Assembly (NCBI GenBank): GCA_000182565.2
Contig: KQ257456.1
DNA: 64,000 nucleotides
Strand: one strand, 5' to 3'
DNA from: Spizellomyces punctatus DAOM BR117
Lineage: Eukaryota
Shown: in pieces, positions 1 to 64,000 of the stretch
Layout of the letters: every line of letters starts with the position of its first letter
Numbering within the stretch: position 1 is the stretch's first letter
Program-made: the position numbers and the translations under genes
Notes under the pieces: generated by a model
What the model was told of the DNA's origin: nothing
What the model saw: the letters and a program-made list of their open reading frames with translations, nothing else
The model's database searches: none

Positions 1-891
1 AATCCATAGGTCCCCCCGCATAAGCAAAACTGAACAAAAATCCACATTGAAACGTCGTCCCAGCGGAACACTTGTATGAGGCGCAGTGCCAATGACATAA
101 TCGCCTGACGTGGCGCAATATTGAATGTTCACCTGAAAACCGTCAGGAAATACGCGGTGATAACATCAAATTCCTAAGAACTTGGCAATTCACGTGAGAG
201 TCTATAAAATGTTCAATGTATAGCCCTTCCAAAGGTCCGTTATAATCCCTTTTGTAAAGAGGCCGCTGCCCTTCGTTACAAAACGACGGGAAGAAAAACA
301 CAAAACATCCCCCCAGCATTGGGTTCATCAACTTTTGTCAAATGTCGTTCTATCCACCGCACTGCAAAAACGTTTTGATTAACATTCGCAAAAGTCGAGA
401 GGTTGAATTGCGCGACAGGGAAAGAGTCGGTCGTTCCCGAATATAGAAGCGACCAGCCCTTCCGGTGACGGCATCGTATTTTTGTTGCTCCTTCTTCCGA
501 GCTTGCTTGTGCAATTCTGTTCTGGAGAGAATTTCATTGTATAGCTATCAAAAACTCCGATCCCAGAAGCCTCTTCTTTTTCGTTGGTCGGTGATTTTTC
601 AAAGTCCTCTTTTTCCAACATTCCTTCTCGGCGAAATCGGTTCTTTGGCCTGCGCTGTGCTGGGGAGCTAAACGGTCCTGGCAGTCAACGTTGTAATATA
701 GTGTGTGAAAGTATAAATCAATCAAGAAGCAAACGTAGTACACAGTAAGCACATATACCTTTGATATTCTTTTTGTAAATTAGCACGGGAGTGAACAAGT
801 TCAAGGTGAGCAGTCAAAGTTTTGTGGAGATTTGGCGTGAAAGACATTTGAGCTGACATTATATTCCAGTCTTATAACACAAGAAACAAAG

Positions 892-3281
892 ATGGCTACA
901 TTCGCAACTGAAATTTGGACGCCTGGTTTGGTAGAAAAGCCCACGCACAGGCATCCCAGCGTGGCCTCCAGACAATCATCTGTGGCGTCTCACAAGGCAC
1001 CATCGAGAAATCCAAGCGGTGCGGCTGGTAGACCTCCGCCAGCCCCAGTGAGCAGTAGTAATGGCTCAGTCTCGGGAGCATCGACCGTGTCCGGTGTGGC
1101 TGACGATAAGGGGTGAGTACTCACAGTGTTGACATTGTTATTCTTCGTGGATCTGACATGTATGACGTACAGGCGACCTCCTTCACCTAGTAGCATCACC
1201 TTTCCAGTCCCGCCTCGTCGTAATATTCTATACCGCATCTTCCATCCGGGGGAATCCGACGGAGAGCCTGTCTTTGGTCGTTCGCGCCGGTCCTATGGCA
1301 GTGGCAGTGAGGCAGAGTCCGAAGGTGAACACTCGGATGAGTCTGATACGGAAGGATTCTTTGGACGCCCACGTCGTCGACAGAACAGTCTCACGGAAGC
1401 AATGCGCAAAGTGGAACTTAATGATTTGACCCGTCGCAGTGTCTCGACCAAGGAAAAGCCCAAACACCGCGGTCCTTCCATGTTCAAGGGAGCGTCGGAT
1501 ACTGAGGGTAGTGGCTCCGAGACAGAGCCTGAACCGGCTCAACCCAAGCGTTCGACATCAAAGTCCAACATCTTTTACGACCTGCTTCACGGTGGTAGGA
1601 AGCCCAAGAGTCAATCTGCGCCTACGAGCCCTGGCATCAATCCCGTCGCTGCCCCGCTCGAGTACAGCTCTGACGACAGTAGCAAGAGCAGTGACTCGGA
1701 AGTGGAAACCAAAGTTGAACATTCTCACAATCTGTTCAAGGATCTCATTATGCATGCGCGACAAAAGAAGCATGCTGTCGCTGGGAAAGCCGCCGAAAGT
1801 CATGCTCGTACCGCAGGTCCTCCTAGCCCCGGTGCGGATGACAAGCCGGCCATGATGAGGTCCTTGTCTGAGAACTCGCTCACCAAATACGGACGCAAGG
1901 AAGAGATTCTTGGTAGAGGTGCGAATGCGGTCGTTCGCTTGTGTTGTCCTGCCGACAATAAGGAAAAGAAGCTCGCCATCAAAGAGTTTCGTAAGCGCCG
2001 CAAGAATGAGACGCAGGTCTGTTTACCATCCCGCCTTTGCATTCGTGACGTCTTCTGATCAAGGTGTGCTGTGTGCTTGGCAGAAAGAGTATGTGAAAAA
2101 GCTCGTTGCCGAATTCTGTATCAGTTCTACACTCCATCATGAGAACGTTGTGACTACTGTGGACTTGATTCAAGACGAGGTAGAGTGTTGGGCCTACTGC
2201 ACCTTACCTCCCCCTTTGCATACTGTTGCCCTCGTCTCTGCACAATACTCGTCCTTTTCGTGTATTTTGCTCACGTGTTACTCCACTCTCGGCGCTTCCC
2301 GTTTCTCTAGAAACGGCATTGGTGTGTCGTGATGGAGTACTGTGCAGGGGGCGACTTGTTTGGACGGATTCACTGTGGGTCTCTGAAGGACGTTATAGAG
2401 GTTAATTGGTACGTGCCTTTTGATTGATTACGTCGTACCTATAGTTGAGAGTAACATTCTTGCTTGGATAGTTACTTCAAACAGCTCGTGCAAGGTGTCG
2501 CGTACTTGCACTCTATGGGTGTCGCCCATCGTGATCTGAAACCTGGTATGTTTGTTATGATGCAGCATTTCTTGACCCAGAGCAGTGTCTCACTGGCCAC
2601 TTTTAGAAAATCTCCTTTTGGATAAGTCTGGACGGATCCTCAAGATTACTGATTTCGGCGTCTCGGAAGTCTTCCGTACACCTTTCTGTAGTCTCACCCG
2701 GAAAGCTAAAGGGTTGTGTGGGTCCGGACCGTACATTGCTCCCGAGGTATGTTGGCCACACCTACTTTTGGTCTGAGCAATCTCTTATGCATGTAATCTT
2801 GACAGGAATTTGAAACAAGCGAATATGATTCAGAGCTTGTGGATGTCTGGTCCATTGGTATCATCTAGTATGTATCCATTATGCATTGCCATTGTCCACA
2901 ACCGGCCGATACTCACCGCTCCCTGGAATAGCTATGTTATGATCTATAACTCTATACCCTGGAAAGCCGCTGTACCGAGCGACCCCCGCTACAAGCACTT
3001 TCTCGAGAACAAGGGGAAATTCTGGCCACTAGATCGCTTACCCCCGGGACCACGTCGATTGATGGTACGTCCCCTCTTTTTATCGATGTAGTGTTGAGAC
3101 AAATTTGACTCATTTAATCGGACAGTACCGCATTCTGGAGCCTAACCCCGCTAAACGTGTCACCATCAAGGAACTCTTGGAGGACGAATGGTTCAAGAGT
3201 ATCCCCGTCTGTCATGAGGAATCCCCGAATGAGGGTGTTGGTCATAAACATGTTTGTACGGCGAGTGCGTTGAAGCGTTGA
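892..3281 (+). CDS. Ser/Thr protein kinase, HAL4/SAT4/NPR1-like family (multi-exon)
   Basis: Spliced exons give [62 protein letters not shown] and DVWSIG. Ser-rich N-terminus; stop TGA at 3279-3281; probable 5'UTR intron 806-869. Confidence 0.92.
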
Positions 3282-4408
3282 TGGTGGATGGTGGAACTTT
3301 GACGATGAGTCTTTTGAAAAAAGCGTTGAAGATTTTTGGGATACTGGATCTTTTGGTATATTGTCTAGTGTGGTATAATACAACTTTTATTTTGTTTTGT
3401 TTTATGTGGTTTTGTGAATGTTCCTTGTGGAACTGGAGTACGGGGTTTTTGATACAGTGTGGACCATCCAATTCTATCCCGTGTGTAGTTTTTTGGGATG
3501 GTGTTCTGGGTCTACACAGCCATCTGCTTACTGCAATGGTTTGCCCGCCAATCAAAACATGGGCGGATGAGACCTTTCACGAATGCACACTCGATAATGC
3601 ACATGCAAAAATGCTATACTTTATACAGCACGTATTTGCAGGGTTGACTGACATTGCCGCATGCAGGGTACTCTGACCAAGATTGTGAACAACAACACCT
3701 ATCCATCGTGTCAACACGGTTCAGATCTGGGATGAGGATGTTGAGGATGTTGTATGGTAACCGTGATGGAGTAGTTTCAGTATATCACTTTGCATACAAA
3801 GTATGAACTAGAGGGTTTTTTGCGCCATGTGGTGAGCAATGTGGAAAGGGTACCTTTACGTTATAGACCTAACGCATTTGTTCATTGGTATTTCCAATGG
3901 CTGATGCCGCAAGAGTATGGCCATACGTTGACTGATTCGATTTTCCTTTTTACCGTTGTGATTGACAATCGTGTTCCCACATCCTGCAAACAAACCCACA
4001 ACACAAAACTCAAATAAAAAAAAATCAAAACTTTTTGGAACTTTCCTACCAATTTTATATAAAAAAAAAAACAAATGCTAGCTACACTCAATATGGGCCC
4101 CACAAATGCAAACCAAATCAAACAAAAGAAGGTACCGCAAAACATGTCTGCCCCCAACACGATATCAAAAAAAAAAAAATGCCAAGTGAACAAAAAATAA
4201 AGCGACGGGATATGATGGATAAAACACAAAACCATAAATGACACCCAAAAACACACACACACACAAAAAAAAATGATTGGGAAATAGCAAAAAAAAAAAA
4301 AAATAAAGGACCAGGTACGAGTGATTACACTAGTAGGAGCTGGTTAAAAGCGTTCAAACCACAACAATTCCTTTGCGAATCATTGTAATTTTGGCACCAT
4401 TTCCTGAT

Positions 4409-7400
4409 CTACAGGTCAACGGCACGGGGTTCTGTTACCGCAGGAGTTGCCTCGGAACCTTTTGGCTCATTAATGTTGGCAGTGGCATCGTCAGACGAGG
4501 CGGGGTCTTGTACGGAGTTGTCGTGGGGAATATCTGCATTTTGGGTGGGCAGATCGTTCAGGACGGGATCCGTTGCCTTGGTGTCAGCAATAGGTTCAAC
4601 CACGGGTTTGGTAACATGCTGGGTAACAGGTTCGGCAGCAGGCTCCGTAGCATGCTCGGTAGCAGGCTCAGCAACTGGTTGAGCAACAGGCTCAGCGACT
4701 GGTTCAGCAACTGGTTCAACAACTGGTTCAACAACTGGGTCGGCGACAGGTTCGGCGACAGTTGCGGCTGCAGGTTCAGCAACAGGCAGAGCGACAGGCT
4801 CGGCGACAGGCTCGGCGACAAGTTCGGCGACAGCCTCAGCGACCAGTTCAGCAAATGGTTCCGCAACGGGTTCAACAGCAGCTGCGGCGATATTTTCGAT
4901 AACGGGTAGTCCTTCGGCTTCTTTCGGTGCCGAGGCCACTTGCACGTCAAGGTGGGCAGGTTCCTCTTTGACGGTTAAACCGGTTTCGCTGGAAGGTTCG
5001 GTAAGAGTATCTACCGAGCCAGAAACTCCATTTTCCGTTTCTTTAGTCACACCCTCGGTAATAACTTTGGGGTGCTCGACGGGTTCTTCCCCCTTTGTTC
5101 CAGTTTCAACAGGTTTCATCTCTTCTTCGTCTTCGTCGTCCTCATCGTCTGAGGAAGAGGATTCATCTTCATGGTCCTCATCCTTTACGTTCTTTTTCTC
5201 ATCCTCATCCTCCTCTTCGTCGACATCTTCCTCCTTTCCGGCATGTCCAGTTTTGTCATCCGTTTTGTCAGCGTCCCGTTTGGCAGCAGGAGCGTACACA
5301 GCAGCTACTTTCCTCTGAATAGACGCGAGAACGGTTTCATGGCATTTGACCATGGCCTTGGCGGCGCCGTCTCCGCGGGCAAACTCTACAACAGCAGTCA
5401 CGGTTTCATCGGTCTCGGTGTTAGCGGGGAGAATTTCGAGACGCTGCATGTCACCACATCCGGTGAAAAATTCCTTTAGCTCTTGTTGCGTCACAGTTTT
5501 AGGAAGATCGGTAACGTGGATCCGTCGCTGACGAGGGAAGGCAGCACCGAGGGTCTTGGCGGCCACAGCTTTGGCGGCATCCTCAGGATTCTCAAACACC
5601 ACCAGGGCATAGGTAGATGCAACAGTAGCTTGATGATCGGGCTTTTTCAAGATCAAATGGGATTTGACGGGACCGTGTTCAGCAAATTTGGCCATAAAGT
5701 CTTCCGCAGACATATCCGCGGGAACGTCACGCACATGAACGGCATTGCGTGCGGCCCGTTCACGTCGCTGTTTCTGCTTTCGTTCACTGTGCTGATCAAG
5801 CTTTTGAAGCGCTTCGCCCTTCTTCCATGGTTTGTCAACCGGCTGGCGCCGTTCTTTCTTTTCAATGACGCGTGCGTAGTCGACTTTGAGGGGCTCAGAC
5901 ATTCCAAAGAGTTTCTGGTTCTTGATGGCTTCAAATGCACTTTTGGCAATCTCTTCAGTTTGGAAGGAGACAAAGGCATAGGCACGCTTTTCACGCGGTC
6001 GGTTCACGACGTGAAGACGCTTAATCTCTCCGTAAGCGGAGAAGACTTTGTCGAGCTCCGCCTGCAATTATATGATATGGTAAGGAAATGCACGAGACTT
6101 GTAAAGCGAGGATAACAAATCAATGCTCAGTACCTTGTCTGTGCTGAGCGGCATGTTACCAAGATGCAGCGTGCGAAGGTCTAATTTGGCAGGCACATCG
6201 GCAGCGGCGGGTCCTTCCGCACCAGGCTCAGTGACATTTTCACCAGCAGGAGAAGCGTCATCCTTTGCCTTCGCGGATGTCGAATCAGGCTTGGTACCAG
6301 AATCATTGCTCAACACACTACGATCTGCCTTTTCAAAATGCAACCGAAGCTCCAGTGGTTGCATCATTTCAAAAAAGTGCTTCTCCTTGAGCGCTTCTAC
6401 TGCTTTCTGAGCAGAGTTTGGTGTTTCGTAGTCAACGTACGCGTATGCCCTCTGGTGACGTTTAGGTCGTCCAACAATACCAACTGTAATGATGGAGCAA
6501 TAAGTATCGAGGGGCCATAATTAAAACATGAAAGAGTTTGATGCAAACCATTTACAATAGCACCAAATTCGGCAAACACTTCAATGATCTCCCTAACGCG
6601 GACCCATTTGGGGAATCCGTAAATGTAAACACCAGTGGCCTTGGAATTGTCCTTCTCCGTACGAGATGTATCCCTGAGGTGACGGGTGGACTTTTTCCTC
6701 CTCTGTGTTGGCTAATCCAACATGTTCCAACATGAGCAAATGAAAAAAGGAAGGAAACGGCTCAGTCTCTGCTACTAACCACTGCATTCTGTTCCTGGAT
6801 CTCCTCGGGAGATTTCGGAACGCCAGTACCACCAAGAGACTTGTTCACGGCTTCCACCTGTCGACTAAAGAGCCGGCTGGAGGCTTTAGCTAATCCGCGC
6901 CGGGCTTCGTCCGCAACTTTCGGATCCTCAGCTTTAATCTCTGAGGTTTCGGCAGGGTTACCTTTCGAACCTATTGAATGTTTGATTCTTTGTCATAATG
7001 CAATATTCAGAACCTCCGCTGACTGACCTTTAAGATTAGCATTACTCTTCTTGTCCGAACGGAAGCCGCGGTTTTCCTTGTTACCTCTGTGATCGTGCTG
7101 ATCACGAGAGTCATTGTGGAAGCCGCGTGGCCCATTATGACGGCGATCGCCAGATGGCTCGTCCACGTACAGATTGGGACGTTCCGCCAATGCAAAAGCA
7201 GATTTTGCCTTCCGCAGATCACGTCGACCACTTGCAGCATCATTAGTACGATGAGTCGAATTGCCCTGACCGCCCTGTCGCGATGCGGATGGACGTCGAG
7301 CGCCTTTCCCGCGATGACCATCGTCGTCAGGCCTATTGAAATGTACAGCTCGATCCGTTCCAGGAGCAGAAGGTGCTGCTGTGGGGGCAGGGACTGACGA

Positions 7401-8027
7401 GAAATTATTGTGCTGGGAACGTTGCCTCTGGTGCGATCCAGCGGGTCTCCTGCCGTCCCATCCGGCAGTAGCTGGCTGGGGGGCTTCGACAGGCTTTACT
7501 GGGGGAAGAGGATCCCAACCCGCCGGACTCCACCCAGATGAACCGGGCTGCGGCGGCGGTGCGGTAGGAGGGGGAGCTCCCCAACGTTGAGCAGGAGGCT
7601 GCTGAGCGACTGGCTGAGGGACCGGCTGAGGGACTGTTGCCCAGGAGCTAATGACGGCGGTGGTGCCGACGGTTTGTGCACCTGCCCAACCACTTGTATT
7701 CTCGGGGCGACTACTCCAACCAGGCACAGCGTCCCAGTCATCTTTCCTGGACTGATAGACGTTTCCCCAGGAATTTGCCCGGTTTCGTCCCCGATATGAG
7801 TTGTCCAGTTGCGGGGCGGAGGCATAGGCTCCGCTGTTCCATCCATCGTCTCTACGGGGAGGCTGCGACCAGCTAGTAGTGGCAGAGGCAGACGACCAGC
7901 CACCGCTGCTGTGGTTCTGCGGCGGGGTATTGTTCCAGTTGGAGCCTGGAGAAGAAGGGGGAGTGGGACCCCATTGGTTCGTCGTTGGAGGTCGTGTGGA
8001 TTTGCCCCAGGAGCTTCTAGCGTCCAT
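4409..8027 (-). CDS. Multi-RRM RNA-binding protein with N-terminal Trp-rich (GW/WG) disordered region and C-terminal acidic/EPVA-repeat tail
   Basis: RNP motifs LHLGNMP, AYAFVSF, VHVRDVP/YALVVFE and IHVTDLP/TAVVEF in ORFs 4409-6067 and 6068-6367. ORF 6993-8027 is W-rich. The ORFs are joined by GT-AG introns. Confidence 0.85.
4587..4876 (-). repeat. Coding 12-bp minisatellite (EPVA-type tetrapeptide, roughly 24 degenerate units)
   Basis: Protein reads VEPVAEPFAELVAEAVAELVAEPVAEPVALPVAEP...; 12-nt periodicity is visible in the DNA. Confidence 0.9.
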
Positions 8028-9777
8028 GTTGATCCAATGCAGATATTCAAATACTCAAAACAAAAAAAAAAAAAAAAAATGACTAGATGGAGAAAAGAGT
8101 CTTTTAGCGTATCTCTCCGGGAGCGTGGCTTTTCACACCAGGTCCCCCCCCCCAAGCTGTAAACTTTTGAGATCACCAAGATGCTCACTGAGCAAAAGCA
8201 CACTAGGCTACAGGTACTGTCATACACGTGATAAGAGACTCACCAGAAAACTAGACAAGACTACTTTTGACGAAAACCTCCAAAATCCAGATGGGACAAG
8301 AGCAAGTCCCAATCGTCAAAGCCGAAAACCAAAGGTGGGAACGGGACTAAAAAACGCGAGCAGAGTAAAGAAAGCGAGGCGTTTTCGTTGTCGAGTTTAG
8401 TGCTCGCAATCAGTTGCCGTAGAGATTCCCAATGGGATGGGGAGAGTCCTGGCCAGCCTGATGGCAAGATGAGGTAAAAAAAAGGCCAACAAGGTCCTTT
8501 TGCTACAGCAACAACTCTGACAACAGTCCAAACGTCCAACACACACACACACAATGCAGTCTGTGTATTTAGAGGTCCTTTATGGATTTTATAAAAAGAA
8601 GAAGGTTCTGGAGGTCAAAAACCTGTGTTCTTGGGGGGGAATGGAAGAGGAGGAGGAGTGAAACCAAACTCTTTCCCACTGGAGAGAGCAAGGTCGCTGA
8701 AAAAGAGGCTGCTCTTTAAAGCATATCCATTTTATATACTTTTTCTTCTTCTGCCCCCATTTGTGGACACAATGAAAATCCAAACGGCTGAAAAAGAGTG
8801 TGAAAATGGCAAGTGTGAAATATGGCAAATGGGATAGCGCGCGCTAAATTCTTTATGCTTTCTAAAAGGGCAACTTGACCGATTGCCACAAACAAGAATT
8901 GCTTTTTATTTTATTTTGCTTTCATACGCCGTCAACAGTTGAAAGTAACTTTCTCAACAACTCCCCCAGCGGACGTGCCCATTTCATCAACAGCTTTTTA
9001 CCAAGGTGTAATGCAACCTACTTGTTAAGCTGACCTTTTTGACCGCATCCCCTAAATGGACTTTTTGTCCTAACAAAAGAGTCACTTTGCTAAATGTTGT
9101 GAATTTACAATTAGAGAGTGGAAATGTTCAACTGGATGCACACGTAATTTCTCCTGGACATGTCTTTACAGCATCCTCTGCTTCATCGCACACCAAGTAC
9201 AGAAGGTTGTAAGTTTGAACAAATGTCACTCGGCAGTGGCTGTGGCCGTTTGTTTTGTAAGCTTCCCCCTTCTCCTTCCAATGCCATGGAGGATTATTAA
9301 GTGACAGCGTCATAAAGGGGGGAGAATGCGTTGGATGTGTGCTTCCTTGTCATCTCTCTCCTTTCAAAAGACTCTTTTAATCGCGTGATCTGTCAAAACA
9401 CATGATCCCCACATGACTGGATATGATCGGATGCCGTCGCAGTTAGCTGTACGATGCAAATAACACCAACACTCGCTACAGCTCAATGTTCTCGTCCTCC
9501 TCTATGAACGATCGCAACTCGTGCTCGTTGCAAAAAGAGACTGGGGGAGGAACGGGCGGTGCCAGGGTAAAAAAACATCATCCATTCTGGACACGGAAGC
9601 CAAACGCGCGCCAACTGGGCACACTAATTGCAGGGGTTGGATTGAAAGGGGTAGAAGATTCATTCAACACCTTTGTACGGCTGGGGGGGATAATTGAAGG
9701 GGGGGAGTCGTTTTTCCTTTTTTTTATTTTTATTATTGGCCCTGGTGGCCCTCATTTACGAATGCTGTCCTGCGGGT

Positions 9778-9785
9778 TATAAAAG
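9778..9785 (+). promoter_or_regulatory. TATA box of an ORF-less transcription unit
   Basis: GGGTTATAAAAGG followed by a C/T-rich tract, the same context as the TATA upstream of the CBM12-DM9 gene. Confidence 0.55.
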
Positions 9786-9849
9786 GACGACCAGTTCGCT
9801 CTTTCCCCCCCAACCTCCAACACACATCTCGTTGACATCCAAGATCCTT

Positions 9850-9973
9850 GATCACAAAACTTGAACCTGGTTGCCTGGATCTATTATTTTGGCGAGCTCC
9901 TGTTTCTGGCTTTTAGCTCTGGTTGGCTCCCCCATATAATAGGTTCAACGCAACCACGTTTGTGTTGTGAATC
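9850..9973 (+). ncRNA. Candidate pre-miRNA-like long hairpin RNA
   Basis: 9850-9897 pairs with 9926-9973 in about 40 bp, including 3 G-U pairs, about 70 nt downstream of a TATA box. No ATG precedes it. Confidence 0.55.
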
Positions 9974-10298
9974 GTTGTACACAGTTCCTTGTAACATGTC
10001 TGCATACATGTCATGTCCAAGAGTATGCTGTGAGCCAGTCAATTATATTCCAAAACTATGTCTTTACATTGTCGCTGCTCTTTCCATTTCGCACAGGACC
10101 TGACTCATTGCTCCCATTATTTGGGCTCATCCGCAGTACAGCTGTCTTGTCCACAAATTGAAAATTTCTGTATGCAAGTATAGCATCATCTCCTTACAGC
10201 TTCCAAATCCAAGCAGCAGAATCCAAATCCCTAGATACTCCTATCTATATGTACATGTGCCAAAATATTCAAAACCCAACAGTTCGCATAATTCCATT

Positions 10299-11726
10299 CT
10301 AATCCTTTTTTACTGTGACAGAGCGGCTCGTTCTCCGAGTGGGCTCAACAGACTTGCCCCTCGTCGCTCGGGACAAACTTGAACTTGCACCTCTAGTCCG
10401 GCTGGCTGTTACCTTGGCGTCCCGTACTGGAGTCGTTCTCCGTTGAGTTACACTAGATTGCTGCTCACTCTCTGCGCCAGATTCTGCTGTTTCTACATCT
10501 GCATCATCACCACTCGGATCTTCCTTTCCTTGCTTCATTTTAGAAACTTTCTCCATGGCAGATGGTGACAATCTGGTTGTAGAAACTGATCGCTGAATGC
10601 CCCGTCCAAGTCTACCCGATTCCGTCTCGCGATTGATTACTGATCTACTTCGCTGCAATTTGGAGGTCACGCTTCGCGGGAGTGGAGGTCGAGCATCCAC
10701 CTTTGGGGCAGTGTCCAGATCCGTCTTTTCACTTACAGTTGTTGTGGTGGTGCTTGACGCTTCGGACGCTTCGGCTGCAGCGACACTGTTAGAGGAAACG
10801 TCTTCTCGCACGTCCACCGCCGAATCCCGGTGCACCAGTGGGGAAGGTGTCGTACCTAACTTGGCTTCATCGACACTCGGGTACAGTCTTTCTTCAAGCT
10901 CATCGCCTTCATCCTGCCTCTCGGTCACGACTTCTGCCGCCACTGCCGCTGTCTCTGCGGCATCGGTCTTTGGCTGGTTAAAGTTGGCGGTCTCGCTTGC
11001 ATTTACATCATTCTCTTGAGAAGGATGTGCGTCATCCTCCTCGATAATGATAGGTTCCGAGATTGAGGGTCCTTGCAACTGCTACAATCAATAAAAGTGT
11101 AAGCCGCGGATGATCCCTGCAGCTGGACGGGAGGTTAACATTACCGGAAGTCGAGCCGTAACACGGCGAACAATGGTCACAACACGAGTGTGCACAATGG
11201 TCACCGATTCTGTAATGCGTCGTTCGTACTAAATCAAAGCGTTAACCAGCATGAACTCGCCATGTTCCAAGCAGGCAGGTTACATACATGCTCAATATGC
11301 TTTCGCTTGTGGGACAGAACAGGATGGATGACCTTTTTGAATACGGGCATCGTCGTTTTTGTTCGCCCATAGCATAAGGCAAGCAGGAAGAGCAACTTCA
11401 CATTGTAGTAGAATGGAATCCTAAAAAGGTTCCGAGTGAGCGGGACCCTCGGCCGAGGTGGACAAGAGATCACTTACCAGAAAATGGTCCAATCTAATAT
11501 GGGTTCAATAACCTGTAAGGTTAAAAAAGAGAACCATTAAGCAACCAAAGTTTCGACGATGTTGCACTGGAAAAGGGTCGTCACAACACACCTCGAAAAC
11601 CGTAAGCGTTATCCAGAATGAGGCCCAACGCTGCCGTTTCCCAACGTTTGGACGACCTTCCACTGTCTTAAAGGTTGAATACCCGCCCAATGCATAACAG
11701 GCTATTTTCGCCAACGAAACAAACAT
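10299..11726 (-). CDS. TB2/DP1/HVA22 (REEP/Yop1-like) protein with long disordered C-terminus
   Basis: GYSTFKTVE...RWASFWITLTVFE, WTIFW|IPFYYNVKLLFLLAL, PVFKKVIHPVL; four exons. Confidence 0.8.
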
Positions 11727-12088
11727 TGCAATCGAGCGGCTCAAAAACAAAACTTGGACATTTGAAGAGCAACTGCTGCTGCTCGAAACCGGTGGCAAAC
11801 GGTTCACCTTTGGGCTCGGGCATACCCAAGATGGTCATTGACCCAAAAGCGGTGATATTACGCACGTGACCAAGTGGCCCTTCGGACACTGCGCACTTTG
11901 GCACTTGAGCTTTTTCGAGCATCCAGATTGTGGTGATGACCAATTTGGGATATTGTTGAAACCTACCAATTAGCAGCCAGATGGGAACACCACACGGCAA
12001 GTCTACCTATGAAGGCCCGCGGTCTCCAAAAAGCCCCACTCCTTTCCGTCCGATTAGCGGGCAGCTCATCAAGGCTGAGCCACGGTCA

Positions 12089-13325
12089 ATGTTCTCGTCC
12101 TTCTCAGGGCTGATAGCTGGTGTTAAGCATACTGCATATCGAGGGGTACGCGGAAGAAACGTTGACATTGCACTTTGTGTGCATTGCGATGTATTTACCA
12201 ATGTTTTTTAATTAGGTCAACAGTATCCTCGACACTGTCCTTCGCACAAAGGCTACTCGAAAACGCGCCCCTGGAGCCATCAACAAACCACAGTCAACAC
12301 GAAACCTTCTTCGAAGCGTGCCGAGAGATGGTATTACCAAAAAGCGCCCAGAGGTGAATGGAGCAGCAAGCAGGAGACGGGCGGAGCTGGCTTTGGAGTA
12401 CTTGACGCACGAGACAGGGCAAAAGAGTGAGGACACGGATAGTTCCATTGACACGGATGAGGACTTGGGCAACGGTGGAGAGCCGAGAGGGTTACTGTTT
12501 ACGACTCCACCAAAGAAGGTAAAGAGACGGTCAAGTTTAGACTTGTCAGAGTCTGAAAAGGAAAATAAACGTGGGAGAAAGCTCGAGAATGATGTTTCAC
12601 CGCGAAGTAAGTTTGATTCGCCGTCCGTGATTTCATCGGTACGATTGGTTCTAACTTTTGATTTGTAGATTGTGAAAGCGACCGTATTGCGGCCTTGGAA
12701 CGAAAAATCGAAGTGCTAGAACGAGTGCTTGCCGCCCAGGCACCAGTGTCAGCCCTACCTGCACCACCTCCTCCTCCACCACCACCACCCCCTCCCCTAC
12801 CCACGCCAAATTCCTCAAACCTGCAGATTCCATCGTCAACCTCTAAAAAATCAACTGCCGTACGTATTGCCCTTCATAGTGGTAATATCCAACACCGCAC
12901 TTACGCATGCATTCACTTTAGCCCTCTCCCGCTCGAGATCCCCGCTTCATCAACATGAACCACCACGTGATGAGGAAAATATGTGAAGAGATTAAGGAAG
13001 TAAAATTACGAAGAACAAATGTCATGAGGTATAGTTGCGATCATAGTTCTTCAGCGCCCACATGATTTCTGAATCTCTTTGGCAGATCACCGGGTGGGAC
13101 AATAATGAGAACCCGAGATCCAGATCGTGAGCCTGACGAGCAAGACCATGAGGCTGTCCTAGGTGAGCATGTTGTGTGATATCGAGCTTTACAATACCGC
13201 TTTTTTTCCATCTAAAAAATGTCTTTGAACTATCTGTAGCACATGCATTACGGAAAAAGTTTAAGAGTTTGAATTCAGAGTCTACAGACTCTAGTCCTGA
13301 AGTGACAGAACGGGACTGGGGTTGA
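12089..13325 (+). CDS. Proline-rich protein, PRR11/MTFR1-like
   Basis: Spliced model shows a short coiled coil (RIAALERKIEVLE), poly-Pro, EIKEVKLRRTN, SPGGT and ALRKKF motifs. Confidence 0.6.
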
Positions 13326-13757
13326 CGAAACAATTGCTAAAAGAATTTTTTGGCCGAAAGGTGAATGTACGTTTTTTTTGGTATTACAGCTAGGTTAAGG
13401 AGAATGGAGTACCTGGAAAGTTTACGGTTAATCTTATATTTATTTCGCCCAATTTAACCTGTACGTGGAGCTGGATCTCAACAGGAGAATGTCGTACCAC
13501 ATTCTGACCATATTTCAACGTGGCCCAAATCCCGAGATGCATTTTTTAGTGGAATTGAAACAAATCATGTATGGTTATCAAATATTGAAAAAAGCAAAAC
13601 AGATTTCCAAGAAGCAGATAATGTCAACCGAGGCAAAAACAAGCAATGCCACACCTACACAATACCACCCAGATATACGCAAACGGCTGTCCCATCCACA
13701 CTATCCTGCTCAACCACTGCAGCACAAGCAATGTATCTCTCCTCTCATCAACTATAA

Positions 13758-14090
13758 TCACTCGTCCAACCGAATCTCATCCACCAAGACCTCCCTTTTT
13801 ATTCTCTCCTCCCGTAGTCGACTGGGGCTAACCGCGTACGACACAAACGAACTCGCATGGTTTGAACTTTTAATCAAAACCTCTTCATTCCATATAAATC
13901 CTTTCTCAGAGCCGAATTGAGCGAGGTATGTAATGTTATCTGTCAAGTCAATGTGGTAGAGCGATGGCTGTGTTGTTATAGAGGAGGCGGAGGACGAGGT
14001 TGAGGAGGATGAACTGTAGTTTCGGCCATTGGTTGAGTATCCTTGTGAACGGATTGGAATGGGGTTTGAGCGAGAGTGAGGGGTGGACAT
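13758..14090 (-). CDS. Small 110-aa fungal protein resembling Ybr285w/Hab1
   Basis: Intronless ATG ORF with LYHIDL...GFIWNEEVL and C-terminal VLVDEIRLDE. Family resemblance is from recall. Confidence 0.55.
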   Translation of the reverse strand: MSTPHSRSNPIPIRSQGYSTNGRNYSSSSSTSSSASSITTQPSLYHIDLTDNITYLAQFGSEKGFIWNEEVLIKSSNHASSFVSYAVSPSRLREERIKREVLVDEIRLDE

Positions 14091-14527
14091 GATGATATAG
14101 GCGGTCCTTTACGAAGGGACGCTTTTGAACGCCTTTTTTTTTGGCAAACGGTGTGCTCGTTCGGCTTAGGCTCTTGCTGTTCAAAAAGGGCACTACAAAG
14201 CCGGGGTGTGCGCACGAAATAACAGACTCTAAAAAAGAATCCCGTATGTAAGGCAAACTGGTTTCAAAGCAAAAACAAGACAAGACAAAAAAAATAGGCT
14301 TTCAACAGCAAACGAGCCCGGGGGGCAAGTCGCCCCCCCAAATGAACGGGATGACACATGATCGCCCTCATTTGCCGACGCTTACGCAATGACGACACCA
14401 TCCGTCGATAAAATCGCATCAGTGATAGGATAATTATGGCATCTTTCACGCTCCTTCAACGGTTCCCAATATGGAGGGCCCTTTCATCTCCGATAGCAAC
14501 TGATCCCTAATTACTTGCGATACATGT

Positions 14528-14580
14528 ACCCACCTTTTTGTATTTGACCCACTTTTGTATTTGACCCACTTTTGTATTTC
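14528..14580. repeat. Tandem repeat, 3 x ~17 bp (ACCCACTTTTGTATTTG)
   Basis: Directly visible; the first unit has a 2-nt insertion. Confidence 0.9.
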
Positions 14581-15780
14581 AAAGCACTGCGACGAAAGCG
14601 GCTTGAAGAGATGGACTCGTCTGTTCTTTGACCGTTTTCGAATTGAGAATGTGTTTGAAAATAAAAAAAGTAAAGTGGGAGCTGCTGGGTGCAAGTTCTT
14701 TTTTATATACGGAACCCCCCTCAACCTGCCAAGCCCGCGGTCTAAAAATGCGCCTTCCGTGAGTCACATGAAAACGTCAGTGTGATCTACAAGGTCAAGA
14801 GTTGTTCAATCAATAAACAAATGGAGGTTGCCCAAAACATACGAATCTTCATCGTGGCCAAACAACATCTCTATAAACGCTCTAACAAAAATCTCGATAC
14901 TGATTTAATATATTGCTTTTGAAGGGCCATAAAATACTTTTTGAATTATCCCATCAAAAACCCGCTTGCAACAATCTTGAAAAAATCCCATGACTGAATC
15001 ATTTCAAAAAGTCCTTTTGCATCAGGTGAGGCGCATCATCAGATGGAATCGAGCAGTCCGATTTATCCCTGTGGGCTGTAAACTACATTAGCAATTTGGA
15101 TTGTAACAGTGCAGCGAGTGAGCCCATCTACATGATACAATAATGCACTGAGACAAAAGGGTTAATGGATCATGACAAACACCTTCAACCACTCCAGGAT
15201 GGTGTGTGAGCTAGTGTAGCAGACGGCTTTCTCCAGCAACTACAAATGTTTATATTCAAATAGATATTGCTGCTGAGCATTCAACAATATTGTTCTCATA
15301 ATGGGTTTGACGCTTAAAGCGGACCGTCATGGACAGCTTTGACAAGACGGTGTGAAGCCGATAGATTCATCCCATCCTCCATTGAGAACATCTTGTGCGC
15401 TTAGTCGCGCGGTGTCGAGTCACGTGAGATTCGATATAGCTGACAGGTCGGATAGAACTTGGGGCGCTAGATGTTATTGCTCTTTTTTTTTTTTTTTTGA
15501 TACCAAACAGCCTACTATTGCACCTACGTAGAAGAACATGGTATTCCAAACGGGATAGACGACGGTTGTGTAAACCTCGATCGCGTGCAAATGATACATT
15601 CAAAAGTTGCAGGGGTTTTTGGTATAATGGCCAAAAGCCCTCCCCTCCACATTTTGGACCCGTTTTTTTTTTTTTGTGAACCAAGTCCCGCGTTCAAAAG
15701 CGTCATTAGACTCATAGGCACATGCAATATTCTGATATTAACCTCCATTACTTTTTTTCCTGCTTTCTTTCCTGTTGCTT

Positions 15781-15816
15781 TCCAGTTGGTTTCCAGTTGG
15801 TATCCAGTTGGTATCC
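15781..15816. repeat. Tandem repeat, 3 x 11 bp (TCCAGTTGGTW)
   Basis: Directly visible just upstream of ATG 15856. Confidence 0.85.
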
Positions 15817-15855
15817 GATAACTACTGATATTTCACTCCATTACAATTTACGAAA

Positions 15856-18197
15856 ATGGCCACTGCCATCAAGAAATTCTTTAAAAAGAAAGGGTCCCGT
15901 TCTGGTCATGAATCCGACGACCAGCCAAAAACTCCAACTTCTTCACGAGTATCCGGGGAGACTTTTGAGTCTGCGGCGGAGAATCAACCTGCTATCACTC
16001 AAATTGCAACGAGTTCCCCTGATGAAACCCAGCCTGCCGGTTCTCAACCTGCTGTCAGTACAGTCGTTGCTCAGGTCACTGCTCTATCGTCTACTACCAT
16101 ACCGGCGAGTACTCCTATTGGTACTCAGTCTACCGCTGGTCCGTCTGTTGCTACTCAGTCTACCTCTACTCATCCTGGCGTGGAGAAAGCCAGTGCTACA
16201 AAAGAAGCACAACAACCTGAACGGAAACGCAAAGTTCCTGCTCCGGGGGAAAGTAGTATGCCCATGTCGCACCCGCCCAGCCCGACACCAGCCGGGGATG
16301 ATGCACATGCTGGTGAGTGTGTTCGAAGAAATTGAATAAATAAATAAGCCGCGCTGATTTGTCTCTGGATTTTAGCGTTAAAGAGAAAAGTTCAGAATGT
16401 GGAGGTCCTTAAAGAAGGAATATATGAAGTTCGTCTTGATGAAAGGTACAGCGTCATGCGTACATTGACATGCACTGGCACTTCATGGCCCAACCTCTCA
16501 AATCTCCACCATAGATTGCCAGAAAAGGATCAAGAAATAGGACTCCTCCGTAACCAACTCTGGCAAACCCGCGAACAACGCGACAAACTCGACAAGGAAT
16601 TATCAGAAGCGAATCACGAGCTAGCCAAACGTACCACTGAGATGCAAGCTTTAGAAAAAAAGCATAAATCCGAACTTGACCATGCCGTTCAGAATCAGAA
16701 AGAGGTCCTGACTGTTCAGATATTGCAGTTGAAGAAGGAGATTGAAGATAGTAAGGAGGAAAAGAGTCGGGCTGGGCAGAGGGAGGCAGAGGTTAAGAGC
16801 GAACTTGAAAACGTCAAGAAACAGACCGACAATTTTAAACAGCAAAAGGAAAAAGTTGAGAGCAAGGTCAAGGATCTTCAAGCGCAACTGGAAGATGTCA
16901 CCGTAATGGTAGGAGAGTTGCAGGCGGAAAATAAAAGGTGACTTTTCGCAATTTGTTTCTGAGATCATTATCTCGATGCTAAACCTTGGGTTCAAAGCCT
17001 TCACCAGAAACTCATTGATCGCGACTCGGAATCTGATGCCACTGCAACTCAGTTGAAGAAACTAAACGAGGATAAACAACGCATTACTGCCGAATTGCAA
17101 CAAACACAGGCCGTTAGGAACAAAATTGCACAAACTAGTGAAGAACATGACAAGGAATACGAGCAGAAAATGAAGGCATTGACAGATGAATTAAATACTG
17201 TACGTAACTTGTAGTTCTGTATCGTTTTCTATCTTTACCATGCTAAATCGCTCTGTATGTGACAGACCAAAAAAAGTTGTACGAAAACCCAAGCAGAGTT
17301 GGAATCCACAATAACAGCGCTCAAAGAACGCGAAAAAGACCTCACTGCAGTGAATGAGAAGATCATTGTCCTTACCACCCAGCTCAACGATGCTCAAGCG
17401 GCCACGCAAGAAGCCACGGACAAGGAACAAACTGCATCAAATGCTTTAAAAACTTTTCAGAGCAAGTTGAAAGCACTTGTGGACAGGTTAGAAAAGCGGA
17501 AAGGAGGGGAAGCGAAAAGAAAGCCGAAACAGGATGCCATTGACGAATTGCTGATCATGGTTGAGCAGGTACGGGTTTCCTCATTTTTGAAAAACAAGAG
17601 TTGCCATTGGTCTCATCTATGTCTATTTATACTAGAATCTAGAGTATTTACATACATCCGTTGCCGAAACCGATACCACACAAGGCCCTAGTGCAAAGGC
17701 ATCTCCAAGAGAAGAGGAAACTAAGAAGAAGGCAGCGCGGTTGACTAAAGATCAAAAGGGTAAAGGCGAGGAACAAACAATTGGTAGTGACAAAGAACGA
17801 AAAGAGACTCCCGCTGCTCCTATGCAGGACCAGGTATGAGCAATCCATATTTACAAATTTCATCGATTCGGAGGGGGATTGATCGAACATTTGACGGTCC
17901 AAGGGTACATCGACACAGCCTGACACCTCGTTGCCACCTCCCCCACGCCTAACCCGCGTTAGTAAAGCTCGACCCACTTCCTCCCACTTTATAGGCACCA
18001 AATTCTTCTCCTCATCTCCTCGTGAGCGCCTTCCATCTGGGCAAACCTTTGGAACGGTGCCTTTGACTGAACAAGAGGAGGAAAGGGTTTCTCCGCAATG
18101 GAAGGTTGAAGGGCAAGAAAGGCCGTGGTATGATCAGCGGTTGACTTTGGATCTGGATGCCGGTAACGAGATGGAGAAAGGTTTGTTGCGTACTTGA
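15856..18197 (+). CDS. Coiled-coil protein of unknown function (multi-exon)
   Basis: S/T/P-rich N-terminus followed by E/K/Q/L-rich heptad exons (16399-17570); introns with GT-AG ends. Confidence 0.75.
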
Positions 18198-18434
18198 GTA
18201 TCGGTGGTATATTTGCTTGGAATTGGCAGGGCGGCGCTTGGTTGCTTAAGTCGTACGTGGTCATTTTCACATATTGCAAGACGTGCTCTCGAGCTGATGT
18301 GATGTATTCAAGGCCATTCTTGTAAAATATAGTGTTCAATATCTGGTCCGTTGCAAACAAAGTTCATATTTTCAAAATGCTTCATTTCTTTAAAAACAAT
18401 TCATCATACAAGAAAAACTAGCCACTAAAACTAT

Positions 18435-20596
18435 CTACAACCTTTCCTCTGCCTCAGCCTTTTCTGCAGCGGTCTTTTGATTTGGTACTCCCAACGCTCT
18501 TGCCGCGTCCAACATCTCCTTGTCCTCCACATCGAATTTCCTAAAGAGTAGGTAGAATATTACAGTGGAAATGCCTGCAGCAATCGCTGTTCCGGCATAC
18601 ATCCAATGCATGTTAGGGTCCTTGGCAGCTGGGGAAAGGAAGATGCCGATCAACGCGGCACCAGCGTTGGGGAGCAGGGAAAGGGCTGAGATGAGACATT
18701 TCATAGACGTTGGGGCATGGGTATAAGAGTACTCAAGCGAGCCAATGGAGGCAAACACTGTTTTCCAATATACAAACATTTAGCCGCTTAGCCGCGATGT
18801 ATTGGAAATGTTCAGGCGGACAGCTTACCTTCAGAAGTTGCAATCAAGACATACGATGGAATCTGCCACCAGACAGAAATCTCATTTGCGACGTCACCTG
18901 GATGGTCAAATCCGGGGGGTGCCTCGTAAATCTTCTTTTGCACAATTGCGGCTACGGCCATCGACGCGCCACCAAGGAAGAAACCGATTGAAATACGCTT
19001 CATGTATCCAAAGTGGATGTTTTTGCGCGAGAGGTACGGGTATATACCATAGTCAAAAATGGGGATGATCTAGCAGGAGAGAAAATGAGGACTCTATCAA
19101 TGGTTGCCGCTCTTTTCACATGAGATTGATCTACTTACGAGAACCAAGATAAGAGGATCCATAATGTTGATCAAGTCGTTTGACATCCAGCTGGGCCGCT
19201 GCATCTGACTGGCCTGCGAGATCAGGTTGTTGGTCATTTGAGAGTAGCATACCCTGAAATGCCAGCTGATGAGAACATGGTTCGGTTGAATAGCAAAAAG
19301 TCTTTTGGCATACCAGTAAATAGTCAACAAAGGATAGATCGAACACGCCTTGAGCGTCTGCCTCAATTCTGAAGGGAACGCATCCGTCCACTTTCTTTGA
19401 GCCACTTCCTCTTGCGTCTCACCGGGTATAGAGTCGGCGTAATCCAGGAAAGCAAAATTCTTTGAATTTGGTTGAACCGTGGCCTTGTACTTTCGCTTTC
19501 TAACAAGGCTGTACCGAATACATTGATACGCCTTCAAGATCACGGATCCTTCAGGTGGTACATGTACATAACGCTTTCGTCCCGAATAGAAAATGCAGAT
19601 GGAAAGCAGGAACATGCAACTAGGCAAAAGATAGGCCTTCCAAAATGCCGATCGTTCCAAAGTTGTACACACCGTCTGTCCAATCAAAGATCCAATGTTG
19701 ATGGCCCAGTAAAACCAGTTGTACAAATGCTGCACGGTGAGGTCAGGATCAACAATGTACTGCTTTCCATTCTTTTCGATCATGTAAGACTCTTTCGGAA
19801 TCTGGTCCGCACACATTGGGCTGACGACCGATTTGATGCCGCCAGTTCCGAGACCAATAATGGTGATCGAGATGACATAGCCGGGAAAGGCGAAGCCTCC
19901 CCAGGTTGGGGTTCCATCCTCCATGTATCCATTGGGAATCGATGAGGTGCAGAGGATGATCCATCCGACCATGTAAATGATGGAGAAGGTGAGGATGGTT
20001 TTGTATTTTCCCCAATACTGGTCAGCAACGGTGGCGCCAATGAGAGGAGTAAAGTAGGCCCAGAACATGAAATAGCTAAGTGTATGGCACACACAAGTTA
20101 AAACGCGTAAAGTAAACGAGCGGTAAAGGAAAAGGGAACCTTACTTGCTCAAAGCTGTGGCCGTTGATTGTCCCTTGTCAAGCGCTCCTGGCTGTCGCTC
20201 CAATGTGGCCCGCTGAAGTGCGGTTTGCTCTGGGTTTTCAATATAGTTTTGGAAAGTAAGGGAACCACCATAGACTTGTGTACGACAAGCAAGTTAGTCA
20301 TATTATAAACAAATCCTGCTGACAGTCCGAATATACATACACGCAAATCGTTCGCAAAATCTAACAAATAGCAAGAGACAAGAATAATCAGAATCAACTG
20401 AACCTGACAGACATCAACAACATACAAATACTGACTCGTTGACAACAATGAACCACGCTGCAAACGGGATGACGCCGGCAATACGAGGCAACGTAGACTG
20501 CAGGAAACCTTCATCGTGCGGAATGCGCATAATGTGTTCCTGGTCCTTTACGACCTTCGTGTCCAGCGTCCCAGTGCTCTCTTTTGTCTCCGCCAT
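18435..20596 (-). CDS. PTR2: POT/PTR family di/tripeptide transporter
   Basis: NEFCERFAFYGG, GATVADQYWGKYKTI, GLGTGGIKSVVSPMCADQ, FYWAINIGS, WWQIPSY, LEYSYTHAPTSMK. Confidence 0.95.
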
Positions 20597-21470
20597 GATT
20601 TCAAGTTCCCGCTCGATCAACTACTCAAACAAAGGGACGTGCGAGAGTGGGAGGGGACAAGAAGCAACAACGCCTTTTTAAAGGAATCTCCATCTCCATC
20701 CGCCGTCGTCCCGGTGATCCCGTGGACGAAAAGGCATGAAATTTCAACCTTTGCTAGCTGTTATCTCCGCGAGTGTGAAATCTCCTCGCGTGGCACCCGG
20801 CAAGATCTCTTCCATGACTAGCAAATTCTCATCTCTAGCCACACATGACGAATGCGCAGACACGATTCCCGACGTTTCGGATGCGGTGCGCGAGAGTCAT
20901 GTAACCTTAAAAGGCAATTCAAGTGGGGTCAAGACGCGCGGAACTTTGGAATATTCGCTGTTTTGCGCGTAACCTTCCATTTCGTGGAAATTCGAATTTC
21001 GGCAGAATTATATTAGTAATTTTACGGCCACTATTATTTCGTCTGCGCATATCGTTTTGCTTATCTTTTTGAAAATGACTCTGAAACTTTGCAGGTGTGA
21101 TGATCACCTTGCAGTGTTCCAAGCGGATTGGGTAATGAAATTGGGGATTATGATGGGCAGAGTCAGCCGTTTGACGACGATGCAGATGCACTTTACGCAA
21201 TTTACGCTCAAGCGTACAGCTAAAGACCCAAATACGAGCAAGATGTTTCTTATTTACACTCCAATAGGACAAAATTTCAGAAAAAAAATGTACACTACAC
21301 AGATGACAATCGTTGTTCTTTTTTGTACAGTTCCCTTTTGGCGGGTGATGGAGGAGGGACAAGGCCAGGTCCAGCCAGGGCAAGCAAGAAAACAAATCTC
21401 CCCAATGCAGCAACCAGAAGGGCTTTCTTTTGTTGTCTCTACTGGATGTCTCCTTATCAGATCCCACTCT

Positions 21471-22128
21471 TTAGCCACTCTTTGGCACCACAGCCCCATC
21501 ATAGTTGAACAAAAAGGTCGGAACCATCACACCCGCAATAATCGCCATCAGGAGGCCGACATTAAAACTCATCGCTAGTAACATCACGGTGTAACTGATG
21601 AACGCAGCAATTCCTTTAAAGATCGTAAACGATGCGCGTCGAATCCAGCTGATCGGTGGACGCTCGGATTTTATATTGTCGTCAACACCGCGTCTGAAGA
21701 TGAGAACGCGAATGTTTTCAGAGGTGGAATTGACAAACGAGAGAATAAAAGTTGCCAGGAGAGCGGCAATATATTGCCCTGCATTTTTGGGCTGCAGTTG
21801 GGGGAAGAGCAAGAAAACCGTGCTGTCTGTGTTGAAGAAGGGCTTCATGCTCCCATGATCGATCGTGAGGGGCCTGATGGGTAAAAGGATGGTGCGTACC
21901 ATCAATCAGCTCAAATTGAACCAGAAGGAGATTGTTGCCTTGCAGTTTTACTTACCCATCAGTAGCATGGCCCATACTGTGGTCACTCACATTGGTGGCA
22001 ATTGCGAGGTTCTCAGTTCCATGAGGTCCAGCATCAAGGTTCTCAGATCCATGAGGTGCAGCATCAATCTGCAATGCCAAGACAATCACCAAGGCGAGGA
22101 TCAAAATGGATGTAGATTGGTTTCCCAT
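21471..22128 (-). CDS. Ctr-family copper transporter
   Basis: MxxxM motif (MLLAMSFN), three hydrophobic segments, His/Met N-terminus with signal-peptide-like start; one intron. Confidence 0.85.
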
Positions 22129-23877
22129 ATTCTCACAATTCTGCAGACACCAATCGGCTTTCAAAAACAAAAGGTCATATGTAAGGTTTGCAGTCGTCTT
22201 TATGGGCCTTTGGTTGACTTGACCAAAAATATTTTGAAACAGTGGCAACACGTCAGCATCGATTAAAACCTTAATTTCGATATTTGGTAAAACTGCCTTT
22301 AAATGAAACACTCCTGAAAAGATCTTGCTTCGGAGACCTCCTTGAGGTTTTTGTAGAATACCACATCGCTTAACAAGAACTCTGCATCCGTTTTAGTCAG
22401 TGAACCAACCTCAATCTAAGTTGGAAATACGCTTTCTCCCCCGTTTGGAACACTTTCCTTTTGAAGGTTTCCATATGCCAGTTGGCACTTTAGTACACAA
22501 ATCCCCCTCGGAACTTGTTCCCCATATACCATCAGCATCTGGAGCAAGCAAAATTCCCCGCCTGGGTACTAGAGCCCCAAATTCGGAAAGAATTCCAGAA
22601 ATTAGTAGTTTGTTCAAAAAACCTTTCCTGCAGATCCCTTATGGAACCTCGATCAGGACCATGCAGCCAGTATCTCAAAGAGAACAAATGGATGCGAATA
22701 CCAAATCCAAAGGTAATCGTCGGTAGAGTGGGGCATGAGATTCGGAACCGGGCGTTCACAGGCAAATTGCCCCCCCAACCAATCACCTCGATTTCCAGGA
22801 ACAAACGTGAAACGCAATATGGGATCGACCAACTGATGACTCAGCGAGAGTTGGGCAATACATGAGTCGTTATTACTGTGATGCCCAAGGCACCGCTTCA
22901 GCGCTCTATTGATGGTTGGCTCGTCAGCATATGACAAACTGTTTGACCCGCATAGTGCTACGTTTACAGTCAATAACCCACGATAATACGTATTTGCAAC
23001 AAGTCATGGACTGCATCACACACTCTGACTCGCCAGACCAAAAAGTCCATACGATGCAATGCAATACGACCCTCCAGTCTCATACAAGGAGAAACAATAA
23101 GACATTATTTTTCAGACGATAACGTTTCTTTTTTATGAAAGATATATCAGCCTCTTACGAGGTTACGTGCAGAAAAGTACAACCGTTTGATTTTTCATAT
23201 ACCTCTAAAACAAAAGTTTCGATAACGGCGGCCGCGGTCTCGGACTCGAAGAGCGCAATGAGCCATAGTGACAGTACCGTTAAAACAGAGGCAGAAGAAT
23301 AACCATAGTTTGAAAACACGCACGTTGTCGTCCATCACTAAACGACATGTAGCATTGATACAGACATCAACCGCTACAGCTGGAGATAGTGCGCAAGGAG
23401 GTCAATAGATTTACCATTGGTTCTAACACGTTCCTGTTTGTGTACCATCCAAGCGAGACTCTGTCAGTTGTTGTCCTGGTTGCACATAGTTTGGGCGTGC
23501 CGGCTTTCGTTCATGTCATCAACTAGCGTTGGTCATTTCGCTCTAGCTGTCAAAATGAAACTCAAAAACCTACTCCGCAGTTTGAATTGTATTGACGGTT
23601 TTTATTAATGACTCGCGGTCGCGAATGAATTCATGTGACGTTGCCAACCAATGTAACAAATATCAAGAAGCGGACTCAGGCCTTTTACTTGAGACGAAAA
23701 GCATGCAGTGCGAATGGAAGAGATCCAAAATCATAGATGTGCAAACGAAGGAATATACCATCTATTTACATTACACGGCAATGCGTGTAGCTCAAGATTC
23801 AGACACTCACTACTATACGAAACCAACTTTCCACGATGCGCCATTTGCAAAAGTGTTTCCCCAATTCATTAGACCTG

Positions 23878-24641
23878 TCACCCATGCGAGTTATCCAGAC
23901 CTCCACGTCTCGCCAAATGCAAACTTTTAAGCATCCCGTTCACCCCGACATAGTCTGGTATGACCCCCTGCTGCTCAGAGAGATTGGATGTGTATGACGG
24001 TCCATGCGGTGGATCGTGCAAGCGCGATTCTTGGTGGATGATGTGTAAGAGGGTGTTTATGGCGGTATATGTGGTATTTTCCGGGTGTTCATTCCCATTA
24101 TTTGGACCGGTTGAACGGAGGGAAATGCGAATGGGGGACAAAGGGAATTGACGGTGGCTATTGAGAGAGATAAAAGTACAGGTACGTTAGCAAGTGAGAC
24201 GTAGAGGATATCATACGCGAATGACAAGGCGTACCTCGGAGGATGATCCTCATTGACGTTATGAGGTTGGGCAGTCAATCTGCGTTTCTTCGGGTCTCCC
24301 GACCTCAGTTCGTGTATCCCACTCACATCATCTGACTCTTCCTGTCCACAAAGATTTGAATCTATCATTTCACCCACTTTCCCAGTATGTCCAGCCATAC
24401 TCTCGTCCATAGCATTCCTGTCCTGTTGCCCACCAAGCGGCGACCTACTCATAGATCTCCGTCGTTTCGTTCCACGCAGGTGACGATCCTTTGTAGCACG
24501 CCAAGCAGAATCCATTTGCGGTGCGTGGTTTCCCATGTTACTTGGTATCTCCGTACCAATGTTATAGAATGGAGAGTTTGCCGGTGGGAACGTCATACCG
24601 AGCAGTTCGAAAGGTGTGAAATGGCTATAAACAGCGGCCAT
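23878..24641 (-). CDS. Small nuclear protein with two FAM104/VCF-like C-terminal helices
   Basis: Two exons; NLS-like TKRRRS and PKKRRL; motifs YTAINTLLHIIHQE and YVGVNGMLKSLHLAR. Confidence 0.6.
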
Positions 24642-25005
24642 TTGCTTGAGCGCCCACCAACAAACTACTGTCAACTGTCAAGGCGGATATAATACTGACG
24701 ACGTTGGCAGATACTGACTCTCCGATGGTGATGGGTCAGAAAATCCAAATTCAAAATGCTCAAGCAAAAGACAGAAGAGCAAAAGGTCTGGCAAAGACGC
24801 GCAATACCCAGTGGCTTAGTGGCTAACTTTCAGTTTGATGACCAAGCGAACTTGTCAGCAGGTCCCAAGTCCTTGGGGGCTTTTACCTTCCATGGGTTGA
24901 TCGACGGCTTACGAAACGGACATCACGTAACGTCACCGACTTTGGGTAAGGTTGTTCATATCATCGATATTTGACCAAACTGTTTTCCAGTACGTCAAAA
25001 CACGA

Positions 25006-25366
25006 ATGAACCAGGTAATGTTACAGTTTCCATACCATTTGAAAAGCATCCGCGCTAAAACGTAAGCTACGAGAAAGATTCAAGAAGGCGATTACGTCGG
25101 CACCCGTTACCGCGGTGGAACACACCAAGGCTATGCCGCCCAAGTTTCTGACGGGAAAGTCGTGTTTAAAGATCAGCACGGGCACACGGTACGGAATTTT
25201 AATAGAAAGTTTCAAGAGTTTGAGAATCCTCATGTATGGTGGTTAGGTTACCCATAATGTGTCCACCCTCGCCAAAGACCCGGATAGAAGTCCAAGCACT
25301 CAGAACTTGGATGAAACCCAAAAGGAGCAACTGAGGAAAGCATGGAAGCAAGAAATGGGGCAGTGA
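25006..25366 (+). CDS. Small Hva1-TUDOR (DUF2945)-like protein, missed by the ORF track
   Basis: Three exons: MNQ|IQEGDYVGTRYRGGTHQG...VVFKDQHGHT|VTHNVSTL...; the exact first acceptor is uncertain. Confidence 0.7.
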
Positions 25367-25545
25367 ATGCACTCAGCAAGTACTGATTCCATGAATCGAT
25401 GCCGCCGCGCAAGCCTGATGAAAACAAAAAGATTCGGGACAGCAAGCACATGGGGATAGTCCAGTCAATTCCTTTTGGCAAGCACATGTACATATTCATA
25501 TTATGACCAAATGAGAATAAAATATATGGAATTATGTTGTGGCCA

Positions 25546-28539
25546 TTATGATGATCCCACACTCGACGGGGAACTCGGTCCTGACCCTTCTTTGGTGTCC
25601 GCCCATACTTTCAACCAACCAGCCAAATCTTCCCCGTCTGCTAGCCCTGCAGTTTCCTTCTCCACACCTAAAGCCCACACGACCGTTCGGCGAAGCTGTG
25701 GATCCTCTCTGAATGCAACAAAATCAATCCGCGCTCCATTGTATGCATCCACGACCCTACCATGACCCTGCTTACCTCAGTAATATCGCTGAAAATTGGA
25801 CAGCGGCCTTTATTCCAGCGGTGGCAAGCAACTGCATGATAATGGGTGTAAAATCATACTCATGGGATGTTACGCGGATGAGGCGAATCACAGAGTAGTA
25901 TTGACCTATCGCGAGAAGGCAATCGATAATCTACGTATGAGATGAGTCAGCATATCAGAGATTATACCAGAAAATAAAGAATGAGTCAAATACCTTATCC
26001 AAAACATTCGCTCGACTGTAAATCGACAACGCAAACGACACGTCATGCGGACGAAACAGGTCACCAAGATCTTCAGTGCATTCAAACTGGAAAACGTAAC
26101 CCACATATGAGAAAGCGGCGCAGACTTGAACAGTGTGGTGGGACGTACCCGTTCCCCAATTAAACAATCCCAAAACTCTCCAAACTGTTTGTCAGCTATT
26201 GCTACCTCGGCTGCAAAGATATAATTAGTCTTCTAGTAGACCGGAGAATTCATACAGTCCTTCAACTCACCAAACCTGATCGCCTCATACTCTGTCAAAT
26301 CATCATCCCCTTCAAGCACTCTATTCAGATAATATCGGACGGGATCATTTTCCTTTTCTTTCTTTGAAGCGATCTTTCTGGCAACGGAGGCAAAAATCCG
26401 TGTCCAATCGGATGCCGCCGTCTCAGGTTCAACCATAGGCTGCTTCCCCTTATCAGCAGCGCGCCCCTCATTCCACATTGAATACGACTGTATCTCGCTA
26501 ACTGCTTCAGCACTTTCAAAGAACCATGCGAGAAAATCCGCCTGTCGGAGCTCGTCAGTACATCTAGTTCGAGCCAGTATATCGGCCGCATGCTTCCATT
26601 CCCCTCGCATCAAAAGCCGTTGGATGGACGCCAGCGCCTCCGCATGTGTTGTACGATCCATGACCGTGGGAAGCATCAAAGTCTTCAAACGACTCAATCT
26701 TTGGGTGGCCACGATTTCTTTTACTCCGTACCAAGGAGTGTAGTCGCATTTGAGCACGTCGGCTAGTTCCATCAGAGGCAAACTCAAACTTTGTTTGTCC
26801 GCAACAAGTCCTATAAAGTGCGAATGAGCGACCGTGCGGATCTGCCTACCGCACCCAATCACATACCTATTGGAATACCAAAGCATCTCACACTTTGTAA
26901 AACTGTGTAATACAGGTTGTCACCTTTGGAAAGAAGGAATATCTGAGCATTTGATGCATAAATTCTTTGTTCATATTGACTCTACCTGGTTGTGTCTGGT
27001 ACCGCCCATGTAGATGCAAGCGCACATATCCCCCAACTACCAGAGTGGGTTTGATATTGAAGGATTGTGAGACTAATTGTTGTGAATTACTGTTAAGAGC
27101 TAGCGCACACAGATGAAGACAAACTCGAGCAAGTGCATACCATTTCGGTTTTCCACAGGAAACAATTCACTGATAAAATGCATATTCTCTGGTTCAGGTG
27201 AAAAACCAATAGACATGGTCATGTACCTGGGCGCATATATCGGCATCCTGCTTCCTCAGTTAGCTATCAAATACTTTGAAAAACAAGGAGCAATAATGGA
27301 CCCTACTCACCCTCGTTGGTAGCGCGCCTTATATGGAGTGATCTCCACTCTCGTCACAATACAAACTGGCTGCCTCAGTTTGTATACCAGCCATTCTGAT
27401 GAGAGCATGTCAGCAGTCCCTTTGGACGACCAAAAAGTGCGTGCTGAGCTGCAAAGAAATATACGGTAAGCAGGATATCATAATACAACAATTAGAGTTT
27501 AATCATGTCACTTACTCGTCCAGGGTACACGCAATAGTCTGCTGTTCATCATCTTCGGATGATGCTGTTTATGCAGTATAATGTAAGTATATCTATGACC
27601 ACAGCATAAAGAGAGATGCGGTTGCTACCTTGTAGCCCTTGCTCAAGCAGATCTAGTGGCTCTTGCTCAGCCATTATAGTCACTTCCCCAATCTCCCGAA
27701 AGAATTGCTTTGGATCATGTATTAACTCTGTAAAGCGGACCTTTTTTGCATTTTCTGGCATGCGCAGATCCTGGCTCTTGGGTAACGTAAAGGAGGACGG
27801 TGATGCAGGTGACATCGGTGACACTAGGTCCTTTGCATCGCCATCATGAAGTACATATGGGAGGCCACTGGTACCTGGATGCGCTGGAGATGGTGAATAT
27901 ATCACTGGCGGAGGTCGAAGGCGTTCGTAACGCTCTCGTCCGTCTGGTAGCGACGGGAGCTATTTCAACAAGATAAGAATTGATGTTCAACAGCCGTGGT
28001 ATAGATCTGCTCACCTTTCGTACAATATGGTCAACGGACTGTCTAGAGACCTCCCGTCGGGGAGATAAGGAGGGAAATTGCGACGAACCAGTATCAGAAG
28101 CCGTGGAAGATAAACCGAGCACATCCGGAGAGCGGGACCGTCTAGATGCTGTGGGGACTGCCAGGCTATCCCGATTCGGATTGGGAAAGGTTGACGACAA
28201 AGTGGTTTCCATAGCGTCGATGCAGTCCTCGGGAGGAAGCACCCATCGGAGAGGTCTGTCCGCAACTATGGTGGACGAAATAAAGCACCGCTCTCTCCAC
28301 AATGCGTCACTTTCCACTCTAAAAGATCAATAATGAATGTGAGTGGGTGGTACAAGAGACATTCGCTGCTTAAAAGAATGACAATACATTTGATGCCATC
28401 GTTTGCACACACGAGTGACGGCGGGAAGAGAAGTAGTGTCAACAAACGACAGACAGCGCAGTGCAAGTTCCACAGGGAGATACAGGAACGGGTCCATAGT
28501 GCAAGTCTGTGGAGAGGGCGAGGAGCCAGATGCATCCAT
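25546..28539 (-). CDS. F-box protein (multi-exon, C-terminal region unrecognised)
   Basis: DPFLYLPVELALRCLSFVD...VTRVCKRWH|VESDALWRERC; a chain of minus-strand exons continues to about 25546. The 3' extent is uncertain. Confidence 0.65.
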
Positions 28540-28775
28540 AGTGCGATGCAATGTAACTGATCTGGAACACAATTGAAGGAACCGCGATGAAAGATGTCTG
28601 TCACACTGTTACGTAACCATCTATATCCCTCGCCTTTCAAACCTTGCTAGAACTGCATCCAGATCAACGCAAAAGGGAAATACTGGCCACCAGGGCTCAG
28701 CTACGTATTTAGGCATTACATACAGAATATTACATGCATCGTATATATACTATACTGATACTAACTATGAGGTAT

Positions 28776-31283
28776 CTAGAAAAGGGATCCCAACGACGTC
28801 CTGACGCCATTTTGGGCATAGGCGATAGTGGTTTCATAGCTCCCAACTCTAACCCTCATTTCCGCTGTTACGTCAACCAAGAGGTTTCCTCCAACCGCTT
28901 GGAACAAGCCAGTGATGGCGGCTCCATTGATTTGCAGCTTGAGGTCAATCTTGGGGGTAGACCCAGATGTCTTGCCTTGGAGAGTAAAAGCGGGAGAGAC
29001 AGTTTGGGATTCGATCGCCGCGATGGTTTGACCACTACTCTTGATTGTACTGTCGAGGGAGACTAATGTGAACGGGGCGTCAAAGGGATTGGTGAGAGCT
29101 ATTGTGACAGATGCAGTTTGGCTTATGATGGTGCCGAGGACGCCGTTGAGGGATAACGTGGTAGATTGGATTAGTGTTGGTTGGATGCCGTTGAGAGTCG
29201 TGGGAATGGAAAGTGTGGCAAGAGCAGGTGCCAGGGATCCAATGCGACCGCTTTGCGGGGTGCCGTTAATGGTGATGGTAGAGGTGCGACCACCGAGGAA
29301 GTTTGTCAGCATCACTTTGCCAGCTGCCAAGGCATCGGCGGAATCTGGTGCGGGGTTGAAGAGGGCTGTGGCCGTAATGGCATTTTCTCCACGCTAAATG
29401 ATAATTAACAGTTCCATTGAGTGCTGCTTTCAAAAGGAGAGCCAGTATGATCCTTGATTAACATACCTTGATTCCAGTATCAGGCAAAGACACAGTCCCG
29501 ACTTTCTGATTTTGGAACACCATATCAAATGTGATTTCTCCGAGGCCCGACAGACTTATTTGTGATGGATTTCCAAGTATCGTGCCAATCTCAAGTTGAA
29601 TGCCGGCTTGAGATCCGCCCTTGATTGCAACAGAGTTGATTCTAATATTGCGAAGTGAATTCATGCCTAATCAAAAGTGTTAAAATGCGCTATCGTGTCA
29701 TAGAATGCATGTCAGAAAGAAAAATACCTTTGACCGTAGGAGAGTCCACGATAGGCACGTTACTAATTGTTACAACTCCAGCAGCAGTTGCCGCCTGCAC
29801 CGTTGAACTACCCTTCAGCGGAAATGGTACAGTGTCCCCCGTCAACAGTCCTTTCATAAACTCGGCAAATTGGGCGTTTTTCCCGGGTATTGCCTTCAAG
29901 GTGCCACCGGCCACCTTTGTCGAAAGAGTCCCTTTCGTACTGTCGCCATCTGCTTCAGCGGTGGGAGCTTCTAACGTTGCGATATCTTCCTTGGTTGATG
30001 CGGAGGTAATGGTAATGCGCTGTTGAACTTGGTTGATTTTGAGTGGGAATGCTAAAGGAGATTTGAATGTTGCTGTCAAAGAGCCAACTGATACGGCAGC
30101 TGAGAGGCCAGAAGGATCATTCGGGGAAAATGCCACATCCATATCACCCAATTTAATGTCCGATATAAGTTTTTGAGGAACTGGCGGGACGAGGGAGACG
30201 GAAAGTGGGATGCCTTGGAATCCTTTAACCAACCAATCGGCGGCACCACTAGGAGGAACAACGTTTGTCCCAGTAACGGTCAAGTTGGCCGGCTGTCCAG
30301 CAATATACGACGTAAACATCTGCGATAATGCTTTGAGGGCCGTCGGTGTAGTGCCAGTCAGTAACCGCCCGGAGAGAGGCAATGAGTTCGCTCCTGGAAC
30401 CAATGTCACGTTTTTCGCAGACAAGGTGCCGACCGTGGCTCCTTCAAAGCTCACCGAGAATTCGATGGTGCCCAATTCGATTGTCATAGGGGATGGGTTA
30501 TCCATCAGCGTTGTTGTCACAATCTGGATCCCGCCCGCAGGATCATTCCGTGGCAAATCAAAAGAAGTAATGCTGATATTTCTGAGACCATTCAAGGCTG
30601 GAGTAGGCATGTAATTAGACGGACGAAGGACATGATATAGCACGGAACGACCTACCTTTCATTTTCACTGTCTTGTCCATGGTGAGCCCTTTGATGGTCA
30701 TACCGAACGCCTTGGCTTGCGCTTTTCCGTTCAATCTCCACTCAAAGTCTGCTCCCAACATCATAAATCGGGCAAACTTTGTCATGGCCGCGGTATCTAC
30801 AATTTGCACATTGGCATCCTTTATTGCCAAATCTCCTTTTGCTCCCTTGACCACCAAATCGGGCATTCCTAGGATCCGTGCCAATGGCACATCTGTGCCG
30901 TTTGTCCCTGATCCGGTCCATGTCACATCCACAGTCCCGTCTACAAAGGATATTGTGGCATCGATGGATCCAGCATCTTCCACAAAACCTTGAGACGATA
31001 GCGCAAACGAAGACGACGTAGCCTTTGAAATAGACGCTGACGATAACGTCAATTTACTTCCATTAATGTTGGCTTGGGCAATTTTCGGTACAATGACGAG
31101 AAAAAGGATGGGTAGGAAAATAGCCAGAGAGACGGATGTGACAAAGAGGCAAATGTATATTTTTCTTTGGCGAGAAGTCCGACCAAGCTTTGGTAGGAGT
31201 GGACGTCTAGGCGTCGGATATCGTTCCAACGATGGAGCAGCATCAAAGGAATCCGATGTCGGAGGCTTTGGTTCTTCTGCCAT
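28776..31283 (-). CDS. DUF3712-repeat single-pass membrane protein
   Basis: N-terminal TM followed by IVPKIAQANINGS; repeated NPSPMTIELG/NPSQISLSGLG motifs; FDLPRNDPAGGI; four exons. Confidence 0.85.
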
Positions 31284-32316
31284 GCTCAAGTTACAAGACT
31301 TGATTCTCAAAAGTCATACACAAGATATAGGGCCCCACAAGAGAAAGATTTCCATTCAGTCGAATAGATTTAAAGAATTACAGAATTTTGTTAATTCTTG
31401 GCGATCCTCCGCTAAAAGTACAGGACAACAAAGCTGTTCCTTTTCCAAACAACAAACAAGCGAGAAGCGACAGAAAAAAAGAAAAAGCAAATGGGTTATT
31501 TTCCATCATACTTGACACTTGTAGAACACTTGTAGAACACTTTGGGGTGGCCAGGTGCGTTTTGAAAGCGATCGGACGCGTACGTAAGCGCACACTTTAA
31601 CACAAGCACAACTGAAAATTTCGCAATTAAGGTTGTCGCAAGTGTGATTTTTGGGGTTTGTTGCATACATCAATTTACCCTCATCTGACATTATCTTTTT
31701 TAAAGAAGGGCCATGTAACGGATTCAGTTGATTTTTTAGTGTTCGGCACTACGGCAAACCGCACTTGAGTAAAAGGTTTCTGCGAAAACTGCCAAGGAAT
31801 CGTCGACACGAACATGCCATCCACTCTTGTATAGGATCATTTGAGTTGTATGCGATCGTCAAATTACACGGCGGAGATATAGCCGCTTCCCCTTTGATAT
31901 AGCCGGGGCCGACTAGCCGGTTTATAGGCGGGCTGCCCTGACCATTCTCGCTAATCTCAGTGAGGAACGGGAGATTGATGAACGTCGCATGGCGTTCAGG
32001 AAATTTTTGACCTGGTAAAGCTGAAGACTCGGTAAAGCAAAGCATTTGCATCGCGATACTGGCTTTTTTGGCGGTACTTGGAGCAACCTGGCAACATGGC
32101 TCATTCATGAATTCATGATTTGTTGCATCGAATTTCAGAATTAATTATTGACAGTAATAGCATGGTTGACACAGGGCTACATTCAAACCTTATTCGATAC
32201 TGATGAGTTTTCGATTATGCATATATCTCAATCTGTCCTGACAGATCCACCAATACACTACAACTAAATGATGCAAAATATATGACGCTTTCCCTAAGAA
32301 GGCTAGCTAAAATGAA

Positions 32317-34817
32317 TCAGGACTTGCGCTCAAAGCTAGCAACTTGAGACCGTTTGCTAAACGGATGCTGTGAAGATCGATTCAGTACCATGAGCATCAT
32401 GATCATCATGCATTAATGTACTTACGCTCTCGTAATCCGTCACAATATCGCCGCTTTTGACGTCGCGTACGCCTAGTGGCACATACGATCGCTTCCCTTC
32501 ACCAGTGTACACTTGCCTCGGCCTCCAGATTTTGGCATCCGGATCCTCAAGAGATTCCACCCAATGACTGGCAAATGAAAATGAGTGCAATGTATAGCAA
32601 CACTAGAAAATTTACCAACTCACGCGAGCCATCCAGCCACCCGAGGAATGGCAAACAAGACTGGGAAGAAGTCTGTTGGGAAACCCATTGCTGCAAGCCA
32701 GTGCTACATTAGCGGCGCGACGATGATACCATGACCGCAATGTATGAGTATACCTTTGTAGATCAATCCTGAGTAAACTGGCGAAAGAACATGTCAGGCT
32801 GCTGCTTCAAGTTACGGCAGCGACGAAACCATGCTTACAGTCTACGTTGGGATAAAGCTTCTTTGACGTAAAGAATTCATCCGAGAGTGCTCTCTTTTCC
32901 AGCTCGATGGCAACTTCAATCAAGGGTTCTTTACCGCAGACGTCAAACACCTGGCGACTCTGCGATTAGATACGTGAAGATGTGAAAGGCACACCCCACT
33001 GCTTCCCACCTCGTACGCAATCCTGCGAATAATCTTCGCACGTGGATCATAGTTCTTGTACACGCGGTGACCAAAGCCCATCAACTTGCGCTTGCGCTGC
33101 TTAACCTGCTCCAAGAATGGGGCAACATTGTCAACGGACCCGATCTCTTCCAGCATGCGAAGTACAGCCTAGCAATTACGCAAAAGTCCATTAGCGACTA
33201 TGAATAAGTACTTTGAGCTCGGGCCTCTTTCTCACCTCGTTGGCACCTCCGTGGAGAGGGCCGTACAGAGCAGAAGCGGCTCCGGCAACCGCACTAGTGA
33301 TCATGGGAAATAACGATCACCACATGTGCCTAGTACGTGGGTGGTAGGGTCTCATCCTTACCTGTATGGGTCAACAAGACTAGAGCCAATGTGACGCATG
33401 GCTGCAGTAGAACACTGTAGTATCAAAACAATGAGAACACTGACAATAGGTACAGATGAGCCACGTAACACGCACATTCAATTCGTGATCTGCATGTAAG
33501 ATAAACAAAACGTCCAGCGCTTTCGCAAGCTTAGGATTAGGCTTGTAGTTTTCTTCGCTCAGATAATCCATCATGTACAAAAAGTTTTCCGTATAGGACA
33601 AGTCATTGCGAGGGTTGTTGAAATGACGACCAATACGGTGACTAAACAGAGTATTTAATCATATGCACGACAATATGGAAGGCGTGAAACCGCACTTACC
33701 GATAACAGCTGGCAGCAACCGTGGGAACCTTGCCCATAAGACGTAAGATTTGTTTATTGCGAACGCGAGAATCCTTCTTGTAAATTTCGTTTCCAGCTAG
33801 AGCGGGGTTTGCTTCTGGATGGAAAGTCGACATTGCAGCAACCGAGCTGGGGTAATAGTGAGCCATGGCTGTTCCCAGCACCTCACGAAGCTTTCATACC
33901 TGATAAACATTCCCATCGGATGTGCATCGTAATTGAAACTCTGCATGAGGGTTTGAACCCGTGTGTGGATAAATGTATGCCGCATAACTTGGTTCGTCCA
34001 TGCATCATACTGGGTCTTAACGCACTCTTTTAATTAACATGAAAGCATGCAGGCGTCAAAAAGTGTTCCTACCTTGCTGGGCAGTTCGCCGTAGATGAGA
34101 AGATATGAGACCTCCAAGAAGTTTGACTTTTCCGCAAGTTCTTCAATAGGATAGCCTCTATAACGGAGGATCCCCTTGTCCCCATCAATTTCGCAAATCT
34201 TAGAACGTGCCACGGCGGTGTTCTGATAAGCTGGGTCGTAGATCCTGATGCCGGGGCCAGCACCTTCTTTGATCTTTTGGAAGTCGGTCGCTTTAATAGT
34301 ACCTTCCTCGATAGGCACCTCGTAAGTTTTACCTACATAAGGGTTTGGTTGTTATTTTGCTGAGAATGCTACAGTGGTGATAGATTTGAAGCTGTATTAC
34401 CGGTACGATTATCCAGAACTGTCAAAGTGTTGGCGTTGGACCTGCATGATATCTGTACTGTTAGTAGGGCGCCACTAAACTTGACCATCATTGGCCATTC
34501 AAAAAGACAGTTGAGCACGCTCGCGGCAATCTCACCGTCTAGACAAGAGCACGAAGGAGGTTGGTTGGTTGGTGTCTGGCCCAGCTGCAATTTCAAATGT
34601 CTGTCCCGATTTCCTATCTGTGAGGGTAAACTGCGTAGCTTCCCTACATTCGTGACAGCAGATGATCAACCATTGTCCTGCGTCGGTGAAAGTCTCATGT
34701 TCGCTTGGCTACTCACGCCTTGTTGACCGGGGCTACTTTGGCACCGCGTGAAACCAGGTCATCACTGCCAGCAAGATGGCCAGCGATGGCATCGATGCGC
34801 GCTTTGGCTTCCAGCAT
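32317..34817 (-). CDS. Citrate synthase, peroxisomal/glyoxysomal (bacterial-like) type with PTS2
   Basis: [64 protein letters not shown]; exon 1 reads [15 protein letters not shown]. Confidence 0.95.
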
Positions 34818-35298
34818 AGTTTCGCTGATATCAAAATCTGAGGAACCCCCGCTGTCCGAGCAACTTTTGTTTTTGTGGAGCGCTTTAAAAGGGTAGATAA
34901 GGTCTTACTTGTATGTCGGGGTAATGTCGGTTGGAGAGTCATCCTAGTGTCACCCTTTGCCGGTTCTTCACGGCAATCGCTCGTCACGTGAGAGATCGCT
35001 CGCCTGAACGGATCTCAACGACAGCCTGAACGGATTGAAGTGGCATTTTGTATCTCGGCAAGGGAAGAACGGAAAGCGTTCCAGGAAGTATCTGAAAGGA
35101 TCATTACAAAACTCTATTGTCCATCATCATTTAACATTCGATTTATAAAATCCCAACATGATCATATACATGGCGTTTATATAAAAACCACTCGATTGAA
35201 ATACCACCGCCGACCTTTCTTTATGGTCAGACAGCTTTCGGGTGATGACACACTCTGATGAGCATGTAGAAGATTCAGTTGACCACGAGCGGTATCCT

Positions 35299-38200
35299 CT
35301 ATGACTTCTCTTCACATGCGGGTCGTGAACCGTCCATGTCCTGTACAATTGGGGGTAGGCCATATCGCTCAAGCACGTCTAGAAGCATGGCTCTTGATAT
35401 CGGCTTGGATAGTGCCTCAGTAACTCCCACACGATGCAAGGCCGCGGGAGACTCAACCTGTGCTAAATGAGCAGTGGTTACCACAATTGGATGTGTGAAG
35501 CCTGCTGTCCGGATCCGGGCAGAAGCTTCCTGGCCACCCATTCCTGGCATTTCAAGGTCCTGCATGATAGAATTTTCAGTTGTCAAAGATAAAACCTCGA
35601 AAGGTTCTACAGATACTTACCATTAGTATGAGAACGTAGCTCGCCCAGTAACATCTCTGCAAAGCTTCAAATCCATTCGTTGCTTCATGCACTTCGTAAC
35701 CAAAGCTTTCTAGCATCTTTGATAGAATATCCCTACTGACACTAGAATCATCCACAACCAGAACTAATTTTCGTCCCGAAGGTATCGTATCGCTCTGTAA
35801 TTCTCTGATAGTCGGTGGTATCCTACCACTATCGGGCGGATCAACATATATGTCCTTAAATTGTGATCCTCCGAGTAGACTGTGTGGAATTGAAAGATTG
35901 GACATTGAGCTGGAAGGTGTCGAAAGAGGGCTTGGCTTCAAGGCGCTAATCGTGTGATTCGCCCCCGGGTAGAGTGTATCAATTGATGGATCTAAAAAGG
36001 TAAACCCTATGAGACTGCGGAGAGATCGTACGGCACTTATCAATGAATATTTACCAAGCTGACGACCGTTCATGCCACCGTTTGCACTTGGTTCAATGAC
36101 TTGAATCGCCGCTGTAGCGGTAAGTCTCCCATCATTTTCCTTAACCTCAGCAACCCGCTGTTGATGTTGACTTCCTTCAGCATCAATCTTGATTCCGTTC
36201 GATGTAGTATCGAGTTTGCGAATACCATAACTCTTCAATATGCTTTCGATCTGTTCTTTGGTAAAGGGCTTCGGCAGCGCATGCGACATGCCGCATTGAC
36301 GCAACTGGGTCAAAGCTTTGGCCTCCTCGCCAGGTACCACGGAGGCTGTTGTTGCAACGATGGGCGCCTGGCAGCCCATGCTTCGAATAGAGCGCGTTGC
36401 TTCGTGACCATCCACCTGTGGCATCATCACTGTTGAGGACAAGATGAGTTTCATAACCACAACCACTAATGTAATTGAGGCACATACAATCCATAAAAAT
36501 GATAGCGTATCGGGTGGTCTTCTCTGCTTCGTACATTTCTATTGCTTCTTGCCCATCAGCAGCTTGATGGATGGGCAGGTCAGTTAATTTAGACAGATGG
36601 CGGCACAATATTCGGCGGTTGATCCCCGAGTCGTCCACAACCATGATGGCTTCTTTGACCGTCTCATAGCTACTATTAGGATATTCGGGATGCTCCCATG
36701 CCGACTTGACAGGTGGAGGTGAAATATTAAGCCCGTTCGAGGTGGATATTTGAGTTGGATCGGATATCTCTGGTACATCTATACATGTTCTGGAAATCTT
36801 GGGTGCATTGGGCGTTCCGGTGTGTCCCATTGGTGCGACCCATCCATTATGTGGTCGAGATGCAGATGGATCGGCATGTCTACTTGGGTCAACATGCAGT
36901 AACGAGCTACTCCTCCTTCTGTCCATCTGTCTACCTATGTTTGTCGAAATCTCTAGTGCTTTTGCTACAAGCGGTTCATTCATGACCTGTTTTGTGAGTG
37001 CTTCAAACCTCAGATCTGAGCTTCCCTGAATGGCACTTCCGTCCTCCAGTACCTCATCAACGACCGTGACCGGTAACGTGAACCTCAAGGTTGTTCCTTG
37101 CCCGAGTACAGTACTGACATGGATGTTACCCCCCATGAGTCTGGAGATTTCGTTCGTGATCGCCAATCCAAGCCCGCTCCCTCCATATTCTCTTGCTCCA
37201 GCTGGATGAAGCGCGTACGGCCGGAAGAGGAGATCGAGCTCGGCGGCAGTCATTCCGGGGCCTGTATCAGACACACTCATTGATAATTGCGTTTTGTCTT
37301 CTGCGTTTGGTATCGGGTTCGCGGATACGTGTACAGTGATGCGAGAATAAGACGGTGCAAACTGAGGAGGGGAATACCTGACACCTCAGCTGCAATACCA
37401 AATCCGACAGAACGAAATTCTGCTCTCGTACCTTGTAAGCATGGCTTATCATATTATTCAGGACCTAAATGACCAAATCCATCGATAATAGGTTCAATTA
37501 TTGTTTGGAAGATGCCAGGTTCATAAACGTACCTGTTGTGTTCTAACTGGATCGACCAAAATGCATTTTGGAACGCTCTCATCCACGATCGTCACAAAGT
37601 TGATGGCATGCTGCCTTACAAGTTCACTTGCCCATGTAAAGGTGTCATTTAGCAAACGTCGGACGTCCACAGGTAGACTGTGAAAATGAAAGTCGCCTTT
37701 CTCGCAGCGTCCCAAATCAAGAGTATCATTGACGAGACTCAGCATGTATTCAGAAGCTAATTTGACTGCCTGGGCTGAACGCTCGACATCGACATCATCG
37801 CCGTCCTTGTTGTCTTGTTCCTTGATACCAGAAGTTGAAACCGTCTCAAGGAGAAATGAACTCATATTCAGGATTGCATGGAGCGGCTATTCCAGTGAAA
37901 AGGTCAGCATGTCGCTTATTAGGTTTTATGCGCGCAGAATATGCAACGTACATTACGCAGCTCATGACAGAGAAAAGCGAGGAAGGCTGATTTGAGTTTA
38001 CTAGTCTGCTGTTCAGTATCACGCAGCTTTGCGGCACATTCCAGTGCTTCTTGCAATTCGCCTGTCCGCTGATCCACTAGCTTCTCTACTGACCTGATCA
38101 CTCGTTGATTTTCCGCCACCACAGCGACGACGTAGAGAGCAGCGAGAATCAGCATTGCGTACCAGAAACGTATTCGCTGCAACGGCTGCATGTGGAACGT

Positions 38201-39214
38201 CGGGCTACCGGGAGGCGGGCCTAAGGGAATGCCGGGAGGAGGTGGTGGTGGCGACGAAGATGAATCGTCCATGTCTCGGTCATTGAAAATGTAAGTACTA
38301 GAAGTTGACAGCGCTATCATTGCCGCCAGCGCTGTTGAACACAGGCCAGGTATGCCAAAGATGACCCCTGCGCACAGCATCAACGGGAAACTCGTAAAGA
38401 CGGAACATTCCACGACAACTCCTAGGTCCGACATTGTCTTTGCGAATACCTCTGGGAGAATGCAGGAAGTCGTAAAGGCCAGCGTAGCGCCAATCACTTC
38501 TATTCGTCGGGAAGATCCACGGTAATGAAATGCCTGCACTTGATCCATGTTCAAACAAGCGGCTAAAGGAGCAAGAACCGCTATTCCAAACCAATCGATC
38601 GGAAAATCTTGTCGGATATTGTTAAATATATTTTGCTCAGGATCGAACTGTTGCTTCAACCATGATCTAGTCAGGGAAGCCAGGCTACATACGAGGGGAC
38701 TCAGCACTGTGAAGACCACTGCTGCCCGAGGGATGTCAAACTGGTACGGCCGGTTTTTAATGAAGCGGAGGAGCACTGCAGCAGCAGCGAGGGACTCCAC
38801 CAAGCCAATTAGGGTATAACCTAGCGCTAAGGCAGCTTGATGTACTCTCCATAGAGCGCCAAAAACTGCTACAAAGTATCCGAAAGGCAACCCAATACGA
38901 ACTCGGCGGTTTGATCGAACAAGCGCACCGATCATGATACCGTTCGGCATCCAAACGGCAGGTTTGGTTCCGATACGAAGCCACAAGGAAAAACAGCCTG
39001 TTCCAAACAGGATGATGGTCCAAATGAATACCTGCCAAGGAGAATGGATGGACCATTGGTTTCCTTCTGCAGTTACGACTTTAGAGGCGATCCAACGCAT
39101 ACAGTGGAATGAATCTTTCTGTCGGTGTCCTCCAAGGTTGCTTCCCTTTGATAGTGCTTGTGGTAATTGCTGCGAGGTCAATCCCTCTTCAAGTCGGCCC
39201 TCCTGGGAAGTCAT
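35299..39214 (-). CDS. Hybrid histidine kinase: MASE1-like membrane sensor, HisKA, HATPase_c and two receiver domains
   Basis: Multi-TM region with WMPNGI; FLCHELRN|PLHAI; DTGPGM; GSGLGLAI; REC1 VVDD..IFMD..PKPF; REC2 VVDD..ILMD..SKPI. Confidence 0.9.
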
Positions 39215-40125
39215 TACAGGCAACGACCCGTTTGCACCACCGGTTGCCTAAGGGGAATCTCGTGCATTGTTCAGAAGTTTATAAATTTGTGGGAGCCTCC
39301 GATCTTCAACCGTCATGGTCAACATCGTGGCGGTAATTGAGGATCTGGTCCTGAAGGTGACCTTAAACCCCGTATTGCTGACTTTGGGTGGATATTGCTG
39401 ACTAATGTGGCTTGCGTTCCTGCGCCACAGTTTTCAGCATAAAAGGTGGACGCCCTCCATCTCCTCCCCGGTTTCTTTTGCTTTACTCGCCCATTAATAT
39501 CCATGCAGCGGCTTCTTTCTTTGGTTGAGCATTTCTGCGGGAAAGATGGGCCAGAGGAAATCATGTCTTTTGATCTTAGCACATTTGCGTTTTTCCACCG
39601 CAGACGTGTTATAGAGAAAGGCACAATATCCTAAGTGGATTCGATTGTGGAAATGGCGCATAGTTTAATGAACGCCTGGGTAGGCTTGCAAGTGTTTAAA
39701 AGGCACTCGCATTAGGGCTACTCTGAAGCGTTGCCTGACACACCTTTGACGGTTGTTTGACATCTTTGGGAAGAACTTAGGCGGCAACAGAGTTTTGTTG
39801 CAATGGGCCTGGGCCGATTTATCATGCTTGGTATCTCCCTGTTTCGTGGTTTCCAATTTTGAACGAAAATCGCACTTTTGGCAAGCCATGAGGAAACCCT
39901 GGCAGAGCACGCACCAAGGGCACCAAGGACAACCACCCGCCGGGAGATATGGAGACCGATCGCATGATTCGTCTTAACGGACATGCAGTACATCTTTCCA
40001 TTTTTTCTCGACATATTTAGCTTATGTAATGTGTGTGGCGCAGCCATGTACCCGACAGCGTTTCACGTCGCCCATCAAACACACAAGGCTCATTCTCTTC
40101 AACGATAGTACATTTCGCAAAAGCA

Positions 40126-40884
40126 ATGCCCTCCGAACAAACGTACCAAGTGACTATCTTTGTGCAAACAGTATCCCAGCGAGATCCTGTTGAACCCGTC
40201 TCCTTATCTCTGCTAGCGCGTGCAACAACACAAGACGTAGTTCGTGCGGTTGTAGGCATGACTAAAATGGCGAGTGCTCGACAGGAAGCAGGAAATCAGT
40301 GGAAGTTGTATGAGACAGAGTTTGTCCGTGGTGAGTTTGGGGTGTCGTGCCAATGTTGCTCTTGTATGAGGAATTTTTTCGTGAACTGATTGACCGAGTG
40401 GTAGACGAGGAACATGAGGTCCCAGGAACTGGACGGAAAAAGGAACCCAGACACGACGTTTCCCATCGTAAGTTTCACGCCAATATCGCATATGGTGCAG
40501 TCAACCGTACTTATACTCTTTCTATAGGCAAACTAATTCGGCAGCTGCTACCAGACGAACACCCCATCATCGTCCAACAAACCTGGCTAACTCAGCAAAA
40601 TGCTGAAAACATTCATTTCTATTTGATGGAAGTTAAAGAGAAAAGGGCAACCTATGGGGCTTTTGATGAACTGCGCAAAGTATGGCCGACTCTATTTCAC
40701 TTGGTTTGCTGGATCACACTCTCATATCTGCTTATAGGAGCAATGTAAATCGCTACCCCTTCCGAAATTGTACAAGCGACTGCAAACGATTGATCACGAA
40801 GAAGCGCAGACTGTCGATGATGTGAGACGAAAGTATCAGAATCAACGTAATATGATTATGAAGAGAATGGCTGAGCTTTCATGA
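40126..40884 (+). CDS. Ras-association (RA) plus SARAH domain protein, RASSF-like
   Basis: ATTQDVVRAV...WKLYE...RQLLPDEHPIIVQQTW...HFYL, then LYKRLQTIDHEEAQTVDDVRRKYQNQRNMIMKRM. Confidence 0.7.
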
Positions 40885-41410
40885 CTTGCGGGTAGTAGCT
40901 TACATATTCATTTGAGAATATAGCGGGAAGTAGATACTTGTACATAGCATTGTAGATAGTGCATGTTTTGCGAAAGGCGGAGAAATATACTACTCAATAA
41001 ACTTAGAATGAAGTTGGCCTTTTGTCACTGTTATTGGTTGACAAGAGCATGTGATGTAACATGATGGGAAACCAATCCTCACGAGCTTGGACAGTTTAAC
41101 GCACAATACCACGGTAAAACAATAACTGGAAGGCGATCGATCGGAGTTTTGCTCAGCAGAGTGTTTCTGGTCAAAGCACGGCTTATCGCACGCGATGCAA
41201 ATCCTGTCTCATCCGTCAGGGTTTGCTGCACGGGCAACAAAAAAAGGGCTCCCGACGGTGATTATTTACCAGCGGATCGCGGCTCGTTGGAGAGCTCTGA
41301 TGCCACCGACTATAACTGTCACCATTTTACCTAATTATCACGTAATCCGGTCCGCTGGAGAAATTGCCCAACGAGCTTTCTGTTGCTCCAACATTTTCAA
41401 AACAGACAAT

Positions 41411-42548
41411 ATGTCGGATCGCCTGACAAGTGCATTACCTGTCACAATTCCTAATCTCCGCTCTTATCCGGAGACCCGTTCTGCACCTCTGCACCCTCCC
41501 TGGCGAAATGGTAATAATGCGGCCGGAAAAGAGCATTCATCTGTGTCAAAGGAGAGCGACTTGAGTGCTGGAACGAGGAGTGTTTTAAAGTGTGAGTCTA
41601 GAGAGCAGGTCAGACAGGTTTACAAATGGATTCAAATTGGACGTTGCCGCTAATCTATTATTTTGCATTGCCGATTGTAGCCATGATGAGATCCTCCAAA
41701 CTCTCACAATCTCAACAGCGATTCCTTGACAGCTTCCTCCAAGGTATGCAAGAGCTTGTCTACCTTGACTGGTTCACCTTGCTTTTATCACATGTTGATA
41801 TGGTGCAACAGGCGGTGCCCCTCTTCCAGCTACACCCACCCCCGGCATGTCTTTCCGCCCATCCGCGTCTGCATCCTCGCCCGTATCACACGACAAGATC
41901 ACTGTCTCCCGAACGCATCTTCCACCGACTCATCGTCCTCAAATCCGAACACTAGGCCAGATTGCGCAAACAGATGCGTTTGAGATTGAGAGGTACCGAC
42001 CAACACCTAAAAGTGAGACATTTTCTCTATTGTTGAGTTTGCCATGGGGTCGCCATTATAACCCGCGTTTTTTCTTGATAGAGAATTATGCACTTGAAAA
42101 GGACCGTCTCCAGACGTTGATGGCAACAAACGGACACACTTCTCCTGCTGCAGAGTCAGATATCTATTCCGAAACACAACCCAACAAACGAACAAGCCGA
42201 CATCACGAGGATGAGAACGATGATGTCTTGGATGAATTTGACATGGGTTTGTTGGCCTCGCAGTTCCTTTTTTGTCTTTGCTTTTGGTGACAAGTACTAT
42301 GATCGTAGTCATGAAGGAGATTGAAGACAGACGGCAATGGTTAGATGACATGATAGCCCTTGGACATGGAGAAAAATTCAAAAGGCAAATTCAAACAGAG
42401 ATTGCACAGGTTGGTGTAAATGTGGATCACCGAATTGATTTCAACACCGTATTGAAAACGTATTTTGGGTTTGCAGCGAATCAAACGGCTGGAGCAGATT
42501 GATCGTGAACGGACACTTGCTGCTAGAATACCCACGACGAGAACATGA
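41411..42548 (+). CDS. UPF0193/EVG1 (C22orf23)-like cilia-associated protein
   Basis: MMRSSKLSQSQQRFL; EKDRLQTLMA; DEFDM|VMKEIEDRRQWLDDMIALG...IQTEIAQ|RIKRLEQID. Confidence 0.8.
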
Positions 42549-42747
42549 CAATCCTTGTTTAAAATACTGCGTGCATGCAACTGGAAACCAACGACGGCAA
42601 GAAACTTGGCGGTGATTGACCGGTGCTTTTTATTTTATACAAGTTTACAAGTAATTCAATGGTGGCGCTTTTGCGTTATGATACAACCAAGAATACACAG
42701 CTTCTGCCAACACTTCTGGTATATTGACTCCTGTACAGCCTGTCTCC

Positions 42748-43867
42748 TTAAGCGTAGACCAAGTAGCGGTAGTGCTTTTCCTTCTTTTCATCTCCTCCGT
42801 AAGGCACGAATGCGCCGTCGAGATGCTCCGCAACCTTTGCCGGCTGCACACTGTTCTTAATGTGAGCCTGAGCAATGTACAATGGCCGTCCGTCTGACTC
42901 GCGACCTCCCTCGACAAGTTTCAAGCCTTGGGTATTCTTCAAGTGGCCCTCACCATCAACCCACTTGACCGCATTCTCATAACCGAGAAGGATCTCGTAC
43001 TTGGGCACGATGACTTCTTTCCCGCCGTAAGCAATACGAGCACCCTCTTTCATATCCTTTGAAATCTTCCCAATGTGGACACCCTTGTCGTAGTAGGCTC
43101 GGGCAATGTATAGCGGAGTTCCATCCGATTCTTGGCCGCCTCGGATAGCCCCTTGAGGAATGTTGTTGCCATCGGTGAGGATCCAGGTGACAGGAGGGAG
43201 AGGGCGGTTGTTCTTGATCGCCTCGAGGTACTCTCCCTGGCGGCGACGAGCATCTTGCTCCCAGTTCGAGGCGCCCCAGGCGGTTTCGGCCTTGTCCTCC
43301 TTGGCATCATTGTACTTGTCCCAGGCAAAGGCACCAATACCGACTGCAGCAGCAGTTCCCAGAATTCCACCGCCAATCTTCAATTGATCGTCGCTGACGT
43401 GGAAGCCACCAATGTCGAAGCCATCCTTCTTTTGTTTGCGTGGGTCATCACTATTTTCAGGTACAACGGCGGGAATGGAGCCATAACCTTGTTGGTTTTG
43501 CTGTCCATAACCGTAGCCTTGCTGCTGCTGGGGCGGTTGTTGCTGATATTGCTGCTGCTGGGGCGGTTGTTGCTGATATTGTTGTTGCTGTGGTTGGTAT
43601 CCTCCCTGTTGCTGATGATGATGGTGCTGCTGTTGCCCGCATTCATTGTCGGCGACGCGTCCCCAGAGAGCGGGAGTACGATCGGGTGTCCAGTCACCTT
43701 GCGAGCGATGGGGCTGCAAGAATAGAGTAGGAGGTTAATGACTTTTTCTTCATCGCCAGCGTTTTTCCTAAAGTATACATTACCTGAATCACACGGTAAT
43801 GGCTTCCTTGATATTCAACGACACTGCCATTGCCGTAGTCGGTACCGGGTTGCCAGCATTGGGTCAT
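42748..43867 (-). CDS. CBM12/ChtBD3, Gln-rich linker and two DM9 (DUF3421) repeats
   Basis: Exon 1/2 give WQPGTDYGNGSVVEYQGSHYRVIQ|PHRSQGDWTPDRTPALWG; GGQESDGTPLYIARA and GGRESDGRPLYIAQA follow. Confidence 0.88.
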
Positions 43868-43963
43868 GGTTGCGAAATGCTTGTTAAAGATTCGGATTTA
43901 ATGCTTTTCACAAAAAGTAGCTTTCTTGAACAAAGACGAAGAGAGGAAATGCAAGATCGCCCT

Positions 43964-43974
43964 CCCTTTTTATA
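43964..43974 (-). promoter_or_regulatory. TATA box of the CBM12-DM9 gene
   Basis: TATAAAAAGGG about 100 nt upstream of the ATG, followed by a CT-rich tract. Confidence 0.55.
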
Positions 43975-45275
43975 TCCTTTCATAACGAAACGCACAGCCC
44001 AACTTGGCGTCAAAATCATCAAATTGTGTGTGATGTCAGGAAGGTTCTTTTATGCTGTGCCGTTTTGCCTTTTTAGTTGGAGAAACCTTTTGGGGTAGGC
44101 GGAAGGAGAGGTTTTGACGGCAATCTGCGCGCCATTAAGCAACTACACGTCATCATCATTCAACAACACAAACGTCAAAACAGCCGCCGCTTGCTGCCAA
44201 AAGGCTTTTTATTTGCCAAGGAAATGAGTCTGCCTACACTATCCGTTTCGTTTAAACAGTAGGGACACACTATTGACAAAAGGTGCAAGTCCCTTCTAGC
44301 AAGATCTACCCTCCACAAATGTGTGTGCAAATCAAATCATCTTGGCGGCGGATCCGTTCATGGGCTGTCAGAAACACACATACAAGTACACCGCTTTTTG
44401 ACATTTTTGCTGTTCTCCCCCCGCGCTCATCGCCATGCTTAGGCGGGTCCCCGTTCTCCCCAATTTCCACTGGATACGCCCCTCCATCCAACGTGGTTTC
44501 CCGTTTTCAACAACGGTGATGAGGTGATGCGGTTTACTTCATCGACATCCAATTTAGGATAAATGAGCATACTGAGTAAGCCACGCTGCTTACGCAAGCG
44601 ACTGCTGTGTTCAACCAACATCCAAGGGTAAGAACTCACCTTCCTGCTTGCTCCTGGTTGGGAACTTGGACGACGGCAATTGGCGATCTCCTTGCTACCA
44701 CTTGTCGCTATGAATCCTCCACCTTTGTCTTTGCAATGAGAATGGGCCATCGTAGTGTAAAGTGGCAACATGTGTCAAAAAGTTGCAATCTATTCAGGTT
44801 CTGCAATTTGAAATACGTGAGGGTTGCTGATGGCATCTGTGATCCTCAAGTAAGGGTGCAAATCAAAATATTGTTCTCATGCTATTGCATGGATAGCAAT
44901 GAGAGACCCCCCAATGTCATCATCGCTGTGTGTGGTTGTTCAATGCAGTGGCTTTTGTGATCCGGCTAGAATCCATGCTACCACCTTGGAGCCGCTGTTA
45001 AATCGCATGTCCGCGGCCAGGCTGTCGAGTCCGGATGTTTTTTGGTCTTAGGGATCCAATCGAGGCTCATCACAGAGACAAGTGATGCCAGATCGAAAAG
45101 ACCCCTACAGTTCTTGTTCTGCTTTGAATGCTCCCGCCCTTTGAGGGATGTAAATAATGCGGACGACCCGCCCTCAACCAAAGAAAGGTCTACATAAGTA
45201 GGCATGCGTGCATAGCACGGAAGGAACATCCCGCGGCAAGTGGGTGCATGTTATCTTTCTATTTCTCAGTGGAAC

Positions 45276-48200
45276 ATGGCTTTAATAATCCACTGGATGG
45301 GTGGGGTTGTCGTGGCCAGTTATATCGTCTCCTCAGCTGGCGCTTGGGTAGCACTTGAATTGACTCGCTTGCGCTCTAGTAATAGGTTTGTTGACTTGAT
45401 GCCATACAAACAGGATTGTTTGAAATTATCACTCATCACAAAACTTGGTAGAGGATGGCAAAATTTGGTTTATCTCTTGTTGGCGAGCTTTGTCCTTGGT
45501 GGACTAGCCATTTTTACTATGCATGTACGTATCGTTAGCAGCTGATTCATCATTCGCCCATCAAGCAACCTGTAAACTGTTTTGAATTCTTGATTAGTTC
45601 ATTGGCATGGCTGCCTTCAGACTCCAAAACACTGCAGCTTCTCCTCTCATCATGTTTGGTAAAGGGTAATGCTAGCGAGACCGTAAACATTTCCCGCGTT
45701 CCGATATTTAGGTTTATGGACTATTCCTTATCTCAGGCTGACCATTACGAGCATATTTATTCCAATGATTTCTGTTTTTGTTGGAATGTCCATTACCGGA
45801 GCCGCGGACAAACCGGCACTTTGGCGCATTGCACTTGGTAGGTCTTACTTTTCCTCATTCCGGCACTGCACGCAGAGTGACCTTGCTTTTACTCGACCTT
45901 TAGGAGGAGCATCAGCTGCCTTTGGGGTTCTCACGATGGTACGTGGTCGGGGGCCTTCAAGCTGGGTGAAAGTGACTTATCTTGTTCCTGCCAGCATTTT
46001 CTGGCAATGAAAGCGATGACCATTAACCTACGATGGAGACCTGGGATCATCGCACTTTCCAGTATCGTCGCCTGGCTCACGACTTCCGTCGCGTTGTTCA
46101 CATTTTTCAAGCTAAGGCAATACTGGCAAACGAGCTGGCTGAAGCAGGTCGGATGCGCCATGCTTTTGGGGGGAGCAATAACCGCCACGCATTATCTAGG
46201 TCAGTCCGTTGCGCGGGTCCGACTAGAGTAGCTTTTTGGGCTAAACTGTCGATAACAGCCATGTACGCCGCTTTTTACCAAGATGGAGATGTCAGTGTCC
46301 CCTCAGCATCAAGCCTAACTCAATCCCAAGTTCTCAACATTGGAGCAGGCTTCTCAGTGGTCACGGGTCTTTTGCTAGCTGCGCTTGCAGCACGACGCAT
46401 CCATGCGTTCTCGTACGGTGGCTCACAGCGTGGACAGCAACTGACATTGGCCTGCCTTTTACTCAACCGAGAGGGCCAAGTGCTTGTTGATATTGACGGG
46501 AAACTCCCTAACCGCCCTGTCACAGGAGAGTTTGATATAAGTCTCAAAAGCCCCCTCTCGCCCGCTCTACTATGGCTCTTGAAAGTCAGCTGTGCTTGGG
46601 GAAGATTGGGAAGGCTAGCCGCAGCGTTCCGCAAGAACTCGCGCAGGATTGAAAAACTCTTGACGGTGGGTAGCCTTTACGGATCCTCGCCGCACAAAGT
46701 GTCTCAGCTTGGTACAATGTTGCTGATACAAAAGCTTGTTCGCCAGACTCAGGATTATTCCTCCCCTGCGCAGACTGAAGGAAGTTCTACAAGTGGCAGT
46801 ACTAGTACGCCTTCGTCGTTCCACCGACTTGCCCTCATTCACGCAGTAACAACACTTTCCACCATGCTCGGTATAAGATTTCAATTAATGGGAGCCTTGT
46901 ACGATTGTCTGCTCGAAACTCAGGACGGATGGGTAGCGCTGATAGTGGACCAAGTTTCCCCGCATCGGGCAGATCTCTTGGCTGGCAAAGGGTTTCGGTG
47001 GTCGGATGTTGTGCATGTTCTCCCGCGTCTTGCGGCCGATTTGGGAGTAGAGCCCGAGCACACACAAAGTGTCATTGACGACATCCCTTCTTATGTGCAT
47101 AATCACTTTAGTCCTATCCCGCGCGGGCAGCATGTTGGTTTAATGGTCGTGATATCCTCTTTACGAGGTTTAAGGATCATGGTTGCAGAGCGGAATCGGT
47201 CTTCTCTTCCTCTTATCCCAATATCGTCCGACGCGTTTAACGAGCTGAGAAAAAGTAGGGGTGATATGAGCCAGCTTCTGAAGACGTATGCTTCTCAGCA
47301 AGCGCAAGCGGAAGCCCAAGGGGAGCAGCCAGCGCCTGCCGTGGAAATACTGAATGCCTTGGGGCAGCTTGGGGTCGCCCATCCCTCTGAAGAGGGGAGT
47401 TTATCAGCCAAGCTGACCTCATTCAAGTCTTCCCGACTCCCCTTCTCGTCCTTGACATCCCCCAGCGATATTCTTTGTCTACGTCGCCACGCTGGTTTCA
47501 AGTTTAACGACAATGTAACGCCGGCTACATCCTCATCTGGGCTGCCACGTTCCCCTCTTTCACAGTCGGAGGGTAGTCATTCTGATACCGATTTCGATCA
47601 AAATTGGATAGCTCGCATCCCATTCGAATCGTATGTTTATTCCTCCGACTCCAACAGTGTTGACATTATTCTCTTTACATATCTCCAGCATCGCTTGGGA
47701 ATTCCCTTCCTTCCACCTCCTGGGTTCAAAATGGTAGAATTGCAGACATTTGAAGCCACGCATTACTTTCGGTGTTTTCCTGAACGGCATGGGCGTGCAC
47801 TTGCGCGAGAGACGGATAGCGATTTGGTGGGATTCGCACATGAACATCAGGTAGAGGGAGATACCGGAACGAAGGGCACAGGACAAGGGGGAGATAGAAT
47901 GGCCACGGAGTCATCAGCGAATACAAACAAAGTCAGCTCATCCAAAGCCATTGAGAACCCGGATATGGTGGTAATTCACATCCAAGGCGAGAACGATCAA
48001 TCCGGCAACCCATCGAGCGACCGAAATCCAATGTGTATGGCTCTTGCTGCTGAGGATGGAGGGCAAGCAATGCAGTCCGAAGGATCTAGCTACAAAATCA
48101 TGGTTGCTCCGGAAAGCCATCCACGCAATACTGCCTGTGGCAACGCAGGCGATGCAGATGATTACGGAACGGACGTGTCTTTGAGCCGATCGTCCTCGTA

Positions 48201-48726
48201 CGTAAAAGACTCTATACAAACCCTTCATCAAGAGCAGCAACCCCAGAGTAATGAAGAGGTGGCTCCAGGCTTTAGTCGGACAAACAAGCCCAGTTTCATA
48301 TCCCTTCCACCCAGGTTGAATGCGCCAGAGTTTGCGAGCGACGTCCAAAGTTCTGTGAGAGCACCCCGGCACCTCAGTTCGCGATTTACGTTTCCTTCTC
48401 TGCAGGGCTCTGCTGACGGGAGTTTGAGCAGCTTACACTCAAAGCCGCCGAGCGTAGCCTCCCTTTCCCCATTCACGTGGCGTTATTCGTCCTACTTTCA
48501 CACACATTCTCAAGAGGATGATGACGATCACCGCTTGCGGTACCAAACTGATGGCCTTGTGACCGGAGGTGCCTATGAGGACTTGGTTGCTGGTGGTGTC
48601 CCTGGCGCTACCGACGTGTGGGCAGCTATGAGATGGCTCAAAATATATTTGAGTAGTCAATCCGTGGGCGGGGGTTTTTCTGGACGCAGTGGAAAGCTGT
48701 TACATATCCAATCAGAGGAATCGTAG
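45276..48726 (+). CDS. MHYT-domain membrane signalling protein
   Basis: ASYIVSSAGAWVALEL; three motifs TMH|FIGM, TM|HFLAM and THYL|AM; long cytoplasmic C-terminus. Confidence 0.85.
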
Positions 48727-48799
48727 AAGAGTCTGATTGTAAAAATACTCTTACTCTCCTTTATCCTATACATATGGCAGAGTCTATCGACTTGCTTTC

Positions 48800-50435
48800 C
48801 TACTTTATCTTATCAAAGCATTTTGAGCAAAATGGCTTTACCTCTCTCATTTTAGCCATGCTATCAACCTGCGTCTTACAGGTAGAACATCGCAAGCAGG
48901 CCCTAGTAGAGACCTTCATCAGCAAAAAAAACCAGTTGATATAATCTGCTCCACATTTACCGATGCCATTTTGTATTCAGCGGACCAGGCACTTGATCAG
49001 ACATGTACACGGCCTTGCCGCATGCAGGACACGTACTGGAACCGCCCAGGCTCTTTAATGCTTCATTGTCGCCAAGCTTCACGCCCCCGGGGCCGCGCAG
49101 TTCTTTAAGGCCCGCTTGATTGACGGTGAAACCTGGTGTGAAGGTTCTTGGACCGCCCTTCTTAAGGCAAGACTCGCAGGTTGGCCCGGACGGCGAATCC
49201 CCAAAGGGCCGTCCAGCGAGTGGGGTTTTACATGTGGTGCAGGTAAAGCACTGAAATCCTGTAATTGTCAAAGCAAGCACTCTGCGGAACTAAATTCGAT
49301 TCACCGCTTACCTCACTGTGACACACGCTCCCATCCAGTTTAACAAAGCGACCAGAAACTGGCTTTCCACATCTAATACATTGTAGATTGGAGTTGGCAC
49401 TAACCACCAGTACTCGGCACTAGCAGAAGACTACTGTTTGAGATAGGGTAGGTGGTATCAGCTAGACATGCCAAATGGAGAGGAATCTTACCTCGGGATG
49501 CCAGATTTTGCCTTCATCGACTATATATTTGCCATTGATGCCTTTTCCGCACTCGGAGCATGTGAAGCATGCTTCATGGAGTAGCTGCCCAGTCGGAAGT
49601 TGTATTCCTCCATGTCTGACCACCTCGAAACACTTATCACAGCGTACATGAAGGTCTGGAACGTCTTTCCTTTCGGCAAACTCTTTCAGAGCGGCACTGT
49701 TATCATCTACAGGCACTGTCTTTGGAGCTGGAGTGGGCGTTGCCTTGACAGCAGCAGATGGTCTCGCAGACTTGATCTTCTCATGACATGGACGACAACA
49801 AGGTTCTCCGTTGAAATCCAAAAAGGAGCCATCGATTACAGAATGGCAATTGAAGCACTAAGAGCGGATTCACATTGAGTTCCTATGAAGATCATACTTA
49901 CAAAAAAGGATAAGCAAACCTTGAAACAGCTTGGATGATAATACTTGTTCAGTGCCTCAACACCCTGCCCAAAGATGACCTTGAAGCATTCAGCACAACT
50001 CTTGCCGGCATCAAAACATTCCTTGTGCCATATTCTCCCTTCCTGCGACACATATTCTTTTCCCAGCCCCAGAACTGGCCTCCGACACTTTTCGCAGTCT
50101 CCCTTTTTAAAGTGTTTCCCATAGCATGCTTCGCAGTACACATGCTCTCCGGCATGCGTCGGCCCGACAAATACGTCCTCATGCTTTGTTAGTTTTCGCC
50201 CGCATTCAATACATATTTCGTTCACGGAGGTATTCTCATCTCCAAGCATTTTCCTTAGTCCCTTCTCAACGCCCGCATTAAGACCGCTACTGAGATATGC
50301 ATTTGAATAAATGTCCCCACGGTTATCTTTTGCCGACAGGCCGCTGTCAACTGCGTCGACAGCTTTTGTTCCACATGGGGCACAGACTCCGCTCGGTTCA
50401 CGGACAATTTCGCCGCATTGCTTGCAGTATCCCAT
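48800..50435 (-). CDS. Multi-LIM zinc-finger protein (paxillin/CRP-like)
   Basis: Repeated CxxC-x16-18-HxxCxxCxxC-x16-18-CxxC patterns across exons. Confidence 0.88.
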
Positions 50436-51036
50436 GCTAGTTGCTTAATGACAACACCTGGTCCTCCAAATGCGGGAATGGAGTAGAGTGTGGGGAAAAG
50501 CACGGAGCAAGTCGATTCCATAAGCGGCTTCTGGAAGCTTTTGTGCAAAGTCACTGTATTATTTTGCCATTAGAATGACTGTGCCATCTTTGGATGTTTG
50601 GTCATCCAAACGAACCCCTCATTTTTCCAGTTCAAAAAGCTTGTCTGGTTTGCTCGCGATTTGCTGCCTCCCGTCCTGGTGCCCTTTTATTTTTCCAAGC
50701 AGGCTATCCCACCATCAAGCGCCGGGTATACATACATTACTTGTCACGATCACCTTTTATTGCCGTACAGTTGTAAACATCTCCGTATCGTTATCTTGGG
50801 AACGGTGACAGTTTCAAATTCCCACTAGCGCAGTTCCTTGATCTCCAGCTCGCCGTGTGTCGTTTCCCCTTGCCATTTTTTACTCAACAAGAGCGCCCTG
50901 CTACTTGACGAAGGCTGTTTATGCTGGAGATTATCAGTGTGATATAGAGGCTGTGCAGATCACTGTCCGCAACTCCAGTTCAGTTACGGTATTGTTATTT
51001 CCTGCTGTTGAATCCAAGGGCCGTCCTACACTAGCA

Positions 51037-54000
51037 ATGCTAGCGAATACGGACAGTCAGGAAGGTGCCAAATCCGTAGAATCAGTCCAACACCTCCAAG
51101 AACAGCCAAGAGAAAAAGAATCATCTCGATCACCGTCAAATCCGTCCGGCTTCCCCGCATTCTCTCTCCCGGCAGCTACCTCATCAATTCCAACGTGCAG
51201 CGTTACTCCATCAGAAACTTCCCTGTCAACATCAAATGACGGTATAACTTCGTTCGAAGACACGTTCAGTCAGTTTGTAGACTCCATGGCACCCCACCAA
51301 GGACCGGAAGACAGCGTGGAAGGGCATTCTGGTCACCTCGAAAACTCCGACCTTCCTGAAGTATTGAATATCAATCATATGGACTGGGAAGGTCAAGGGC
51401 TTCAGGATATTTTTGGTATGTAACTGGTCCAGAATCTGAGCTGCTAGCAATAAGTTTGCTACACTTCACCACGCACTGTACTTATCGGCGTTCACTGTCC
51501 ATAGATCCTAATACCCTTCAGGCACCGGTTGACGGGGCAAACTCTTTGCGGCTGATGAATGATGTAGATTCTGGTTCGTCAAGAAGCATAGGTGATTTTA
51601 CTTCACAACCTACCGATTCTGGCCAGAGTTTATCCTGGCCGACCGAACATGCTCTGTTGGACGAAATGTCAGGTATGCTACCACAATCGGGTTGCCACAG
51701 TTCTCATTGGGCCGCCCTTTGCGACGTGTAAACGATGGAGTACATACTGAATTTAATCCTTTTTTCTTCAGGATGCGAAGCCACTGACGCCTTTCCTCTG
51801 CAATCGTCTTTCGACGATTTCACCTTGTCCGGCTCATTACAACAGGAAAAGACCGGTGGTTCGGTTAATCAAGATACTAGTGCTTTTACTGCTGACACAA
51901 ATGATGGGATGGGTAGTACTGCACCTGCCCACGAGATCGCACAGGACGATAGAGATGCTATGAGCGAGACGACCAACGGCGAAGTACTTATGTCCGCAGT
52001 AGAATCTTTTGCAAATAGTGCCGATGCTGCCGCAGACCGTCCTGTACCGCATGTGTCAGATGCTGATATGATTTCTAATGCCCCAACTGGTTTGTCGTCA
52101 AAGGCGCCGGCTTCTCAAGCCAATTCCACGCCCAGTACTCCAACAGTAGAAAGGCGTGTTACACGAGGAAAGGCTCCTGTAAATTATAAAGCACTATTGG
52201 ATGGCCCTTCCATTACAAGCAAGCTCATACCACCAAAGAAACCGACGCATAATCAAGAAGGTGAAAGAGTTTATTGTATGTGTAGAGAACCAGATTATGG
52301 CAAATTCATGATTCAATGTGACAACTGCGAGGAGTGGTAAGTCGTAATTTGCAGAATCCCAATCTGTACTCTGAGTATTCACTCCATACCTTTGTAGGTT
52401 CCATGGAAAGTGCGTCGGTTTGACCAAGAAAGCTGGAGAAAAGCTGACAACGTATCACTGTCCGCTCTGTCAAGAATTGCTCGGCTCTGCCAATGCTTCT
52501 CGTAAGTACAACGTTTTTATTCTTTGGTGCAGTTTTCTTTTCTTTCTCGGGTTTGGAGAATGTGTGGGGCGGCCTATAGTAATGGAAGGAGGGACGCGGC
52601 TGGGTTTATGGTTCTACGTTTTCTTCAAGACATATACAAAACGAGTCTGCTGCATCAGATATGTTCATGTCGTTTGGCACTGGAACACACATGAGCAATC
52701 CGGACCAGGATGTTGCGACAGCACTAGTGACATCTTTAGGAAATCCCGTAGACCTGCATTCCGCCGTGTTTTGCTGCGAGTTTGTATCCCTCCATACCTA
52801 TGAACGTGTATAACTCAGACTTCCCTGTCCTGGCTTTACCATAACAGAAACCAATGTCCAGTCCACGACAGCGCAGGCGATGAGTCCCAATGCTAGAGGG
52901 GGACGTCGGTCATCCGTTCTAGCTGTTATCCCTCGTCATAACCAAACCCACGCAATGCCAAGTAGCGTGAGCCATCAAAATAGCGCAAGTTCCGGAGTTC
53001 GATCAGCGACTGCTTCATCAACGCCAGCACGAAGAAAAGAACGATCTGTCGACGTGGATCGATTTTATCGTAGTAACGTCCGTACTCTTGACACAGTTAT
53101 TTCCAAATTGCAGCAACCCACTTACCTTGTTTGCTGTGCACAGGCGTCCCCAGTTACTCAATCCATCAAGTGTTCATTTGGCCCGTGTACGAAGGCTCCT
53201 ATACCAAACGCACATTTCTGCAGCGCAGATTGTGCAAGAAGTTTCGCTGGAACGGCCCCACCTCTGACGTGCTTAAATGTCGCATGCACCAATTCTTCTC
53301 AAAAGGGGTCAAGGTTCTGTGGGCAGGATTGCGAGAAACTCTATGCAGAACAGCAGGAAAGATTGATGATTGCGTCACGACAAGCTGCTGCTACGGCAGC
53401 AGAGAAGACCAGTCCAAAACCACCGCCTACACCGGCATGGATGAATGATCCAGTTCGGAAAATGGCACGGAAAAACTTTGAAGAAACCCTTAGCACGATT
53501 TTTACCGAGGCAAGGGAGCATCCAGAAGTTTATGGTGGCCTGCTTGATGAAAAGATTGACTTGGAGGATCCTAAAGCGTTTGCTGCCCAGTTGGAGACTG
53601 AGCTCTTTGATGCTTTAGCAACGCCTATTAAGGGAGATCCCAAAGGAACGTTAGAATGCGGTGCACCGGTAAGTCTTCGATTTCGAACAATAGTTATGTC
53701 TTCGGAAAACTTACCCCATATACCAGTATAAGAGCAAATACCGTTCTCTGCAATTCAATTTAAAAGATCAGCGTAATCTCCGTTTACGTCGAAGAGTTCT
53801 TTGCGGGGACGTCACCTTACACGAACTTGTTCGTCTTCCGCCGGAGGACCTGGGCAACGATGAGGTTAAAGCCGCTGCCGAGGAAATCCGCAGACGATCG
53901 CTACGAGATGCTCTCAGGGTAAACACAGATCAAATAAGCTATGTCAAAAAGACGCATAAAGGCGAGATCGAAGTTGTACGTCCTGTTGTACAAGGACCTG

Positions 54001-55667
54001 CCGGAGGTTCCATGAATTTAAGTACAGCCTCCATCGCACCAAAGTTAACAACGGATGAAGATACTCAGGTGGAAAAACCGTCACGCAGTGAGAGCCCACT
54101 GGTGGAGCAAAAGTCACCGGGATCCATCGAACATCTCGGCGACGTACAAAGCACCGAAGCAATGGATGTGTCCCGCGTGGAAGCAACGAGCACTGCTGAA
54201 AAGCGTAGCGGAAGTAACCAGCCGGAGGATGAGGAACGTGTGTCCAAGAAATTGAAGACTGGGGCCAAAGATGTTGTACCTGAAGATGAAAGCCCCAATG
54301 CGACACCCCCTGAGACGCCAAAGGCCGATGAGTACGATCCTTATGAACCGTATTATCCGGATTCCGACAATGATCCACCTCGCGAAGAGCTGGTCTTGGA
54401 GGGCGACGCAGCGGGTGAGGACTACGAGTACGATCCGGAAACGGCCGATTCAATGGAATTAGACATGCCCTTTGTTGGGTCTCCGCAACCTGATGTGGAT
54501 CCGGATGCCACTGTTTGGCGCGGAAGAGTGCACATGCCACAGATTGGGAAATTTACAGGCACCTGCAAGCAAGTGTGTGGTCGGACTATCGGGGATGTGA
54601 AGACATGGGAAGACATCTTACCTGCAACAATCTCGATCGACGGACGTGTTGCAGTGGGCATGGTCGAAAAGTATTTACGAGAGCAGCGGTACAGTGGTGG
54701 AAAACAAGTGGTGGCGGTCGAATTTCGAGCGGGCGAAGATGAACCTTCATTAGCATCCCCAGACGATCAAAACGGATTTGGTGCTCTTTTTGACTACTTC
54801 CAGTCACGAAGCCGTCTTGCAGTTGTTGGACACCATTATGTCAGTATCAAAGATATGTATATTGTACCAATAGGGCGGAATGACTCTATTCCTGGCTTCA
54901 TCCAGGAATTGGACGATTGCAGAGTAGAGCCAACTCCCAGGGATCGAGACATTCTCCTTGGAGTGATCATTCTGGCCAAAGGCTTCACTGGATCCGGCTC
55001 ATCGAAGAGTAGCTCTGATTCTGCCGGACACGCTTTTAATGGAGCAAGGAAGAAGAGCGAAGAAACAAATTTAGAAAAGGTCCGACCACCAGAAATAATA
55101 TCCTCGATTCCCGCTACGACGTCGATGCCAGCGATACTTCCGGCGGTGCAGCCCCTACTGGTGCCATCAGTCACTCCGTTAAACAAGCCAAGCTTGCTAG
55201 ACACCTTGGCTCCACTCCCGAGTGGGCCAAGCACGACAGCGAACCCACCTCCATTGGCAGGCACCCAACCGCCAATGCAGCTATCACACGGCGTGGACAC
55301 GACTTCCCTTCTAACAACCCTTCTTTCCAATCCAAACAACCTTGGTCTTGTCACCAACTTGTTATCACAGCTGACACAGCCAGGTACCAATTTACCCATG
55401 GGCAATCTCAATGTTGGTAATCTTTTGGGGGCGCTGAACGGTGGTCTAGGAGGTGTACCTCCACCCACCAGCTCGCAACAGCAAACGCAACACGCCGGAC
55501 TTGGGGGATTACTAGGGTCTCTGGGGGGAGGATTAGGAGGATTTGGAATGCCACAGCAGCAGCCTAGTATTCCAGGACAACCAGCTTTGAACATTTTTGG
55601 ACAAGGAGAGGAGCAAAGTCGGCTTGGGGGAAGGAATGGTAGACAATCACGATGGGATCGAAGATGA
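51037..55667 (+). CDS. BYE1: PHD, TFIIS-central and SPOC domain protein (Bye1/DIDO1/PHF3 family)
   Basis: VYCMCREP..FMIQCDNCEEW|FHGKCV; YKSKYRSLQFNLKD; KKTHKGE; SPOC VWRGRVHM...IKDMYIVP. Confidence 0.9.
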
Positions 55668-56101
55668 TGAATTTTTCTGTTTTGGGCATGATGATCGTTG
55701 TTAATTGTAATATTGTTGTAGGAAAGTTTTTGTGTTGTCTCTGCTAATACTTGTTTGTAAATATGCGATATATAATATCTTTTTTTTGAATTCTAAAGTT
55801 AAAATCAGTTGTAGGATCAAAACGTATTGAAAAATGATTTAAAGTACACGTAAGTGATATTTCCAAGCCTCGCGTAGCTTTGACGTCAGGAAGGGTCGCT
55901 CTGACAAAACACAGTTGAAAGCTGCTTTTACAAACCCACTCTTGCTTGGCTTTTGTTTTTGAATTTGTTTGATATCTCATCTCACCTACGAAAGAAGCAT
56001 CAATTTCATTTTCTGGTACAAACACTGGTGAATTAATACTGTTTACATGGTGAGGAAAGATACTCACCTCCTTTGGTTTCGGTTTGTAGAGAAATTTCAC
56101 G

Positions 56102-57905
56102 ATGAACGAATTACCGTTCCGCCACGTCGCCATTGTCGTCTTTGGAGCATCCGGCGATCTTGCCAAGAAAATGACCTACCCGGCCTTGTTTTCTCTCATG
56201 GCCAATAACATGCTCCCAAAGGATCGTACACATTTCATTGGCGCTGCAAGGTCAAAGTATAAAATGGAGGACTTTCATAAAAAGATTTCATCTGGAATTA
56301 AGGTGAGGTCTTTATAGGTCGATTGCTGGCATATGCTTGACAGTATCGCTAATCTTTCTCAACCAGCAGAGCTCTGACCAACAGGTCCTCTCCAAGTTCT
56401 TGGAGAAATGTCCCTATATCTCCCTCTCGGCTTATGACGATGGACCCTCTTACCAGCGTCTCGATTCAGAGATTGCAAAGCTTGAATCCCAGTCAACTGG
56501 GAGCGGCAAGAATCTGCGAGTTTACTATATTGCGCTTCCCCCTTCAGTCTTTGGGGATGTTTCTGAAAACTTGCGCAAATATGCCTGGCATAAGGAAGGT
56601 ATCAATCGAATCATTGTAGAGAAGCCTTATGGAAAGGATTATCAAAGTGCCAAGGTGCTCTCCAACAAATTGGCAAGCTTGTTCACAGAAGAGGAGGTGT
56701 ATATCCTTGTTACCGTCCGAGACGCGTACATGAATTTTTTAAATTAACTCTGTCGTCTGCATAGGTTTTCCGGATAGATCACTATCTTGGCAAAGACAGC
56801 GTGAAAAGCGTTTTACCGCTACGATTCGGTGCCAACCCGTTTCTTTCCTCTACCTGGTCCCGCGAGCACGTTCAATATGTGACAGTAAACTTTAAAGAAG
56901 CATTTGGTGCTGAAGGTCGCGGGGGTTACTTTGACGAGTTTGGAATTATCCGCGATGTCATGCAGAATCATTTGATGCAGTGGATTATATTGGCGGGGAT
57001 GGAAAGACCAAATAGCTTGAGCGTCAAAGATATTCACCAAGCCAAAGTATGGTTTTTTACTTATTTTCGTGCTCCAGATGAACATCATGATATTCAAGTT
57101 CTTTTCTTCTTAACAGCTCAAATTCATTAACGATTGTCGGCCCGTCCGCCCGTCGGATGTGATTATCGGCCAATACACCGCTTCTTCAAAGGATCCCAAT
57201 AAAAAGGCCTACAAGGACGATGAAACGGTCAAAAAGGATTCAAAAGCATCGACGTTTGCCACGGCAGTCTTATATATTGATAACGACAGGTGGAGGGATG
57301 TCCCCTTCGTGATCCGTTGCGGGAAAGGTACTGATCTCTGTTGACCCATCGAGACATGAGACAGATGCTAATTGGCTGTTCTCTGCTCAGCGCTGGATGA
57401 GACTCGTGCCGAACTCACTCTACACTACAAAACCCCACCGGATTCTCTGTTTCCTAGCGAGTCTGGACGCACTGGAACAACGTTTACCATTCGAGATCAT
57501 CCAGAGAAATCTCACGTTCTTACTGCCACAACTAAGAAACCAGGACGAGGATTCACAGTTCTGAATGCTCCTTTATCGATTGACTTTAGCAATCCAAAAT
57601 ATACCGATTCGTACGTCCCAACCGCTTACGAGGTTCTTATTTACGATGCTGTTCGAGGCGATCATACCTGGTTTGTTCCTCGCGAGGAAGCAGAGGAGGC
57701 GTGGCGGGTATGGGACGATGCGATCAAAAATAGTGAGAGCCGCAATCCTCTCAAATATGAGTATGGGAGTGAGGGGCCGAAAGAGGAGAAAGATTTGTTG
57801 AAACAGTTGGGAGTTGAGTTTGAGACCGGTGAAGGACGTACTGTAGACGTAGCAAAAGTTATCGGAGACGGCGGAAGAGTTCAGACCTTTGCAAAGGAGC
57901 CGTAG
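56102..57905 (+). CDS. ZWF1: Glucose-6-phosphate 1-dehydrogenase (divergent)
   Basis: GASGDLAKK, IIVEKPYG, RIDHYLGK, EGRGGYFDEFGIIRDVMQNHL; five exons. Confidence 0.93.
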
Positions 57906-58230
57906 CGCTCCATGTGATCGGCGGCACATTGTACATACATTCCTTTGTTTTCATTGCTATCAATAGGATCTTGCCAATGGATATTGCTTATTACACATAT
58001 TGGAATATCAGCCGCCAATGTGCTGAACTTGAAAAAGAGACGAGCGATCGGCATTGATGGGTCTCTCAAAGAACGTAGCATCAAACTTCATCACTGGAGC
58101 CCGATCTGTCTCTCTGCTTCCTTTTTCAATAAGCGAGCGGCTTTGCGTGAACCGCAGAACTGAAAAGCAAAACAGGATCACCTTCCCAAAACTAAGACGG
58201 AATCAGAAAGAGAACTTTCACAAACGTGGA

Positions 58231-58301
58231 TGCATTGGCCGAGAATCGAACTCGGGTCTACCGCGTGGCAGGCGGTAATTATGCCACTAAACCACCAATG
58301 C
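58231..58301 (-). tRNA. tRNA-Gly (GCC), intronless
   Basis: GCATTGG..CCAATGCA acceptor stem; anticodon arm ACCGC-CTGCCAC-GCGGT; T-loop GTTCGATT. Confidence 0.97.
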
Positions 58302-59741
58302 TGCTAAAATATAGAAAGACCATATAAACTCTAATGGAAAGACAACGAGAGTCCCTGAGCTTTCTGACTTGGATCCGTTTTTTCCAGGATAGCTTTTACG
58401 GGGCTTCCCCCAACCCTGTAAGCGCGCGGCGGCTTCAACCTCCCTTCAGGGATGTCCTGGGATCTAAATGATGATAAGACACACGGTCAACATCGCTCTG
58501 CGGGTGCAGAAAAGGCGATCTCGCGATTTGTCTTCTTTATAGAACTTGAACTGCCTTTAGTCGTAGGAAAGTGGAAAAATCTTGAATGATGGAAGCGGGC
58601 GTCATTGCAAACGTGTTCATCGTTTTAGGAGTATTAGGTACTATGATCTTTACCTGCGTGCATTCTTTCACGCGCAAGCAGTTTGGTTAGAAAGGAACAC
58701 ATCATGGGATCAACAGTAGGCAAGCGCTTTTGGAATATTAGCCTAAACCTAAGCGGAATCGACGCCCAATAGGCAACGCAACGCCTTGATACCAATATTA
58801 AGTTTCATGCTTCTTTCAAGGCGGGATACATGCCGCCCTCCTTTTCACTTTTGGGCGACGGGGTTGCAAAAAGGGGCCGTTGAATGACCGTCGATTGGGG
58901 CGATCAGCAAACCTCCCTTTACCGCTGATGAAAAGCGGGTCCGAGTCTTTCCGTCTCTTGTTTCAAGAAAATGACATACCTGATGTTCATATGCGAACCA
59001 CAACGGTGCAGACACGCAGCATTTAAAGAAAGACATTGCAAACGTGAGGATGGTAAATGCATGGGGATTTATCAAAGAAGATGCGCATGTTTTTTGGCCC
59101 CAAATCAGTAAAGCCACTGCCGATGACGATTTCAAAAGGACGACACTCAAAACAAGCCCTGCCCGAAGGCAGGTGACCCTTTTCAACTCGACGCTAATTG
59201 GGGGGTTTCTGTGATTCAAGACCGCACGATGGCGTTGGAATTTGGCATCGAAAGCCCTGACCGAAGGGGCTCTTTTATAGAACCCTTCAACTCCACGCCC
59301 TTTCAAGTCATTGGATTCAGAAACGGTCAATCTCGCTTTGCAAGATACGAGGTCTCGGTTTTGTTGGATCCTCGCTACGGAAAATCATCCCTGTCCACGG
59401 TAAAGCAGATCTCAAACCCCCGTCCTCATCTGCAAGCCATGCATCAACTGCTGGCTGCATCGTTGGCAGCAATTGCAAAGCCAAGACAAAAGAAAAAAAG
59501 AAAAAAAAGACAATAATAAATGCAAGGGGTCCAGGGTTGAATTCAGTCTACTAATAAGTTAAAAGCAAAAGAAAACGGAAACTGCCGACGACTACTTTCA
59601 TATCCCCGGCTTGTCTAAATCCATGTCCTCGTTCATTTAACTCCTACCGTATCCTTTGCCACTTTTGAACTTCTTAACCTTTTAGTTCTTTGCCACAAAC
59701 ATCTCGTCGTTTTTGCTTCGTGCAAAAATCCGCTATAAGCA

Positions 59742-61254
59742 ATGTTGGGGCAGCTCCACAATACACGGCTCGACGTCAACCTTCTCTGTGACTGTCTGGA
59801 TGGCGCCCAGCCTACCCCATTGTCCAAGCTGCATCGGCATACACACGCTTACGATGACATCTTGGCTGTGTCGCCCTACGCCCATTTGGTCAGCGACGGC
59901 CACTTTTTAGATCCGGGTCACGTCGCCATGGAATACGGTTCAATGCCTTGTTTGCCGGACTATGCTTTACGGTACCAATCTACAGGCGGGCTCCACGCCC
60001 TGTCCCCCGCAATTGCGCATGGCGGTCATTGCAACCACCTCGACTGCCGCCAACGAACGCCTCCGAATAGCTCGAATGTGGCGTGCTCCTTTGCGCCAGA
60101 AAGCATGTCCTCATCTCCTTTCCACCAACTTCGGTCCTTTTCGTCCCCGGACCAAGAGAATGCTCGTCTGGCGATGACATTTTCCGGTTCTTCTGAGACG
60201 CAGACCAACGTGGGCGCCTTTTTTCCAACTCTTGACCCACTCTTTAGCAGTACGGTTGATGGCTCTGTGTCAGATGGAGGTTACCACTGCCTCGACGGCG
60301 CTTTTGTTTCCCCTCCATCTCTGAGCCCCGATCCGTCACTGTTGCCGCTTCCATTTAGTACCTTTCCCAGAGTAGTTCATGTACCGAATGATTTGGATTC
60401 ATCTTCGGGTATGTTCTCCCTCGGCGAGTCTCCACGCGATAACCAATCATCGTTTCCCTACCCATCGAGCTGTAGTCAGCCATCGCAATCGGGACATGAT
60501 GAGAATCCTTGGCTCTCTCCGGTCACAGCCGGGCTCGCTACTGCTCCCGACGAAGCTGGCATCAGTTTGCCTTTGGCATCCGTCTCGCCTCCCATAACCC
60601 CTGCCACTGTTTCGCCATCGTTGATTAGACGTCCAAACCACGCATCACGTTCACCCAAGGAATGTCGCTCTCCCTTGCAGAATTTTCCAGAGATGGTGTC
60701 GCCAGTCCAGAATCTCAAACTCGGTCGAAGGCGACGAAGAGTAACTCCCTCATCACCACAGACCGATGTGGAAGAAGTCAAAGGATTCCCATGCCCTCAC
60801 TGCCCTGCCGTATTTACACAGCGCTCGCAGCTGAGAAATCATTCCTCGGCACATTCTGGAAAGCCCTGGGAATGCTCGTATTGTCCCCAGCGATTCAGCA
60901 GAAAGTGAGTAATTCCTGATGCGGTGTCACCTGGTTCTTCGGGCACCAGAACCGCGCGACTGACATCCAATGGCGATGCTCCTTTTAAGATACGAGAAAG
61001 TCCGCCATGAGAGGTCAAAGCACCTTCATATCAAGCCGTACGCGTGCGACATCTGCAACAAGCGCTTCAGCAGGACTGATGCTCTGGCCAGGTGTGTACT
61101 TTTTGATGCAATCGTATCGAGTGAGGATGGTTTACCAAACTCTTCTTTCGACGGTTTCAGACACATGCTCGTTGAACAACGAGCTGTAATCAAGCGCGGT
61201 GGCTCGGATGAAGACGACGAAGCCGTATTTTCCAAAGAGGATTCGGATGGTTAA
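59742..61254 (+). CDS. C2H2 zinc-finger transcription factor (3 fingers)
   Basis: CPHC..HSSAH, CSYC..FSRK|YEKVRHERSKH, CDIC..FSRTDALAR|H; S/P-rich N-terminus. Confidence 0.9.
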
Positions 61255-62302
61255 TCAGTTTAGACTTTTCTTGGAGAGAACTTGCGCTTCAAAGCGTTTG
61301 TTTAGATTGGCAGGATTACACGTGTAAATTATAGAATGCATCCTTTAAGCACGACCCAATCATCCAGATATAGGTTTGCCTGAACAATGTCATCGCCAAA
61401 AGTCTTTGCATCTCGATCCTCCCGAGATTCTCAGTCATATGTCCTGGTGTCCTTCGTTGCAAATGCATTGTGTCATTTCTGGGTCGTCATGTTGACTGCT
61501 CTCCAGATCTGCCAACTTTTGACGATTAGGCCCTTAAGGGCATCTTGTTCGTGATTTCCATGCTCCTTTGGGCGTAAGATCACGCTAGAATGCTACTGCT
61601 GGCATCTTCGATTATCCGGCATGATGCATTTTGTGTTGTGCCGAGCCTTCTTGGGAGGTTTCCGTTGGTCTGCTGCTGCTGCAAAATAAAACCAACTCAT
61701 CGTCCTTTCCAGCAACGTCCAGTCTCCAGAAGCCTATCCGACGTTGTCCCATCTCGCTTGTCCAGACCCGTGGGAAAATGATAAACAAATGATTCCACCA
61801 TGGACGCGTTTACATAATCTTGACTCGCGCGCCATGCGAGGGGAACGAACGCACGCCAGGAGGTCTGCCAGGAGGTGGAAACGACGACGATGATTGGGCC
61901 TTCATGGCGTGCTCAGAAGAATGACGTACGCAGATAGGAATCTTCCGCCGAGAATTTCCGATTGCAAAAAAAAGCGCAGTCCCCAGGGTTATAAAAAGGC
62001 GACGTTTCTCGCCTCCCCCCTTCTCTTTACTCGTCTTCTCCACTTGTCTTCTTTGGTTGAAAAGGACTGACTGTCGCGATGGCGGAGCGGCGGCCACAAC
62101 TCACCGCGGTGGGGGTGTCTCTTGGCTCCGGCCGGAGGAGGGCCTTGAAAAAAGAAAAAGAGCTTGTCTCTTACAAAAAAAGGATGAAATAAAGGATGAA
62201 ACTTGACAATCATTGATGCTTTGGCACTTGGTTTATTACGCAAAGCCGACGCTCGTTTCTTGATGAGATTTCAAATGCCTGGTGATCCAGATATTCTGGG
62301 CT

Positions 62303-63448
62303 TTAAACACTCTACAGTCATAGAGTCAGTGCACATGGTGGCCAAGATGGGCAGCTAATGCTGTACTGACCGACTTTGCCATAACTCGTATCCAGTCATC
62401 CGGCCCAATTTCACCGTCTCCATCGTTGTCGCATTCTGCTAGCATCATTTGCAATTCTTCGTCTGTGAGATCCTCCCCCAGATCTTTTGCGACACGCTTG
62501 ATATGCCAAATGTTTACACCATGTAATTGTCAACTCCCATAGATATATTGCCACTCACTTTTAGTTCCCGTAACCCGACTCTGCCTCTGGCGTCAGTGTC
62601 GAAAATTCGGAAAGCTTCAAGAATGTTTTCACGACTATCTTTTTCGGCCTGATTGGGTAGAATCAACTGAGCCCGTGAAACTTCTCAATCCACACGAAAC
62701 GGTTTTCACATTATGCTTTCTTACCAGCTTTATGGCCATCAATTGCAGAAACTCTTCCAAATTCAGGGTAGGAGAGCCGTCTACATCGAAGAGAGCAACC
62801 AACCTTTCCACTTCTCCTGGCGCAGGGTGGAACCCGAGGGCACGCATTAGGATTTTAAGTTCTTTCACGTCAATTGTACCCGAGCCGTCCGTATCAAACA
62901 AATTGAACACCTCTCGTATCTCTATTGTGTTATAGATTGTTAGCTTGTTGATTGATGATGCTCCCATATCTGCCAAGGAAGGGATAGGTGACCTTGCTTT
63001 TGAGCTGGCGATAGATCTACGCGTTTCCTCGTGGAGGTCGTAGGCATGATGCTTTTCCTCCTCTCATAGATCTTGGATGTTACAGGCTTGTGTTGAAGAA
63101 CATTTTCCTGTATGTCATTGACCACATCCTCTGATTCATCATCTTCTCGATCTTCCCCTCCCTCATTGAAGGCAAAGGAGACAGTCTTTTCCCTTGCCCC
63201 GACATTTTGCTCGGGACCGGTCACAGGAGGGGCTAATGGAGGTCCTGTGCTTAGGCGTGGAGCACCAGCTAGACCCACCGAAGGTCTCCGCTGTGTCACT
63301 GACAGCCGACGGGGGATACTAAAGCTTCCTCTTCTGGATGATGACAGCAAGTCGGACGGCGCAACCTATGTTGAATGAATCAGTTCCAGAGATGCAGAAG
63401 ATAAAGAGGAATGTAATGCACCTCTTCGCCGTTCATTCTCGACGGCAT
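62303..63448 (-). CDS. Centrin-like EF-hand protein with long N-terminal extension
   Basis: [56 protein letters not shown]; the exact stop is uncertain. Confidence 0.85.
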
Positions 63449-63655
63449 GTATGGTTGTGTGGAAGTCGGATCGTACCGCTGTGATGGGTTGGATTTTCAT
63501 GAGCGGTGGAGCTTACTATATCAGCTCACGTAAGCACGTTAGGGTTCCTTGATCCTGCAATCGGATGCTCCGTTGTTTGTTTTCAGGCCATGACCTGCCC
63601 AAAATTGTATCATGTCCGAGCCAGAGTAATTGATATGTAGCTCTGATGGGTGACA

Positions 63656-64000
63656 ATGAAGCCAGCATTGGAAGGGAAAGCGTTACATGGGACTCCCATT
63701 GCCGTCGGATCTACATCTGGAGAATTGAGGTCCTCGGAGGTGAAAAGGATCAAAGGAGCCAAGTCCTTAGGAAGTATAAGCAGTCTACATTCGACAGATA
63801 GATTTGAAAGCACAAATCGTCTACATGGAAAAGGAGGGGGATCATCAAGATCTGTACGAAGTGTGTCGCGCGACTCACTTTCTGAAAACATCCCTAGAAC
63901 TCCTTCACGAGGTCGATTGACCAAAAGCAGAAGAGAGTTAAGCCAATCAACATCGAAGAGCAATTTAGGCTCGCAAACAGAGAGATCTACTTCAAAGGGC
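63656..64000 (+). CDS. 5' part of a Ser/Arg-rich protein gene, truncated by the window end
   Basis: Open frame MKPALEGKALHGTP...TERSTSKG with no stop before 64000; divergent from the centrin-like gene. Confidence 0.55.
   Translation, partial: MKPALEGKALHGTPIAVGSTSGELRSSEVKRIKGAKSLGSISSLHSTDRFESTNRLHGKGGGSSRSVRSVSRDSLSENIPRTPSRGRLTKSRRELSQSTSKSNLGSQTERSTSKG

Follow-up and report, generated by a model that had tools for sequence, protein, structure and literature searches.

A transcribed, ORF-less hairpin behind a TATA box in a chytrid fungus as a candidate small-RNA precursor

Does the fold-back at 9850-9973 of this Spizellomyces punctatus DNA belong to a small RNA gene, or is it a DNA inverted repeat that can also be folded as RNA? 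We addressed this question within the window, that is, the whole 64-kb stretch that was analyzed. The original prediction had described a TATA-driven, ORF-less hairpin transcript of an early-diverging fungus and had read it as a precursor of the microRNA kind. Small-RNA genes have hardly been explored in early-diverging fungi, and a compact, expressed locus with a textbook promoter and a Dicer-sized stem offers a test case for hairpin-derived regulatory small RNAs in chytrids. Our analysis supports the TATA-driven, ORF-less hairpin transcript, with the strand convention of the read library inferred, and the predicted fold makes it a candidate small-RNA precursor. The locus is composed of the following features:

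9778-9785, + strand: TATA box, TATAAAAG (from the sequence; 25-32 nt upstream of the bin in which + oriented reads begin)
9810-9849, + strand: inferred start cluster and short pyrimidine/CA-rich leader lacking an ATG (from read depth)
9850-9897, + strand: 5' arm of the hairpin (from the RNA fold)
9898-9925, + strand: apical region with 8 further predicted pairs, a 3-nt loop and TTTT at 9911-9914 (from the RNA fold and the sequence)
9926-9973, + strand: 3' arm of the hairpin (from the RNA fold)
9974-10064, + strand: 3' tail, predicted to form another small hairpin and including UA-rich AATTATATT at 10041-10049 (from reads and fold)
10014-11081, - strand: last exon and 3' UTR of a convergent protein gene, stop codon 10299-10301 (from the ORF, its homologue and reads)

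Folded as + strand RNA, 9850-9973 reached -44.3 kcal/mol, compared with -26.3 +/- 3.3 kcal/mol for its shuffled counterparts (z = -5.51; dinucleotide shuffles, n = 200). The 130-nt frame 9848-9977 (+) yielded -45.2 kcal/mol (z = -5.64) and a predicted single unbranched stem-loop of 47 pairs, made up of 21 G-C/C-G, 21 A-U/U-A and 5 G-U pairs. The comparison with dinucleotide shuffles that had been proposed as a check thus returned z-scores of -5.5 to -5.6, and not one of the 200 shuffles folded as well. We conclude that the hairpin at 9850-9973 is real and beyond chance. With 47 pairs, internal loops of 3x3 at most and z = -5.6, it is the unbranched hairpin with few small bulges that is expected of a precursor. 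About 39 of the 47 pairs fall within the arms 9850-9897 and 9926-9973, and the arms had been described accurately; the 28-nt loop placed between them in the original prediction is instead predicted to pair further, up to a small apical loop. When the putative transcript was folded as a whole (9815-10064, 250 nt), the hairpin was retained and a small 3' stem-loop was added.

To place the hairpin among other structures, the whole 64 kb was scanned in 3194 folds of 130 nt (step 40, both strands). The hairpin at 9850-9973 had the highest pair count of any unbranched hairpin in these folds (47; mean 17.8, sd 8.3) and was the top composition-corrected energy outlier of the window, at -4.18 residual sd with the next locus at -3.5; the scan grid was placed so that one frame centers on this hairpin, which gives it a slight advantage. 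Compared with shuffles, nine other hairpin-like stretches ranged from z = +0.08 to z = -2.88, and three further outlier stretches gave z = -3.05, -3.14 and -4.00. A strand-specific structured stretch lies about 430 nt upstream of the TATA box, at 9288-9417 (+), with z = -3.14 on the + strand vs. -0.52 on the - strand. In the same region, 9312-9374 (-) gave a sub-threshold match to U6atac (13.2 bits vs. a gathering score of 33, E = 2.7), and 9300-9452 had zero reads in the RNA run X7 described below.

The original prediction had further argued that three G-U pairs, which work on the + strand only, favor a selected RNA fold over a DNA inverted repeat. The three G-U pairs inside the arms are present (9863-9961, 9878-9945 and 9880-9943) and turn into C-A mismatches on the opposite strand. 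As proof of a + strand RNA fold they are weak. None of the three 1x1 mismatches (A/G, C/C and C/C) becomes a wobble pair on the opposite strand and one asymmetric bulge might, so that the asymmetry stands at 3 vs. 0-1, which is not significant (binomial P about 0.13-0.3). The - strand hairpin reached -40.4 kcal/mol with a similar z-score (-5.40), the + strand being better by 3.9 kcal/mol only, and as single-stranded DNA the hairpin gave -20.8 (z = -4.5). Because the - strand and single-stranded DNA fold almost as well, the structure could be that of a mere DNA inverted repeat, and structure by itself cannot separate the two. The hairpin was absent from the output of a repeat search with exact 9-nt seeds, because G-U pairs and bulges interrupt the repeat at the DNA level.

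The similar folding excess of both strands and of single-stranded DNA, together with the insignificant G-U asymmetry, would suit a neutral inverted repeat that lies by chance behind a TATA-like sequence and is transcribed without selected function; it could have arisen by inverted duplication on the spot or be what remains of a foldback or miniature inverted-repeat transposon. The genome offers material for such a reading: passages of PMC10432273 report Spizellomyces punctatus to be rich in short inverted-repeat elements, of which 134 are "ghost" Spu-1 loci, and describe 42 Fanzor loci besides. No second copy of the 27-mer from the 5' arm was found in the 64 kb at up to 3 mismatches, and a blastn-short search of 9810-10060 against the window returned exact 13-mers as its best matches (E = 0.19), with neither a copy nor a complementary target. 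The flanks of the arms (CCTT before GATC on the 5' side and GTTG after AATC on the 3' side; outer ATCCTT and GTTGTA) share no direct repeat that could represent a target-site duplication. A metagenome scan with a two-motif pattern of the hairpin gave 0 matches.

The anatomy of ghost Spu-1 elements differs as well. According to the parts of PMC10432273 that describe them, they measure about 550 nt between conserved inverted repeats of 30 nt with a CA motif, and the length of the omega-RNAs is 88-90 nt. Two 13-mers from the hairpin arms were absent from eight supplementary files of that paper (4.76 million characters). No transposase or Fanzor/TnpB-type domain was detected in any of the 43 ORFs scanned (8 + 35). 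An identity as Fanzor omega-RNA or ghost Spu-1 element was therefore rejected, based on the missing Fanzor-type domain in these ORFs, the different anatomy of the 124-nt fold-back and the absence of its arm 13-mers from the supplements.

Known RNA families were searched with Rfam 15. The interval 9790-10110 gave 0 matches at E <= 10, and 9000-11000 gave four chance-level matches, none of them on the hairpin; a snoRNA family match, which the original prediction had named as evidence against itself, did not appear there. ARAGORN found no tRNA in 8000-12000. Inspection of the hairpin RNA by eye revealed no pseudouridylation-pocket loop and no Sm site. Readings as snRNA, snoRNA or tRNA-derived RNA were rejected, as the hairpin is without an Rfam match and 8000-12000 without a tRNA. 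The sole Rfam match of the window at gathering score is a tRNA gene at 58231-58301 (-), with 62.4 bits.

The protein genes of the window helped to place the locus. A search of 1.84 billion representatives turned up a single relative for the minus-strand ORF 10299-11081. It is named as a hypothetical protein of Spizellomyces sp. 'palustris' and is 307 aa long; at 87% identity (E = 3.4e-112), its residues 50-307 align with query residues 1-260 up to the same stop. The statement that the next gene is convergent thus holds, and judged by its homologue this neighbor is a real, conserved gene. In a metagenome scan for the neighbor protein, 462 pattern matches were obtained and 0 were confirmed by tblastn. 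A PTR2-type ORF at 19097-20140 (-) belongs to the Pfam POT family (E = 5.6e-40), and its best named relatives, at 57% identity, are from the Spizellomycetales chytrids Thoreauomyces humboldtii, Geranomyces michiganensis and G. variabilis. Both proteins bear out the assignment to an early-diverging fungus. Antisense to this peptide-transporter ORF, a strong stem is predicted at 19768-19897 (+), with -46.3 kcal/mol, z = -4.0 and 0/200 shuffles as good.

The first 26 kb hold 77 ORFs with 100 codons or more, and 35 of these entered the domain scan; the other 42, dropped by eye, mostly share sequence with an ORF that is longer or was scanned, and some lie beyond 18.8 kb. No Pfam domains were found in the ORFs nearest the hairpin. 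The 899-aa ORF had no usable match in the protein atlas, and for the RRM ORF nothing but low-complexity matches came out of the protein search. A 442-residue ORF at 37919-39247 (-) matches MASE1, a membrane sensor domain, with 43.6 bits (cut-off 29.8; E = 2.7e-11). MASE1 is a mainly bacterial family, and its presence in a chytrid may deserve attention. A run of about 20 A with one C lies at 8060-8080, directly upstream of the start of the minus-strand ORF 6993-8054, on its promoter side.

Expression of the locus was assessed with one RNA run (X7) carrying the same species label, whose protocol and strand convention are unrecorded. From about 6% of the run, 326 reads fell on 9300-10800, and 277 of them were at least 99% alike. 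Nearly all were first mates, with lengths up to 60 nt; in 293 reads, about 10 letters at the 5' end did not match. Their depth was distributed as follows:

9657-9758, first mate on +: depth 0
9759-9809, first mate on +: depth 0.5
9810-9860, first mate on +: depth 16
9861-9911, first mate on +: depth 18.4
9912-10013, first mate on +: depth 3.2-4.8
10014-10064, first mate on +: depth 1.4
beyond 10064, first mate on +: depth <=1.5
10014-10064, first mate on -: depth 6.7
10269-10319, first mate on -: depth 49 (peak)
10575-10625, first mate on -: depth about 1
beyond 10625, first mate on -: depth 0

The locus is transcribed, with reads that start about 30 nt past the TATA box and run opposite in direction to those of the convergent gene. 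Among the read-match starts listed, 9830 (6 reads) and 9839 (5 reads) stand out. The + and - oriented read sets oppose each other and meet near 10014-10064, with low-level overlap (minus depth 0.5-1.3 over 9861-10013, plus depth 0.7-1.5 over 10116-10319). Minus oriented reads extended over both sides of the stop codon at the end of the minus-strand ORF, with a depth of 7-49 at 10014-10421, and beyond 10625 the examined interval (9300-10800) held zero reads on either strand. No joints were reported in the X7 reads over 9300-10800. One contig from X1 (877 nt) spans 9505-10381 with zero differences; X8 and X9 contributed no contig, which has no bearing on expression. Low + oriented reads (depth 0.4-1.3) were also seen at 9453-9656, upstream of the TATA box, and the read-free gap 9657-9758 lies between them and the hairpin transcript.

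The reads of the neighbor were used to orient those of the hairpin. The minus oriented reads straddle the stop at 10299 and halt 325 nt into the coding region, which is the pattern of a 3'-biased library read in sense, with the mRNA of the neighbor ending near 10014-10064. If the first mate is sense, the + oriented reads come from a + strand RNA, whose sharp 5' edge then lies 25-32 nt past TATAAAAG. From the read pattern of the neighbor and the TATA box, the hairpin RNA is probably a + strand transcript.

The reverse arrangement, in which the first mate is antisense, deserves consideration because first mates run against the RNA strand in the majority of stranded libraries. The reads at 9810-9911 would then derive from a minus-strand RNA, and the hairpin, which lies just 326 nt past the stop codon of the neighbor, would sit at the end of its 3' UTR of about 490 nt, before a poly(A) site near 9810-9840. 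However, the unmatched letters with which reads begin at this sharp edge do not form poly(T), which counts against reads that start at the poly(A) site of a minus-strand RNA. The stop-straddling reads (10014-10574) would moreover require an unannotated + strand RNA ending inside the coding region of the neighbor, and the conserved gene would be left without reads. Finally, chance would have to account for the TATA box that precedes the edge by 25-32 nt, an octamer found just twice in 128 kb when both strands are counted. We consider the antisense arrangement quite improbable and return to the + strand transcript.

In line with the original prediction, TATAAAAG lies at 9778-9785 (+), in the orientation of the hairpin. 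It matches twice in the 64-kb window on both strands (1.21 expected by chance), the other copy being located at 59272-59279 on the minus strand. No similar hairpin accompanies this second copy (z = +0.71, without an Rfam match). Within 59125-59279 (-), the second TATAAAAG precedes short, G+C-rich hairpins that resemble tetraloops, together with a T-run. A random repeat would hardly be expected to have a consensus TATA box so well spaced from a sharp read onset, which argues against the neutral inverted repeat introduced above. Together with the single copy in the window and the arm flanks free of direct repeats, it leads us to regard the neutral repeat as unlikely.

The + transcript probably starts within about 9810-9840, as judged from the read onset, and its 3' end probably lies somewhere near 10020-10080. 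AATTATATT (10041-10049) is situated where both convergent RNAs end, these ends being putative. The TATA box and the 3'-tag-like read pattern point to transcription by Pol II and to polyadenylation. Pol III was considered with regard to the TTTT runs at 9887-9890 and 9911-9914. It is unlikely, because reads pass both runs at a depth of 3-5 and show the 3'-tag-like pattern.

As originally stated, no ATG lies between the TATA box and the hairpin. None occurs from the TATA box to 9995, and the first one, at 9996, opens a frame of 35 codons that ends at 10103. This frame makes no convincing ORF, so that the description as ORF-less stands. The hairpin could in principle be the 5' leader that controls translation of this 35-residue peptide, as the first ATG past the TATA box opens exactly that frame. 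Yet the + reads are down to about 1 by 10014-10064, short of the end of the frame at 10103, which lies beyond most of them. A hairpin of -45 kcal/mol before the ATG would block scanning, and the peptide is without recognizable features. Control of a peptide is thus highly improbable, and the sequence supports a transcript that appears to encode no plausible protein.

Taken together, we propose the following chain for the locus. The consensus TATA box at 9778 would drive a + strand transcript from near 9810-9840, which would end roughly 200-270 nt further on, about where the mRNA of the convergent neighbor ends. Half of this transcript would be the imperfect hairpin of about 47 pairs (9850-9973), and the hairpin would be a substrate of the chytrid Dicer, giving rise to hairpin-derived small RNAs that would be loaded into Argonaute. 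Where Dicer is present, a nuclear transcript with an almost uninterrupted stem of about 47 pairs is an ordinary substrate for it. For this reason, an independent short non-coding gene for a hairpin RNA that Dicer would cut into small RNAs (milRNA or hairpin-siRNA type) is the best-supported reading. We hold the chain as a whole tentatively, as quite possible and somewhat short of probable. Processing would be carried out by Dicer alone, as in plants, because fungi are without Drosha and Pasha; as far as the relevant passages of PMC6206976 reach, neither has been found in fungi and their relatives. The parts of PMC9926174 that deal with chytrids state that those examined encode both Dicer and Argonaute. 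Chytrid Dicers form a clade of their own and some Chytridiomycota are without Dicer, according to passages of PMC12663654.

The same transcript evidence would also fit a structured RNA that is not diced, for instance one that binds a double-strand-RNA-binding protein, or a cis effect of transcription or termination on the 3' end of the neighbor. The two read sets meet at 10014-10064 with low overlap on each side, and no target was found within the 64-kb window. Against this speak the ordinary suitability of the stem for Dicer, the lack of a match to a known structured family and the fact that no protein-binding motif was identified. We rate an undiced or cis-acting RNA as somewhat unlikely. 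Within the preferred reading of a diced hairpin transcript, a stricter version would be a genuine chytrid microRNA-like gene, one that is present in single copy, is transcribed by Pol II from a TATA box of its own, has its hairpin cut by Dicer alone to a defined duplex and regulates genes in trans; this version we consider unlikely.

If confirmed, the locus would represent a known class of RNA gene in an unexplored lineage, and it bears on the question of whether independent miRNA-like genes predate Dikarya in fungi. Hairpin small-RNA precursors are known in Dikarya and plants. Full-text searches of the literature retrieved work on the Dicer and Argonaute genes of chytrids and none on chytrid milRNAs; most subscription journals lie outside the scope of these searches, and the result is not proof of absence. 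A public sister genome (Spizellomyces sp. 'palustris', about 87% protein identity) is at hand for comparison.

Among known systems, the Fanzor omega-RNAs and ghost Spu-1 elements are closest by host, as they come from the same genus or a close relative and likewise combine a structured small non-coding RNA with inverted repeats. Passages of PMC10432273 show the S. punctatus omega-RNA by small-RNA-seq, and the data set exists. The present locus differs from them in size and layout, has no Fanzor/TnpB-type domain among the 43 ORFs scanned, and neither of its two arm 13-mers occurs in the locus files of that paper. A second comparison is offered by the siRNA loci with palindromic transcripts that Drinnenberg et al. 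reportedly described in 2009 in RNAi-bearing budding yeasts (Naumovozyma castellii). There, as possibly here, the hairpin transcript of an inverted repeat is an endogenous fungal Dicer substrate. The N. castellii loci are mostly longer, repeat-derived and multi-copy, whereas the chytrid unit measures 124 nt and is single-copy within the window.

The microRNA-like RNAs (milRNAs) of fungi are said to have been first described by Lee et al. in 2010, in Neurospora crassa. Like these, the S. punctatus locus is a fungal, lineage-specific non-coding hairpin transcript that could feed Dicer and Argonaute. It differs in having a chytrid host and in being known from its fold and the reads of one RNA run, rather than from small RNAs, Dicer dependence or Argonaute loading. 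In plants, MIR genes and hairpin-siRNA loci are transcribed by Pol II as units of their own, with a TATA box and long, imperfect fold-backs. The chytrid locus resembles plant MIR genes in its own TATA promoter, its short non-coding transcript, its long stem with small bulges and the expected Dicer-only processing, and differs from them in its kingdom and in a hairpin without a defined miRNA/miRNA* duplex. Should it be a true microRNA-like gene, it would be the first described in Chytridiomycota and would reveal a MIR gene layout like that of plants close to the base of the fungi.
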